A stretch of 64,000 nucleotides of DNA, from NCBI GenBank assembly GCA_021613535.1, contig CP075492.1:13950001-14014000 (forward strand), given 5' to 3'. The position numbers and the translations under genes were made by a program. Shown piece by piece: positions 1 to 64,000 of this stretch. The notes under the pieces are model-generated. The model saw only the letters and a program-made list of their open reading frames with translations, made no database searches and was not told the DNA's origin. Positions within the stretch are counted from its first letter, which is position 1, and the number at the start of each line of letters is the position of its first letter. The stretch is from Adineta vaga (Eukaryota > Animalia > Rotifera).

Positions 1-2993
1 GTAGGTAACGAAGTCAGATCGAAATGTGTAATCACTGTTACATGATCACTGAAATATTCACACCATTTACCATAATATGAAGGTGGACAAAAACACACAA
101 AGTCTTTTCCTTTGTATGCGATGGCAATACCTCGATTACATGTGTATGAATGTGCAATATCTGTTTTTATTCGGGCCATACTGATGATTGGGGACGACAT
201 GTTAGAATGTTTCGAAACATTTTCACTACTGGATTTTTTTATTGATGATTGATCTTGGAAAGGAAAGATTGTCAAAGATAAGTGCTTGAATCTCCTTTGA
301 CTTTCTTTATTGTGTCTATACTTATATTTCATATTTCCCATATATTCATTGGGAGAACACCAATATTCATCTTCCCCATATTCACAATTATGTCTGCCAT
401 TACAGCGAGCGTTCTCTGCACATGAATTGTCGAAACATGTAACATCCATTTTGCCGGAACACTGCTCAGTATCGCGTCTGTGATGGCATAAAATCTCGTC
501 TTTACATGCCGACAATTGGTTTTCGCATAATGATTCAATATTTAAACACTGTTGGTTTGGGCAACGAAAAGTATATCCAAGCATCGATCCATCACAACTT
601 TCTAACGTGTTTCTTTCATCTAGACCACCATAGCAGTCCTCCTCTCCATCACCAATTTGTGTAAGATTGATACATGGACGACTTACATTAATATCTAATG
701 GTTTTTTCACGTTCGCTAGAAGACAGGGATATTCCAGTGTTACATTGCATATATCTCCGAACGACTGTTCTGTAGCAGAATAGTCCAGACACTTTCGGAT
801 GTGCATTTGGAAATTTTCTAAATGCATATTATGATGAAGCCGTCTCAAGTTAAGTTCAACTGCTTGCTCATCGGACGCATCTGGACAATCCCATTCTTCG
901 TCACAAAGCCAATCTAATTCTATACAGTGACCTGTTTGACACTGATACTGATCTTGCTGACACACCCATTCTTGACAATTTTCCAATAACTCATCAAAAT
1001 GTGAGGGTAAATTCCAAAAGGTATCACAGTATGATAGAAACGAAAGTTCTCTTTTTTCTAGCTGGTTTTCTGAAAAACTATGTGTTCCATTAATTTTCCC
1101 ATCTGTTGCTACGTATTCTTTTAGCAAACGACAGCCGTCATCAAGTCGATAATTACATTCAATATCAAAAAGTGGCATAATTGAGCCACCAACAAACTCA
1201 TCGTGTCTATTCTTGCAATCAAACCATCTGTCACCAAGCGTTCTTACTGGTAGACAACTTACTTGTTGGTTGGAACATTGGAAACGATGCTTTCGAAGTT
1301 TTGAACAGTAGTCTCCATCAACGACAATTGGGTGTGTCTCTTCTTCACAGTCAACATATTCATCACCAATACGGTACTGTGAAATGCATTTATGAGACTT
1401 TTCACAAATGTCTATAAAGGCATATGAATGATTATTTAATGTCCGAGATCCATTCCAACATGAATGATGATATTGTATATGTGACTTGTTATCCCGAGTA
1501 ACCTCTTCATGATTGCAAAAGAGATGATCAATGCGAGGAAAACTATCCAATTTGTACCATTCTTCTTCGTGAAATGATACATGTTCTTCTGTATTGCCAT
1601 AAAAGCCTCGGCATTTGATACTGCCATCAAATGATATTGACTCAGGTTCAAAGTGGGCGATGGAGTGTTCCCAGCCATAAAAGAGCACAATATACGGTCG
1701 AAGTAAATTACCCATGGGATATCTATACGAATAATTCTTCTGGCATACATCTTCCATTACGAAAGAACAGTTTAGATGGTTGCAAGGGCAGTCACGTTCG
1801 AATCCTTGAGACATTGCACATCGAATCAGGTAGATACATTTTGATGTATTACTCATGTTTTCGTTATTCATATCTAGTAAATCATCATACTCATCCAAAT
1901 CCCAACACAATCCATTGGGTTGGGTCCATAATGTGATTTTTGGATGCATTTCACACATATAGTTAAATTCACGCATATTTACACAATATTCTTCAACAGC
2001 TCTCTTATAACTCAATCGATACGGTCCTAAGATACATTGACCGTCTCCGCACGACCATTCATAAGGCGTGCACAACTGCTCTTCACATTCAATAGAACCT
2101 GCCGTAAACGGACAAGCTTTAGAATTTTTATTTCGGTTTTCATCGCTTTGATCCATACAATCAAATTCACCTGTAAAGAAAAACATAGTTTCAGTATGTA
2201 TCTCTTCAAATGACTTGAGGGTGGCACTCAAGAATGAATCAATTAAGGATCCATAATGTCGGCCTATGCGCCGTAAAAAAACATATCTGTTACACTTACC
2301 ATCAAGCCAATACTCTTCTGTAATGCACATACCATTTACACAACGGTATTCATCATCTTTGCATTCATTAAATTCTAGTAAGTCGCAGTTTTCTTCGTCT
2401 GTTCCATTCATACACTGTTGTTCACCATCACATATATTGCGCCAGTCCAGACACATCAGTCCATAATCACATTCAAACGCAGTTCGGTAACACAGAATAT
2501 CTCCGTACCGTTGCATTACCGATTCATCGTCTTTTTTTTGCTCGAACTGTGCTTTGATTGCATCTTCGAATGTTACTGTTTCATGAAAAAATTCAAATTC
2601 ACATCTGGGACCAAATGTGCCAGGTAGACTACAATTACAGAGAAATTTCTTTTCCAAGAGTTTTCGTTTGCCGTAATAAAAGGCGGCATAGTCTTCGGCA
2701 CTTTCGATACTTGAACTCCACATAAGCACATCATTTGGCAAGATATTTTGTCTGACAGCATCATCAAATGACCACTTTTGACTGTTACCATAACAGTCGT
2801 CATCCTTGGTCGTATTTAATATGACTGATATATTCTCTCGTACACAATATTTCAGTGTTGTATCCGTCACCCAATAAATACAATATGCATACTGCATCGA
2901 ATCATTTGTTTCAGTATCATACAAAAAAACATGTGTATAACTAACAGTAATCATCCAACATGCATATAGAATTAATTTTATCCACGATGCCAT
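1..2993 (-). CDS. Large LDL-receptor class A / EGF repeat protein with signal peptide; 3' end lies outside the window (a C-terminal 7TM domain is possible but not visible)
   Basis: Hand translation from ATG 2993: MASWIKLILYACWMITVSYTH (signal peptide), CNCSLPGTFGPRCE (EGF-like), CLDWRNICDGEQQCMNGTDEENC, CKDDEYRCVNGMCI, CQQDQYQCQTGHCIELDWLCDEEWDCPDASDE (LDLa), and CNRG...CFCPPSYYGKWCE (EGF) near base 1. It is absent from the ORF track, consistent with no stop inside the window. A likely 129-nt GT-AG intron lies at 2171-2299. Confidence 0.88.
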   Translation of the reverse strand, partial: MASWIKLILYACWMITVSYTHVFLYDTETNDSMQYAYCIYWVTDTTLKYCVRENISVILNTTKDDDCYGNSQKWSFDDAVRQNILPNDVLMWSSSIESAEDYAAFYYGKRKLLEKKFLCNCSLPGTFGPRCEFEFFHETVTFEDAIKAQFEQKKDDESVMQRYGDILCYRTAFECDYGLMCLDWRNICDGEQQCMNGTDEENCDLLEFNECKDDEYRCVNGMCITEEYWLDGKCNRYVFLRRIGRHYGSLIDSFLSATLKSFEEIHTETMFFFTGEFDCMDQSDENRNKNSKACPFTAGSIECEEQLCTPYEWSCGDGQCILGPYRLSYKRAVEEYCVNMREFNYMCEMHPKITLWTQPNGLCWDLDEYDDLLDMNNENMSNTSKCIYLIRCAMSQGFERDCPCNHLNCSFVMEDVCQKNYSYRYPMGNLLRPYIVLFYGWEHSIAHFEPESISFDGSIKCRGFYGNTEEHVSFHEEEWYKLDSFPRIDHLFCNHEEVTRDNKSHIQYHHSCWNGSRTLNNHSYAFIDICEKSHKCISQYRIGDEYVDCEEETHPIVVDGDYCSKLRKHRFQCSNQQVSCLPVRTLGDRWFDCKNRHDEFVGGSIMPLFDIECNYRLDDGCRLLKEYVATDGKINGTHSFSENQLEKRELSFLSYCDTFWNLPSHFDELLENCQEWVCQQDQYQCQTGHCIELDWLCDEEWDCPDASDEQAVELNLRRLHHNMHLENFQMHIRKCLDYSATEQSFGDICNVTLEYPCLLANVKKPLDINVSRPCINLTQIGDGEEDCYGGLDERNTLESCDGSMLGYTFRCPNQQCLNIESLCENQLSACKDEILCHHRRDTEQCSGKMDVTCFDNSCAENARCNGRHNCEYGEDEYWCSPNEYMGNMKYKYRHNKESQRRFKHLSLTIFPFQDQSSIKKSSSENVSKHSNMSSPIISMARIKTDIAHSYTCNRGIAIAYKGKDFVCFCPPSYYGKWCEYFSDHVTVITHFDLTSLP

Positions 2994-3616
2994 TGCAGTC
3001 AGAATCTGACACCACGTGTGCAGTGTCAGTATTTTCGTAATAAATGAATGTATTACTTATCTGTATTATCACGAAAGAAGATTAAAACAGGACCAAATCA
3101 ATATTAATACTATAATAAAAGCAACCGATTATCTAATGATGACTAAATTCTTCGCTTATGTATTTTCTAACTATGTTTGTCAATAGAATTAATAGTATCA
3201 TCATTGAAGAAAGTATCTATATTCACATGCTTCACGAACGTGTCATCGATTATTTATCATAAAAAGGTAATGATATTTATCAGCACGTCTGCCAAAAAAT
3301 TGCCGTGTACACACATCTTGTCAATAGAGGAACTAAAAGAAAGAATGTCTGATGCCATCTATAGCTATATTCTCTCTAAGTTGTGCGAAGTACCTTCAAT
3401 CAATTAAAAATATGTAGCTTTAAACAAACAAGCAAACAAACAGTACTTCTTTTACGATTGGCAGATTGATTCACCTATAGTCACTTTTTTCTCTTTGTCA
3501 TTAACTTGCGCAATGTTTTGTATAAAGTATACTTTTTCGCTCTGGTTATTTAACATACACGTAATTACATCATCATGTAAATATATTTGTGTCGAACTTA
3601 CTTTCATACATTAATC

Positions 3617-4532
3617 ATGCAACTGAATACCATTGACGCTTCTTGTCGTGGACCAACTGTATCTAGTCATTGGAGTAAGTTATTATTCAAACATAGAAAT
3701 ATAAGCTTTCGTAATGCGTCATTACTTTTTTGTATTCATTCTACCAATAAGACTTCTTTTTAGTTATTCCGAAACTACTTCTGTCAAGTAGATATCCAGG
3801 TGCAGAAGATTTTGATGAGCATAAAAACATAACACGAGCTATATATGATTGTGGTATTGAAGTATTTGTTAATCTTATGACAACAAGAGAATTTGCACGG
3901 TATAAGCCATATGAACCAGAGATTCGACAATATGCTCTTGAAGGTTCTTTTTGTATCTTTTTCTTTCCATGAAGAATTGCAATTTTGATTTTTTTTATAG
4001 ATGATCGAAAAGTTGAATTTATATTATTTCCAATTCCTGATGAATCAGTTTGTCGAGATGATGAAAAAGTGTTAGAGTTTTGTTTGGATTTATCGAAAAG
4101 GATCAAAAAGGATCAACAGAAAATTCTCATTCATTGCCGGTAGGACAAGAACAAATCTCTTTAGAAATCAAAATTCAAGATGATTATGATTTTCTCAAAG
4201 GGGTGGTCGTGGACGGACTGGTATGATCATTTCGATTCTAATCGGAATATTGTTTCATTTAGAAGGTAAATTGAATCTTGATTATTGTTTTCATGTTTTG
4301 TTTTGACTAATGATAATAAATAGTGGATGATGCTATCAATTATACTTTGCAGTTATATCAACAACGTTTACAAACGAAAGGAAAGTCAACTCGATTGCAT
4401 CCACGTCTGTTCATAAATATAAAATTGTTATTTTTAGAAACAACTTTCCTTTTAGGTCAATGTGAACAAGTACAAAAAGTGCTACTAATGTACAAAGATC
4501 AACAATTAGTAAACATCAACGAAGAAATATAA
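3617..4532 (+). CDS. Cys-based protein tyrosine / dual-specificity phosphatase (small single-domain type)
   Basis: Spliced reading MQLNTIDASCRGPTVSSHW-IIPKLLLSSRYPG...FPIPDES...KILIHCR|GGRGRTG... The CX5R motif HCRGGRGR is split by the intron at ~4140-4200. About 6 exons with GT-AG boundaries. Confidence 0.85.
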
Positions 4533-4814
4533 AACTTTTTGACGATCGATTCTTTAGTCATATCTCTATTATTTTAAATACAGAAGCTAATAAAATCAAG
4601 ATCTGAAAAATAAAGTAAAATGAAACGATTTATTCAAATTTCATTTCGGTTTGTTCTTATCAACTTCTATTCACCGTCGTTGTCTTTTTGCGAAAGAAGT
4701 TACGTGGCCAGTATAATTTGATGTAAATTAGTTTCAAGATAAAATCTCTACAGAAAAGATAACGTGCATCTATATCACATCCAAAAAGTTATTTCAAAGG
4801 TACAATAGAAAAAA

Positions 4815-6536
4815 ATGGTAGGGCCAAAACGTCTGTACATTGCTGAGAGTATAACTGATTTACGTGAAAAAGTATCCGATCGTCATACATATAACCGATC
4901 ATTAACATTTGAACGATTGCAAGCACAATATGAGAGGAAAAAACAAGAAGCAGAACGATATTTGACTGAAGAAGGTGACCAAGAACTCGCTTATATAGCT
5001 TATTGCAATGCACTAGAATATCTGGACAAGATAGGACAATGTCAAGAATTTTTGCAAACACCGGTTTGTAGGATACAAAGTTACTAATATGTATTGTTGC
5101 GATTTTGATTAAGAGACGTGTTCAAACAAAACATGTACAAGAACGAGCTGAATTGGGCAATTTGAGTGTGCACTACGTATACAATTAGAAGACAGGTAGT
5201 TGATTTGATCATTATTATTATATTTTTTTGTTATATTCATATTTGTTGCCAGGTATGAGGATATGAAATCTACTAACATTCACGTATTTGAACTATGTGA
5301 GTACGGAATACCTACTGAAATTTTAAGATATTGATTGTATTTATTGTCTTTTTTTTGAATAGCTGACTATATGTCAAGAAATGAAACAAATAAACACAGA
5401 GATACTTCGCGGGATTCTCCAGTACACTCCAAGCACCGGTCAGTACTGATTGAAACAAGACCTAAACACTCTCTAGATGAATCGAAGCCATCACGATCTG
5501 TACACAGACATTCATCTAATATATATCATGAACAGCGAGAGAATTATTCAACTGATAAGTATACACCACAAGAAGGGCATTTCGCAGGTAGACGGAATGG
5601 TTGCATTTCGTTGTTGTTTTAATATTCTCTCATTCTACAGTATCAAGACCTTCGCTAAATAATTTGAGTTCTGTTCTGTCGGAGATATCTACCTCATCAT
5701 TACCACCACCATCGTCAACATCCAAAAAAGTTTCTAAAGAGTCAAGACCAGCAAGAATTATGCCTAGTGGATTATCATCCATTCTGTAAGTAATGCACGA
5801 TTATCGTTGTTTCTCTTCTTATTTGTAAATAATCTATAGAAAAATAAGAATACCGACTCGTGAATGTGTGGTATGTCTTTCTGACAAACCTGTATCCGAT
5901 TTTACTGAGCTCATCAGTTCTTCATGCCAACACACTCAACGGCAAATATGCAAAGGTTGTGTGCGTAAAAATATACGAAATGAAATTAATAATAGTTCGA
6001 CTACTGACATTCGTTGTCCAGAAGAAGGTTGTGGTGCTTCGTTAGATTTTCATACTGTTCGAAATCTAGTTTTGAATTTAAATACAGTTTTGGGTCGTAG
6101 TAAAGCTGCTGTGGATCAATATGAAAATAAACTAAGTATGAAATATGTTGAAACGATGGAAAATTTTCTTTGGTGTGCACATGGATGTGGTCACGGTGTT
6201 CAACTCGCTGATAATCAAATGGTCTGTTATAAATGTATTCACTGTAAACAGAAAACATGTGCTCAACATCGTGTGCGATGGCATTCTGATATGACTTGTT
6301 CGGAATACGATGAGAAGTTAAAATCTGACCGAGAAGAACAAGATAATCAAAGTTGGATACGTGATCATACAAAGAAATGTCCAAAATGCGATTCATCTAT
6401 CGAAAAAAACAAAGGGTGTAATCATATGACATGTCTTCATTGTAAGAATGAATTTTGCTGGATATGTCTAGTAAATTACAAACTAGTTTCACTATCACAA
6501 AGACAAGTCTATATTGTTCAGTGTAATTGTTCCTGA
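4815..6536 (+). CDS. RBR (RING1-IBR-RING2) E3 ubiquitin ligase with an N-terminal USP8-dimerisation (MIT-like) domain; apparent 1-nt frameshift in exon 2
   Basis: Last exon: ECVVC...CQH...CKGC...CPEEGC (RING1), WCAHGC...CIHC...CAQH...WH...C (IBR), KKCPKC...IEKNKGCNHMTCLHCKNEFCWIC (RING2 with catalytic Cys). Exon 1 KRLYIAESITDLREK...GDQELAYIAY plus ...LEDR|YED resembles the USP8 N-terminus. Exons from 5253 onward splice in frame into the RBR exon. Exon 5114-5195 needs one extra base (~5152-5157). Confidence 0.8.
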
Positions 6537-8333
6537 AGGTTTGAAATTTCTCTTGAATAAATAACATCAACAATCATTTTGTAACTTTCTCAACTTTCAA
6601 AAGTTTCGAAATGTCTTAGAATACATTCGTTCTGTTGTTCGATCCACACGTGGTGCGAGTGTCACAAACTAGTCAAGACACCATTCTTAATGCAAGTGGT
6701 AAACAAAGAAAAAGTTGTTCTGTTGTGGCAAAGGAAAAATGACTGAAAAGTACAGAGAATACGCAGTTCCAAAGTCATTAAAAACAGAAACTCATATATC
6801 AGATCGATTATGGTTGTTTGATTAGTTAAAGCCTTTCTTGCAAAATGAAGAAAATGTTATCCGAAGCTAGAACCAAATCTTCATTTCAAAGAGACACCCA
6901 AAATACACATTGAAAATGTTTTGAGAAACCTGAGAGAAAATTCTGAATCTTTTAAACTCTTCTATGTTCGTATTCATCGTTTCTATTAGCCGTTTGTTAG
7001 ATGCAAAATAGTGGGAATAATTAGAATGTTTGTAGACAATTAAAAAAGTGAACAATCCAAGAGTGCAAATATGTGTATATATTATTTATAGATAAAAAAG
7101 AGCTATTTTTATAAATAGAATTTGATTTATAATTTAAAACATGTGCCATCGATATCATTGAATACTAGCAATATTACTATGAATGATGTGTGTTACAGAA
7201 ATATATTTACTGTATTTGTGATCATTCGATGATAATTCATCTGTTCCTGAATCAGATGAATGAGAAGAAAGTTGAATAATACAGATGTATTTATTCCATC
7301 TTGGTTTGCTGAGTTAATACTACTGGTATTTGATCTGCGTTTTTATTATGATTTCCATTCTGTGATTTTGCTTGATTCGATCCGCAGCAGTCGCTATATG
7401 CATATATTGTCAATCTGAAAAGAAAATCATGATTTTTATCGCAGATTTTATGAAAATTTCTTATGAGGACTCCAAATTATCCTTTCAAACACTTTTAATG
7501 TTATAAAAATTAATTGAGGGTGATAGTTTTATTCCTATAAGACGCTTTCTGTTTTGTAATGGTAGAAAAGGTTGATATAATACCAACACATAATGTTCGT
7601 TTTGTAAGAGAAGTTCACAGATATGATTTCTCTCAATGATGAGTTTCATTAGTCAAAGACTATTTATTTACATCTACATGCAAAAATTCAAATATTAGAA
7701 CAAGTTTATGCTGTAAAAAAGGTTAAGCCATGAAATCACACAGATAAATTTTTGAGAATGTAATATTCTGTATTTGTCTAACTAGTATCATCAATTCTAG
7801 TATCAAATATTAGACTAACAAGAAGATAATATATTTTATTATCTCTAACATTGCAGAAAAGTCTAATTCAACTTTTTTCAAGCAATAACTATTTCGATGA
7901 TTCAATAGCACGTAGTTCGTCAATAGACTTTTTATTGATATTCGAGAGAATCTTTTCACAGAGATAGATAAAACTCGATTTCTAGTTGATCGAGTTGAAA
8001 TTGAAAAACACAAAGAAGAAAAGGTTTTTTTAAAGAAAGGTTTCATTAATTATCAGAAGTATTCTTTTTTCCGCTTCGCTGCAAGGAGAAATGATTTAGT
8101 GTAAAAATGTATTTTTTTCTTCGTATATCACAATGCAGATATGGTCGATCTCATTTATTGTGAAAAAAAAAGAAAACTAATATTCTTAATATCATGAAAT
8201 ATGACGTTATTCTATATCTACGGCCTGTTTTGCTTATTATTATGATTAAATTTTAATGAGATATTGAGTTTGTAAAAAGAAAAACACATTAACTTCTCGA
8301 CAAACATTTATTCAGAAGTGAAGAAAATATAAG

Positions 8334-10225
8334 ATGTTTTGGATCATTCTTATTGTCTCAATAATATCTGTTAATGATTGTATTCTTCTCGGTAAAATCG
8401 AAGAACATCATATGATTGGTATGCTAAGTAAATCATTTATTAATCTAACACAAAATCAATGTATATGTGAACTAATTCAATCAAATGGATTCATATCTGG
8501 TATAAACTATTATTCAAAGAATCGAACGTGTGAATTATTTTCTCTAAATTCAAGTTTAATTGAAATAGAATTATATATCGATTCAATTTTTATTTTTATT
8601 AATCGATCATCTATATCTATACAACAGATTAGTCAAACAAGTAAGAAATTTATTTAAAATTTTTACAAGATATAAAAAGATTTTGTTTCTCATATTATAT
8701 TCATATTACTCTTCTCGTTCAACTTTTACCCTTTTCACATAATTAGCATTCACGTCATCATCGACGTCATCATCGTCGACTTCATCATCAATATCATCAT
8801 CAACGTCATCATCAACAACAGCAACAACATCATCATCAACATCATCATCAACATCAACTTCATCATCATCCACTTCAACATCGACTTCATCATCATCTAC
8901 TTTAACAACAGCCGATTAGTAAGGTTGTGAAAAAGACTAGTTTTGATGACAACGTCATTCCCTCTGATTTTCGTTTGTTAGAAGTTATAGGAAAATTACG
9001 CAGTACTCTAAGACAATTACAGTGCATTATCCGTAAAGATAACAATATTTTTTCCGTTAGCTTAAGTTTTTTTATATGTTGGTGACAGTATGAATCAGAC
9101 CGTCGTCTAGCAGTTGCACATGTACTGAACTATCTTTGTATTATTATTCGGAGCTATTGAAGCAACTTTTCTTTTTATTTGATAGCTTTGAGCAATAGCA
9201 GTTTGTTCTATAATCAAGTTACATATTCGATTGCTGCACAATCGTATTCATTAGCCATCGCTGATTTCAACAATGATAAAAAACCTGATATTGTTACTGC
9301 AAATTATGATAAGGATACGGTCAGTATCCTTTTTAATACAAACAATGGTACTTTTAAAAATCAAAGTATTTATTCAGTTGGTGATCAGCCCCGCTTCATT
9401 GTAGCAGCTGATGTTACTAACGATAATAAAACAGATATCATTGTTGCAAATTATAATACTGATAGCATAAGTATTCTGCTCAATAAAGGTGATGGAACGT
9501 TTGCAAATCAAATTACTAAGACAGTGGGAAATGAACCCTTCGCATTATTAGTAACTGACGTTAATAGCGATGGCAAATCGGATGTCATTGTCGCAAATAG
9601 TGGTTCGAACAATATTGGTATTCTATTTAATTTGGGTAATGGTACTTTTCAAAGTCAAATTACTTATGCAGTAGGTGTTCATCCTCGTTGCATTGCAGGG
9701 GCCAATGTGAACAATGACAATAGCATTGATCTTATTGTAGCAAACGAGAATTCGGACACTGTAGGTGTTCTCGTTAATATCGGTAATGGTACTTTTCTTA
9801 GTCAAGTAACTTACACAGTTGGTTCTCAACCGAATTCAGTTGTAGCTACTGACATCAACAACGATAATAGACCTGATCTTATCGTTGCAAACCAATTATC
9901 AAGCTACGTCAGCATTCTTCTTAATAAAGGCGATGGTACTTTTTTAAATCAGTATACTTACACAGTTGGTAGCGCATCTCGTTGTGTTGTCGTCACTGAC
10001 ATAAATAATGATGATAAACCAGATATTATTGTTGTCAATCAAAGCTCAGATAGTATCGATGTTCTTCTTAACATAATTAATGGTACATTCGGATATCGAA
10101 TCACGTACATAGTTGGGGATGCACCGCGTTCTATTGCAATAGCGGATGTTAGTAATGATGACAAACCAGATATTATTGTCGCAAATACTAATTCAAATAA
10201 TATTGGTGTTCTCTTACATTTATAA
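8334..10225 (+). CDS. Secreted protein: signal peptide, PAN/apple-like Cys domain, Ser/Thr stalk, FG-GAP (VCBS) beta-propeller with ~7 repeats
   Basis: Exon 1 MFWIILIVSIISVNDC...QCICELIQ...NRTCELF; exon 8747-8918 is poly-S/T; the last exon has repeats of (A/T)D(F/V/I)NNDxKPDIIVAN...V.ILLN.G.GTF..Q.TY.VG. The exact exon 2/3 junction is ambiguous (a phase-2 donor needs a downstream AG). Confidence 0.85.
8752..8910 (+). repeat. Low-complexity (TCA/ACA)n coding repeat forming a Ser/Thr stalk
   Basis: Runs of tcatcatcaacatca... translate to TSSSTSSS... Confidence 0.85.
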
Positions 10226-11051
10226 AACTTATTCATCATTTGAATTCTATTCATATTTATCTTTAACATTTCATTGATATAATCTTCATGCTTTTTCTTT
10301 GAACACGATAAAGTTCTCTTAAACACAGAATCGTTTGAACACAATACAGAGTACTCAGAGTATTACTGATAAGTAATATACTATTTTCAATAGTAATATT
10401 AAGTGAATTTCATGTGGCATAGAGAAAATTCTGATTGATTAAATAAGATTATGCTGGAACAAAATAGTACATTGAAATTATATTTGAGTATTCAATAGAA
10501 GCATAGAGAATTATTGATAAAAGATCGTAATTAATAAAACAATATATAGTGTTCTTCATAGTCGATATAGTTTTAAGAGTACACAAAATAGAAAAATAGA
10601 AATAAAACTGAATATTAGTGATAGCGAAAGGTGTTTTATTTTTAAATTCCTAATGTCGATGACAAGCAACTTTTCTTTTAAGCTTCTTAGAAGAAAATGT
10701 AATTACAGAGGATTAATCTTAACTTTAGTAACATATTGTTGAAGGTGAAAGGAAAAAGGAAGGAAGATACTTTTCATTCGAGAAGTTTTTCATCAAGATT
10801 GATATTATTCTGAGAAAATATATAATAGTCCTGTACTCTTATATGCTTCCTGTCGCTATAATGAGTTTCTGTTGGAAAAGGTGTTAACGAATATTTCTAT
10901 ATGATGGATTGTACGTGTTTACATGAATAATAATAATCATCTTGTATCACTCTCCAATTCCATATATAAATTTAGCATTCTTTTTTCAGATGTTTTTGTA
11001 CCAAAGTTTAACGTGCTGCTATGCATGTGACACAGAGTTCATCGTTTGCTA

Positions 11052-11841
11052 ATGGATTACGAATTGGTATTATTTGTATTGTCAGTCATTTGGATGATTT
11101 TTGGTGCACTAGGATTTCTTGGTAATTGTATTACTATATTATTGTCTTCGTATCGATCGAAGATCTATTGGAAATTTATCCTGGGTGGATCTTTTATTGA
11201 TTTTCTCACCCTTACACTTTATTTAATTATAGTATTATAGCGCACCAAAATGATCGTGCCTATTCGGATTTCGAAATTTTTATTTTGGGCTTATTTTGTA
11301 TACTTGTACTGTTAATATTACCACAATTATCAAATAATTGTCTGTTAATGGCTTGTATTCAAGAATTATTACTTAGTAGTGATCTTGATTCGTGCCTAAG
11401 AAGATTACAACAATGGAAGATGATGGCATGAATGATTTGTTTTATTTTATATAGTCTGATATCTTTCGGATATATGCCATTTATTAAGTATGTCGGTTAT
11501 TCTATTGATATTGATCAGACACGTATCAGTCATCAGATTACATTTGCTGTAATATGTACAGTACTATTTGCCATTGTTTCACTCACATTCATGTTCTTAA
11601 CCGTTTTGCTCTCCTATCGAAATAATCGTCGAAGACGTCAGAAAGCTGTAAGTTTATCTGTCCTGTTCGATTTGATACAATAAGCAGCATTCTCCTTTTC
11701 TTTTTATAGAAAACTACATCAGAAGAGATTTCAAATGGATTACACAAAAGGTTTATTATGACGATGGCAATTCAAGTTTTAGCAACTGCATTATGCTGCT
11801 TAGTTTGGACTGTTGTATGTATTTTAATTATTATGAAGTAA
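11052..11841 (+). pseudogene. Disrupted multi-pass membrane protein, divergent rhodopsin-type GPCR-like (about 6 TM visible)
   Basis: TM1 with GFLGNC and TM2 with FIDFL; frameshift at ~11230; in-frame TGA at 11429-11431 between QQWKMMA and MICFILY; intron ~11648-11709; TM7 not found. Confidence 0.6.
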
Positions 11842-11935
11842 TTTTTCTCAATGTTATACAATCATATTTATTCTTTCAAAAAAGTGGTGTTCTCACGAAA
11901 AATATAAGTATCATTTTTTCTTTTCAATGAGTGAT

Positions 11936-12465
11936 TTAAATGTCTGGGCGAAATTCTTCTACTTTCTTCTTCATAATTGTTAATCGAATAAAACCATCAT
12001 CACGCTCAATTAACAGAGCTTTGGGACCTAGATCAATTTCGCTTTTAAATGGAATTTCTAGTCTGAAAGAACCAATAGGAATATCAGATTTATGGATTGT
12101 CGGATTAACCATTGATTTATTCATATCAGATCGAGTACCCTCAATGATAATACAATCGCTTTTCGAAACTAGACTTAATTGACCTTTTTGAAAACCTGAT
12201 GCTTCAAGAACTAAATAATACTTCGTTTCATCTTCATATAAATTATAAAGAGGCTGCCATTGTTCACTATCATTTCGAACAAAGTATCCTGCATCACCAT
12301 AAACAAGCTTTTCCGACAAATCTAATTCCATAGGATCTTTCGAAAGATCTTCGCGATGTTGTCGATCAGAAAGTACAATATATGGTTGGCTACTATGTTG
12401 TACAATTTGTAAACTTTGTTGAGGCGTATTATCCTTAGACTGATTATCATGTTTGTGTTTACCTT
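11936..12465 (-). pseudogene. Terminal exon encoding an HSP20/alpha-crystallin-like domain; its upstream exons are missing
   Basis: WQPLYNLYEDETKYYLVLEASGF...IIIEGTR...GSFRLEIPF...DDGFIRLTI is an alpha-crystallin-type pattern. The frame stays open upstream of Met 12331 to an acceptor (tttctag|AAGGT) at 12465, and no upstream exon was found. It could alternatively be translated from Met 12331. Confidence 0.65.
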
Positions 12466-12499
12466 CTAGAAATCAGATGAAATAAAACTTACAAAAGCA

Positions 12500-14254
12500 A
12501 TGCCTTCGACATTCGAAATTCTACCAGATGAAATCGTTCTACATATATGTCACTATCTTCGTGGAGCTGATGTGTTATATTTATTTTATAATTTAAATAG
12601 TCGTTTGAATGTAACAATAACAGGTTACTATCGTTATGTAAATTTGATGGGTGTTAAATATGGACAACTAGCAAATGTCGAGCTAATATATTGCCAAGTA
12701 TTAGTCAACATGTTCGATCATTTCTAATAAATTCATATTGGGAAATAATGATTCCAGAATACTTATGTGCTGATCTGTACACTTCACGTTTAACTATCTT
12801 ACTTCCTCACCTTGAAAAGCTGATCATTCGTTCGTTTAAAACAGAAAAGCTTCAACTCTTTATTGATTGCATCGATAATTGCCCCAATTTAACTACTTTG
12901 GATATTCAATGCCTCACTGGAAATTCAACAGATATTTGTTTAAAAAAAATATTCGCAGCGAATCAAGGTCGATTGACAAAAATCTCATTTGACTTCGAAT
13001 CGATCTATTTAGATGTATCTGAAGATACTTCACCAAGAACTTTTCCAAATATTAAAGAACTAACTATCAATTTAACAGCTATTCGTGCTCTCTCAAATCT
13101 CTTAAAACTCATACCAAATGTTCGATATTTGTATATACATTTTGGCATTTTCTTTATTTGGAACTATCAGAATATATTTGATGATGTTTCAACACTTCTT
13201 TATCTTGTTCATCTCAATATACATTCAGCAGGATATTTATGGCCATTTGATGTTCTAACTAGTTTAATTCAAAAAATACCTTCATTACAACAATTAAAAC
13301 TTAGTTTATGTACAAAAGATGATCGTTTTCTCATAAAAGACAATCTACTTTCGATTGTACCTTCTTCTTGTCATCAAATCGATTATTTTATTGATTATCC
13401 ACTACATGAAACGAACGATACAATCAACAATTTTCTTTCGATGCGATCGCCTTGTCTTTCAATTGTTTATCTGTGCGATGAGATCACACATAGTTTGCTA
13501 ATTCATACTATTCCGTGTCGTGTACAGTCTATATGTTTACCTGCATATATAGGAAAACAAATGGTAGCAGGATGGAAATATACAGAATATGTGAAAAACT
13601 TAAATATTTATAACGTAACATCTTTACACGATGTATATCTAATACTACAACATTTTCGTCGACTACATATCCTTTCTATCAATACATTCATCAACGCAGA
13701 AATTTGTATGTATTTTTGATACGATTCATTGACTATTTCATAGTTTCTTTTTAATAGATGATATGCCAACTTCTACTAATCCACTCATCTTTCGATTACC
13801 TTACCTTAGACAACTTCATGTTGATAGAAAATGTGAACTATCAACTTTGCTTCAAGCATCGCCCAATCTTAATCAATTGAATATTAGTTTTGATTGTTTG
13901 AAATTATTTATCGATAAAAATCCTTATACAATACAAACTGGTATCAAACGTCTCACCGTTTACAAATGGATCGATAATAATGCTGAATTGATAGAAGATC
14001 TCATTCAAATTTTCACTTCTCTACATCATTTAGAAATAATTATGAATGATTCAAAAGTAATCATTGACTCGTTGATATTGTCAATTCTTCCGTTTTGTAC
14101 AAGCAATGTTAAAGTTTCGTTAGGTGTACAAGGACTACTGTCCGAAGAAGTCAGCAAAAATATTCGCCAATGGATTATCGATCATTCATATTTGTCAGAA
14201 AACGATTCATTTGCTGTTCAATATCCTAATAAATGCTTTCGATTATGGCTGTAA
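12500..14254 (+). CDS. F-box / leucine-rich repeat protein; apparent 1-nt frameshift at ~12673-12680
   Basis: N-terminal FEILPDEIVLHICHYL...LYLFYNLNSRLN (F-box) and LxxLxI repeats. Adding one A to the aaa run joins ORFs 12500 and 12691 (GQLAKCRANILPSISQ). One intron at ~13705-13757. Confidence 0.82.
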
Positions 14255-14577
14255 CATCGCATACAATTCATATGATCTTTTTTTATTATTTTCATACTAA
14301 AATCACATAGTAATACCTTCTAAAAGTTTCTACGTTTCAGTTAAATGTTTTAACATCCGTAACTAGCTGAATGCTAGTTGAGAATATCCTCTTTATTACA
14401 CAACTGTAAACTGATAAGGCGAACAAAATGATTTAGAGAAACGAAAACTTACATACTAACATAAGATGTGGAAAAGCTATACTGAAATGAATATTAGAAT
14501 TGAATCTAAAGATACTTAAATAACATAGGATCCAAAAGAACGAATGAAAGATCAATTGATGATCGGTGAAGTTTTGA

Positions 14578-17500
14578 TTAAGGCACAATACCGCCAAAGC
14601 TATCAATATAGACATAACCTTTATGGCCCGATGGCTTGCAATCCGCTGCAAGAACAGTTAACTTAAAATTGTGACCAGTACGGTTTTTGTCAATAGTCAA
14701 ATGTTCAATCTGCCATGTTGGTGTATAGAAAATTGAGTCTTTTCGTTGAAAACGTTCATCAACACCATTTAAGCTTATTCCGGCATCATAACGACGTGAG
14801 AGAAGTGTATCTCCCGTCGTTGTATCTTTCAATTCAATGATAATAATACTGGAATTATCAGCACTGTGATTACCATTTTGTAGTACTGCTAACCATGCAA
14901 AATAAATATTCGTACAGTAATAGTTACTAATTTCTTGACTAACAACTGATGCATAACCTCCCTTGTTTGTATCTCCAACACGTAATGCATACTTGCCACT
15001 ATGAACAACTTTTGGCATTAGAGATTTGACACTCGGATCATTGGCAGAAGTCATGATTTCCGAATGTCTAGCGACAATACTTGCATTATAGTATAAACCA
15101 CCTGGCAAGAAGTCGTCTGGACGAATATCAGATGATAGGAGCGAAGTTCGAAGACCAGCACCAACAATCCATCCATTCGAACTTTCAGATTCAAAACCAC
15201 CATTGTTGAATCTATTCAAAGCACACACTAAAATAAACGGAAGATATTTCATTATAGATTCCTTTGTTTCATAAATATGAGCACAATTAGCGATTGAAAT
15301 ATTGACATTCTTTCGTTTTCATTAAACTGTATAGATTGAATGTCCATTAAGCGATAGATAATTGTATTCTTAACTATAAAATTACTTTGACAAAGGTTTG
15401 AAGTGCATTCTCCACTAAGACATTCACTCGCCAGATTGCACATTTTTCCATTCATACATTTTGAACATGTTTTACCACCACAATCGGCGTCGGTTTCGTC
15501 TTGATTCTTGACACCATCATTGCATGTAGGAACTAAAATGCAAACACTCATCTCATTCGTACAGTTCGAAAAAAAGAATGTGAAAAGTTACCTTGACAGA
15601 TATTATCTGTACAAACATCACTGACACAGTCCAAAGCAACGTTACATGTTTTTCCGTCAGCACATTTTGAGCATGAATCACCTCCACAATCGAGATCAGT
15701 TTCATTTTGATTTTTTAATCCATCCATACAAGTAGGAACTATACGAAAAAAACAAAGATTGAGCTTATATTGTGTACGCGAGTCATTACATACTTTGACA
15801 GATGTTAGATGTACATACACCACTTTGACAATCGAATTCAAAACGACAGACTTTTTCATCAGCACATTTGGAACACGTTTCACCACCGCAATCGACATCA
15901 GTTTCATTTTGATTCTTTACACCATCATTGCAGGTAGGTGCTGAAATGGAAACTTTCAATTCAGTTCGATTTATTAAAAAGATGAATATACCTTGGCAAA
16001 TACTAGACAAGCACACACCACTTTCGCAATCAGTTCCATCAAGGCATACTTTTGTGTTTGCACATTTAGGGCAAAATTGACCACCACAGTCAACGTCGGA
16101 TTCATCTTGATTTTTCGTACTATCATCACATGTGGGTCCTTTATCAGAAATCCTCATCATTAGCTATATTTTAAAATATATGGAGACATTTACCTTGACA
16201 AATATTCAATGTGCAGACATTACTTTCACAATCGTAAGCAGTATGACAGCTTTTTGTATTAACACATTTCGGACAAAATTCGCCACCACAATCGATGTCA
16301 GTTTCATCGCGATTTTTCACAGCATCGTTGCAAGTTGGTACTGAAAGATAATTATTGAAAACATTAAAATTCTGAATAGTTCGATGTACCTTGGCATACA
16401 TTTGATCCGCAAACGTCACTAGTACAGTCCGATGGTCTACGGCAAACCTTTGTATCGGCACATTTTGAACAAAATTCACCGCCACAGTCTATGTCAGTTT
16501 CATCTTGATTCATTACACCATCATTGCAAGTGGGTGCTAAAATACACACATTCATCATCTCTGTAAAATATCATGTCATGCTTTATGTACATTGACAAAT
16601 ATCAGATGTGCAGACGCCGCTCAAACAGTCAGATGTAGTCCGACAAAGTTTCTTATCTGCACATTTTGGAGAAGATTCACCACCACAGTCAATGTCAGTC
16701 TCATCTTGATTCATTACACCATCTTCACTGGAGGGTGCTAAAATGTAAACACTCAATTCAAACCAATATCATACATCGATCTACATACTTTGACAGACGT
16801 TATTAGTACAAAGATTACTAATACAATCAGAAGCAGTATTGCATGTTTTCTCGTTTCCACATTTTGGACATGAATCGCCTCCGCAATCTTCATCTGTTTC
16901 ATTTTGATTGCGTCTGAAATCCATGCAGGTAGGGGCTAGAACAAGTAATATACGAATGTTTGTAGATAGAGTAAGAACTAATAGATACCTTGACAGATGC
17001 TAGAATTGCAAACTTCACTGAGACAATCTGATGCAATCTTGCAAACTTTTCCATCGGTACATCTGGGACACAAATTGCCACCACAATCATTATCGGTTTC
17101 ATTGCTATTTCTGATACCATCGTTGCAAGTAGGAGCTGAAAAAAGAATTGTTATAAATGAGTTTCCGATCGAAAAATATACATGAACTTGACTGGTCTTC
17201 GTTTCTTGAACAAATGTTGCAAATAAGTGTGATATTTTAAAATATTTAATCTTGCGAACGGGCACAATATGAGCATGCTCACATGATCTCAACTATGAAG
17301 TAGTAAAGAGTATCGACTTGACTAGTATTTTTTGAAGGTGTTCAAATCGATGATTCTTTACAATATTTGTACACCATAGTCAAAGAGGACCATTTCTCAT
17401 TTGTTTAAGTTATAAAACCGAAAGCAGATAAATGCCTTCAAAGAGTGTTAGTTTGGAAAATATTTTTTTGCAGACCGTTAGAACTATCATATTCGTTAGC

Positions 17501-19083
17501 GATTTGATCAAGAGAAAAAGTTTTGAAACGCCAGTTTATCGAACAATCGAACATTTTCAGTTTGTTCATATAAGAAAGTTTGTACTATCACGATAAAATA
17601 AAAGATGGAAACAGTATATATATATGGAAGTCTAAAATGAATCGAAATGTTGACAGAAAGGACCTATTAAATCGGTGATTTAGTTCTGATTAAAAGATCA
17701 CTAAAATCTATCCAATATGTTTTTCGTGAAAATTATTATTATTACAACCTGTATTCTACCTATAATAGTTAACTTTCTTACAGACTTCTTTGTTTGAGTA
17801 CTGTCTATTTGAGCTGTTCTTACCTGAAAGTAAAATGGGCTCTTTTTCATCTGAGCCGGAGCCGTCTTCATTCGAATCTTTATCTTTTTCGTCGGAATCT
17901 TCTTCATGTTCATGACTGTGTTCATGGCTGTGTTCGTGTGAGTCCTTGTCTTTTTCGTCGGAATCTTCTTCATGTTCATGACTGTGTTCGTGATCGTGTT
18001 CATGGCTGTGTTCGTGGTCGTGTTCATGACTGTGTTCGTGCGAGCCCTTGTCTTTTTCGTCGGAATCTTCTTCATGTTCATGGCTGTGTTCGTGTGAGTC
18101 CTTGTCTTTTTCGTCGGAATCTTCTTCATGTTCATGGCTGTGTTCGTGTGAGTCCTTGTCTTTTTCGTCGGAGTCATCTTCATGTTCATGGCTGTGTTCG
18201 TGTGAGTCCTTGTCTTTTTCGTCGGAGTCATCTTCATGTTCATGGCTGTGTTCATGTGAGTCCTTGTCTTTTTCGTCGGAGTCATCTTCATGTTCATGGC
18301 TGTGTTCATGTGAGTCCTTGTCTTTTTCGTCGGAGTCATCTTCATGTTCATGGCTGTGTTCGTGTGAGTCCTTGTCTTTATCGTCGGAATCTTCTTCATG
18401 TTCATGGCTGTGTTCGTGATCGTGTTCATGGCTGTGTTCGTGATCGTGTTCATGACTGTGTTCGTGCGAGCCCTTGTCTTTTTCGTCGGAATCTTCTTCA
18501 TGTTCATGGCTGTGTTCGTGTGAGTCCTTATCGTTTTTACCTCCATCTTTTCCTTTGTCTTTGGATTCTTTATCCTTTTTACCTGCACCTTTTCCTTTTT
18601 CTTTGGAATCTTTACTCTTTTTCTTAGATTCTTCTTCTTTTGCATATGAGTATTTGCCTTTTCCCGCCGGATCTTTTTCATTTGTGTCTGAGCTATCTTC
18701 AACCGATACAGAACTTTCTTCACTTGAATGATGTTCGTCTTTTTCCTTTGAATCTTTGTCTTGTTCGCTTGAACCTTTGTCGCTCTCGATGGAAGTAAAT
18801 TCTTCATTGCTTTCTGATTCCTTCCTACAAAATTTATTGTGAAATAGTTGATAGAAATTGTCAGTAATAAAAAATTATCTGTTTACTTTTTCATACGATG
18901 AATGATCGAAAATCGATTCAGTTGAGGATCATCGTTAGACTAAAGACAGATGCGAGAAGTTATCCCAGATATCATTAGAAACAGAAGATACATACTAGTT
19001 GATCTATACGCACACTAGCGAAATCATCGTCTGATGAAACAATCATGCTCAGACAGAATATGAGAATACCAACAATAAGCCAT
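14578..19083 (-). CDS. Secreted modular protein: signal peptide, Lys/Asp/Glu- and His-rich repeat region, nine Cys-rich CxDGxxNxDETDxDCGG repeats, C-terminal bacterial-like beta-sandwich domain
   Basis: Hydrophobic WLIVGILIFCLSMIVSS near 19080 (start codon unresolved). The exon ending at 17824 reads ...DSHEHSHEHEEDSDEKDK... in the frame fixed by splice phases. Nine ~147-nt phase-1 exons lie at 15386-17135. Last exon 14578-15227 reads NGGFES...W...SGKYALRVG...YFAWLAVL...ADCKPSGHKGYVYIDSFG. Confidence 0.85.
15386..17135 (-). repeat. Array of nine exon-intron units, each with one 49-aa, 8-Cys repeat exon
   Basis: Checked exons 16989-17135, 16789-16935, 16591-16737 and 15386-15532 are each 147 nt and phase 1-1. 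Consensus PTCxDGxxNQDETDxDCGGxxCxKCxxxKxCxxxxDCxSxxCxxxxCQ. Confidence 0.92.
17870..18530 (-). repeat. Tandem 54-nt coding repeat (~10 units plus HEHD-type insertions) encoding DSHEHSHEHEEDSDEKDK
   Basis: Near-identical units gtgagtccttgtctttttcgtcgga(a/g)tc... on the + strand; the same 18-aa period appears in every ORF-track frame here. Confidence 0.95.
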
Positions 19084-20537
19084 GTATGCCTACGAGGAAG
19101 AATAATAAGAAAACCTTAACCTCTTCTAATGAAATAGCATAAAAATATGAACTATTTCATATATTTATACGATCAAATCTACAAATAAGCAATCGATTGT
19201 GCGTATGTTTTAGTTGAGTAGCTTGTTTTTCGGTGAATATAGTATGATAAAAAGTCACTAACATCGATTGACAAAACTTTCTCTAACTTTAAGAACCTTC
19301 TACCATATGCAATACCTTTAGCATAATTTATCTCACAACTATATACACGATTAGGAACTTACCCAACTATTATCCCTTGATGTATTTGCATTGTAGTCTT
19401 TGCACTACTTGAATTAACCAAAAACGAATACCGGATACAATCTATAGGGTAAAAGAATCTGGCTGTAACAAATTGAATTTTACATCGAAATAAAAGACTA
19501 TACGTTTATCATATGCAAGATGAAAATTGGATACCTCTCTTATAGCCAAGACAAAGGCACACTATAATTATTGCAAAAATTATATTTACACTGATTTAAC
19601 CTCGAAATTTTCGATAATGCAGCAATTTTTGAAAGATTCACTGATTTCATGGGACTCACAAAAGAGATATCTCTCATCATGAAGAATAAATTGAAATACA
19701 ATAAAAGCAATTGCCGTACTTACCCCAATGAAATGAAACTGAAAATGCACGGAATACATTCGTTTTTATGCGTTGGACACAGGTGGTATTTTAAGCTGTA
19801 TGCATTGAAATTTAACAAAATAGAGCATCGCATATTAGCGATAATTGATATTCTACTTATTTTCTAATCTGTACAACGGCCTATACACTAATCTAAAAAC
19901 AGAAAACTAATTTGCCAACTAATACACACATCAGATGCAACGATGATATATGATATCGATTGCCCTAAATTATATGAGTGTTTTGGTTGACAGAGAAGAC
20001 AAAAATAGAACGTGCGTAATACATTTAAAGCAATGTCTTAGTTTCTCATCGGATTTCCATTTTTCATAATAAAAAATCTGATAAAGATGAATCATGTATT
20101 ACTATACCATGACATCTCTTTCGTCATATAACAAATATGAGGAAACATTCATCCGCGACTTTTTTGTGTTTTTTTTAAAGCATTGCAGATTATTTGAGTA
20201 CACGATATTCTCTATATATTTAGCGAGAGAAAAGGTGAATTATTGTTGAATCATATTGTTCTTTTTCTTCTTTCTTTCTTTCTAATCAATAGTGACGCAG
20301 ATGAGTTGCTATCGACACTCCTCTTTGCTGATGTACGTATGACGCGTCCGGCGTGAATAACATTTTCTTTTTCTATTAAATATTAATACGAATAAAAGAA
20401 AACTATCAGCGCTTAACTGTTTCTTATTTCAGATGAGTTTAAGTATCCTAGAGAAATTTAGATAATCTCAATTAGTTGATATTTTTAAATAGTATCATTC
20501 ATTTTTGCAGATTATTATTAAATTCAAATCTATAAAT

Positions 20538-22765
20538 ATGGCATCGAAAACATCTGTATCAGTGATCATAAAAAGAAGAACGAAAAAACTCAGAAAGCAT
20601 GTACCTATTGTCGATACCAGTCAAGCTCGATCTAATATTGATGTTCTTCGAATGTCTATACATGATCTCGATTGGAAAGAAGTAAGTTACATCGATCATT
20701 TTATCGTATTGAATAATCTCACGTGTTAGTGTATTTCTGGTAATTCTACTAATTTGGATATCTGTTGGAATTCGGCGACATTTCAAGATGGAAATCGAAA
20801 TTACAATTCTATATTAGCAAGGGTGAATAAATTTCCAGGTTTGATATCAAAGATTTATTTTGTATTTTGACTTTTTTCAAAGTTGAATAATGTTTAGGAA
20901 TGAGTGATATGTTGTGTAAAAGTAATTTAACACGTTCATTAAATGCCATGCGTCGATTGTTTCCAGAAGAATTTAATTTCTATCCAAGAACATGGTTTTT
21001 ACCGGAACAACGCGAACAATTTCGAAATGATGCTACTGAAATACATAAAAAAGATCGAAAACGACAACGATCATTAACAACTTTTATTGTTAAACCATCA
21101 GGTTTGTATAGTAGTCATTGTCTCAAAATATTCAATCGTTTCATAATCATATTTTATACAGATGGATCAGAAGGTGCTGGTATCTATTTAATTCAAGATC
21201 CAACACGTTGCAGCGCTATGAATCGACCACATATTGTTCAAGGTAAGATTTACAATTGATCTAAATTCAATATGTTACTTGTGATTTGTTCTATCAGAAT
21301 ATATTGATCGACCATTGCTGATCAATAGACTCAAATTCGATGTACGAATTTATGTTCTGATTCTTCAATTGGATCCATTAGAAATCTTACTGTATGACGA
21401 AGGTTTAGCACGTTTTGCTACTGTTGAATACCAAGCTCCATCAGTTAAAAATCTTCATGAAACATTCATGCATTTAACTAATTATTCATTGAATAAACGT
21501 AGTACAACATATACACATTGTACAGATGAGAGACAAACTGATGCTAGCAAACGAAAATTTAGTCTTGTCTGGTCACAACTCGCTCAATTGTATACTTTGA
21601 ATGAAATTGAGCGAGCAAAAGAGTTGATCAAAGATATGATCAATAAAACAGTTTTGGCTATCTTACCTGAACTTCGTGTTCAATATGCTTTAGAAATGCC
21701 AACGGCTCAAAAGCAGAATCAATGCTTTCAAGTATATACTTCATTGAATTGATTCTAAAATTTGAAAGATACTTTTATAGATCATTGGATTTGATATTCT
21801 TCTGACGGATCGACTAAAACCTATTTTACTTGAAGTTAATGCAAATCCTTCGTTACGAATTGATTATGATCATACCAATGAAGCTGGTAAGAATGATTAT
21901 ATTTATATCAGATAATTGAGTCTTATTCATCGTATAGGTAAATTAATTCATGAACCAAGTCTCATTGATGAAGAAATAAAAAAACCACTGGTTACGGAAA
22001 CATTAAAACTTGTGATGTAAATATATGATAAAATAACTATTTTCTTAGTAAATCTGTTTTAGGAAAGAAAAACAACATCGTTTACAACAAGAAGCAAAGA
22101 ATGCAGATGTGATTCATGGAATTAGAAATATAACTAATCATCAAATTGAACCGGATAGTGAACATGATGCGGAAAGAATGCGTTCCGATTCACAAATAAG
22201 CACGTCTGACTCGTATTCATCGAATTCAGATTTACCTTCTGACATGCTACAAATAATCTATCCATCAACATCGGGAACTGATTATGAACATATGTTTCTT
22301 GTCGAGAAAATTGCTTTTATCTATATCGAATTAGTAATCAAACGTGGATATAAAGCAATGACGAATCGACCATTTCGTCAATTGGGCAGGTAAGTTTCAT
22401 TTATTATTTTCTTGAACATCAACGACGAACAATAAAACTAAACTTTTTCTCGCTCTCGCAATAGTATCTGTGGTATCATTGATCAAGCAACACCGATGTC
22501 AGCTATTGACATTCTTTACGTTCAAATCTTCTCTAAATGTAAACAATATGCTTCACAATCTCCTGCAGTTGGTAAGTTAGAAATGTATATTCCTTACCGT
22601 TTCGATGAATGTAAGGTTTATCTTCTAGGACTTGATTTTTCGGCTTTCATCGAAGCTTTCTTCCTACTATCTCAGCGTAAATATCCAACATGTTCACTTC
22701 TTGATGGTGTTACCGCTATGATCGATTCTTGCAATCATCATTTGCATTTTAATACAGAAAGATAA
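20538..22765 (+). CDS. TTLL11: Tubulin polyglutamylase, TTLL11-like
   Basis: IVDTSQARSNIDVLRMSIHDLDWKE (TTLL11-like N-terminus), VNKFPGM, FYPRTWFLP, FIVKPS-DGSEGAGIYL, KFDVRIYVL, EGLARFAT, MHLTNYSLNK, IIGFDILL...LLEVNANPSL across ~10 exons. Confidence 0.88.
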
Positions 22766-23087
22766 CAGTATGAAATCAATTCTGTACATCTTGTTTCTCA
22801 CTATTATTTGTCTTAAACTTCGATATGTATATTTAATTGAAAAACAAATGAGAAAAAAAACCATGCATATTGTCTGTATTCTATCACTAAAATAATATGA
22901 AGTAAATTCATATATCTTTTACAGATGAAAAAGAAAGAAAAACGTGTTTAGTAAGCAAAATAGAGTTTGATGACATATACAGATGTCACTGATCATCATG
23001 TCTTACCTCATATTGAGACATATGATTACATCATATACCATACAATAAAATAAAACACAACATGATTTCATATTTAAAACGAATACT

Positions 23088-24299
23088 ATGTGTGATACAA
23101 TTCTGCTTCCAAAACTTATTGCCGATTTAGAATGGTTAACTGCACGTGAACTTTTACAAACAAAATACGATTTGTCTATTGATGAAACCGATAAGTTATT
23201 TTGTGCGAAATATACACATGATAGTTCTTTGTGGACACGCGGTACTGACGAACAAAAACTTTTGTTAGCACAAAATCGTGGTACAATCTATGAAAAAACT
23301 CCTCCCTATCGTTTGATTTGTTTACCATTTTATAAATTTTGGAATTACAATGAACCAAATGCAAATACAGCAACTGGCCAATGGACTTCATTTACTGAAA
23401 AATTAGATGGCTCATTTTTTAAAGTTTATTCTTTTGAAAATCAATGGCATGTAAGTAGTAATAGTCGAATTGATATAAAACAATTTCGAGAAAAATATCT
23501 TCGATCTGGTAAAACAAATGAACAACTATGGGAAGAAGCAGCTAGTGCAGCTGGACTTGATTATTCAAAATTAAATCCCAAATATGCCTACTTCTTCGAA
23601 CGTGTTCATCCAGATTATAAAATTGTTATACAATATGATCAACCCATGTTGTATCATTTAGGTACACGTGATATGTCGACCTTAGAAGAAATTGAAATTG
23701 ATATTGGTGTTCGAAAACCACGTTCATTTTCTTTCACAGAATTGAATGCATGTTCACAATATGTGAATAGCATGAGTTTTATGGAAGGAGAAGGAATTGT
23801 TGCATGCGATCAACGGACTTATCATCGTATTAAAATTAAGAATCCATCATATTTATTAATTCATTGTCGAACAGTGGGAATGGAAAATAAAAATAAAGAA
23901 AAACAATTTTGTTTATTGATTTGGTTAAAAGGTGAAAAACAAGAATATCTCAGTTATTTTCCACAATATATTCAAGACTATGATCAAATAGAAAGACAAC
24001 TCGAAGAATCAATCATACCAAATTTCATCAACGAATTTACAAAATTGTACAGTAATGATAGTAAAGAGTTCTATCGGAATCTTAATCAAGAATATTCATC
24101 ATCAGCAAAACCAGAACAAGATAGAAAAAGATTAATCTTTACTAAAATATTTCAACAATGTTCAGATAACTATTGGTACAATTTGATTGACGAAGAAAAA
24201 TCTTTGATTGTACGAAATCTTCTAAAACAACGTAATAGAGATAATACAAACAAATTTATATTTGAGAAATATCTCTTGTCATTAATTACTATTAAATAA
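23088..24299 (+). CDS. ATP-dependent RNA ligase, T4 Rnl1/RnlA-like; intronless
   Basis: 403 aa. Upstream RG...PFYKFWNYNE motif, nucleotidyltransferase motif I EKLDGS, motif III-like YFFE, motif IV GEGIV, motif V IKIK. Confidence 0.85.
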   Translation: MCDTILLPKLIADLEWLTARELLQTKYDLSIDETDKLFCAKYTHDSSLWTRGTDEQKLLLAQNRGTIYEKTPPYRLICLPFYKFWNYNEPNANTATGQWTSFTEKLDGSFFKVYSFENQWHVSSNSRIDIKQFREKYLRSGKTNEQLWEEAASAAGLDYSKLNPKYAYFFERVHPDYKIVIQYDQPMLYHLGTRDMSTLEEIEIDIGVRKPRSFSFTELNACSQYVNSMSFMEGEGIVACDQRTYHRIKIKNPSYLLIHCRTVGMENKNKEKQFCLLIWLKGEKQEYLSYFPQYIQDYDQIERQLEESIIPNFINEFTKLYSNDSKEFYRNLNQEYSSSAKPEQDRKRLIFTKIFQQCSDNYWYNLIDEEKSLIVRNLLKQRNRDNTNKFIFEKYLLSLITIK

Positions 24300-24430
24300 A
24301 TATACAAGATGATATTTACATATTAATCCCACTCCTACCCTGAAGAACTTGTTTTTTAAGATTCTTTTATTGTTAAAATTCTTTCTCTATTTATTTATTT
24401 ACAAGAAAAAAATTGAGTTTATTTATTACA

Positions 24431-26717
24431 TTAATCATATTTGACATGAAATCGTCTAGCTAATGTTAAGTAACTTGAAATCATAAGATATTTTCCTTCT
24501 AATAAAGCTAATTCACCCCATAGATATTTCTTTTTGATTTCTTCTTGATTTTTATGCAAACTATCTAATTGTTCACGTAATCGTTGAATATCAAATAATG
24601 CATCTAATTGATTCATATCATGTGAATGAAAATTATCATAAATGTATTGATAGATTTTCGATTTGGGATTTAATAATGTTGGTGGTGCAAGAAAAGGATG
24701 CTTTTCTCTTTTATAAACTTCATCTGTAATAAATGGTCGACCAGCTTCTTTCAAAACGTATTTTTCAATTAATGAACCATTTTTTAATTTTAATTTTATA
24801 TTAGTTGGTAAACGATTAACATAATCAACAACATAGTGATCAAGAAATGCTAAACGTCCTTCAACTGAATGTGCCATTTCGGATTTATCTCCGTAAACTT
24901 TGAGAAGAACATTAGGAAGAAAATTTTTCATAAACATATATTGACTTGAATGAACACGAGAAATTTCATAATTAATGATTTGTTTGGAAATAAAATAATC
25001 ATAAAGACATGATTGATGAAAATAGAAACTATTCAAACGAAATTTATCGTATTTTTTCTTTAGATTCTCCGAACAAAGACCGTCATAAGCTAAGAATAAT
25101 GATCGTTCTTGAGATGGAAAATAGCCTAATGTTTGAATACAATCAGGTTCACGTTGTTTATCATTAAGAACTGCACTAGCACCTAAAATATTTGATGTTA
25201 ATGATTTCATTACTTGTTCACGTTCTTGATTATTTAATGTTTCATACGTAGAAGAATCATTGGGAAGATCATATAAAAGATAATCTTGTCGAAAAGGTGA
25301 ATAACTAAATAAAAAGGAAAAACAACTTCTTTTTATCGCCTTTAATGAATGAAATTCCACATACCCAGAAAAGATTTCATCACTTCCTTCGCCCGTTAAT
25401 ACAACCTTTCCATTATTAGCTCGAACAGCTTTTGATAAAATATATTTTGCAACTCCACTTATTAATGTCAATGGATATTCTGAATGATAAACACATTCAT
25501 CTATATTTTCAGCTAATTGATCATGTGTTATTTCGAAGATATGTGGAGTTGTTTTATTTATACCAAGATGTTTATTTGTACCAAGACATAAACTTTGTTC
25601 ATCAAAATCAGGATGATCTTTAAATGCAATGGAATATGTATCAATTGATTGATCTGTAAATGTTGTTGCCATGCCTAATAATGTTGATGAATCTAAACCA
25701 CCGGATAAATAAACACCAACTTTTACATCGGCACGCATTCGAAGACGAATAGCATCAAGAAGTTGTTCTTGAACACCGTCAATCATTTCTTCTTCACTTC
25801 GTTGTTCATTGTTTTCTTCTTCACGTGTGATATAAGAAGTTTCATAATATTTTGATAAGTTGATAGTACCATTTGAAGTGGCAGTTAATATATGAGCAGG
25901 TGGAACTTGTTGAATATTTTTATAAACTGTTTGTAAACTACGTAAATGTCCTGAATTATAAATGACTTCTTCATTCCAAATTGCCGGAACACTAAATAAA
26001 ACATGGTTTTAACGAACAAAAAGATCAATCTATTTACCCAAAAGCAAATAATGCTTTAATTTCAGATGCAAATAAAAGTTTATCATCATAGATTGTATAA
26101 TATAATGGCTTGATACCAAAACGATCTCGTACAGCAATAAAAATCTTCAAATACAAACGAATGGGAATAAGAGAATAATATTCGGAAAAAAATCAATAAT
26201 ATACTTTTCGTTCTTCATCATAAAATGTGATTGCAAATTCTCCTCGAAGATATTTAGGAAAATCTAAACCATATTTTCTATATAAATACAATGCAATTTC
26301 GCTATCACTTTCACTAAGAAAATGATATTGATCTTGTTCAATAGCTTGTTTACGAATACGATCATGATCATATAATTCACCATTCATGGATAAATGTAAT
26401 TGTTTATCGTATGAATGTAATGGTTGTCGACCACGATCACTTAAATCTATAATCGATAGACGAGTATGACCAAGACCAACGGTTCTGTCTTCATTTTGCC
26501 ATAAAGATGGTGAACCATCAGGACCACGATGTCTCACAGTGTTCAAACCACGTAATAATGATTGATAATCTTCATCAGAACGAATATAAGATGGTGGTGA
26601 AGTGTAAAAATATGATACAACACCACAATATAATCGCGATGTTGAATGAAATTGTCTATATGTAAACGTGAACAACTTTTTGTTTCGATTTAATTGAATG
26701 AATATACGTGGAATCAT
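24431..26717 (-). CDS. asnB: Asparagine synthetase B-like glutamine amidotransferase with an N-terminal mitochondrial presequence; 3 introns
   Basis: Ntn GATase motifs [37 protein letters not shown]; synthetase motifs [28 protein letters not shown]. Introns at ~26145-26204, ~25993-26037 and 25305-25364. Confidence 0.92.
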
Positions 26718-27106
26718 CGAAAATATATGATCGTATTATGAAGAGAGATGCTTATTGAATTGATTTGAATAGAAAATGAAAAAGAAAGCATTCGTTCGTG
26801 AACATATTGTAAACATCAGTATTGTCAGCGTTCGAACAAAGAAACGAATAATACCAATACCCTCGAAAAGAAGTATGATATCTTCGATGTCGCTATATAT
26901 TCAAATGATATGAACAGTGAAGTATAGCGACCTAGATGAAATATACATTTAAAATATAGAGAAAAGAAAAGACTATTCAATCGTATCGACTATTTAAATT
27001 AGTAGATAAAAAATCATTTGTTGATTAATATTTGTCGAAAAAATATATATATATATATGAAAAACGATAAAACTGATAAGTTTTTTTTTTCATATATTAC
27101 AAGCAG

Positions 27107-27949
27107 CTAGTGGAGTATATATTTTCGATCAAAACTACTCTCATTCATAGTGTTTTTCTTTTCATCGATTTCCATCAATGTTGCTGTATGTAATAATGCT
27201 TTCTGTAATTCCTTCGATGTTGATTGAGCAGCACGAATACGTAATTGTGCAGCTGTTAATGAAATTAACAATGGATCTGTTGAATTTTTGTGTTGTATAT
27301 TTGTTTTGTTATCAAATAGTTTTTCGATTGCATCTTGAGCATGCATCACTCCATTTACTCATTGCTTGTAAGTCAGATTTCCATGATTCCAATTGGGGTT
27401 TAGCAGATGCAACTTGAATTTCAGCTGCACGAACCATAGAAACAGTCACATAAGGAAATATTTCTTTTGACAATATTGTTGAAAATAGTGAGCATGCACT
27501 GCTTTATCATTAAAACATTGTTGAATATATTCTTGCGTGTATATTAACATAGTTCGATAATGTTCATGTTGATTTGATTGACATGTTAATGTTGAAAGTG
27601 CAACAGCGATCTTATTTTTAACCATGATTAATTTGTCTTCCCATCCACTTGTGGTTGGTTGAAGAAAATATGGACTAATGATTGTATAAATACACAATAG
27701 CATATGAGAAAGATTTTTATATATTTCATATTCTGGTGGTGGAGCTTTCGTTCGACGAGTTGATCCATCTTTTAAATATAGAGTAAACATTGATCCAACA
27801 CCACGATAATTCATATCATTTTCACTAGCTATGATACATGGAAGAATGTTTCGACCAACTTGATGTATCATTTGAGTATATTGTTCACGCATGGTTAGTT
27901 GAATATCACGAGTAGCCAAAAGAGTTTGTTTTATATTTGATCCACGCCA
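27107..27949 (-). pseudogene. 5'-truncated and internally disrupted gene resembling an uncharacterised bacterial family
   Basis: FTLYLKDG...APPPEYEIYKNLSH...ISPYF...AAEIQV...WK...W. Frameshift at the 27465-27468 run, a second frame break after KWSD (probable internal deletion) into MHAQDAIEKLF, and no valid start. The family resemblance is from memory only. Confidence 0.55.
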
Positions 27950-28105
27950 TATTACGAAGAGGGTAGATATAACGAAGCTTTGGCATATTATATGCAAGCA
28001 TTAGAATTATCTGTGAATCAGCAAGCTTGTTGTAACTATCGAAAAAAGATTTTTATGATTAAAAAAAATTGTCAAAAAGCAGTAAGATTATTCTACATAC
28101 AATAG
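27950..28105 (+). pseudogene. Orphan C-terminal TPR fragment
   Basis: The + strand reads YYEEGRYNEALAYYMQALELSVNQQ...YIQ*, a canonical TPR helix pair; an in-frame TGA at 27938 lies just upstream. Confidence 0.7.
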
Positions 28106-28143
28106 AATTGATGTTTATTAAATTATTATTATATTGATTTCAG

Positions 28144-29958
28144 ATGAGAACTAGTTTGCGGATAGATTCTATACTAAAATCAAATCCGGAACAAACTTAT
28201 ATTGGTGTTTGGATTCACGATGATCATATAATTTCTAATCAACAAAAGCAAATTGAAGTTTATTTAAGTCAACTATTTTATTATTATCAAACGTTTGATA
28301 GTATGGAAAAATTGGCTTCCTATTTCGGTAGAGATCGACATGTTGCCAAGATTTTTTTCATCATATCTATTTCTAACTTATCATCAGTGGCATTAGCTAA
28401 GTTAAGTGAAGAATACTCCAACACGGAGAAGATCTATATCTTTTCACCTCTTATAATATCTGATTCGATGTATTTTATGACAAATGATATTGACAATTTA
28501 TTTGCAAAAATGAAAGAGGATATATTAGCTTTTGTTCAGAAAGCCAATCAGTTACGAATCATTGGAAGAGAAGAAGATCAAGAATTGAGACCTTTTTATA
28601 TATCGCGTATAAATCGAATTTCTACATATATGGACAAGTTTATGCCGGATGATCAGGCAACAGACGATTCGATCAAGGTTTTAAAATTCTTAATGATGAC
28701 TAATATTCTTCTTAATTTAGTTCATGATGATGATGATATACAGGATATGTGGCAAGTTTGTCGTCAGTTTTATCAGAATGATCCTTTGGAACAAAATAAG
28801 ATTGAAGATTTATCAGATCATTATGAACCAAGACATGCTATCTATTGTTATACGAAAAGTTCATCAGTTTTTCGTATTGTTAATGATGCTTGTCGAACTG
28901 AAAATATCCCACGATTGTATGAATTTCGTGTCTATATTAATCACTTACATCAACAAATTGACATACTTAGTAAAACTGAACAAGATGAAGGACATAAATC
29001 TTCGATTCGAAAAGTTTATCGTGGAAGAGTCTTGTCAGAAAGCGTTTTACAACAATTGATTGATAATGAAAAGAAATTAATTTCAATGAATGGTTTTCTT
29101 TCAACAACATTATCACCTCATATTTCCAATATTTACGCTGCGGTTGAAAACACGATTGATGCAGATAAGAGACGTGTGCAGTTTATTCTCACAATTGATA
29201 CAGTTAAACAACCATACGCTTCTATTTCATCACATAGTGCCATAAAAGATGAAGAAGAAGTTCTTTTTTCAATTGGAATTATCTGGCGTATTGATGCTAT
29301 TCGATTTGATGATAATTTATATCAAATAGAATTAACATCTTCTGATTACTTTGATACACAACTGGAAACATTGATGTCAAATTATATAAAAAATGAATGT
29401 AATCTTTCGTCGATCGGTGATATTTTACAAGATCTTGGGAATTATGAAGAAGCAGACTGGTTCTATATGAAAATGTTAAAACAAAATAATCTTTCTAAAC
29501 AAACGTGTGCACATCTATATTATAAGAAAGGAATAATAGAAAAGAAACTCGGACGTAATGGTGTAGCATTTGAATATTTTCAACAAGCAACTGGCTTACT
29601 TAAACCATTAATTCAAAATTCAAATCAATTCAATTCATCTCGAGAAATCTATAAACATGATACAGATTCACTTTTAATTGCAGTATATAATAATATGGCT
29701 CTATTAAATGAGAAAAACTATGCTTTTGATGAAGCATTTAACTGTTACAAACAAGCATTAGAAATATCAAATAGTTCAAAATCAGAATTAGCTATAGTGA
29801 ACAATAATTTGGGCCTTTTTTATTGTCGTTATGGTTCCTATCAACAAGCACGGAAACATTTTGTTATAGCTATTGAATTATCTGAAACTGATTTATTATA
29901 TTGGCCAGAGTTCAAAAGAAACCTTGATCATGTAGAAACTATTTTACGCACTCCATGA
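28144..29958 (+). CDS. NAD+:arginine-type mono-ADP-ribosyltransferase (R-S-E clade) with C-terminal TPR repeats
   Basis: YTK...FRIVNDACR helical region, VYRG (R), GFLSTT (STS motif), DEEEVLF (ExE); TPRs such as IGDILQDLGNYEEA, YNNMALL...AFNCYKQALE and NNNLGLFY...G.YQQA. Confidence 0.9.
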   Translation: MRTSLRIDSILKSNPEQTYIGVWIHDDHIISNQQKQIEVYLSQLFYYYQTFDSMEKLASYFGRDRHVAKIFFIISISNLSSVALAKLSEEYSNTEKIYIFSPLIISDSMYFMTNDIDNLFAKMKEDILAFVQKANQLRIIGREEDQELRPFYISRINRISTYMDKFMPDDQATDDSIKVLKFLMMTNILLNLVHDDDDIQDMWQVCRQFYQNDPLEQNKIEDLSDHYEPRHAIYCYTKSSSVFRIVNDACRTENIPRLYEFRVYINHLHQQIDILSKTEQDEGHKSSIRKVYRGRVLSESVLQQLIDNEKKLISMNGFLSTTLSPHISNIYAAVENTIDADKRRVQFILTIDTVKQPYASISSHSAIKDEEEVLFSIGIIWRIDAIRFDDNLYQIELTSSDYFDTQLETLMSNYIKNECNLSSIGDILQDLGNYEEADWFYMKMLKQNNLSKQTCAHLYYKKGIIEKKLGRNGVAFEYFQQATGLLKPLIQNSNQFNSSREIYKHDTDSLLIAVYNNMALLNEKNYAFDEAFNCYKQALEISNSSKSELAIVNNNLGLFYCRYGSYQQARKHFVIAIELSETDLLYWPEFKRNLDHVETILRTP

Positions 29959-31879
29959 AACAGATGTGACTATATACTTTTCAAACCCTAAATTACATGA
30001 ATATAAGTTTAAAATTGAGATTGCTCAATCATAATAAAAGTATTTTGCACTGTAACTCTATTGTTGATTAGTTTGAGGATCGAAAATCAAATATCCATGC
30101 CTTTAAAAATGGCTTATCTATGTTCTACGCATATTATTTTGAGACAAAGACATTTGGTACTAGGTACTTCAAACACCCGGTAATAAAACAAGATGTGCGG
30201 AATTGATTTTTTGCCTTTCATCACTTTACTGGGAGTTCATAATCAGTGTTGACAGGAGATCGGAATTGAAAAAAAAACAAGGAAATCGAAATGAAACTAC
30301 CAGGTGTTCGTAAATGTATTACACTATGCTAATAGATTATGCTATTCTTGGGCAGAATGGAAATATTATTGGTGAGACAAGTTATTCATGAAGGGAGAGA
30401 GAAAACAAATCAGTCTGGATAATCGTAACGAACTACAAGTATAGTCAGAGTGTGAGTTCATAACGTTAAATGATACAACCACCCTCAACAAAATCAGAAA
30501 TCTATTTAACGGATGAATAGAGTAGTAAAGTGCTTTGAATATGCTTCTTTGTCAAAACCAAACAATAAAAGTGAGTGATATTTCGACTATAATAAAGCAA
30601 ACGGGTCTTGCTCTCATTTTGTCAAAAGGTTTTTTTCTTGATAATTTATTTATGATTTAGTGTGGACTCTCAGTTATGATCAGTTGGAAAAATGAGTTAA
30701 ATTTTACACTTCGATGCATCACTTCTCAAATACTTGTTTCAAAATTCCTTTTTTCCAACTACTTTTCTTTCACTATCCGGTAGAACTGACAGATCTACAC
30801 AAAAATACTTATATCAGCAGTACACTTAGTAACAAGTTAGTTTAAATCTTGTAATTTAAATGTCAATTCGCTCACATGCTGTCTCTCTTAATCTCATATA
30901 TATATATAGATGCGAAAAATTTATCCACGATGAATTGATCGGTCACCGTTTTGAATTACATCGAAACTAAAAACCTACCATACCAAGTAGATTTCTGATT
31001 TCTTCTTCCCCCTTTTTAAATCAGGTATCGGAAATAGGTGAAAACTGTTTACGACTGAATTTTTGCCACGCTTTCATGACGATGTTCGTTCAATAACAAA
31101 GTTTATAGGCCATTTACGAAAAAAGAAACGACAGAATCGATTTCATTAAAACAACTATTACTTTTATTCGTACACATCGAACAGTAAGAAAAAATTTTAT
31201 CAAATATATTCATACGTGAAATTAGAGTTTTTAACAAACTTAATGCTTGACAAATAGAGTTGATTACTTTCAACATTCAGCCTTTAAGAGAAAGCTGAAT
31301 AAAGTACCTCAGATATTCAATATCGCTGTTAGTTTCATGTTCTCTGTATTATAAAGAATATTTGTCATCCATAGGCTTGTAATCGGAGCTTTAGTTATAT
31401 AGACAGAAAAAATAGGAAGCAAAAAGATATCTTTAATAAATGTCTTATCAACACGTGTTTGTCTCTTAGTTATAATCGATGGCAAATATTCAACGCATAT
31501 TATCAAGCTCTATAGGTATACACTTGTTTTAAATTTTTAGAAAGATTTATTTCTCATATACGCATTCATCGTTATCTTCATTTATATGTTTTATATTCAA
31601 ACGTTGATCAAAATTCACCTGTTCGATTTTATACTTCTCTTTTTCTTCTGTCATTCGAGAAAAGAATAAAAATCACGTCTGCATAAAATATTTCTCCAGA
31701 TGGAACTATATTTATCAATGAGATGTGAAGAGAAAAAAGAGAATAATAACGTGTTTAAAAGCGCGCTATAGAGAAAATCTTTTAATGAAAAAAACGTCAT
31801 TCTAACAATTTCTCCTATACAGGATAGTCTATATTCTTTTTTTTCTTCTTCTTCTTCTTCGTCTAGAATTTAATATTTA

Positions 31880-32842
31880 ATGGTAATGGATCGATCAAGA
31901 ACTATAACTGCAAATTGTCGTAGTTCCTTTCGAAATTTTATAATTATTGGTTGTAGTTTATTACTTGGTTTTTACATTGGATCTTTCAAAGAAACTGAAC
32001 CAATAACAAAATCTCTCTCATCACCTGCTAATATTATCGATACAACTCAACTAATAACAACGAACATGACATGTGTGAAAACAAAAGAACTCTTTAATTT
32101 ATATAAGTCAACTATTTGTATACATAATAGTGGAGATATTGTTAGTACGACTATTGCTCGTGAACATATTTGGGAAGAAGATTACATAGTTCGTTTATTA
32201 CGTATACTCATTCGAAATCCACATTTAGATATGATTGATATTGGAGGTAATATTGGGAGTTATACGATGTTTACTGCAGGCGCACTCGGTCGTTTTACGA
32301 TTACAATTGATTGTTTCAAGCCAAATATTGAACGAATTGCTCGTGCTGTTCAAATTGAAAATGTTCATAATCGTGCAGTTATTGTGCACAATGCATTATA
32401 TTCAAAATCTGGAGAATATATTAAATTATCGCAGGAAAATCCTTCAGGTTTACAACTTCGAGATGAAACTCAAATGGATTCAACGAATCAATATATTGTT
32501 AAAACGATTCGTTTCGATGATTTACTTCCTATATTAATTCAACGAAATGTTCGTAGCGCAATTATTAAAATTGATATTGAAGGTTCAGAAGTTTATTTAC
32601 TCGAATCAGGAATGAAAGTATTCGAACAAATTGATATTCAATTAGTTATGATGGAATGGGGTCACGGTCTACGAAAGACATATGAAAAGCGTTATGAAAA
32701 AATTGTTCATTATTTCAAAATATGGAATTATATTACAACTGATGTTCAATGTAATGTGTTGGATTCTGAAAATTGGCGAACGTCATGGCCAGGAAATATT
32801 TATTGGATAAAAAAAGTTAATTTTAAACAAAATATTTGCTAA
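31880..32842 (+). CDS. FkbM-family SAM-dependent methyltransferase with an N-terminal membrane anchor; intronless CDS
   Basis: TM segment FIIIGCSLLLGFYIG; motif I MIDIGGNIGSYT; TIRFDDLL; IKIDIEGSE; VMMEW. Confidence 0.88.
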   Translation: MVMDRSRTITANCRSSFRNFIIIGCSLLLGFYIGSFKETEPITKSLSSPANIIDTTQLITTNMTCVKTKELFNLYKSTICIHNSGDIVSTTIAREHIWEEDYIVRLLRILIRNPHLDMIDIGGNIGSYTMFTAGALGRFTITIDCFKPNIERIARAVQIENVHNRAVIVHNALYSKSGEYIKLSQENPSGLQLRDETQMDSTNQYIVKTIRFDDLLPILIQRNVRSAIIKIDIEGSEVYLLESGMKVFEQIDIQLVMMEWGHGLRKTYEKRYEKIVHYFKIWNYITTDVQCNVLDSENWRTSWPGNIYWIKKVNFKQNIC

Positions 32843-33338
32843 AAAAAGAACTATATTATTTTGTAAAATAAGCAATCATTCTTATGAAGGATTGTTATTT
32901 AGATAAAATCGATATATATGTGAATAAATATGATCAATTTTTAACTTCAAGAAAATTTCTTTTCTTTTTCTTTTTTTGGAAAATAAGCAAATTGTTGTAT
33001 AGATATAAATACTAGTATATTCATTGAGTTGTTGATAAAACGTAGTATTATATCTTTCGATCAATTGATGCTGAGATGCTATTCAACTGTGTATAATAAA
33101 GCTGTGCTAACCAACTAGAAAAAGGTGAATAACAAATAGATTCCTTTTTTTCTAAGTGTGTGAAAAGCAAAGAAATATGTTTAATCATTCAGTAGATTCT
33201 TAAGAAATATTTCCTTAAAGAAGATCAATCTTTTTACATATTTTTTCTACAAAATAATAATTATGGTATGAAATGATCAACAGATGAAACACATAGAATC
33301 ATTATTATGAAGATAGTCTTTAGTTTAAAATTTCCATC

Positions 33339-33377
33339 GCTCTCTCTCTCTTTATATATATATATATATATATATAT
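33339..33377. repeat. (CT)n followed by (TA)n microsatellite
   Basis: ctctctctctc...tatatatatatatatatatatata. Confidence 0.85.
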
Positions 33378-33825
33378 CACTAATTCAATTAAAACATTTC
33401 TTTTTTTTCATCACATATGTATCTACACAAACACTAAAATAAAAGTACGAATTTCGTCCTAATTCGATTATATACTTTCCAATAGAACATATGTAATCTA
33501 TCTTTGCATGTAAAATACCAAACATATTTTTAACAATATACAAGATTTGAATCGACTTAACAATGAGTATTATATGAAAAGTAAAAGAAAAATATTCACA
33601 TGTTTTGATCTATTTCACAGATAGAATACTTACTTGGCAAACGATATTTTTTCCTACATATGTTAAGAATATATACTGAAGAAACAAGAAGCGAATACGA
33701 TGAATCGAGATTTTCATTGATTATTGACGAAAACAGAGCCTTTTCATAGGTATTCACAATTTTTTTTATTATAGATTTTCTTGTTTGTTGGATAGAATCG
33801 AACGTTCGTTTTTATTCAAACGAAA

Positions 33826-36800
33826 ATGGTATCATTTGTAAAAAGCATCATTCTTACAATCGTTTTTATCCAAGTATATTTCGTTTATCTTTCATAAAAT
33901 CATACTCATTTAGTTTATTGTTACAGATTATTTCGGCACGCCATCATTTTGATGATGATGATGACGATGATGATGATGATGATGGTGATATTTCAATGCA
34001 TAGTTACAAATTCGATCATCATGAATCTTCATTTCATTCGAACAGAATATCAGGTTGAAGAATAATTTACATTAAAAAAGAATAATTGTTTTTTGTTGAA
34101 TTTAGATGATCTTCGAACGAAATTGACGAATATTCTTTATCCAGGAAATACATTTTCTATTTCTGAACTATCACATACGTTGATCGATAGTAGAAAAAAA
34201 GGAAATTCATATTCTTTTCGATTTCGTCAGGAAATTATGAATTATTTTAATGATCGATTATTCATTGGTGAATTGACACAATTAAAAACAGTGAATAAAG
34301 TAGATGTCTTATTCTATGATCAATCTGATCGACCTGTTTTGGACAAATATGGTGATATAATTCGATATACATCGAATATACATGATTTGGGACATGCTTT
34401 GGAATTAATTCAGTTGGAATTTTCTTTTTCTTCTATTGAATTTCTTTTAAAACTACAACCCGAAGCAACATTTAATAAGCATAATCTTTTCTTCCATTTT
34501 TCACATACATCATCAGGCAGTAAGTAATAAAGAGAAAAATTTGAAAATGAAAAATGTGAATGTTTCTTTTTAGCTGATGTAACAGGAAGAATTATTGGTC
34601 CGACCTTGTATGTTATCGGTTCAAGAAAACCAATGTATACTGTAACGAAAACTTGTCCACTCGGTATAAGATGTGGATGGTTCTTAAATAATGATCTTAT
34701 TTTTAATGGACCAGATACTTCCGTTGCATTAGATTGTAATGAAAACCATATTGGTAATCCCATATTATCTTATGTGAGCATTACTAATGGTATTACACAA
34801 ATATTAGCTTCACTTACCATTCGTATTACCTTTCGTCGAGAACAAAGTAAATTATCTTTAAATTTACTTCAGTGAAAAAATCTTCCTAGCTCGTGAACTG
34901 AATAATATATGGTTATTTTTTTTCTTGTGAAGGTTATTCTTCAGCAGAAAAGTACTACGAATAATCACGTAAACAAATATAGTTCAGTTGAATAGACAAT
35001 ATCGAACCATATAATGTATTTTTTATTGTTGTTTTCTGAAGTCAGAAACGTTGAGTATGACTGCTATGTGCAGGCATATCTAGATGACTGCAAAGAGGTT
35101 CTCGAAGTGTGGTCCCTTTCCTTCGCCATCTGAGATAAAGTTCCTAGTATTATTTCATACTATTATAGCATATTGTGTTAACCTATCATCTGTCCCTGCT
35201 CTACATTTATTATTACAAAACTAGAAACCAAACCGTATTAATTCATATTAGATTTTGTTGCGTGTTTGTGCTTAAAAATATATATTTTGTTAAACACAAC
35301 ACATTTGTCATAAATTCTCAGTTACTGAATGAATAATTTAAATACAGCATTCTGAAATATGTTCTAGAATAAACTCTCCTTTCATCCGTTCATTTTTACA
35401 TCACTCAGACTTTGAATCTTCCACTATAAAAAGTTCACTTTTCTATTTGAATCTTTGATTAGGACGTACGACCTCAACAACAACCATCATGCCTTCTACA
35501 GATCGTTCTACCGTAATGGCAACCAGCTCTTCTATGAATTCACTACAAACCACGATTGAAGAGACCATCACAACAGCTCAAACCACAACCGCACATAAAC
35601 AGTCAGAACCCTCATCTGAAATTACTAGTGCAACGTCAACAACGACTAGGGTCTCTGAATACACGAGCACCATCGAAGAGTCTATGCCACCGTCACAATA
35701 CAGTACCATAATGGATGAGTTCACAACGACTACAGAACCTACCAATACAGCATATGAATCAACCGCTACCCTTGAATATACAACTACAATTCGAGAGCAT
35801 ACCACTCAGGTGGAATCAATCACTACAATGGCAGAATCTACAACATCTCCAAAATATACTAAAAGCACTGAGGGATCTACGACACAGTCCGAACACAGCA
35901 GTATCACCGAAAAAGTCAATACCATCAATGAACCTAGCAATGCTACAGAAAAACCAGCCGACTCTTCACAACCTACGGATACGTACAAGGAATCTTCCTT
36001 ATCGTCACCCCCAACAATGCAAACGACAGAGTTGACCGGAAAAAGCGAAATGACAGATTCAACAAAGCAATCAACAAATGCCTCAGGACATAAAACTACA
36101 AGTGAAGGTGAAAGTACACTGCTCGAATACAGTAGTACTACCAACGAGCACATCTCGATCAACGAAGCTAGTAGCACAATTGAAGAACTATATACAACAT
36201 TGACAGCGACGTCCACACCCTCACGACCACAAATCACCAAAACAACAATGGAAACCATCACTGTCACTACAGACACTACTGAAACTACTACCACTACTGA
36301 TACTACCATGACTACAACGGAAACTACCACCACAACTGAAACTACCACGACTCCAACGGAAACTATTACCACTGAAACTACCACTACTCCAAAGGAAATT
36401 ACCACCACTGAAACTACTACCACTACTGATACGAACACGACTCCAAGGGAAACTATCACCACAACTGAAACTACCATGACTACAACGGAAACTACCACCA
36501 CTGAAGCTAACACGACTCCAAGGGAAAGTACCACCACAACTGAAACTACCACCACTGAAGTTAACACGAATCCAAGAGAAACTACCACCACCGAAACTAA
36601 CACGATGGAAACTACTACCACTACTGATACAAACACGACCCCAACGGAAACTGCCACCACCGAAACTAAGACGACGGAAACTACTACCACTGAAGTTAAC
36701 ACGACTCCAAGGGAAACTATCACCACAACTGAAACTACCATGACTACAACGGAAAGTACCGCCACAACTGAAACTACCATGACTACAACGGAAACTACCA

Positions 36801-39587
36801 CCACTGAAGTTAACACGACTCCAAGGGAAAGTACCACCACAACTGAAACTACCATGACTACAACGGAAACTACCATGACTACAACGGAAACTACCACCAC
36901 TGAAGTTAACACGACTCCAAGGGAAAGTACCACCACAACTGAAACTACCATGACTACAACGGAAACTACCACCACTGAAGTTAACACGACTCCAAGGGAA
37001 AGTACCACCACAACTGAAACTACCATGACTACAACGGAAACTACCATGACTACAACGGAAACTACCACCACTGAAGTTAACACGACTCCAAGGGAAAGTA
37101 CCACCACAACTGAAACTACCATGACTACAACGGAAACTACCATGACTACAACGGAAACTACCATGACTACAACGGAAACTACCACCACTGAAGTTAACAC
37201 GACTCCAAGGGAAACTATCACCACCGAAACTAACACGATGGAAACTACTACCACTACTGATACTACCACCACTCCAACGGAAAATACCATCACTGAAACT
37301 AACACGACCCCAAGGGAAGCTACCACCACAACTGAAAATACCATGACTACAACGGAAACTACCACCACTGAAGTTAACACGACCCCAAGGGAAACTATCA
37401 CCACTGAGACTACTACTACGACTCCAATGGAAACTGCCACCACCGAAACTAAGACGACGGAAACTACTACCACTGAAGCTAACACGACTCCAAGGAAAAG
37501 TACCACCACTGAAACTATTATGACTACAACGGAAACCAGCACCACTGAAACCACCAATACGACGATAGATAGTACTTCAACAACAACAACGGAAACTACT
37601 ACTGAAACCACTACTGAAGCCATCACTACGACCACAGATATTACTTCAACAACAACGGAAACTACTACAACCACTACAGAAACTACAACAACAGTAACTA
37701 GCACGACTATAACTTGGACTACAACGACATTCACTTCGACAACAAGTAATAGTAAGTGTAGAAGACTTGTTTCATACTTTGTAGCGTAGTAGTTATGTGG
37801 TCGGTGAAATATATAGGAGAGTTAATTGTTCTTACTGCAAAATAGGGAAGAAATGCTAGAGAGTGAGCTGCATTCTGATTGAAAAGAGAATATAATTTCT
37901 ATGATGTTCCTTGTATTTGATGGATTATACATCGAATAAACCGAAAAGCTTTGTTGATATATGAACGCACTCACAGTATGATAGTTTTGCGGAAGTAGAC
38001 TGTTATGATATGATTAGGTTTAGAAAGAACAAAACAGATGTAAATTTGATGAGATTTAGATTAACTTTGTATTTGATGGTAGTTCTAGAAGGATGATATT
38101 GATTGTAATGATCTCTGATATTTATCAGTATAGTAGTAGCAGATTCATTCTCTCTCACAACTGGCTGAGACAATTAATTATTTCACGTTTTCTCTTGTCG
38201 TTATTGTGTTTTTAGTCGAAAAATATAGAGTTGGCAATGAATGTTCAGAAGATAAGATACACTAAGTTTATCAGAATAACTTTGACGTTATATTTCGCGT
38301 TGTTCAATAATAGTTGAGGAATAATTTTCGTTAGAGATTACAAGTGTTGGTTCTTGAAAAAAACTGAGTAACAGTGTCTAATTAGCATTCAGCTTATACT
38401 GTGGATAAATCGAAATTGGCAGCTCTAAAATAATTGTTATCATGGAAATGTTTCTTACGTATTGCAAGAAATTGTGCGAGTTCGTTTCTATGCTCATTCT
38501 CTATGGAACATTTAATATGCATCATTGAATTTCAGGAGTTTGCAGATTGTTAAGACTCGGTCAAGGTCGCTTTCTTATGTGGATGACCTTCAATCGAATA
38601 GATCAACGAACGAGGGCATTCTTACATAAGATTGAAACAGATTATCTCGTAAAGCATCAGAGAAGATCATTAAGTTATCGATGAATCTCATCCTATGTGT
38701 ATTTATTAATTCATTCATTGCATCTACTGTATATTTTTCTAGAAAAAAATCAAGTGAGAATATCAAGTGGAATGAATATGATATAAATATGAAGAAAAGA
38801 AATGAGAAGTATAGCACGTCATACTTGCAGAAACTACTGCTGAATCATTGCCAGTACGGATAAGATTGAGGATCGTGTTTTCGAAAGGAAAGAATAATAC
38901 TGAACATTTTTTTTTATAGTATGTTCTTTGAGCAGCATTGAGAACGGTGGCTTTGAATCTGGTAATTCCAATGATTGGATAGTTGGCGGTGGAGATAGAA
39001 GTTTAATTTCATCATTTGACATTCAACTAGAAGAGTATCTACCAGGTGGTGCACGTTATGAGTTATCTATTGCTCTAAATCATTCCGAAATTGTTGTATC
39101 TGGTGGGGATCCGATTTACTCAAATATGTTACCAATGATCGTGTTCAGTGGTACTTATGCGTGGCGTGTTGGAAATGTTGAATCAGGTGGACATGTATCA
39201 GTAATTAGTCGTCAAATTAATAATTACTATTGTTCGGACATCTATTTTGCATGGTTAGCACTATTAGCAAGTGGAAGTCATAGTGAAAGTAACTCTAGCA
39301 TGATGATAATTGAGTTGAAAGATGCAACTATTGGAGTCCTATTACTTTCACGTCGTTTCGATTCCAGAAAAGATGAGGGCGGTGTTGATGGCCGTTTTAA
39401 TTATAAAGATTTAATTTTTTATACACGTGATTGGCAAGTCGAACATGTAACTATCAACGAGACCCATATCGGCCATAATTTCACTTTAACTGTTCTATCA
39501 GCAGACTGTCGAGAGGAAAATCATGCCGGTTACGTTTATATTGATAGTTTTGGTAGTGATATGCCCATTCCAACAATGATCACATAA
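33826..39587 (+). CDS. Secreted mucin-like protein: signal peptide, poly-Asp, unassigned globular region, ~760-aa Thr-rich stalk, C-terminal bacterial-like domain paralogous to 14578-15227
   Basis: Exons: 33826 MVSFVKSIILTIVFIQ | IISARHHFDDDDDDDDDDDG... | ~34106-34519 | ~34574-34846 | 35463-37751 (Thr-rich) | 38920-39587 (NGGFESG...YFAWLALL...ADC...HAGYVYIDSFG). Splice phases are compatible throughout. Confidence 0.85.
36240..37750 (+). repeat. Hierarchical mucin tandem repeat (~75-nt unit TETTMTTTETTTTEVNTTPRESTTT with a 21-nt ETTMTTT sub-repeat)
   Basis: Repeated gaaactaccatgactacaacg and actgaagttaacacgactccaagggaaag. Confidence 0.95.
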
Positions 39588-40238
39588 CAAAGAATCATTT
39601 AGTCACAAAATTTACATGGGAATATATTTTCAAAAGTTGGATATTTTAATTTTAATTTAGAGTTCTTTTTATTGATGTATTGTCAATTTGAAATTGTTCA
39701 ATAAATTAGAACTCGTATATTCGATTTTAACAGCAACTTGTGTTAGAACTTTTTAAGATCTTAATTCTACATAGAATTTTAAGCATTAAAGTTATAGATC
39801 ACAGAAAGTATCTGTAGAGACGAATCACTTTCTAGTGTTTACTTTGTAATTATTTCAAGTATTGTTATATATAGATTGAGATTTTTGTATATAAAGTTTA
39901 TACATTCAATAGCTTTGTTTAAATAGTTTTTGTGTACACGAATTTTAATCAGTGTCACAATACGGATTAGAAAATGATAAATCATAAATCATAAAGATTG
40001 TTAAAGACTTAATCTTATTTCAGTAGTATGTTGGTAGAGAAGAAACAGATATTCTTCTTATATTTCAGAAAAAATCGAAATATAGCTTTAAGAATATCTG
40101 TGTGTTTGATTTAGTTAAATTTGTTATCGAAAATCAATAGAGAGAACACTTATAATTATTGTTTGTTACAATATAATTTTTCTGTGAATATCTCTTAGTA
40201 TTAATATCTCGATGATAAAAATACTTTTACTGTTGTAG

Positions 40239-42353
40239 GAATCTGTAATCCGGCTTGTAAGAATAATAGGACTTGTACAGTCTATAATAATTGCACATGT
40301 ACAACTGCTTTTAGTGGTCCATCGTGCGAAATTCGTAAGTAATGTATTGTCTGAGATATATATATGTCACAGTTGATATGAGAATTCAGTTGAGATTGGA
40401 ATGCGCGAAAAAAATAGACAAAAAAGAGAAATGAAAATTAAATATAGACAGAGATTCGAAAATGAAAAATAGAATAAAAATAAAATAGATTTATTCATCA
40501 ATAAATCTATCTGAATCGAATGGAATATTATAAATGGATTTTCATAAAAAAATATTTTGTCATTCATAGTGTTTTCTTTTTATCAAAGAATAGTTTCATT
40601 TTCGCTATATTCGTAAGTTTATACATAGACTATATTTATAAAGATGCCATTTGATTGATAATAATAAATGAACAATTCATAAAAGAGTGTATTTCAAAAT
40701 ATTATTATGTGAGAAATCTGAGTGATACAATCATTTCTCTATTTTATATTCTCTTAGTAGATGTTCATTCCTACACAACGAATCTTCAGCGATAGTCCTA
40801 TGATTAACTTTTTAAAATAAGTTATTAAATTCGTTGTTTCATGTGTAACTTGTCAAATTTTGTAGAAATATTTACTTCATTAACGAATTGTACTCTCTGT
40901 CTTTTTTACCTCCTGCTCGAAATCATTTCGTCAAAACTATTCCAAATTTATTTTGATTTCAAGGGGCACTAAAAAACGATATTCCTATTCCTCAAACTCA
41001 ACTGCCTTATTTCTCGTTTTAATTTATGTCGCCATTTTCATCCGCTCTCTGCTCGTAATGTTTTCAAACTTCACTAAATTTTTATCAATACCTAAAATAC
41101 TATATCATTCATTACATTCTATTTCCAATTAGTCAATAAAAATATTTAACAAAACCTATATTTTCTAAAAAAAATCTGAGAGATAATTCATTTTTCATCC
41201 ATATAATTTATACGTCGCAAATATTTATTCTATGCATACAAACATATGTTTTTATACATCGAAATATTCGGAAGCAGTCTGACCTATATTCGAAATAAGA
41301 AACTGCAAAAAACTAGTTTTTAAAAAAGGAAAAGAGAGAGATTTATTTAGAGCAGTGTGAAATATACCGTAACAGGAAAAATAGGTAGCAAAAATCTTTC
41401 TCTTAATACAAAATGAAAGAAAATTTGATGTCCCGCACATTAAAAAGATCTGTCTTTTTATACGAAATCAGTCTCTTCTTTTGATACAAAAAGCAACATC
41501 TTTATAAAACAATTATTTAACGATTCATAATTTGGTTAAATAAATTATAATTGTTTTCTTTCATATACAATTATCAATTCTATTTTTCCTCTCTACAAAT
41601 AAAAATTTAGATTTAGATAGTGTTTTTCTATATTCCAATCTCAACTAAATTCCCTAACGAACTGCCATATATATATATACATAATCTATATATATATATA
41701 TTATAGAGTCGACTGGTTTATGTTTCAATAATGATACATTTTATAGTCAGCCAATTTCATTAATTACATTTGGTAGTGGTATTGCACAGTATTCTAAAGC
41801 TAAACCTGCAAGTTTTAATTTCGTTACGACATACACACAAAGATATGCATCGCCGACAAATGATGGTTTTTTTAGTTTTATCAATTCTATTCATAATGAT
41901 TTCAACGGTGTATGGCATACTAGTTCAAAAGACCATACTGAAGATCAGAATGGGTATATGTTTCTAGTAAATATGAATACAAATCGTGGCCTATTCTACA
42001 ATAGTACAATCAAAAATCTTTGTATTGGAAGACGTTACGAATTTTCTGTTTACCTTGCTAATGTTTGCAAAATAGATGGTCTAATTAATCCAAACGTTCG
42101 ATTTGAAGTTCGAAGTGCAGCACCTAATAGTTCGGTACTTGCTCAATTAGATTCAGGGTCCGTACCAGTCAATACGACCGTTATGGTTTGGAAAAAATAT
42201 GGTCTTTCATTTCAACCACCAACCAGCTCAATTGTGTTATTAATGATATCTAATGTTGACGGCGGTGCGGGAAATGATTTAGCACTTGACGACATTGCAT
42301 TGCGCGTTTGTTCAGACAATGGCAATGGTTTTTGTGATTCTCAGAATGGTTGA
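40239..42353 (+). CDS. EGF exon plus terminal Bacteroidetes-like beta-sandwich domain exon; no own 5' exon found
   Basis: Exon 40239-40334 ICNPACKNNRTCTVYNNCTCTTAFSGPSCEI (phase 1-1); exon 41707-42353 ITFGSG...WH...DHTEDQNGYMFLVN...LCIGRRYEFSVYLAN...WKKYGLSF...GGAGNDLALDDIALRVC. Confidence 0.75.
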
Positions 42354-43075
42354 ACGACAACATCACTGTATGAAACTTTTATTTCGTCTCTTTCTTTTAT
42401 TTTTAAATCATAGGGGTATATACAAATATGGGTTGATTTAAATTTTGAATAAATACAATATATTTATATCTATTCATTAATTGATAATTTCCTATCTCGC
42501 TACTGCTTTATTTATATTCTCACACGAATGAGATAGGCTAATGCCAATTCGGTATATAGTTTAATATCTTACTCTGAAAAATGGGAATTGATCTGAATAA
42601 CAGAATGTAGAATACACAAGTGCATCTTTCGAAAACTAACTATGGCGTATGTTTTCTTTCTTTTATTCCCTTTCTAGATAGTGAAAATATAACGATAGAG
42701 AAAGATTCAATAAAGATTTTCTTCTTTATTGTACATCATTGTTGATTGATTCACTTGTGTCAATATTGATCTAAAATGAAATCAGAAGTAGAAAATATTT
42801 TGATACTGTGATAAAAAGATAAACGTACTTAACTTGTGAGTCTCATGATGACTACAACACGAAACTAATATGACCAACGAACTTTTGTTTCAGTGGACTA
42901 GTTAACCCTTGTTTGGATGCTTTTCATCTTTCTCTCGATGAAACATCGTTTGTTTGATTCTATCGATCGAAGAATATGTGAAACGGAAAATGAGAATAAA
43001 TAGTTCTATAAAAGTCATTCATATTAGATGATTGACCATTCTAACAAGCAAACGTCGAACAAAACATTCATTCAA

Positions 43076-44995
43076 ATGTATTCTCAACTTTTAATTATGC
43101 ATTTCTTTAATTTTCTACATTGGATTGAATCGAAGCAAGTTGGTTCTATCAATGATATGAGTGTGTTATCATTTGCATCTGGTGTTATATCGATTAATAG
43201 TTCTTGTCATGAATGTATTTGCATGATGGTGAAGACAAACACTATTCTTGGTGTTACTTGTTTAATAAATCAAACTTATTTACTCTTTTCTAACTATTCA
43301 TTATCTTACAATGTTACTAATACTTCTAATGCAAGTTTTCATTTTCTCGTCTTACCTCCACAGGAACAGTTTTCTACCGATGAGATAACTACAATAACAT
43401 ACACAAGTACAGGTAAATTATTTCCTAAGATGTTCTCGATCAAATTGTCTATTTTACAGTCAGTTGTAGCATAAATTGTATGAATAATGGAACTTGTCTA
43501 ATATCAAATGTATGTATATGCACACCTGAATGGTAAGTTTTTCTTTAATAATATCATTTCATAGAAAAAATAAATTATATTTAGGAATGGAACATACTGT
43601 GAAATTCCAGTTTGTTCAGTAACATGTGAAAATTCTGGAAATTGTACTGCTCCAGGTATTTGTACTTGTTACTATGGTTGGACAGGTAGCCATTGTGAAC
43701 ATGGTGAGTTGAATAGAAATCATTTAAATATGATGTATTCAATTGACTATCACGTTTTAGTACAAACTGTTCGATGGACATTTGATAACACATTCAACGA
43801 CTTGAATGGACAGTTTCATGGCATAGGTTATAATTCTCCTACATTTACAACAGGTATCAATGGATATGGTTTAGCTTTAGCATTAAATGGAACGCGTAAT
43901 CAATGTGTTATTGTTTCTCCTTACTTAAACACGAATCATATGAGTTTTACTTGGGAGTTTTGGATTTATCCAACAATTGCACTTCCTACTGATACTACGC
44001 TTATCAGTCAATGTTTTAATGTAAGCAGAGATCAATGTTTATTGGTTATGGTGAGATCTGATAAGATGTTATTTTCATTTTGGTATGATGATATTAATGG
44101 TATAACATCAATTCCAATTAATAAATGGTCTCATATAGCATTGGTCTATGATATGGTAATGAATAGAAAAGTGATTTATTTAAATGGTATTTTAGAACAT
44201 GCTCAGTATTCGTATGGATCTCTTCAAACAGCTCTAGTAAATCTAACGTTCGGATGTCGAACAATGAATAAAGGTATTTCGTATGACAAATTCTTTACTG
44301 GATATATTGATCAAATAATATATAATTCTCGTATAAAAAATGCTAGTGAGATTCTTAATGACGCTACACTTGTTGTCCACCATCGTTTTCTTTCCATTGC
44401 ACCATTGATTGATTCTAGTTCTAATTACATCAATGGAAGTTGGGGTGGAAGTACTATTTCAATATCTTCAGGCATTGTTAATCAAGCAATTGATTTTCCT
44501 ACCAATGGTTCTTACTTTCAACTAACTGGACTTGTTCTATTAGGAACTTCTGATTGGCCTCTATCTTTATCCTTTTGGTTTAAAATAAATACATTGACTG
44601 AAATGACTTCGATGGTTCATCTTTTCAATACTATTCAATGTATGGATATGATTACATTACTAACTAATGGAACGATACAAGTTCAAATCTTTAATGGTAC
44701 TATGAATAACGTTCTTCTCGGTCCAGTGATGCCTCTTTATTTATGGAATCATGTTGTTTATACATTTTCAACAATAAACGGAATGAGATTATATGTGAAT
44801 GGAAGTCTACACGGATCAATAATGACACGATATTCTGCGAGTAATTCTCCAGTTACACTCATATTTGGAAATTCATTATTAAATACGACTTGTGGGCATC
44901 TCAATCAACAATTTTGTGGAAGTATTGATGAAGTAAGATTGTATTCACGTGAACTAAATGGAACGGAAATCGTACAATTATATACAAATCCATAA
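43076..44995 (+). CDS. Secreted protein: signal peptide, PAN-like domain, two EGF domains, two LamG/concanavalin A-like domains
   Basis: SCHECICMM...; EGF exons ~43459-43532 and ~43565-43703; LamG motifs WTFD...FTWEFWIYP...WSHIALVY...IYLNG...FTGYIDQI and LSFWF...WNHVVYT...LYVNG...GSIDEVRLYSREL. Confidence 0.88.
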
Positions 44996-45069
44996 TGTTC
45001 AAAGATTAAAATATAACAGATATTTAGTATATCTGTTATTGTTAGTTACGAATTGCAACTATAATTTAT

Positions 45070-47251
45070 TCAAAAGGCCGTTGTCTGTTCTCTCTTATAT
45101 TGTTTCTGATCTTTCTCCATTTTTCGTTTACTTTGCGATCTAAATCAAGAATAAATATATATAAAATATATTCATTCGAAATCAATTGAAATTACTGCAT
45201 AAAATTCATTTGTTCAACATCAGCAACGGATTGAGGTAATGATTGGTTTAATGTTTCAGGAAACATTAATGCAAGCATTGCAGCAATCAATGACATACAA
45301 CCATAGAATAGTACCGGAAAATGAATCCATAAACGTGTCTAAACTGAACTAGTACGAAGATAATTTCATATACAAATGATATTTACCAAATTATCGTTTG
45401 CAAATGTACCAATAATTGCACCGATACGTGCAACCATTGAACAAATTCCCATTCCAGTATTTCGTACATTCGTTGGAAAAAGTTCATTTGCATAAATATA
45501 AATAATTGCATAAGATGAGGATGCCAAAAATTTCAACGTTCCATTGATAATATTCATTAATAATCGTTGACCTAGATATTATATACTATTATTTACATAA
45601 GTTTTTTCTTTCTCTAACAAACTTTTTCCATCCTTTGACATTAAATATTGAACGGGAAGAATAAGAAAAGAAACGAACGAGAACAGAATTACGAAAGTAC
45701 AATAAGGAATCTTTCGACCGATTCGATCGAGAATCGAATGAACAAGAATATATCCGAGTAATTCAACAAATGCACTGATACCAAATGACATATAGGGATC
45801 AAAATTCCATGAACCTAATTCATGAACATATAAATAGAAATTTCATATTATACAACAAGCATACCGGTATTTTGTGAAACACCATAGAAGACAAGATTTT
45901 GAACAAGCCATTGAAAGAAAAGATTAATACTAATAATAGCCATGATTTTTGATTGAAATAAACTTTTTATTCCTTCTTGATTCTCTTTTTGTGATGCAAT
46001 CTAAATCTAAAATTTTCATACTAATTCTCTTGAGAACAACTTGTTTTACTTGTATTTGTGTTTGTTTAAGTTTTTCAAATGCATTTTCATCAAATTGACA
46101 TCCATTCATCTTCGCAATCTTTCGTAAAACTTCTTCACCTTCATCAAATCGACCTTTACTAATCAACCATCGAGGACTTTCTGGTAAAATACTTTGAAAA
46201 ATCATCATTTACCGTACTATAATGTATACTTAAAAAGAATATAACTTACAAATAAAAAAATAAATATGGATAGGTAAATAATGATATAGCCCATGTTAAT
46301 GTTCGCCATGTTCGAATAAAATAAGCAAATATTAATAAAATCATTTGACCAAATGCAAAAAAATATTCAATAACAATTCCTGTTAAAAGTCGTTTTTCTG
46401 GTCCAACTAGAAGTGAAAGAAAGAAATTTTATTGAAAGAAACCTATCGTTCTCGATTACCTATTTCTGAACCAAGAACAAAGCCCGAAACTGAAATGCCT
46501 CTCGTCGAGCAAGCAAGTAAAAATCTTGCTAAAATAAATATAATATATGATGGCCAAAATCCAAATGCTTTTTGTGGTCCAAATGTACATAATAGACTTG
46601 ATAATGTCATTAGAATAAAACTAAAACTCATTATCGGACGACGACCATATCTAATACGAAAAAAGAAAGAGAAATGAAACATTCTTTTCTTCTAACGAAG
46701 AAAATTACTTGTCAGCAAGAATTCCGAATAGAATTGAACCAACCATATAACCAACGAAGAAAATCGTTTGTACCCATGAACGATAAGTAACACGATCACA
46801 AACCATATTCCACTGAATTGATTTGGATGAAAAAGAGAAAAAAAAAGATTTATTTTTAAATATAAAAAAAACTTACATCTTCAATTAACGTATCTTGATA
46901 ATATTTTCGATCGAAAACATAATTATCGCATGTTTCTAATGTCGAATTGATGGATGATGAACGAATAAAACATCGTTGACATTCTTTCAATGACAGAGGC
47001 TTTTTATTTAATAAACATTGTTCTTTTGTTGGACGATATTCTTCGTTAAAGATTAGATTTGATGTTTCGTTGTAGTCATCCATCGACCATTGAAAAGGAT
47101 TTCGACAACGAAAATCAGGTGTTGCAGCTGTAAATGAATATGTATAAACCATAATTGGTGGTAACATGTATGTTAAACATATGATTGTATATTTAATCTT
47201 TTGAAATCTTCCCCAATCATTGATTAAGAATAAAAATTCATCAAACTTCAT
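45070..47251 (-). CDS. MFS organic cation/anion transporter, SLC22-like
   Basis: MKFDEFL...WGRFQK; Cys-rich loop; YGRRP; LPESPRWLISKGR; DRIGRK; NELFPTNVRNTGMG; FPETLNQSLPQS. About 10 exons. The last short exon (45070-45139) is inferred; otherwise the stop is at 45192. Confidence 0.9.
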
Positions 47252-47783
47252 CTCTCTTGCCTATTAATTCTTTAGGAGAACAACTCATGAAATGAATAGT
47301 CCTATTCTCAAACATTTCATTTTTCTTCTTCTTATCAATTCAATTGAAATCGATACCATCTTCCAACCAAATAGATTAATAGTTATTTTAATGATAAAAC
47401 TATACAATGATCAACTGTTTGACTATGCTCATACAATCTTGTCTTTTCTTTATTCAAGACAACTTATCTAGAAATATGGTCATACATGAGAAAACGAAGA
47501 GAGTCCAAAGTCAAGTATAGTTATGTACACACCGTGTTACATTTATATCATACATCTAATAGAATTGTTTCTGTTATTGATAAAAAGCAAATACATATTT
47601 TTATGATGAGTAATAAGTAGAAAAGAAAAGTTACTTCCTATAAATGAATCATTGATCTTATGTATATGAAAAGTACGTTCATGTTGCAATAACAAATGAA
47701 TAGCTAACTTAATGATAACTTACAGGTGATCGACTCATTTTTCTCTACAACCGTTTTTACCACGTGTAACTATCGAAAATATA

Positions 47784-49687
47784 ATGTCCTATTCGTATTC
47801 TTCGAAGTCAAAGACGAAATCTATGGACCAATGTTCGATTTGTTTGAGTGCATTAGCACCAGGAACACCACTTCTCATCTTATCATGTAATCATAAATAT
47901 CATTTCCAATGTTTGATGTCGAGTGTGCAAGCACAAAATAATCAATGTCCACTATGTCGAGCAACAATCGATCAATCAATGGTTCAATTATTATCAGCAA
48001 ATCGAAATGTTCAATATGTAAGTAAAATCGTTTCTATACGTCTCTTTACAATTGTTCCTTATTCTGAAGCATACTCCACATTCAAGAGAAGATACAATTG
48101 ATGAAACGGTTAATCGATCACTTTCCAGTCAAGGTAGTAGTAGAGAAGGAGCTGGGGCATCAGCATCAGCAGTGCATCATTCGACGATTGCAATTGCCAC
48201 TAAGCTAGAATATAAAGAACAAGTATCTAAAAGAGAATCAAACATCTATGGACTTGTTACTCTTCAGGCAACTTCATCACGACAATCGTCGACATTATCT
48301 CGTGTCCCGATTGACCTTGTTTGTGTTGTTGATCAAAGTGCATCGATGTCAGGTGTTAAAATGATTCTATTGAAAGAAACATTAATCTATATTACTGAAC
48401 AATTGACAGAATATGATCGATTGGCTATTATCTCATTTGACAACTGCGCTTATGATCGATCACATGGATTAAAACGAATGAATTCTCAAAAGTAAGTACA
48501 TTTCTATGAATGTGTACGGTTATCTATATTATCTGATTATATTTAGTAAACACAGATTTCATGTCGCAATCAATGATGATATTGAAGATGGATTTAGTAC
48601 TAATATTAAATGTGGATTAGAAATGGGAATTAATCTCTTTCGACATCGTCAAGCAAAGAATCCCATCAGTGCATTATTTTTACTTACTGATGGTCAAGAT
48701 GATGAGGTTCAAGATTATTCTCAAGTTATGAGACGATTACCCAATGATGTAGTTTGTCATACATTTGGCTATGGATCAGATCATGCAGCACCATTACTAG
48801 TACAGTTAGCTGAATGGGGTAATAGTGGTACTTTCACTTATATTGTAAGTTCAACACTGATTAGATGTATCAACTTGTTGAAAACATTTTTTCCTACTAG
48901 GATAAACACGAAGCTGTTGGTCCAGCATTTGCTACGGCATTAGCTGGTCTCCTAACATGTATAGCACAAAACATTCGTGTTAATATTCAATTTAACGATG
49001 GATATCGAGTTACTCATGTTCATTCTATTTATAAATATGTTCCTAAAGATTTACCATCACCAAAGATTACTTTCAAATTAAATGATCTTAATGCTGATGA
49101 AAAACGCAATCTTATTTTTCAGTTACATGTACCTAAATTGAGACATTCATCTTCATCACAAAATCATACAATAGGTATAAGTTCATCGTAGTGTTAGATA
49201 AATATATAAATTCATCTTTTATGAATCAGGTCATGTTTCAATTGTATATACTGATCCAAATAGTAATCATACGTTAACGACACCACCTGTTCCTTTTCAT
49301 CTCATTCGAACTTCTCGTCCATCTTCATATCATCTACAAATCGATCGTACTATTGATCTTCAACGAAATCGAATCGAAACTGTACTTGTCTTACGTCAAG
49401 CTATGGAAGAACAAGATTATAATCAATCAATGGCTTTACTCAAAGCACAAGTCGAAAGAATAAAAGCAAGTGTATCAGCTCAAGATCCTTTTTGTCAACA
49501 ATTGATCCGAGATCTTGAATATCGTTATACAACTGAAGGTGATTATCGTTCAACATATCATAATATTTATATGCAACATGCAACAGAACGTAGTACTTAT
49601 TCAAGTGCAAGTAGTTCCAGTGCACAAATATACTCTACTATAAATCAATTGCAACAAATAAACAATTATGAAAGACGATCAGATTAA
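47784..49687 (+). CDS. RING finger - vWA - Vwaint-like protein (architecture of plant WAV3-type E3 ligases)
   Basis: CSICL...CNHKYHFQC...CPLCR; PIDLVCVVDQSASM (MIDAS DxSxS); LLTDG; HTFGYGSDH; C-terminal QRNR...QHATER. Five exons with compatible phases. Confidence 0.85.
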
Positions 49688-50223
49688 TATTCATGACGAA
49701 ACTAAAAAAGAACATTTTTTTCTATGGACATAAGAAATAAAAACATCGAACTTCCTCTTCTTTTATATCGACTCGATATTAGTCATAGGTGCAGACAAAG
49801 GAACCTTCAATTAATGCATTTCGACGAAACTATAAAATAGTCAAAGCAAGAAGAGGATGAATCATCTTAGAATATTTTATGACTAAATGGCCACACTCTT
49901 TAAGTTTGCTTGTCATTTAAATAAAGAAATTTTACTCATAATATTCATAAAAACGATATTTATATTTTTATCATATTATTTACTTAGTCATATATACATT
50001 ATCCTTTAACGCGACGAGAGACCTGTTTGTCTGAGTTATTTTCTTTTTTTTTCATCAAAATTTCCACAAGCAAAGTATGTAAATCTGTCCACGGTGACGC
50101 ATCGATATTTTTTCCTTAACACGTAGCGGCTTCGATGACTCATCGTAAATTTATTTGCGCTCCTATCCTATAAAAAAATGTACTTGCTTTCCGTTTTACA
50201 TGGTAAAAGATTGAAAAATAACT

Positions 50224-52966
50224 ATGCTTTATATTAAACAGCAAGAATCAACTTCAAACGTTTCAAAAAAACTGATTCCTCTCAAAGAGGTTTCTGTCGA
50301 TACTCGTATTCATTCATTTGCTGCTGATGTCACTATTACGCAATTGTTTCGAAATGATGAATTAGTACCAGTTGAAGCAGTCTATTGGTATAAAAGAAGT
50401 TTATCATTGTTTTTCTTTTTGTAAATTATCTGTTTAAATTTGTAGTTTTCCCGTCGAAGAAAATGCAGCAATCTATGCATTTGTTGCTCATATTGACGAC
50501 GAACGTGAAATCATCGCTGAACTGAAAGAAAAGAAAATTGCACAAGAAGAATATTCACAAGCACTTGCACATGGTCATGGTGCGTATTTACTTGAACAAG
50601 ACGAAGCTTCGAATGATGTATTTGTTGTTAGTGTTGGAGCGTACGTATTATATTGTTATTTTGTTACAGAATCTGTTGCATAGTTATTCCCTTAAAACAT
50701 TATTCTAGATTGAAACCAAATAGTCAATGTCGTATTACCATCAGTTATGTGAGTGAACTGGATCTATTGCACGGCAATACAAAACCACTCATTCGTTTTG
50801 TTGTTCCCACAACTATTGCACAACGTTATTCTCCTGAACAAAAAAGTATTTCATCACCAGGTGGAACTCAAGTTCAATATGCTGACTCAGTACCTTACAC
50901 AATGGAATTTCAATGCCATGTGGATAAATTAGATCAGAATGTTGTTGGCGTATCATCTCCATCACATCCAATCAAAATCGATATTAGTAATCCGGAAACT
51001 TTTCTCGTTTCCTTCAGTCAACAAAGTGTTCAATTAGAGTATGTTATTGAATAGAAAAGATAGAACGTTTTTTCGACAAAAAGTTCATGATGTATTCTAG
51101 TCGTGATATTATTATTGACATTGAGTTATCACAAATGAAAACAAGGACGATTGCTGCTGTCGAAAAAGGTGCTCTAATGGTTTCATTTATGCCGAATGAG
51201 CAGGATTGCCAACAAAACATGAACAATGCGGTTAATGAGCTCTTCGTAATTGATTGCAGTGGTTCTATGGATGACGATAATAAAATTGGTCTAGCACGCA
51301 AAGCAATGATGCTGTTTCTGAAAAGTCTCCCAATTAATTGTAAATTCAATATCGTTCGCTTTGGATCTGGCTTTTCATCTCTCTTCGATGAAAATGCGTC
51401 AGTAGAATACAACGAAAATACAATGGCTCAAGCAGAATCATTGATCAAAAGTCTGTCAGCAAACATGGGTGGAACGGAATTAATTCAACCATTAGTTTGG
51501 CTTAGGAAAAATAAACCAAGTAAAGGGTGTATGAGACAAATTTTTCTACTCACTGATGGAGAAGTATCAAATGTTTCGCAGGTGACTAGCCTTTGTAGTG
51601 AAATGGCTGCATATACACGAATCTTTTCATTTGGTCTCGGTCATTCAGTAAGTGATTGACTTTCTACTGATATATATGCACCACGATATCTTTTTTATTT
51701 ATTATAGCCTAGTCGTGCTCTCGTTAAAGGTCTTGCTCGAGCGACTAATGGTCATTTTATTTTTATTCCTCCAAATACCAATGTCGATATTCATGTTGCC
51801 GAACAACTTGCTCGTGCTCTTCAACCAAGCCTGACAAATACACTTATTAAATGGAAGACTAATCAAACGGTTCTGCACAGTGTATCTGAACATGTATCAC
51901 CGATATTTATTGGTGATCGAATGCTATTCTATGCTTTACTTGACGAATCAATGCCTTTTGACGATTCGACCACTGTTGAAATAACATGCAAAGAACGTTC
52001 CGAACCCATCAGTATAGTTTCTATTCAAGAATCAATATCGAACTATAATCCACAAACGATTACACGTTTGGCAGCTAAAGTAGTTCTCCGCGAACTTCAA
52101 CATGCATCTGAAAATACACCTAAAGCGCTTCTAATTGATCTTTCTATTAAATATGGTGTTCTTTGTCCATATACAGCATTTATTGGAGTTGAGAAACGAT
52201 GCGATGCTAACAGTGAAAGTAATGCCGATATGGAACTTCGCGAAGTAGCAATTATGCCAGGACCCATATATCAACGTTTATCAACACAATCGACACGTTA
52301 TCAGACAGCGCACGATTCTTCTTCAAAAAGCATCTTTCTTCAAGGTCAAACTGATTCGATTAATGATATAATGCAAAGAAACATAGGCATGATCCTAGAA
52401 AGAGGTGAACGACTTGACAATTTAGAGATGCGATCTGATGTCATGTGTTGCCAATCACAACAGTTTAGTATAGCAACACGTAAGATAAGGAAAAGTAGCA
52501 TAGGCGTTGGATCATTTTGCAGCCTATTGCCAAATTTGCTTCGTCTTTTTTTACTACGAAAAAAGATGACTCTAAAATAAATACAACACCTTCTATTAAC
52601 CATCAATCGCAACCAAAATCCGATGCTGATTGGCCAACAAATGAACAACAATTAGTTGAACGCTTTATTGAACGACAACAATATGATGGATTATGGAAGT
52701 TAACAGAAGATGACGTGATGAAATTAACAAGCAAATCGTTCGCTGATTTCTCGTCGTCAATACTTGATAAAGTAGAGAAAAATAATCAATACCTGATCGT
52801 AACAACAATATTAACAATTGTCATATTGGAGAAACGTTGTGCGTCTAGCAAAACACTTTGGCAAGTTCTATCGAATAAAGCTGAGAAACGTTTATTAGAA
52901 TTACTTGGTGGAAATCGGACAGAACTCGAGCAATTGATCGAACACATTCGTGCTCAATTAATTTAA
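50224..52966 (+). CDS. VWA5A-like VIT-vWA protein with an internal R-SNARE motif; apparent 1-nt frameshift at 52515-52518
   Basis: VIT: IPLKEVSV...ADVTITQLF.N...VEAVY..FP; vWA: VIDCSGSM, FNIVRFGS, ANMGGTEL, FLLTDGEV, IFSFGLG; LSIKYGVLCPYTAFIGVE; SNARE segment IMQRNIGMILERGERLDNL; C-terminal QQYDGLW lies in the next frame. Confidence 0.85.
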
Positions 52967-53576
52967 AAACTTCTTCTTCTCCTATTTTGCTTTGTATGTG
53001 TAAAAACGAGTTCTCGTTAATGAACCATCATACATTCACTTCTTTCCGACAAAATTTCATCAAAAGATTTTCTTGTATAATGTTTATGAATCAAAAAATA
53101 AAAGAAAAAATATACTTTCGATATTTATAGTTCGATCGTTAGTAAAACAACGATTCGAATAGACAGACAATCTTGCAAATGAGAGTATGACGACAGATGT
53201 GCAAAAATTACAATTTTATTTTCTTTTAAATTTAACTAATGTTGGATCATCGGTCCTACGATACAAAATGCATTAGCGCATCAACACTATCGTTAAATTA
53301 AACACATTTCTTTGTTATGATTTTTTTCTAAATTATGACTTTATTGTGAGACGAAGAAGAAGAAGAAGAATAGTCTGAATAATTGTTAGAAAATAACATG
53401 TAAAAAATTAAGTAAAATTAAGCTTGATAAAATATATACGTCAATTGTTTTCCATATGGACCCATTATTTCATGAAATATCTTCTAAATAAGAAAATAAA
53501 CGATAAATATCGATAGATGAACACAACAATTTCTTTTTCATCAAAAGTGATCAAAAATAAAATCACATGACTTACA

Positions 53577-54208
53577 TTACTGTCTTTCTTGATAAGCATA
53601 TGGAAAATTACGACGTGTCGCTGAAATGTCAATGCCATGAGCAGCTAGTGTGGCTAGGGCTTCTTTTTTTTCTTCACTCGTAAGATCTCCGACTATATCC
53701 TTGAGTTTAATTTGACCATCTTTGAGCTTTTCAACTATCTCGGCAAGCATCTCTTTCTCGTCAGGCTCATTGTGTCTTTCTTGATAAGTGCTTGGAAATT
53801 TACGACGTGCAGCTGAAATGTCAATGCCATGAGCAGCTAGTGTGGCTAGGGCTTCTTTTTTTTCTTCACTCGTAAGATCTCCGACTATATCCTTGAGTTT
53901 AATTTGACCATCTTTGAGCTTTTCAACTATCTCGGCAAGCATCTCTTTCTCGTCAGGTTCATTGTGTCTTTTTTGAGAAGCCCTAAAAACATTTAAAACG
54001 TTTAGCTGAAAGTTTATTATCGTACGTAGTTAATTTAGCTCTGACAGCAACCTTCTGCACACCACTACTCTCACACTCGTTATACATACTCTCGTTGTTT
54101 GAGCGACATATCGTTTGCAAAAACGGGTTTTATTGATCGTCCACGACATACCGTGCTCAATGCAACTAGTAACGTCAGAACAGAAACGATAAGACTTGCA
54201 CGATGCAT
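53577..54208 (-). CDS. Small secreted precursor protein with two near-identical 64-aa repeats flanked by basic cleavage-like sites
   Basis: Exons 54152-54208 (MHRASLIVSVLTLLVALST), 54026-54054 (KVAVRAKLT) and from 53982 (ASQKR-HNEPDEKEMLAE...DISAARR...). Phases 0 and 2 match. A further short exon near 53480 is possible. Confidence 0.75.
53580..53966 (-). repeat. 192-nt direct tandem duplication (2 copies)
   Basis: Met codons at 53942 and 53750 begin essentially identical sequences. Confidence 0.95.
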
Positions 54209-56330
54209 TCTGTTGAAAAGTGCGATGTTTTTTCTTTTGATGTTCGGGACTTATATATATTACACCTTTTGATTAGAACACGCAAAAGTGGCGAAAGAGA
54301 AATGAAAGAAGGAGGCGAAACAAATTGATTTCTATTTACATTTTGATTTATTCTGTGTGTCTTCCATTATCTGAATAAATCATCCATAGCCAGAAAAAGA
54401 ATATTGCATTTAAATTGCTTTTTAATATTTTCAATATGCGAAATGGTAGTCAAATTAATTATATTGATGTCTAATTCGCGATACTTTATTTTTCTCTTTC
54501 AAAACATCGTTGTTTATTATACACCTTCACAGTTTTTCTCTTTTTTTTTCTTTTTAATTGTCAATGAAACATAAAAGTGATTCGATGTGTTAGAAATATG
54601 TTCGCTCTTATTAAATATCGGATCCATGATACAACATTTTATATCATCTATTCTATAGTAGTATTAATCAAAAACTACGACCGTAAAAGCTTTCTTCAAT
54701 CATTAAAATGTAATACATCAATCTTCATTTACTTATAATTAATGCTTTTTTTTCTTACATATTTACATCAAAACAAGCAAATCGCATGACAGAAACTTAG
54801 AAGAAAGACATCGATTGAAAAACATAGTTTTTGTATTCTAATCAAACGATTATTTTCGCTATTAACTTTAGCTACTCTACATCATAGATGAATATATCAA
54901 TAACTATTATGCAGATCGATGGTATCGTAGATGTTTTATGATGAATATTCGAAATTAGAATTATCATCAAGGTTATTATCTTCTTCGATAAAAATCAAGT
55001 CTAGATAAAATAAAATTCTCGTGTTCATCAGTGAAGTTTCGTCGTATACTTTGAAGATTTGACCAAGATTTAGTTATGAATCTAGAATCATTCGAAGACT
55101 ATATCGATTTTTTTATACATTTCTTACAGAATTTTGTTGTTTCAATCCAAAATTTTGAAATGTTAACAACTAATCGAACAAATGCTGCTTATTTGTCTCA
55201 ATAAAGCAAAACAAAAAAAAATCTATGCTTAAATAAGTAAATGTTATTTTGCTCGCAAATATTGACTCATAGAACATATCTTCTAGAAAGATTAATTAAC
55301 ACAATAGAATTATTAACTTAACTTTTATTGGATTTTATTCATATTACATACAATATTTCTGAATTAATCCATCATTACTATTGAACACTAATCAGCTGAA
55401 GATAGATATACAAATCCATTGATGTAAATATTCAATTATTCAAATCAATCGAAAGCATGTCAAATATATTTATGAGAGATATGATTGAGAGGAGATAATC
55501 GAAAAATACCTAAAGTATCATTTAAATTCATTGCTGTCTCATAGCTCAAGATGGATAGGACTTCGCACGACAAAATTGTTTTTCATTGACCGCGTCCATT
55601 ATATACTCTTGTTATAGTGTTGCTATTAAGACAAGGACAGAGAGAGAGAGAATGAGATTTGTACAATGAAATTGTTGAATTAAAGAATATTTATTGAGAA
55701 AATCTCAGCAATTATCAGTGAATAAATAAATATTTCTTATCCACACAGTGAAGAGAAATAAAAAAAATGCAAAGATTGCGGTGTCTATTTACATTCGTTT
55801 CCTGTCATAGAAATTATCTGTAAACAATGATAGTTAAATTATTTTTTGATATTTTCAACGTCTGAGATGATAATTAAAAGATACTATCGTTTTCTTAATT
55901 GCATGTTTTTCTGTTACAATAAAAACATGCACTAGATATTTTCGGTCAAATGTCCTTTTATCAGGTCATAAACGGGCAAATATAATAGCAATGAAGATAA
56001 ACACCGTTCGCTCGATTTCAACCGTTATAAATTAGCAGTCAGAATCCATATCACATTGTTAGATTGTATAATGTCGTTAGAGATTTTGCAAGACGTATTA
56101 ACACGCACTCACCATAGTTATTTATTTGGATCATTTTTTGTCTTTAATAAATGTATGATTTCAATTAGATTTAGTTGCATTATTTCTAACATAGAATTCA
56201 TTAAACTTTTTGGTATTCCTTTCCAGATTTAATAGACGTTGATTTCATATTTCGACGCTCACTCATGGTATGGAAAAGCGCGTAAATATATTTATTTAAA
56301 AAGAACATTAAAATACCGAAGAAAAAAAAA

Positions 56331-57290
56331 CTAAGGATTTCCAAGTGCATCAATATGATCCTGAGTTAATTCTTTCACATAAACGTGTAATTCAACAATT
56401 AATCCTTGGAATGTTCCAGAATGTGCAATCATATTGGAATCATATGATGAACCCGATCGCGCTGATAACGATTTTGCTAATGTTATATAATTATTTTGAT
56501 TAGATGCCGAATAAGAAAATGATGTTGATTGATTGATTGATTAATGTTCCATTAATATACAATTGAAGTCCAACAGATAAAGAGTATGTTGTCGTTTTAT
56601 ATGATTCCAAACATTAATCGTTAGAATTAAATCATTAACAATAACTGGAGAGAGTTTTCAACAACGACTAACAATTTCACCATTGAAAAGAAAACCTAAC
56701 ATATCAATGCACCATCCATTGACCATCACTTTGAGAAGAAAGATGAAGAAGTGGTGCTTCTTGTAAAATCTTTGGTTGTATCCATAATGAAATTGAATAC
56801 GGTTGATTTGATTGTCCTAAACGAGCAAAATCTCTGATCTAAAATCAAAACAAAGGATTTCTATCTCGAAAGTTATATTATTCACTATCACATACTTTGT
56901 ATAAGGATGTATTTAACGAAAAATTTAGTGCATCATGAATTCGTTCAGTATAGAAGATGTACGTCGACAACATCAACTGCATTGAGTTGATTGCCACTTG
57001 AATCATTATTCATCCAAAAATCATAAAATGTTGATTTCGAAAAGAATTGGCATGTCTTATTATTAGTAAAACAACTGAATGAACCAATACCAATGGAAAT
57101 GATTGCATTTAGAGCGCTTCATTATGGAAGATTTGATGATAAATAACATGATTTCAGGTCATTAGGAGACGTTCGTGACTGGAAGTTTTAATCATTAACA
57201 ATATGTTGTTTTTCTCTTTAACCCACAAGACAAAGAAAAAGTCTTTTACTTTCCGTAATTATTCTTGTTCATGTGCAAATAGAAATGAAA
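56331..57290 (-). pseudogene. Decayed PAN-like + LamG secreted-protein gene (paralog type of 43076-44995)
   Basis: Fragments FSCFTNNKTCQFF, LGQSNQPYSISLWIQP, GWCIDMLGF, WNHI, LQLYINGTL and FQGLIVELHVYVKELTQDHIDALGNP*, with several frameshifts and in-frame stops. The 5' boundary is approximate. Confidence 0.75.
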
Positions 57291-57535
57291 TATTTATTGA
57301 TGAGTTTTCACTTGTCACAATACAGTCCAATAAATAAGAAAATAGTACAAAGAGATCTTTCTTCATTTTGTACAGAAAACGCCTATATATATATATATAT
57401 CTATGAAAAACTGAAAACTAACATCAAGAAAACTATTTTGAACTTATGGAAGGCAAGCTCTTGTTTTAACCATTTATTGAAAGACATTAAAACAGACAAC
57501 AATAAATTTTGAAATAACAAAAAAAAGACGATCTA

Positions 57536-58558
57536 TTAATTAAATTCTTGTAAGTGTATCATTGGATTTGTTTCATGAGAAATCGATTGTCGAGGTAAAA
57601 CATAGAGAAGTGAATTAAGAATTGCAAAACCAAAACCAAGAACAAAAGCACCGATAGCAACACAAAGTTCATGAATACGATCTGCAAGAGGATGTGTAGA
57701 CCCTCGAAAAATAGATTGTAATAAGAAAAAAACTGTCGAAAGTCCAGGAATAGTAATAATAAAACAAATTTTTAAAATCGATCTTATAATCATGACTTCC
57801 CGTTTTGTATGAAGTGTAAGGCCACGTTTTGGTAATTTTCTTACGTATTTAATAACTTTAGAATACATGTATAATATGAGACCCATTGGTATAACATAGC
57901 AAACAAAAAGTGAATAAGTAAAACCAGAAATATTCGTAAATGAGATCATACAATGATATTGCTCAGGAAAATAAGAGAAAACATGAAAAATATTATAAGC
58001 TGGAATGGTAAGAAGAAATGAAACGACCCAACTTAAAAAAACTAATAAAAGATAGAAATAAGGACTATGAGTTGGTATTCGACATATATTCATTGTATTT
58101 ATGTTTGGTTTGTAAATAATATTAATAAAACGAGATAGAGCTTGAAGTAAAAAACTATGATAGAGTTTACTTGTTAAAACAAAAATAAAACCAACTTGCA
58201 GTCGACAAAAAGTTGAATCGCCAAGATTAATAAGATTTCTTAAAAGAAAAAAATCTCCAATAAATGTTCGACAAATCATTGATAACCATGTTATATTAAG
58301 CAGAAAAAGTACGAAATATGTATTACCGATAAGTATTAATGAGACATTATCATTGAAAGGAGATGCTAATGATGGAATTCGATTATTTAGATGTTGTTTG
58401 GAGATTATATTTATATATAATCGGTAGATAATAAGAATAAGAAGAATGAATGCAGTAACAAGAGAAAGAATATGAGCGAGAAGTGTAATACAATTCATAA
58501 GAATACCGATCGACTTCGAATCCGAATTATATTTGTTGTTATGCATCAAAATCACCAT
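57536..58558 (-). CDS. Divergent rhodopsin-family 7TM GPCR; intronless CDS
   Basis: 340 aa with seven hydrophobic segments; FCRLQ (TM3 Cys), LQALSRF (DRY position), W in TM4, ECL2 Cys (YHC), YVIP...Y in TM5. Confidence 0.82.
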   Translation of the reverse strand: MVILMHNNKYNSDSKSIGILMNCITLLAHILSLVTAFILLILIIYRLYINIISKQHLNNRIPSLASPFNDNVSLILIGNTYFVLFLLNITWLSMICRTFIGDFFLLRNLINLGDSTFCRLQVGFIFVLTSKLYHSFLLQALSRFINIIYKPNINTMNICRIPTHSPYFYLLLVFLSWVVSFLLTIPAYNIFHVFSYFPEQYHCMISFTNISGFTYSLFVCYVIPMGLILYMYSKVIKYVRKLPKRGLTLHTKREVMIIRSILKICFIITIPGLSTVFFLLQSIFRGSTHPLADRIHELCVAIGAFVLGFGFAILNSLLYVLPRQSISHETNPMIHLQEFN

Positions 58559-61423
58559 CTTCTATCGCTCGTTATAACAAGTCTATTTCCATCTAGAAGA
58601 AAACTGTTCTACTTTTCTTTTACATCGAATGTAGCAGAAGTTTGAAAAAGAAATTCTATAATATCTCGAGCACATCGAAGAAGATATAAATAAATAAAGA
58701 GAGAAAAGAAGCGAATGTCTATTTTGCGCACATAATTGTCACCTATTTTGAATAATCACTTCCGTATGCATGCATTCATCTATGATAACAAGTGAGGAAT
58801 ATAAATCAATCATAAAAGCTCTTTCTGTCATACCATTATGTATGTAAATGACTTCTATAGAAAGAGTCGAAGAATTCTATATATATATATATACTTACTT
58901 ATAGATAATTAGAAGAATAGTTAATGTTGCAAAAGCAAGAAAATTTTGACTTTTAAAAGTAATATAATGATAGATTCTTATTAATCTATTTATAGATGCA
59001 TTGATTATATAAGTATGAACTGGAAAATATCTAGAAATAGGAAAACAACAACCGATTATTAGTTCTTGCTTTTCTCTCCGCAAGATAAAAACATAAAAAT
59101 ATTTTTCAGTTCGCATAGTTAATGTCAGAAGTTTGAACTGAGAGACTTATATATTTATATATAATTTTATTCGGACTTTTAGCGAAGTAATAGACAGGTT
59201 TTGTTTTGTTCTATGTCGTGAGACATTTTTCTCCAATAGAAGAAAAAAAAGCTGTCTCCTTTTCTTTTAACAGTTTGCAAACATCATTAAATGGAGAGTT
59301 TTGTTTTTGTAATATAGAATGCCATTAAATCTATGTAATGCTTTACTAGATCGAATAGTCTATCATGACACAAAATCTAACCATAACGAACAGAAATATT
59401 ATTTTTTTATCCATCCTATCCGAATGAAAAAGCACATAAAAGAAATAGAGTATCATCCGATCGAATAAAGAGATGGAAGTTAATAATTTACTTATTTTAG
59501 TACATGGATATCGAATATTAGAAGAAAGACAGATTTCCATCCAAAGAAAAAGATTGAATATTAATTAATTTCGGTGCACAACCAACGATAACTGTGTATT
59601 TCTTTATTGCTTATACAATTTTCGATCAGGTTTACTTCGACTATCTGAATATTTAGATTTAGTGCTTGAAAAAGAGAAAAAAATGAAATGATATTATTCA
59701 CCTCAATCGAAAATATACGGATGGTTCGAATATTCAAACAGGATGGACATATTTATATGTAGTGGATTATTGAGAGTTATGTGAAAAGCAAAGTGTATGT
59801 TTTATGAAGTAGCTTGATAAAACTTTTCTATTTCTAGAAATTTCATTTTAGGGTGCACTGTTGACTTTCAAGACTGATGTATTTCACAAAATAATCAGTT
59901 ACTTTTGTTTGATATATTTAACTTGTTTTTGACGGTAACTCAATATACTAAATATATGATACGATCGTGTCAAATAAGATTATAAAAGTAAAAGAAGTCA
60001 ATACCAAGGTCTATGAAGTTCAATAACTTAATTTATATAGAATAAAATTCAAATTTTTTCTTACAATATCAATAATTATATCGTATCTTATCAAAATAGA
60101 ACAGTGTTCGATACAATTGCTATTACAATCATTTGATTGATTTTCTACGAAAGAAACATATCAATAAAGTACCTCAAATATAGTGCTAGATGGACAGAGA
60201 CACCTTCGTTATTTGCCTTTTAAAAATTTATCATCTCGACACTTTTGTAATTCAAACTAAAATGGTATAAAATTGTTTACTTTGCATTTCTTCCATTTCG
60301 TTTATATAGTTGATGCTTTCATGTTTTATTTATGGAGAACGGAAAAATATTTTGCGTCCTGTCGTTGTCTTATAGTAGTAACATGAGAAAACAAACATGT
60401 CTACAGTATTTTTCAGCATATTACATAAAACACGAGACAATGTCGATCATGAAATGTATCCATACGAATTCGTTTTCAGAAATATTATCATTTGGTATAT
60501 TAAAAAATGCAGATTTTGAAAAAATCGAACAATAAACCTTGAGATAATATTATTCGACATCAAACATCAAAACATTTACCAAGTAAGCTTTTAGCTTATT
60601 TTGTTAGTCTTTCTTTCGTATTTTTTTACTAAGCACTTGTTTATCGTTCTGTACTTGCGTTGGAATTCAGTCTCAATAGATATGGATATAGTTAGTCTTT
60701 ACTGTTCTAAATGAATTGCAAATCTATACTATCTTCATCAATATATTTTCATTTATATTTTACTAAAATTAAAATATTTCGGAAAATAAAGTTAAAAAAA
60801 TTAACCTGTAGAAATTATTGGTTATATATTTTCTAATAAACATCATTTTCTATTTTTGTGACTAGCGACATCTTTTTTTTTATTTTCATATGCATCTAAA
60901 CCAGAAACTTTGAATAACTGAGATTTCCAGTCAGATACATTTATATTGGGAAGAAAGTCGAGAATTTTCTCAGTATATGTTCTTGATCATAATTACTTAA
61001 ATAGTGAAAATTAGCGTCAGTAATAGCTAGATTGACTTTTAAATACAAAATATTTTTCTCGTCTTTATTCATTCTCTTGTTAGCAGCATTAAGAAGTTCA
61101 ACACTTCTAGCCTTTTATCTATTTAGAATTAAATGTTGACAAATAAGTGAAAGTACAGATATCAATTTCAGTATTCTATTTATCTCTTACTTTCATTTAC
61201 ACTCTAATAATATAATAACTTTATCTATATATGTTTCAAAACGTTATGTGAGAACATGTTTGCGAGCTTATGACGGTTTTGTATACTGTTGTGTTATTTT
61301 GATCACATTTCTGTCGATTAGATATATAAGAAAAAAGAAAATTTTAATCTTTCTCTCATCATTTGATTACACAAATACTGCTTTTATATTTTAGATTGAG
61401 AAAATTCAGAAGAAAAACTTATC

Positions 61424-64000
61424 ATGAATGAATCGCTTATAAATCATCTATTTCTTCCACAATATCTACCATCATCTGCTGATGATGATTATTTAATCGG
61501 AAAAGATCATCAATATGAATATAAATTATTAGAATATATCAATGAATATTTCTGTTCAATTCGAACGACTGATATAGCAATAAATTTGCCGATATTTCCA
61601 GTTTTGATTGATTGTATTAGTCGTTGGTCTCACTTACAAAGTCTACAAAACATCTCTGTAACAGATATCCAATCGACCATTGAACAATTACCATCGAATC
61701 ACTTTCTACCTCTTTATTTTCATGCTCAAAATGCAGCGATTCTAATTGAAATAGATGAAAATAATGTTAATCAACCGCAAATATCAGCTTGGCAAGTTTT
61801 ATTATCAACTGAAATGATTACTTCTTCATTAATGCCACATTTCTCCTGTTTTCCAGTAACAACATACAGTTTACATGATAGATCAGAATTAACTTCTCGC
61901 GTTCATTGTGAATTATTAAGAGATTTTATGCTTAATACAATTGAATATTCAAAAGTTTATAAATGTTCCAATGAACTTGATGAAATACGTGAAGTTCCAC
62001 AATCTCATTACGTATGTCGCTGGTGGATTGAACAGTTTAAAAATATACAAATCGAAAATTGTTTTCATAAATCTATTCAATTCAAGAAAAAACATCGTGA
62101 TCAAATTCGATGGAATCAAACTAATCTTCCTTTTCGACGTTCAGGACTATGGATGACTATCAAAGTAGTCTTACATACAGTCTTAGTTAAACGTTTACAA
62201 TATTTTGGTACTGTTGTGTACAAATTATTAATTACTCATTTTTTAACTTATGTTATTCAGAAGATATCAATGCATACAGAATTATTAGTACATTGTATCA
62301 GAAAAATTGTTCGACGTTTGAATAAAATCGAAAGTCACACAATATCAAACGATGCCAAGGATCTAAATCTATGGATAGATCATACGATGCAAGAGATTGA
62401 GTCTACAATTAAGCGACTCATTCCTGAATCGAATTGGCAAAAAACAATTCAAAATACTTCAAAGCTCAATCAATCTTCACTAACAAAGGATTTAAAACTT
62501 AGTAGTAGTAAAACTCATCATCATGCATGTCGAAAATTGAAAGCTTATTTAAGAAATGACTGCAATTCAAATAATACACCTATTCCAACGCAGAAAATCA
62601 AAATTTATGAAGATTTAACTCCTGATAATCATAACGATTATATACCTTCGTTCGATGTATTAACAAATCGATTAGGATGTACAATTAGTAACGCATTGAC
62701 TTATATGGAAATTTGGGTTCAGTTGTGTTTAGAACAATGGATCAATAGTTGTTCGCCAACTATAAATAGAAAGAATCGTTTCGAAATTTTATTTCATTTC
62801 TATGAAAAATATCAGAGTGTTGCATTGACGCATTATTATTCAAAAAATGGTCCTTCTGATTCATTAGGTTACAGTCAATTTATTCTAACATCATTAACGA
62901 TTATACAACTAATGCATAAAAAATTATGTCGAGATCAACGATTCAATCGATTACAACTACATACTATAGATATTCCTAATTTGATGAAGTTGTTTGAATA
63001 TTTAACATTACCAAATCGTGATGATATGATTAGAGCATATAATCTTTATGATTATTATGATGAATTTCGTGACAAGGAATATCCTGATCTTTTGAACGAT
63101 ATAAAATCTAAACATGCGTTTGGTGTATCTTATGCAGCTCAATCATCTTCAATGAATAATGATTTAGAGAGAATTCGAATTGAAGCAGAAAGGGACAAGG
63201 AAGATAAAATAGCAGAAGTTGTAAATGCAAAACAAAAATATTTTCAATTAATGAAGGAAATGGATAATCATACTTGTGAACCTTTTGAAATTCATAATCC
63301 AAACGAGTGCCATCGGTGTAAACTTAGTCGTGAAGCAAATAAAATAAAAGTCAAAGTGTTTGAATGTCCAATACCAATCGAACAAGAAAGTGCATTAGCG
63401 GTCATGTTTGAATTGCAGATGCCTGTTGAAATCAGATGTTATCGAGATATTCTCTGGCAATTTATCAATCGTGGTCAAACAGAACCAATGAAAAAGACTT
63501 ATGAATGGTTGACTATTCCTACTCATGCGAGTAAATTAAAACCTTTCTATACTAATTCAATAGACTGTAAGGTTAAATTAATATCTTCTACGAAATCAAT
63601 AAGTCAATCACATTATTCTCGTCCACCATCAATCGTATTAACATCTGTCGAAAAATTTTTATTCGAAAACACTGTAAAAGTAGAAATTACTCCAACTAAT
63701 CCGATTGACTTCGATGATGAACATCGTATTTTAACCCCTCAACTCGAACATTCCGATTATAAGCAATTACAATTTGCAATAATGAATACCGAATTTTTAC
63801 AAAATAATGTTATCACTCAGATAAGTGATTGTCCATCACGTTTAAAATCAATACAATTTATAGAATTTGGCTCATTTCGATCAGGACATCGTTTACAATG
63901 GTGGAATCTTTTGATGCTTTTCGAAATGGATTCTTTATCAATTGCTGAAGAAAGTGTGGCGATATTACTTACTCATTCATTACTTCAATACGGCCCTGTG
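61424..64000 (+). CDS. N-terminal 859 codons of a giant fungal-type DUF6606 / DUF3638-DUF3645 family protein; continues beyond the window
   Basis: Open frame from ATG 61424 to the window end: NHLFLPQYLP, HAQNAAILI, KKHRDQIRW...LPFRRSGLWMTIKVVL, FECPIP...AVMFELQMP, FIEFGSFRSGHRLQWWNLL, LQYGP. Confidence 0.8.
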   Translation, partial: MNESLINHLFLPQYLPSSADDDYLIGKDHQYEYKLLEYINEYFCSIRTTDIAINLPIFPVLIDCISRWSHLQSLQNISVTDIQSTIEQLPSNHFLPLYFHAQNAAILIEIDENNVNQPQISAWQVLLSTEMITSSLMPHFSCFPVTTYSLHDRSELTSRVHCELLRDFMLNTIEYSKVYKCSNELDEIREVPQSHYVCRWWIEQFKNIQIENCFHKSIQFKKKHRDQIRWNQTNLPFRRSGLWMTIKVVLHTVLVKRLQYFGTVVYKLLITHFLTYVIQKISMHTELLVHCIRKIVRRLNKIESHTISNDAKDLNLWIDHTMQEIESTIKRLIPESNWQKTIQNTSKLNQSSLTKDLKLSSSKTHHHACRKLKAYLRNDCNSNNTPIPTQKIKIYEDLTPDNHNDYIPSFDVLTNRLGCTISNALTYMEIWVQLCLEQWINSCSPTINRKNRFEILFHFYEKYQSVALTHYYSKNGPSDSLGYSQFILTSLTIIQLMHKKLCRDQRFNRLQLHTIDIPNLMKLFEYLTLPNRDDMIRAYNLYDYYDEFRDKEYPDLLNDIKSKHAFGVSYAAQSSSMNNDLERIRIEAERDKEDKIAEVVNAKQKYFQLMKEMDNHTCEPFEIHNPNECHRCKLSREANKIKVKVFECPIPIEQESALAVMFELQMPVEIRCYRDILWQFINRGQTEPMKKTYEWLTIPTHASKLKPFYTNSIDCKVKLISSTKSISQSHYSRPPSIVLTSVEKFLFENTVKVEITPTNPIDFDDEHRILTPQLEHSDYKQLQFAIMNTEFLQNNVITQISDCPSRLKSIQFIEFGSFRSGHRLQWWNLLMLFEMDSLSIAEESVAILLTHSLLQYGPV

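Follow-up and report, generated by a model that had tools for sequence, protein, structure and literature searches.

A putative mitochondrial presequence ending at the catalytic cysteine of a long-form AsnB-type amidotransferase in Adineta vaga

Gene structure and family of the I4U23_015320 product

The window, a 64,000-nucleotide stretch of the Adineta vaga genome, carries the gene I4U23_015320 on its minus strand, to which all coordinates below refer. The gene comprises four exons and three introns, and its exons total 706 codons, as many as the public model P0001 has residues. We used this annotated protein for all whole-protein analyses, and the exons were profile-searched separately. Exon 1 (26205..26717; 171 codons, phase 0) encodes the putative presequence and most of the glutaminase domain, matching GATase_6 (E 5e-23) and GATase_7 (E 1e-20), and its end is identical in both A. 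vaga paralogs. The GATase_7 profile runs on across intron 1 (26145..26204; 60 nt, GT-AG), from position 87 to position 90, into exon 2 (26038..26144; 107 nt), which supplies the end of the glutaminase domain (positions 90-122, E 2.5e-10). Removal of intron 2 (25992..26037; 46 nt, GT-AG) fits the 706-aa public model. Exon 3 (25365..25991) encodes a linker and the first half of the synthetase domain (Asn_synthase PF00733, E 8.5e-64), including the PP-loop SGGLDS at 25688-25705, and aligns to PDB 1CT9 and 6GQ3. Exon 4 (24431..25304) adds the second half of this domain and a C-terminal tail, and closes with the stop codon 24433-24431.

Intron 3 (25305..25364; 60 nt, GT-AG) is in frame and stop-free, and it is excised in the 706-aa public model. 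A read-through was considered on the grounds that the resulting 'GYVEFH' aligns to GY(L/I)YFH of the E. coli and human asparagine synthetases (ASNS), and was rejected, the GT-ATG-T donor being taken to produce this likeness by chance: the paralog L002 has a stop codon in the equivalent stretch, and close homologs run on from GY to P/S-x-F-R without the intron 3 residues.

The leader starts at the ATG 26717, the first start codon 3′ of an in-frame TAA (26736..26738) that lies seven codons 5′ of it and sets the upstream bound of the extension. The next Met is residue 111, past Cys31 and just before the N-G-E oxyanion motif. Splicing that would set Met directly before Cys, an arrangement considered in the initial annotation, is impossible here, since no AG dinucleotide precedes the TGT.

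The product of I4U23_015320 belongs to the long-form AsnB-type amidotransferases that hydrolyse glutamine (family TIGR01536): P0001 reaches 382 bits where the cut-off is 267.1, and exons 3-4 reach 217 bits with PF00733 (cut-off 21). The protein stays below the cut-offs for AsnB proper (NF006949/PRK09431; 275.5 vs. 499 bits), the EPS/PEP-CTERM amidotransferase TIGR03108 (264.6 vs. 816.9), the N-acetylglutaminylglutamine amidotransferase TIGR03104 (275 vs. 570.1) and the lasso-peptide cyclase NF033535 (193.6 vs. 525). Class II glutaminase domains need a Cys with a free alpha-amino group as their first residue. In the profile alignments, Cys31 (TGT, 26625..26627), the residue assigned as the N-terminal nucleophile of such a domain, falls on position 1 of TIGR01536 and on position 2 of TIGR03108; in the homologs P0041 and P0175, profile position 1 is likewise the first residue past the extension. 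The hallmarks of a class II (Ntn) glutaminase are all present, namely the N-terminal-type Cys-Gly, the HRGPD Arg, N-G and the D-S-E residues. Within a 28-sequence alignment, C31-G32, H63-R64-G65-P66, N112, E114 and D138-S139-E140 are invariant, and G113 is found in at least 90% of the sequences.

Both motifs of the adenylating site, SGGLDS (the PP-loop) and GEGSDE, are retained. The asparagine synthase family includes paralogs with other amidation substrates, and the loop equivalent to T322/T323/R325 of E. coli AsnB, which takes part in forming aspartyl-AMP, differs in the rotifer protein when the two are aligned. Judging from the sequence, the synthetase domain most likely adenylates aspartate to give asparagine.

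Canonical asparagine synthetases are cytosolic and start with MCG, and A. vaga also encodes such an ASNS, starting MCGIW. E. coli AsnB (PDB 1CT9) and human ASNS (PDB 6GQ3) share with the rotifer protein the class II Ntn glutaminase and PP-loop synthetase domains, SGGLDS, GEGSDE and the N-terminal Cys-Gly, but the rotifer protein is only a remote match to them (E 3e-17 on the synthetase half) and is about 120 residues longer even with its leader removed. The long-form bacterial TIGR01536 proteins (~640 aa; cyanobacteria, gammaproteobacteria, myxobacteria) resemble it in length class, in motifs and in 34-38% identity over the synthetase half, but start with MCG and have no leader. The homologs from Mucoromycota and Basidiobolus (Rhizopus, Mucor, Apophysomyces and others) have in common with rotifers an insert of about eight residues after GEGSDE..GY, but they too begin with MCG; they therefore lack a presequence and are presumably cytosolic.

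The leader and its conservation among homologs

Between 26717 and 26625, 30 codons are followed by TGT-GGT. The initial annotation described this extension as free of Asp and Glu and ending at Cys-Gly, and so it is: it contains six Lys/Arg and five Ser/Thr residues and has a net charge of +6. Its first part, codons 1-22 (M1-Q22; 26652..26717), is a basic, acid-free, potentially targeting segment, predicted to be removed by MPP. The second part, codons 23-30 (F23-Y30; 26628..26651), would be the octapeptide taken off by Oct1/MIP, in which F occupies -8 and T -5. Thus, R21-Q-F23-H-S-T26-S-R-L-Y30, followed by C31, fits an R-10 motif directly before the mature end, R21 taking position -2 relative to the predicted MPP cut and -10 relative to the mature end. 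The Oct1/MIP motif is given as RX|(F/L/I)XX(T/S/G)XXXX|, with Arg at -10 and Phe at -8 the commonest and Lys tolerated at -10 (PMC3128517). In composition-preserving shuffles of each presequence, the combination of Arg/Lys at -10 and Phe at -8 arose in only 1-3% (p 0.01-0.03 per sequence). The maximal hydrophobic moment of the leader is weakly above the shuffled mean and not significant, as 16% of the shuffles reach that value. In the predicted structure, residues 1-30 have a pLDDT of about 50, and the Ntn fold begins with high confidence at strand 32-38. Judged by sequence, the extension resembles a cleavable mitochondrial presequence, and its loss would expose the Ntn Cys.

The extension-bearing set comprised 14 sequences: three A. 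vaga genes, a further three from rotifers and eight homologs from non-rotifer eukaryotes (Naegleria lovaniensis and, from environmental contigs, P0041, P0121, P0117, P0175, P0202, P0203 and P0204). In all of them the extension ends at the Cys, with Phe at -8 in 14/14 and Arg/Lys at -10 in 12/14; the two exceptions at -10 are P0009 (His, with Arg at -11) and N. lovaniensis (Ser). Both A. vaga paralogs lie on the same chromosome; their leaders are likewise exactly 30 residues long and carry R at -10, F at -8, H at -7, T at -5, S at -4 and L at -2. In A. ricciae, Rotaria and P0009 the leader is 32, 26 and 27 residues long, and the last ten positions follow the same pattern, exceptions such as those at -3 and -10 aside; in Rotaria, an in-frame stop lies two codons ahead of the ATG. 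No rotifer ortholog was found without the extension or its spacing, a case that had been named as counting against the proposal. The non-rotifer leaders are 22-45 residues long, again with F always at -8 and R/K at -10 in all except N. lovaniensis. The pattern is seen in four deep eukaryotic lineages. Most lineages begin the leader with M-(L/I/F)-x-R; the residues from -1 to -4 vary.

The three A. vaga paralogs keep codons 21-30, with synonymous changes among them; codons 1-20 are nearly all replaced, yet remain open and of equal length, and the upstream DNA is unalignable. These comparisons argue that codons 21-30 are under purifying selection and that codons 1-20 diverge fast but stay open.

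Of the two processing routes put forward initially, the results favour the one in which MPP would cut after Q22 before removal of an octapeptide: R-10, F-8, T/S-5 and the spacing to Cys are kept in the paralogs, in other bdelloids and in distant eukaryotes. The same comparison does not support the R-3 route, as A. vaga paralog 3 and Rotaria carry Q at -3, and P0009 carries P there.

Proposed activation of the enzyme and competing explanations

Since the R/F spacing recurs in distant eukaryotic relatives, activation of the enzyme probably depends on import followed by trimming in two steps. We consider it probable, on the strength of these sequence comparisons, that the nuclear AsnB-type gene gives an inactive precursor, activated by import and by trimming to Cys31 by MPP and Oct1/MIP. 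Residues 1-30 would serve as a mitochondrial matrix presequence; after import, MPP would cleave the Q22-F23 bond, which places R21 at -2, and Oct1/MIP would then take off the octapeptide F23-Y30, leaving Cys31 with a free alpha-amino group. Only then would glutamine be hydrolysed and the ammonia handed to the PP-loop synthetase domain. We infer Cys31 as the actual residue 1 of the mature protein, and likewise the import, both cleavages, the activation and the substrate of the I4U23_015320 product.

Two known systems may be compared with this scheme. The Oct1/MIP (MIPEP) substrates of the R-10 type share R at -10, F at -8, S/T at -5 and a basic, acid-free segment before them. The purpose of Oct1/MIP has been debated since its discovery, and the current view is one of stabilisation, the second cut being thought to remove a destabilising N-terminal residue (PMC3128517); the second cut in the rotifer protein, in contrast, would also create the catalytic nucleophile. 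Glutamine phosphoribosylpyrophosphate amidotransferase (GPRATase) is another amidotransferase of class II. Its primary translation product hides the catalytic Cys, which proteolysis then exposes (PMC7056826), just as is proposed here. Its last step, however, is autocatalytic and its plant transit peptide plastidial, whereas the rotifer residues follow the mitochondrial MPP/Oct1 rule.

The GPRATase precedent bears directly on an alternative in which all of the extension, or at any rate its final eight residues, would be a propeptide removed autocatalytically by the Ntn domain, as in GPRATase/PurF and without Oct1, mitochondrial targeting being incidental or absent. The rotifer domain belongs to the same fold class, and related Ntn amidotransferases such as GPRATase do shed short propeptides autocatalytically (PMC7056826), so Oct1 proteolysis is not strictly required for exposing a Cys. 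Yet the sampled AsnB relatives begin with MCG and have no propeptide, the extension is basic and acid-free with an M-(L/I/F)-x-R start in most lineages, and what stays constant is F at -8 and R/K at -10, as the MPP/Oct1 rule predicts, rather than the neighbours of the scissile bond at -1 to -4. We therefore regard self-processing as unlikely. A mitochondrial leader might also be processed along the R-3 route, by MPP after R28-L29, with Icp55 then removing Y30. R28-L29-Y30 does fit R-X-(Y/F/L) directly before the mature end in the I4U23_015320 copy, but Y at -1 occurs in this copy only, and to the substitutions at -3 in rotifers the non-rotifer lineages add I, F, K, V, H or L; this route thus appears rather improbable.

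It is very improbable, in our judgement, that translation departs from the annotation of the extension, or that the protein is left unprocessed, so that the glutaminase is blocked and the protein is an extramitochondrial ammonia-dependent synthetase or a non-enzyme. Exact-protein look-ups for these proteins did match genomic records only; against this, there is no alternative start ahead of the Cys, the frame, length and motif are kept in six rotifer genes in spite of unalignable upstream DNA, and every catalytic residue of the glutaminase is retained. Still more improbable is an address to another compartment, through a peroxisomal PTS2-like nonapeptide or a secretory signal. The PTS2 pattern is R-(L/V/I/Q)-x5-(H/Q)-(L/A), and R-x6-Q-L in paralog 3 and Rotaria is loosely similar to it, but position 2 of the nonapeptide, and mostly position 8 as well, is a misfit in every rotifer copy, and the non-rotifer lineages show no match to the pattern. 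As for secretion, the motif table of leaders contains no uninterrupted hydrophobic core typical of a signal peptide.

Turning back to the preferred scheme of import and two-step trimming, the A. vaga genome contains two M3 peptidase genes (Pfam). The one at C2:3.057 Mb is no closer to thimet oligopeptidase/neurolysin than to Dcp, and protein atlas and PDB searches for a MIPEP identity returned generic M3 matches only for either gene. In two A. vaga MDH2-like genes, the first exon ends with R-Y-A-S-S/T and lacks F at -8. No AsnB-type enzyme was found among the Oct1/MIP substrates reported in the literature searched; asparagine synthase is not mentioned in the mitochondrial proteome papers for Naegleria and Andalucia, and full-text searches for 'mitochondrial asparagine synthetase', or for asparagine synthetase with 'mitochondrial presequence', gave nothing relevant. 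If the scheme is true, it would be the first case of an Oct1 cleavage needed for catalysis and not merely stabilising: class II amidotransferases are dead until the Cys comes first, and if that event were tied to the second processing step, Oct1/MIP would gain a well-defined part in catalysis. It would also mean asparagine synthesis, or another amidation, in the mitochondria of an animal that keeps a cytosolic ASNS as well.

Phylogeny and origin of the leader

In the tree, every eukaryotic sequence lies on one side of a 100/100 branch, with the bacterial members opposite. The rotifer proteins group there with the leader-bearing P0041/P0121 as their nearest non-rotifer relatives (91/91), and the Mucoromycota/Basidiobolus group is the sister of rotifers plus P0041/P0121 (91/94). 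A like leader is present in a second eukaryotic group, formed by Naegleria, the P0175 group and P0117. The initial annotation had assumed a bacterial or fungal AsnB that was domesticated and then retargeted to mitochondria. Of this, the microbial type of the long AsnB and its three introns are borne out; retargeting within rotifers is not supported, because P0041/P0121 and the second eukaryotic group already bear the leader. Since non-rotifer relatives have the same kind of leader, it most likely came along with the gene rather than arising in rotifers.

More tentatively, and with chances that we place a little short of even, these proteins may represent an unrecognised clade of mitochondrial long-form AsnB scattered across eukaryotes (bdelloids, Naegleria-related amoebae and uncultured lineages). 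In such a clade the octapeptide would act as a ruler for the cut at the catalytic Cys, import would be an obligatory zymogen activation, and bdelloids would have acquired the gene, intact targeting signal included, from another eukaryote. A gene that probably moved between eukaryotes could thus arrive with a working organelle address, which bears on how bdelloids domesticate foreign genes.

The genomic context of the bacterial homologs contains no polysaccharide cluster. One Nostoc homolog adjoins a class II aminoacyl-tRNA synthetase gene, a neighbour that hints faintly at a housekeeping role.

Gene structure and the masked cysteine

The gene I4U23_015320 is located on the minus strand of the Adineta vaga window, which covers C3:13,950,001-14,014,000, and comprises four exons (26717-26205, 26144-26038, 25991-25365 and 25304-24431) separated by short GT-AG introns of 60, 46 and 60 nt. 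The exons total 706 codons, which is the length of the public model (P0001); they were searched individually, and P0001 was used for the whole-protein analyses. The class II glutaminase domain (GATase_6, GATase_7) is encoded by exons 1-2, and the Asn_synthase domain by exons 3-4 (E 8.5e-64). P0001 scored 382 bits against NCBIfam TIGR01536 "asparagine synthase (glutamine-hydrolyzing)" (cut-off 267) and fell below the cut-offs for AsnB proper, two named polysaccharide/osmolyte amidotransferases and the lasso-peptide cyclase. Intron 3 (25305-25364, minus strand; 60 nt) preserves the reading frame and contains no stop codon, a pitfall in ORF-based annotation; its read-through "GYVEFH", reminiscent of GY(L/I)YFH in E. 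coli AsnB and human ASNS, was rejected as a spurious alignment.

Codons 1-30 (26717-26628) comprise six Lys/Arg, five Ser/Thr and no Asp/Glu, and codon 31 (26627-26625) encodes the Cys that opens an invariant Cys-Gly pair; this Cys matches position 1 of the TIGR01536 profile. The initial annotation had described an acid-free leader of 30 residues ending at the Ntn Cys, and the sequence bears this out exactly. An in-frame TAA lies seven codons 5′ of the ATG, and no AG precedes the TGT of Cys31 in the sequence read; therefore neither an upstream start nor splicing, the objection foreseen in that annotation, could place Met directly before Cys. In the AlphaFold2 model of residues 1-215, built with 28 homologs as input, pLDDT is about 50 across residues 1-30 and high confidence begins at the first strand (32-38).

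The canonical animal ASNS had been said to start with MCG, and the multi-exon A. vaga ASNS at C6:11.009 Mb does so (MCGIW). As this gene is kept, the three leader-bearing genes of A. vaga are additional to it. No biosynthetic cluster was found among the neighbours of the copy in the window, and neither FAS nor CYP4 genes adjoin it. A single-exon ORF of 604 aa (28144-29958, plus strand), head-to-head with the adjoining minus-strand gene, gave a weak match to ART (NAD:arginine ADP-ribosyltransferase; E 1e-3, below the cut-off) followed by TPR repeats. Elsewhere on the plus strand, the ORF at 31880-32842 encodes an FkbM-type methyltransferase domain (E 7e-9), and 21315-21752 is an exon belonging to the tubulin-tyrosine-ligase family (E 2e-28). 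The stretch 35489-37789 is a composition outlier (GC 0.43 vs. about 0.30 elsewhere, AT skew +0.41, GC skew -0.30) with long ORFs on both strands (766 aa, plus; 642 aa, minus) that have no Pfam match; it is probably low-complexity or repeat-coding.

Conservation of the leader

R-10 presequences, cut successively by MPP and Oct1/MIP, are textbook knowledge. When 14 extension-bearing homologs were anchored at the Cys, Phe was found at -8 in all of them and Arg/Lys at -10 in 12, the exceptions being the rotifer-like ENA protein P0009 (Arg at -11) and N. lovaniensis (Ser). Ser/Thr occupies -6/-5 in most homologs, and positions -1 to -4 are variable. Judged by sequence, this is the published MPP plus Oct1/MIP rule, RX↓(F/L/I)XX(T/S/G)XXXX↓, where Arg at -10 and Phe at -8 are commonest and Lys at -10 is tolerated (PMC3128517). 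In composition-kept shuffles, Arg/Lys at -10 and Phe at -8 occurred together in 1-3% per sequence. The R-10 spacing put forward initially is conserved; the R-3 route proposed beside it is not, position -3 being Q, Q and P in three rotifer sequences.

The pattern is kept in at least four deep lineages, namely rotifers and three sets of environmental eukaryotic homologs (P0041/P0121; P0175 with P0202, P0203 and P0204; P0117), whose leaders are unalignable apart from the motif. In a fifth lineage, P0014 (locus L024), the leader is 18 residues long, Arg stands at -2 and the junction reads Cys-Cys-Gly; this resembles a direct MPP site rather than an octapeptide, another putative solution to the same problem.

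The chromosome also carries two intact paralogs, at C3:15,096,004-15,098,188 (L002/L008/L009) and C3:18,198,272-18,200,527 (L003/L006), at distances of 1.1 and 4.2 Mb from this gene and with 74-82% identity in the N-terminal domain; they are dispersed duplicates, not partner-chromosome copies. In both, the extension is exactly 30 residues long and the first intron has the identical position. Among the three copies, codons 21-30 are conserved, their differences including synonymous ones, and codons 1-20 are nearly all replaced, yet open, basic and of equal length; such a fast-changing basic N-terminal part is typical of presequence evolution. The 120 nt upstream are 27-31% identical, no better than random alignment. 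The leader and its spacing are likewise retained in A. ricciae, Rotaria sp. and P0009 (32, 26 and 27 residues), which are alike in the last ten positions, and the Rotaria gene has an in-frame stop two codons 5′ of its ATG.

Proposed activation by import

In class II amidotransferases the free alpha-amino group of Cys1 acts as the general base, so that the precursor bearing the leader should be unable to hydrolyse glutamine. We infer that it would be imported into the mitochondrial matrix, cleaved by MPP after Q22 and relieved of the octapeptide F23-Y30 by Oct1/MIP, which would expose Cys31 and switch the glutaminase on; ammonia would then pass to the PP-loop site, where aspartate is probably adenylated. 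The A. vaga genome has two M3 peptidase genes, one of them a candidate MIPEP. By counting eight residues from the MPP cut, Oct1 would set the exact mature end. PMC3128517 quotes an early idea in which octapeptides act as spacers between the MPP site and mature N-termini unsuitable for MPP, which would give a rationale for the clade-wide use of the Oct1 route.

Masked catalytic cysteines that proteolysis exposes occur in plastid glutamate synthases. The same holds for GPRATase, where the propeptide is removed autocatalytically (PMC7056826), and the main rival explanation is that the leader would be lost likewise. Autocatalysis, however, leaves unexplained why the conserved residues lie at -10/-8 and not at the scissile bond. 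The leader-to-Cys feature is real and conserved, and its best reading, a prediction from sequence that we regard as fairly probable, is a mitochondrial AsnB-type amidotransferase activated on import, one member of a broader and so far undescribed clade of eukaryotic proteins. In full-text literature searches, neither a mitochondrial asparagine synthetase nor an AsnB-type Oct1 substrate came up, and papers on protist mitochondrial proteomes (Naegleria, Andalucia) do not mention asparagine synthase.

Relatives and origin

Outside rotifers, identity in the synthetase half falls to about 35-40%; the distant relatives are bacterial proteins of about 640 aa, proteins of Mucoromycota and Basidiobolus, and environmental contigs. 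The contigs are judged to be eukaryotic from their neighbouring genes (MOCS3/Uba4-type beside P0041; G-alpha, Zn-cluster and P450 beside P0117 and P0175), and Naegleria proteins are the closest named relatives of P0175. In an IQ-TREE analysis (LG+C20 PMSF, 63 sequences, 667 columns), a 100/100 branch separates all bacterial from all eukaryotic sequences. Rotifers group with P0041/P0121 (91/91, in a tree that carries long-branch and composition warnings); their sister is a clade of Mucoromycota, Basidiobolus and Adineta steineri proteins with MCG starts (91/94), and the remaining leader-bearing sequences form a second eukaryotic group.

Should the root fall on the branch to the bacteria, a single gain of the leader with loss in the fungal group and two gains require equally few changes, and under either scenario the rotifer and P0041/P0121 leaders would have a common origin; the two share F-8, H-7, T-5 and L-2. 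The retargeting of a bacterial/fungal enzyme within rotifers, as first supposed, is therefore unsupported, and the targeting address most likely arrived together with the gene. Word searches gave no non-rotifer animal homolog among the matches, which fits acquisition by the bdelloid ancestor. The grouping with P0041/P0121 sits uneasily with an insert of about 8 residues after GEGSDE..GY, which is common to the rotifer, Mucoromycota, Basidiobolus and A. steineri proteins and missing in P0041/P0121 and bacteria.

Rotifers also have another type of AsnB-like protein, represented by P0167 (A. steineri) and P0187, which has an MCG start, groups with Basidiobolus (91/86) and may be a separate fungal-type acquisition; a PF00733 scan of the A. 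vaga genome found no counterpart. In Nostoc sp. CENA543 (L026), the gene for the homolog P0084 immediately follows one for a class II aminoacyl-tRNA synthetase (tRNA_anti-codon plus tRNA-synt_2), a hint that this AsnB subfamily may have a housekeeping role in amino-acid metabolism.
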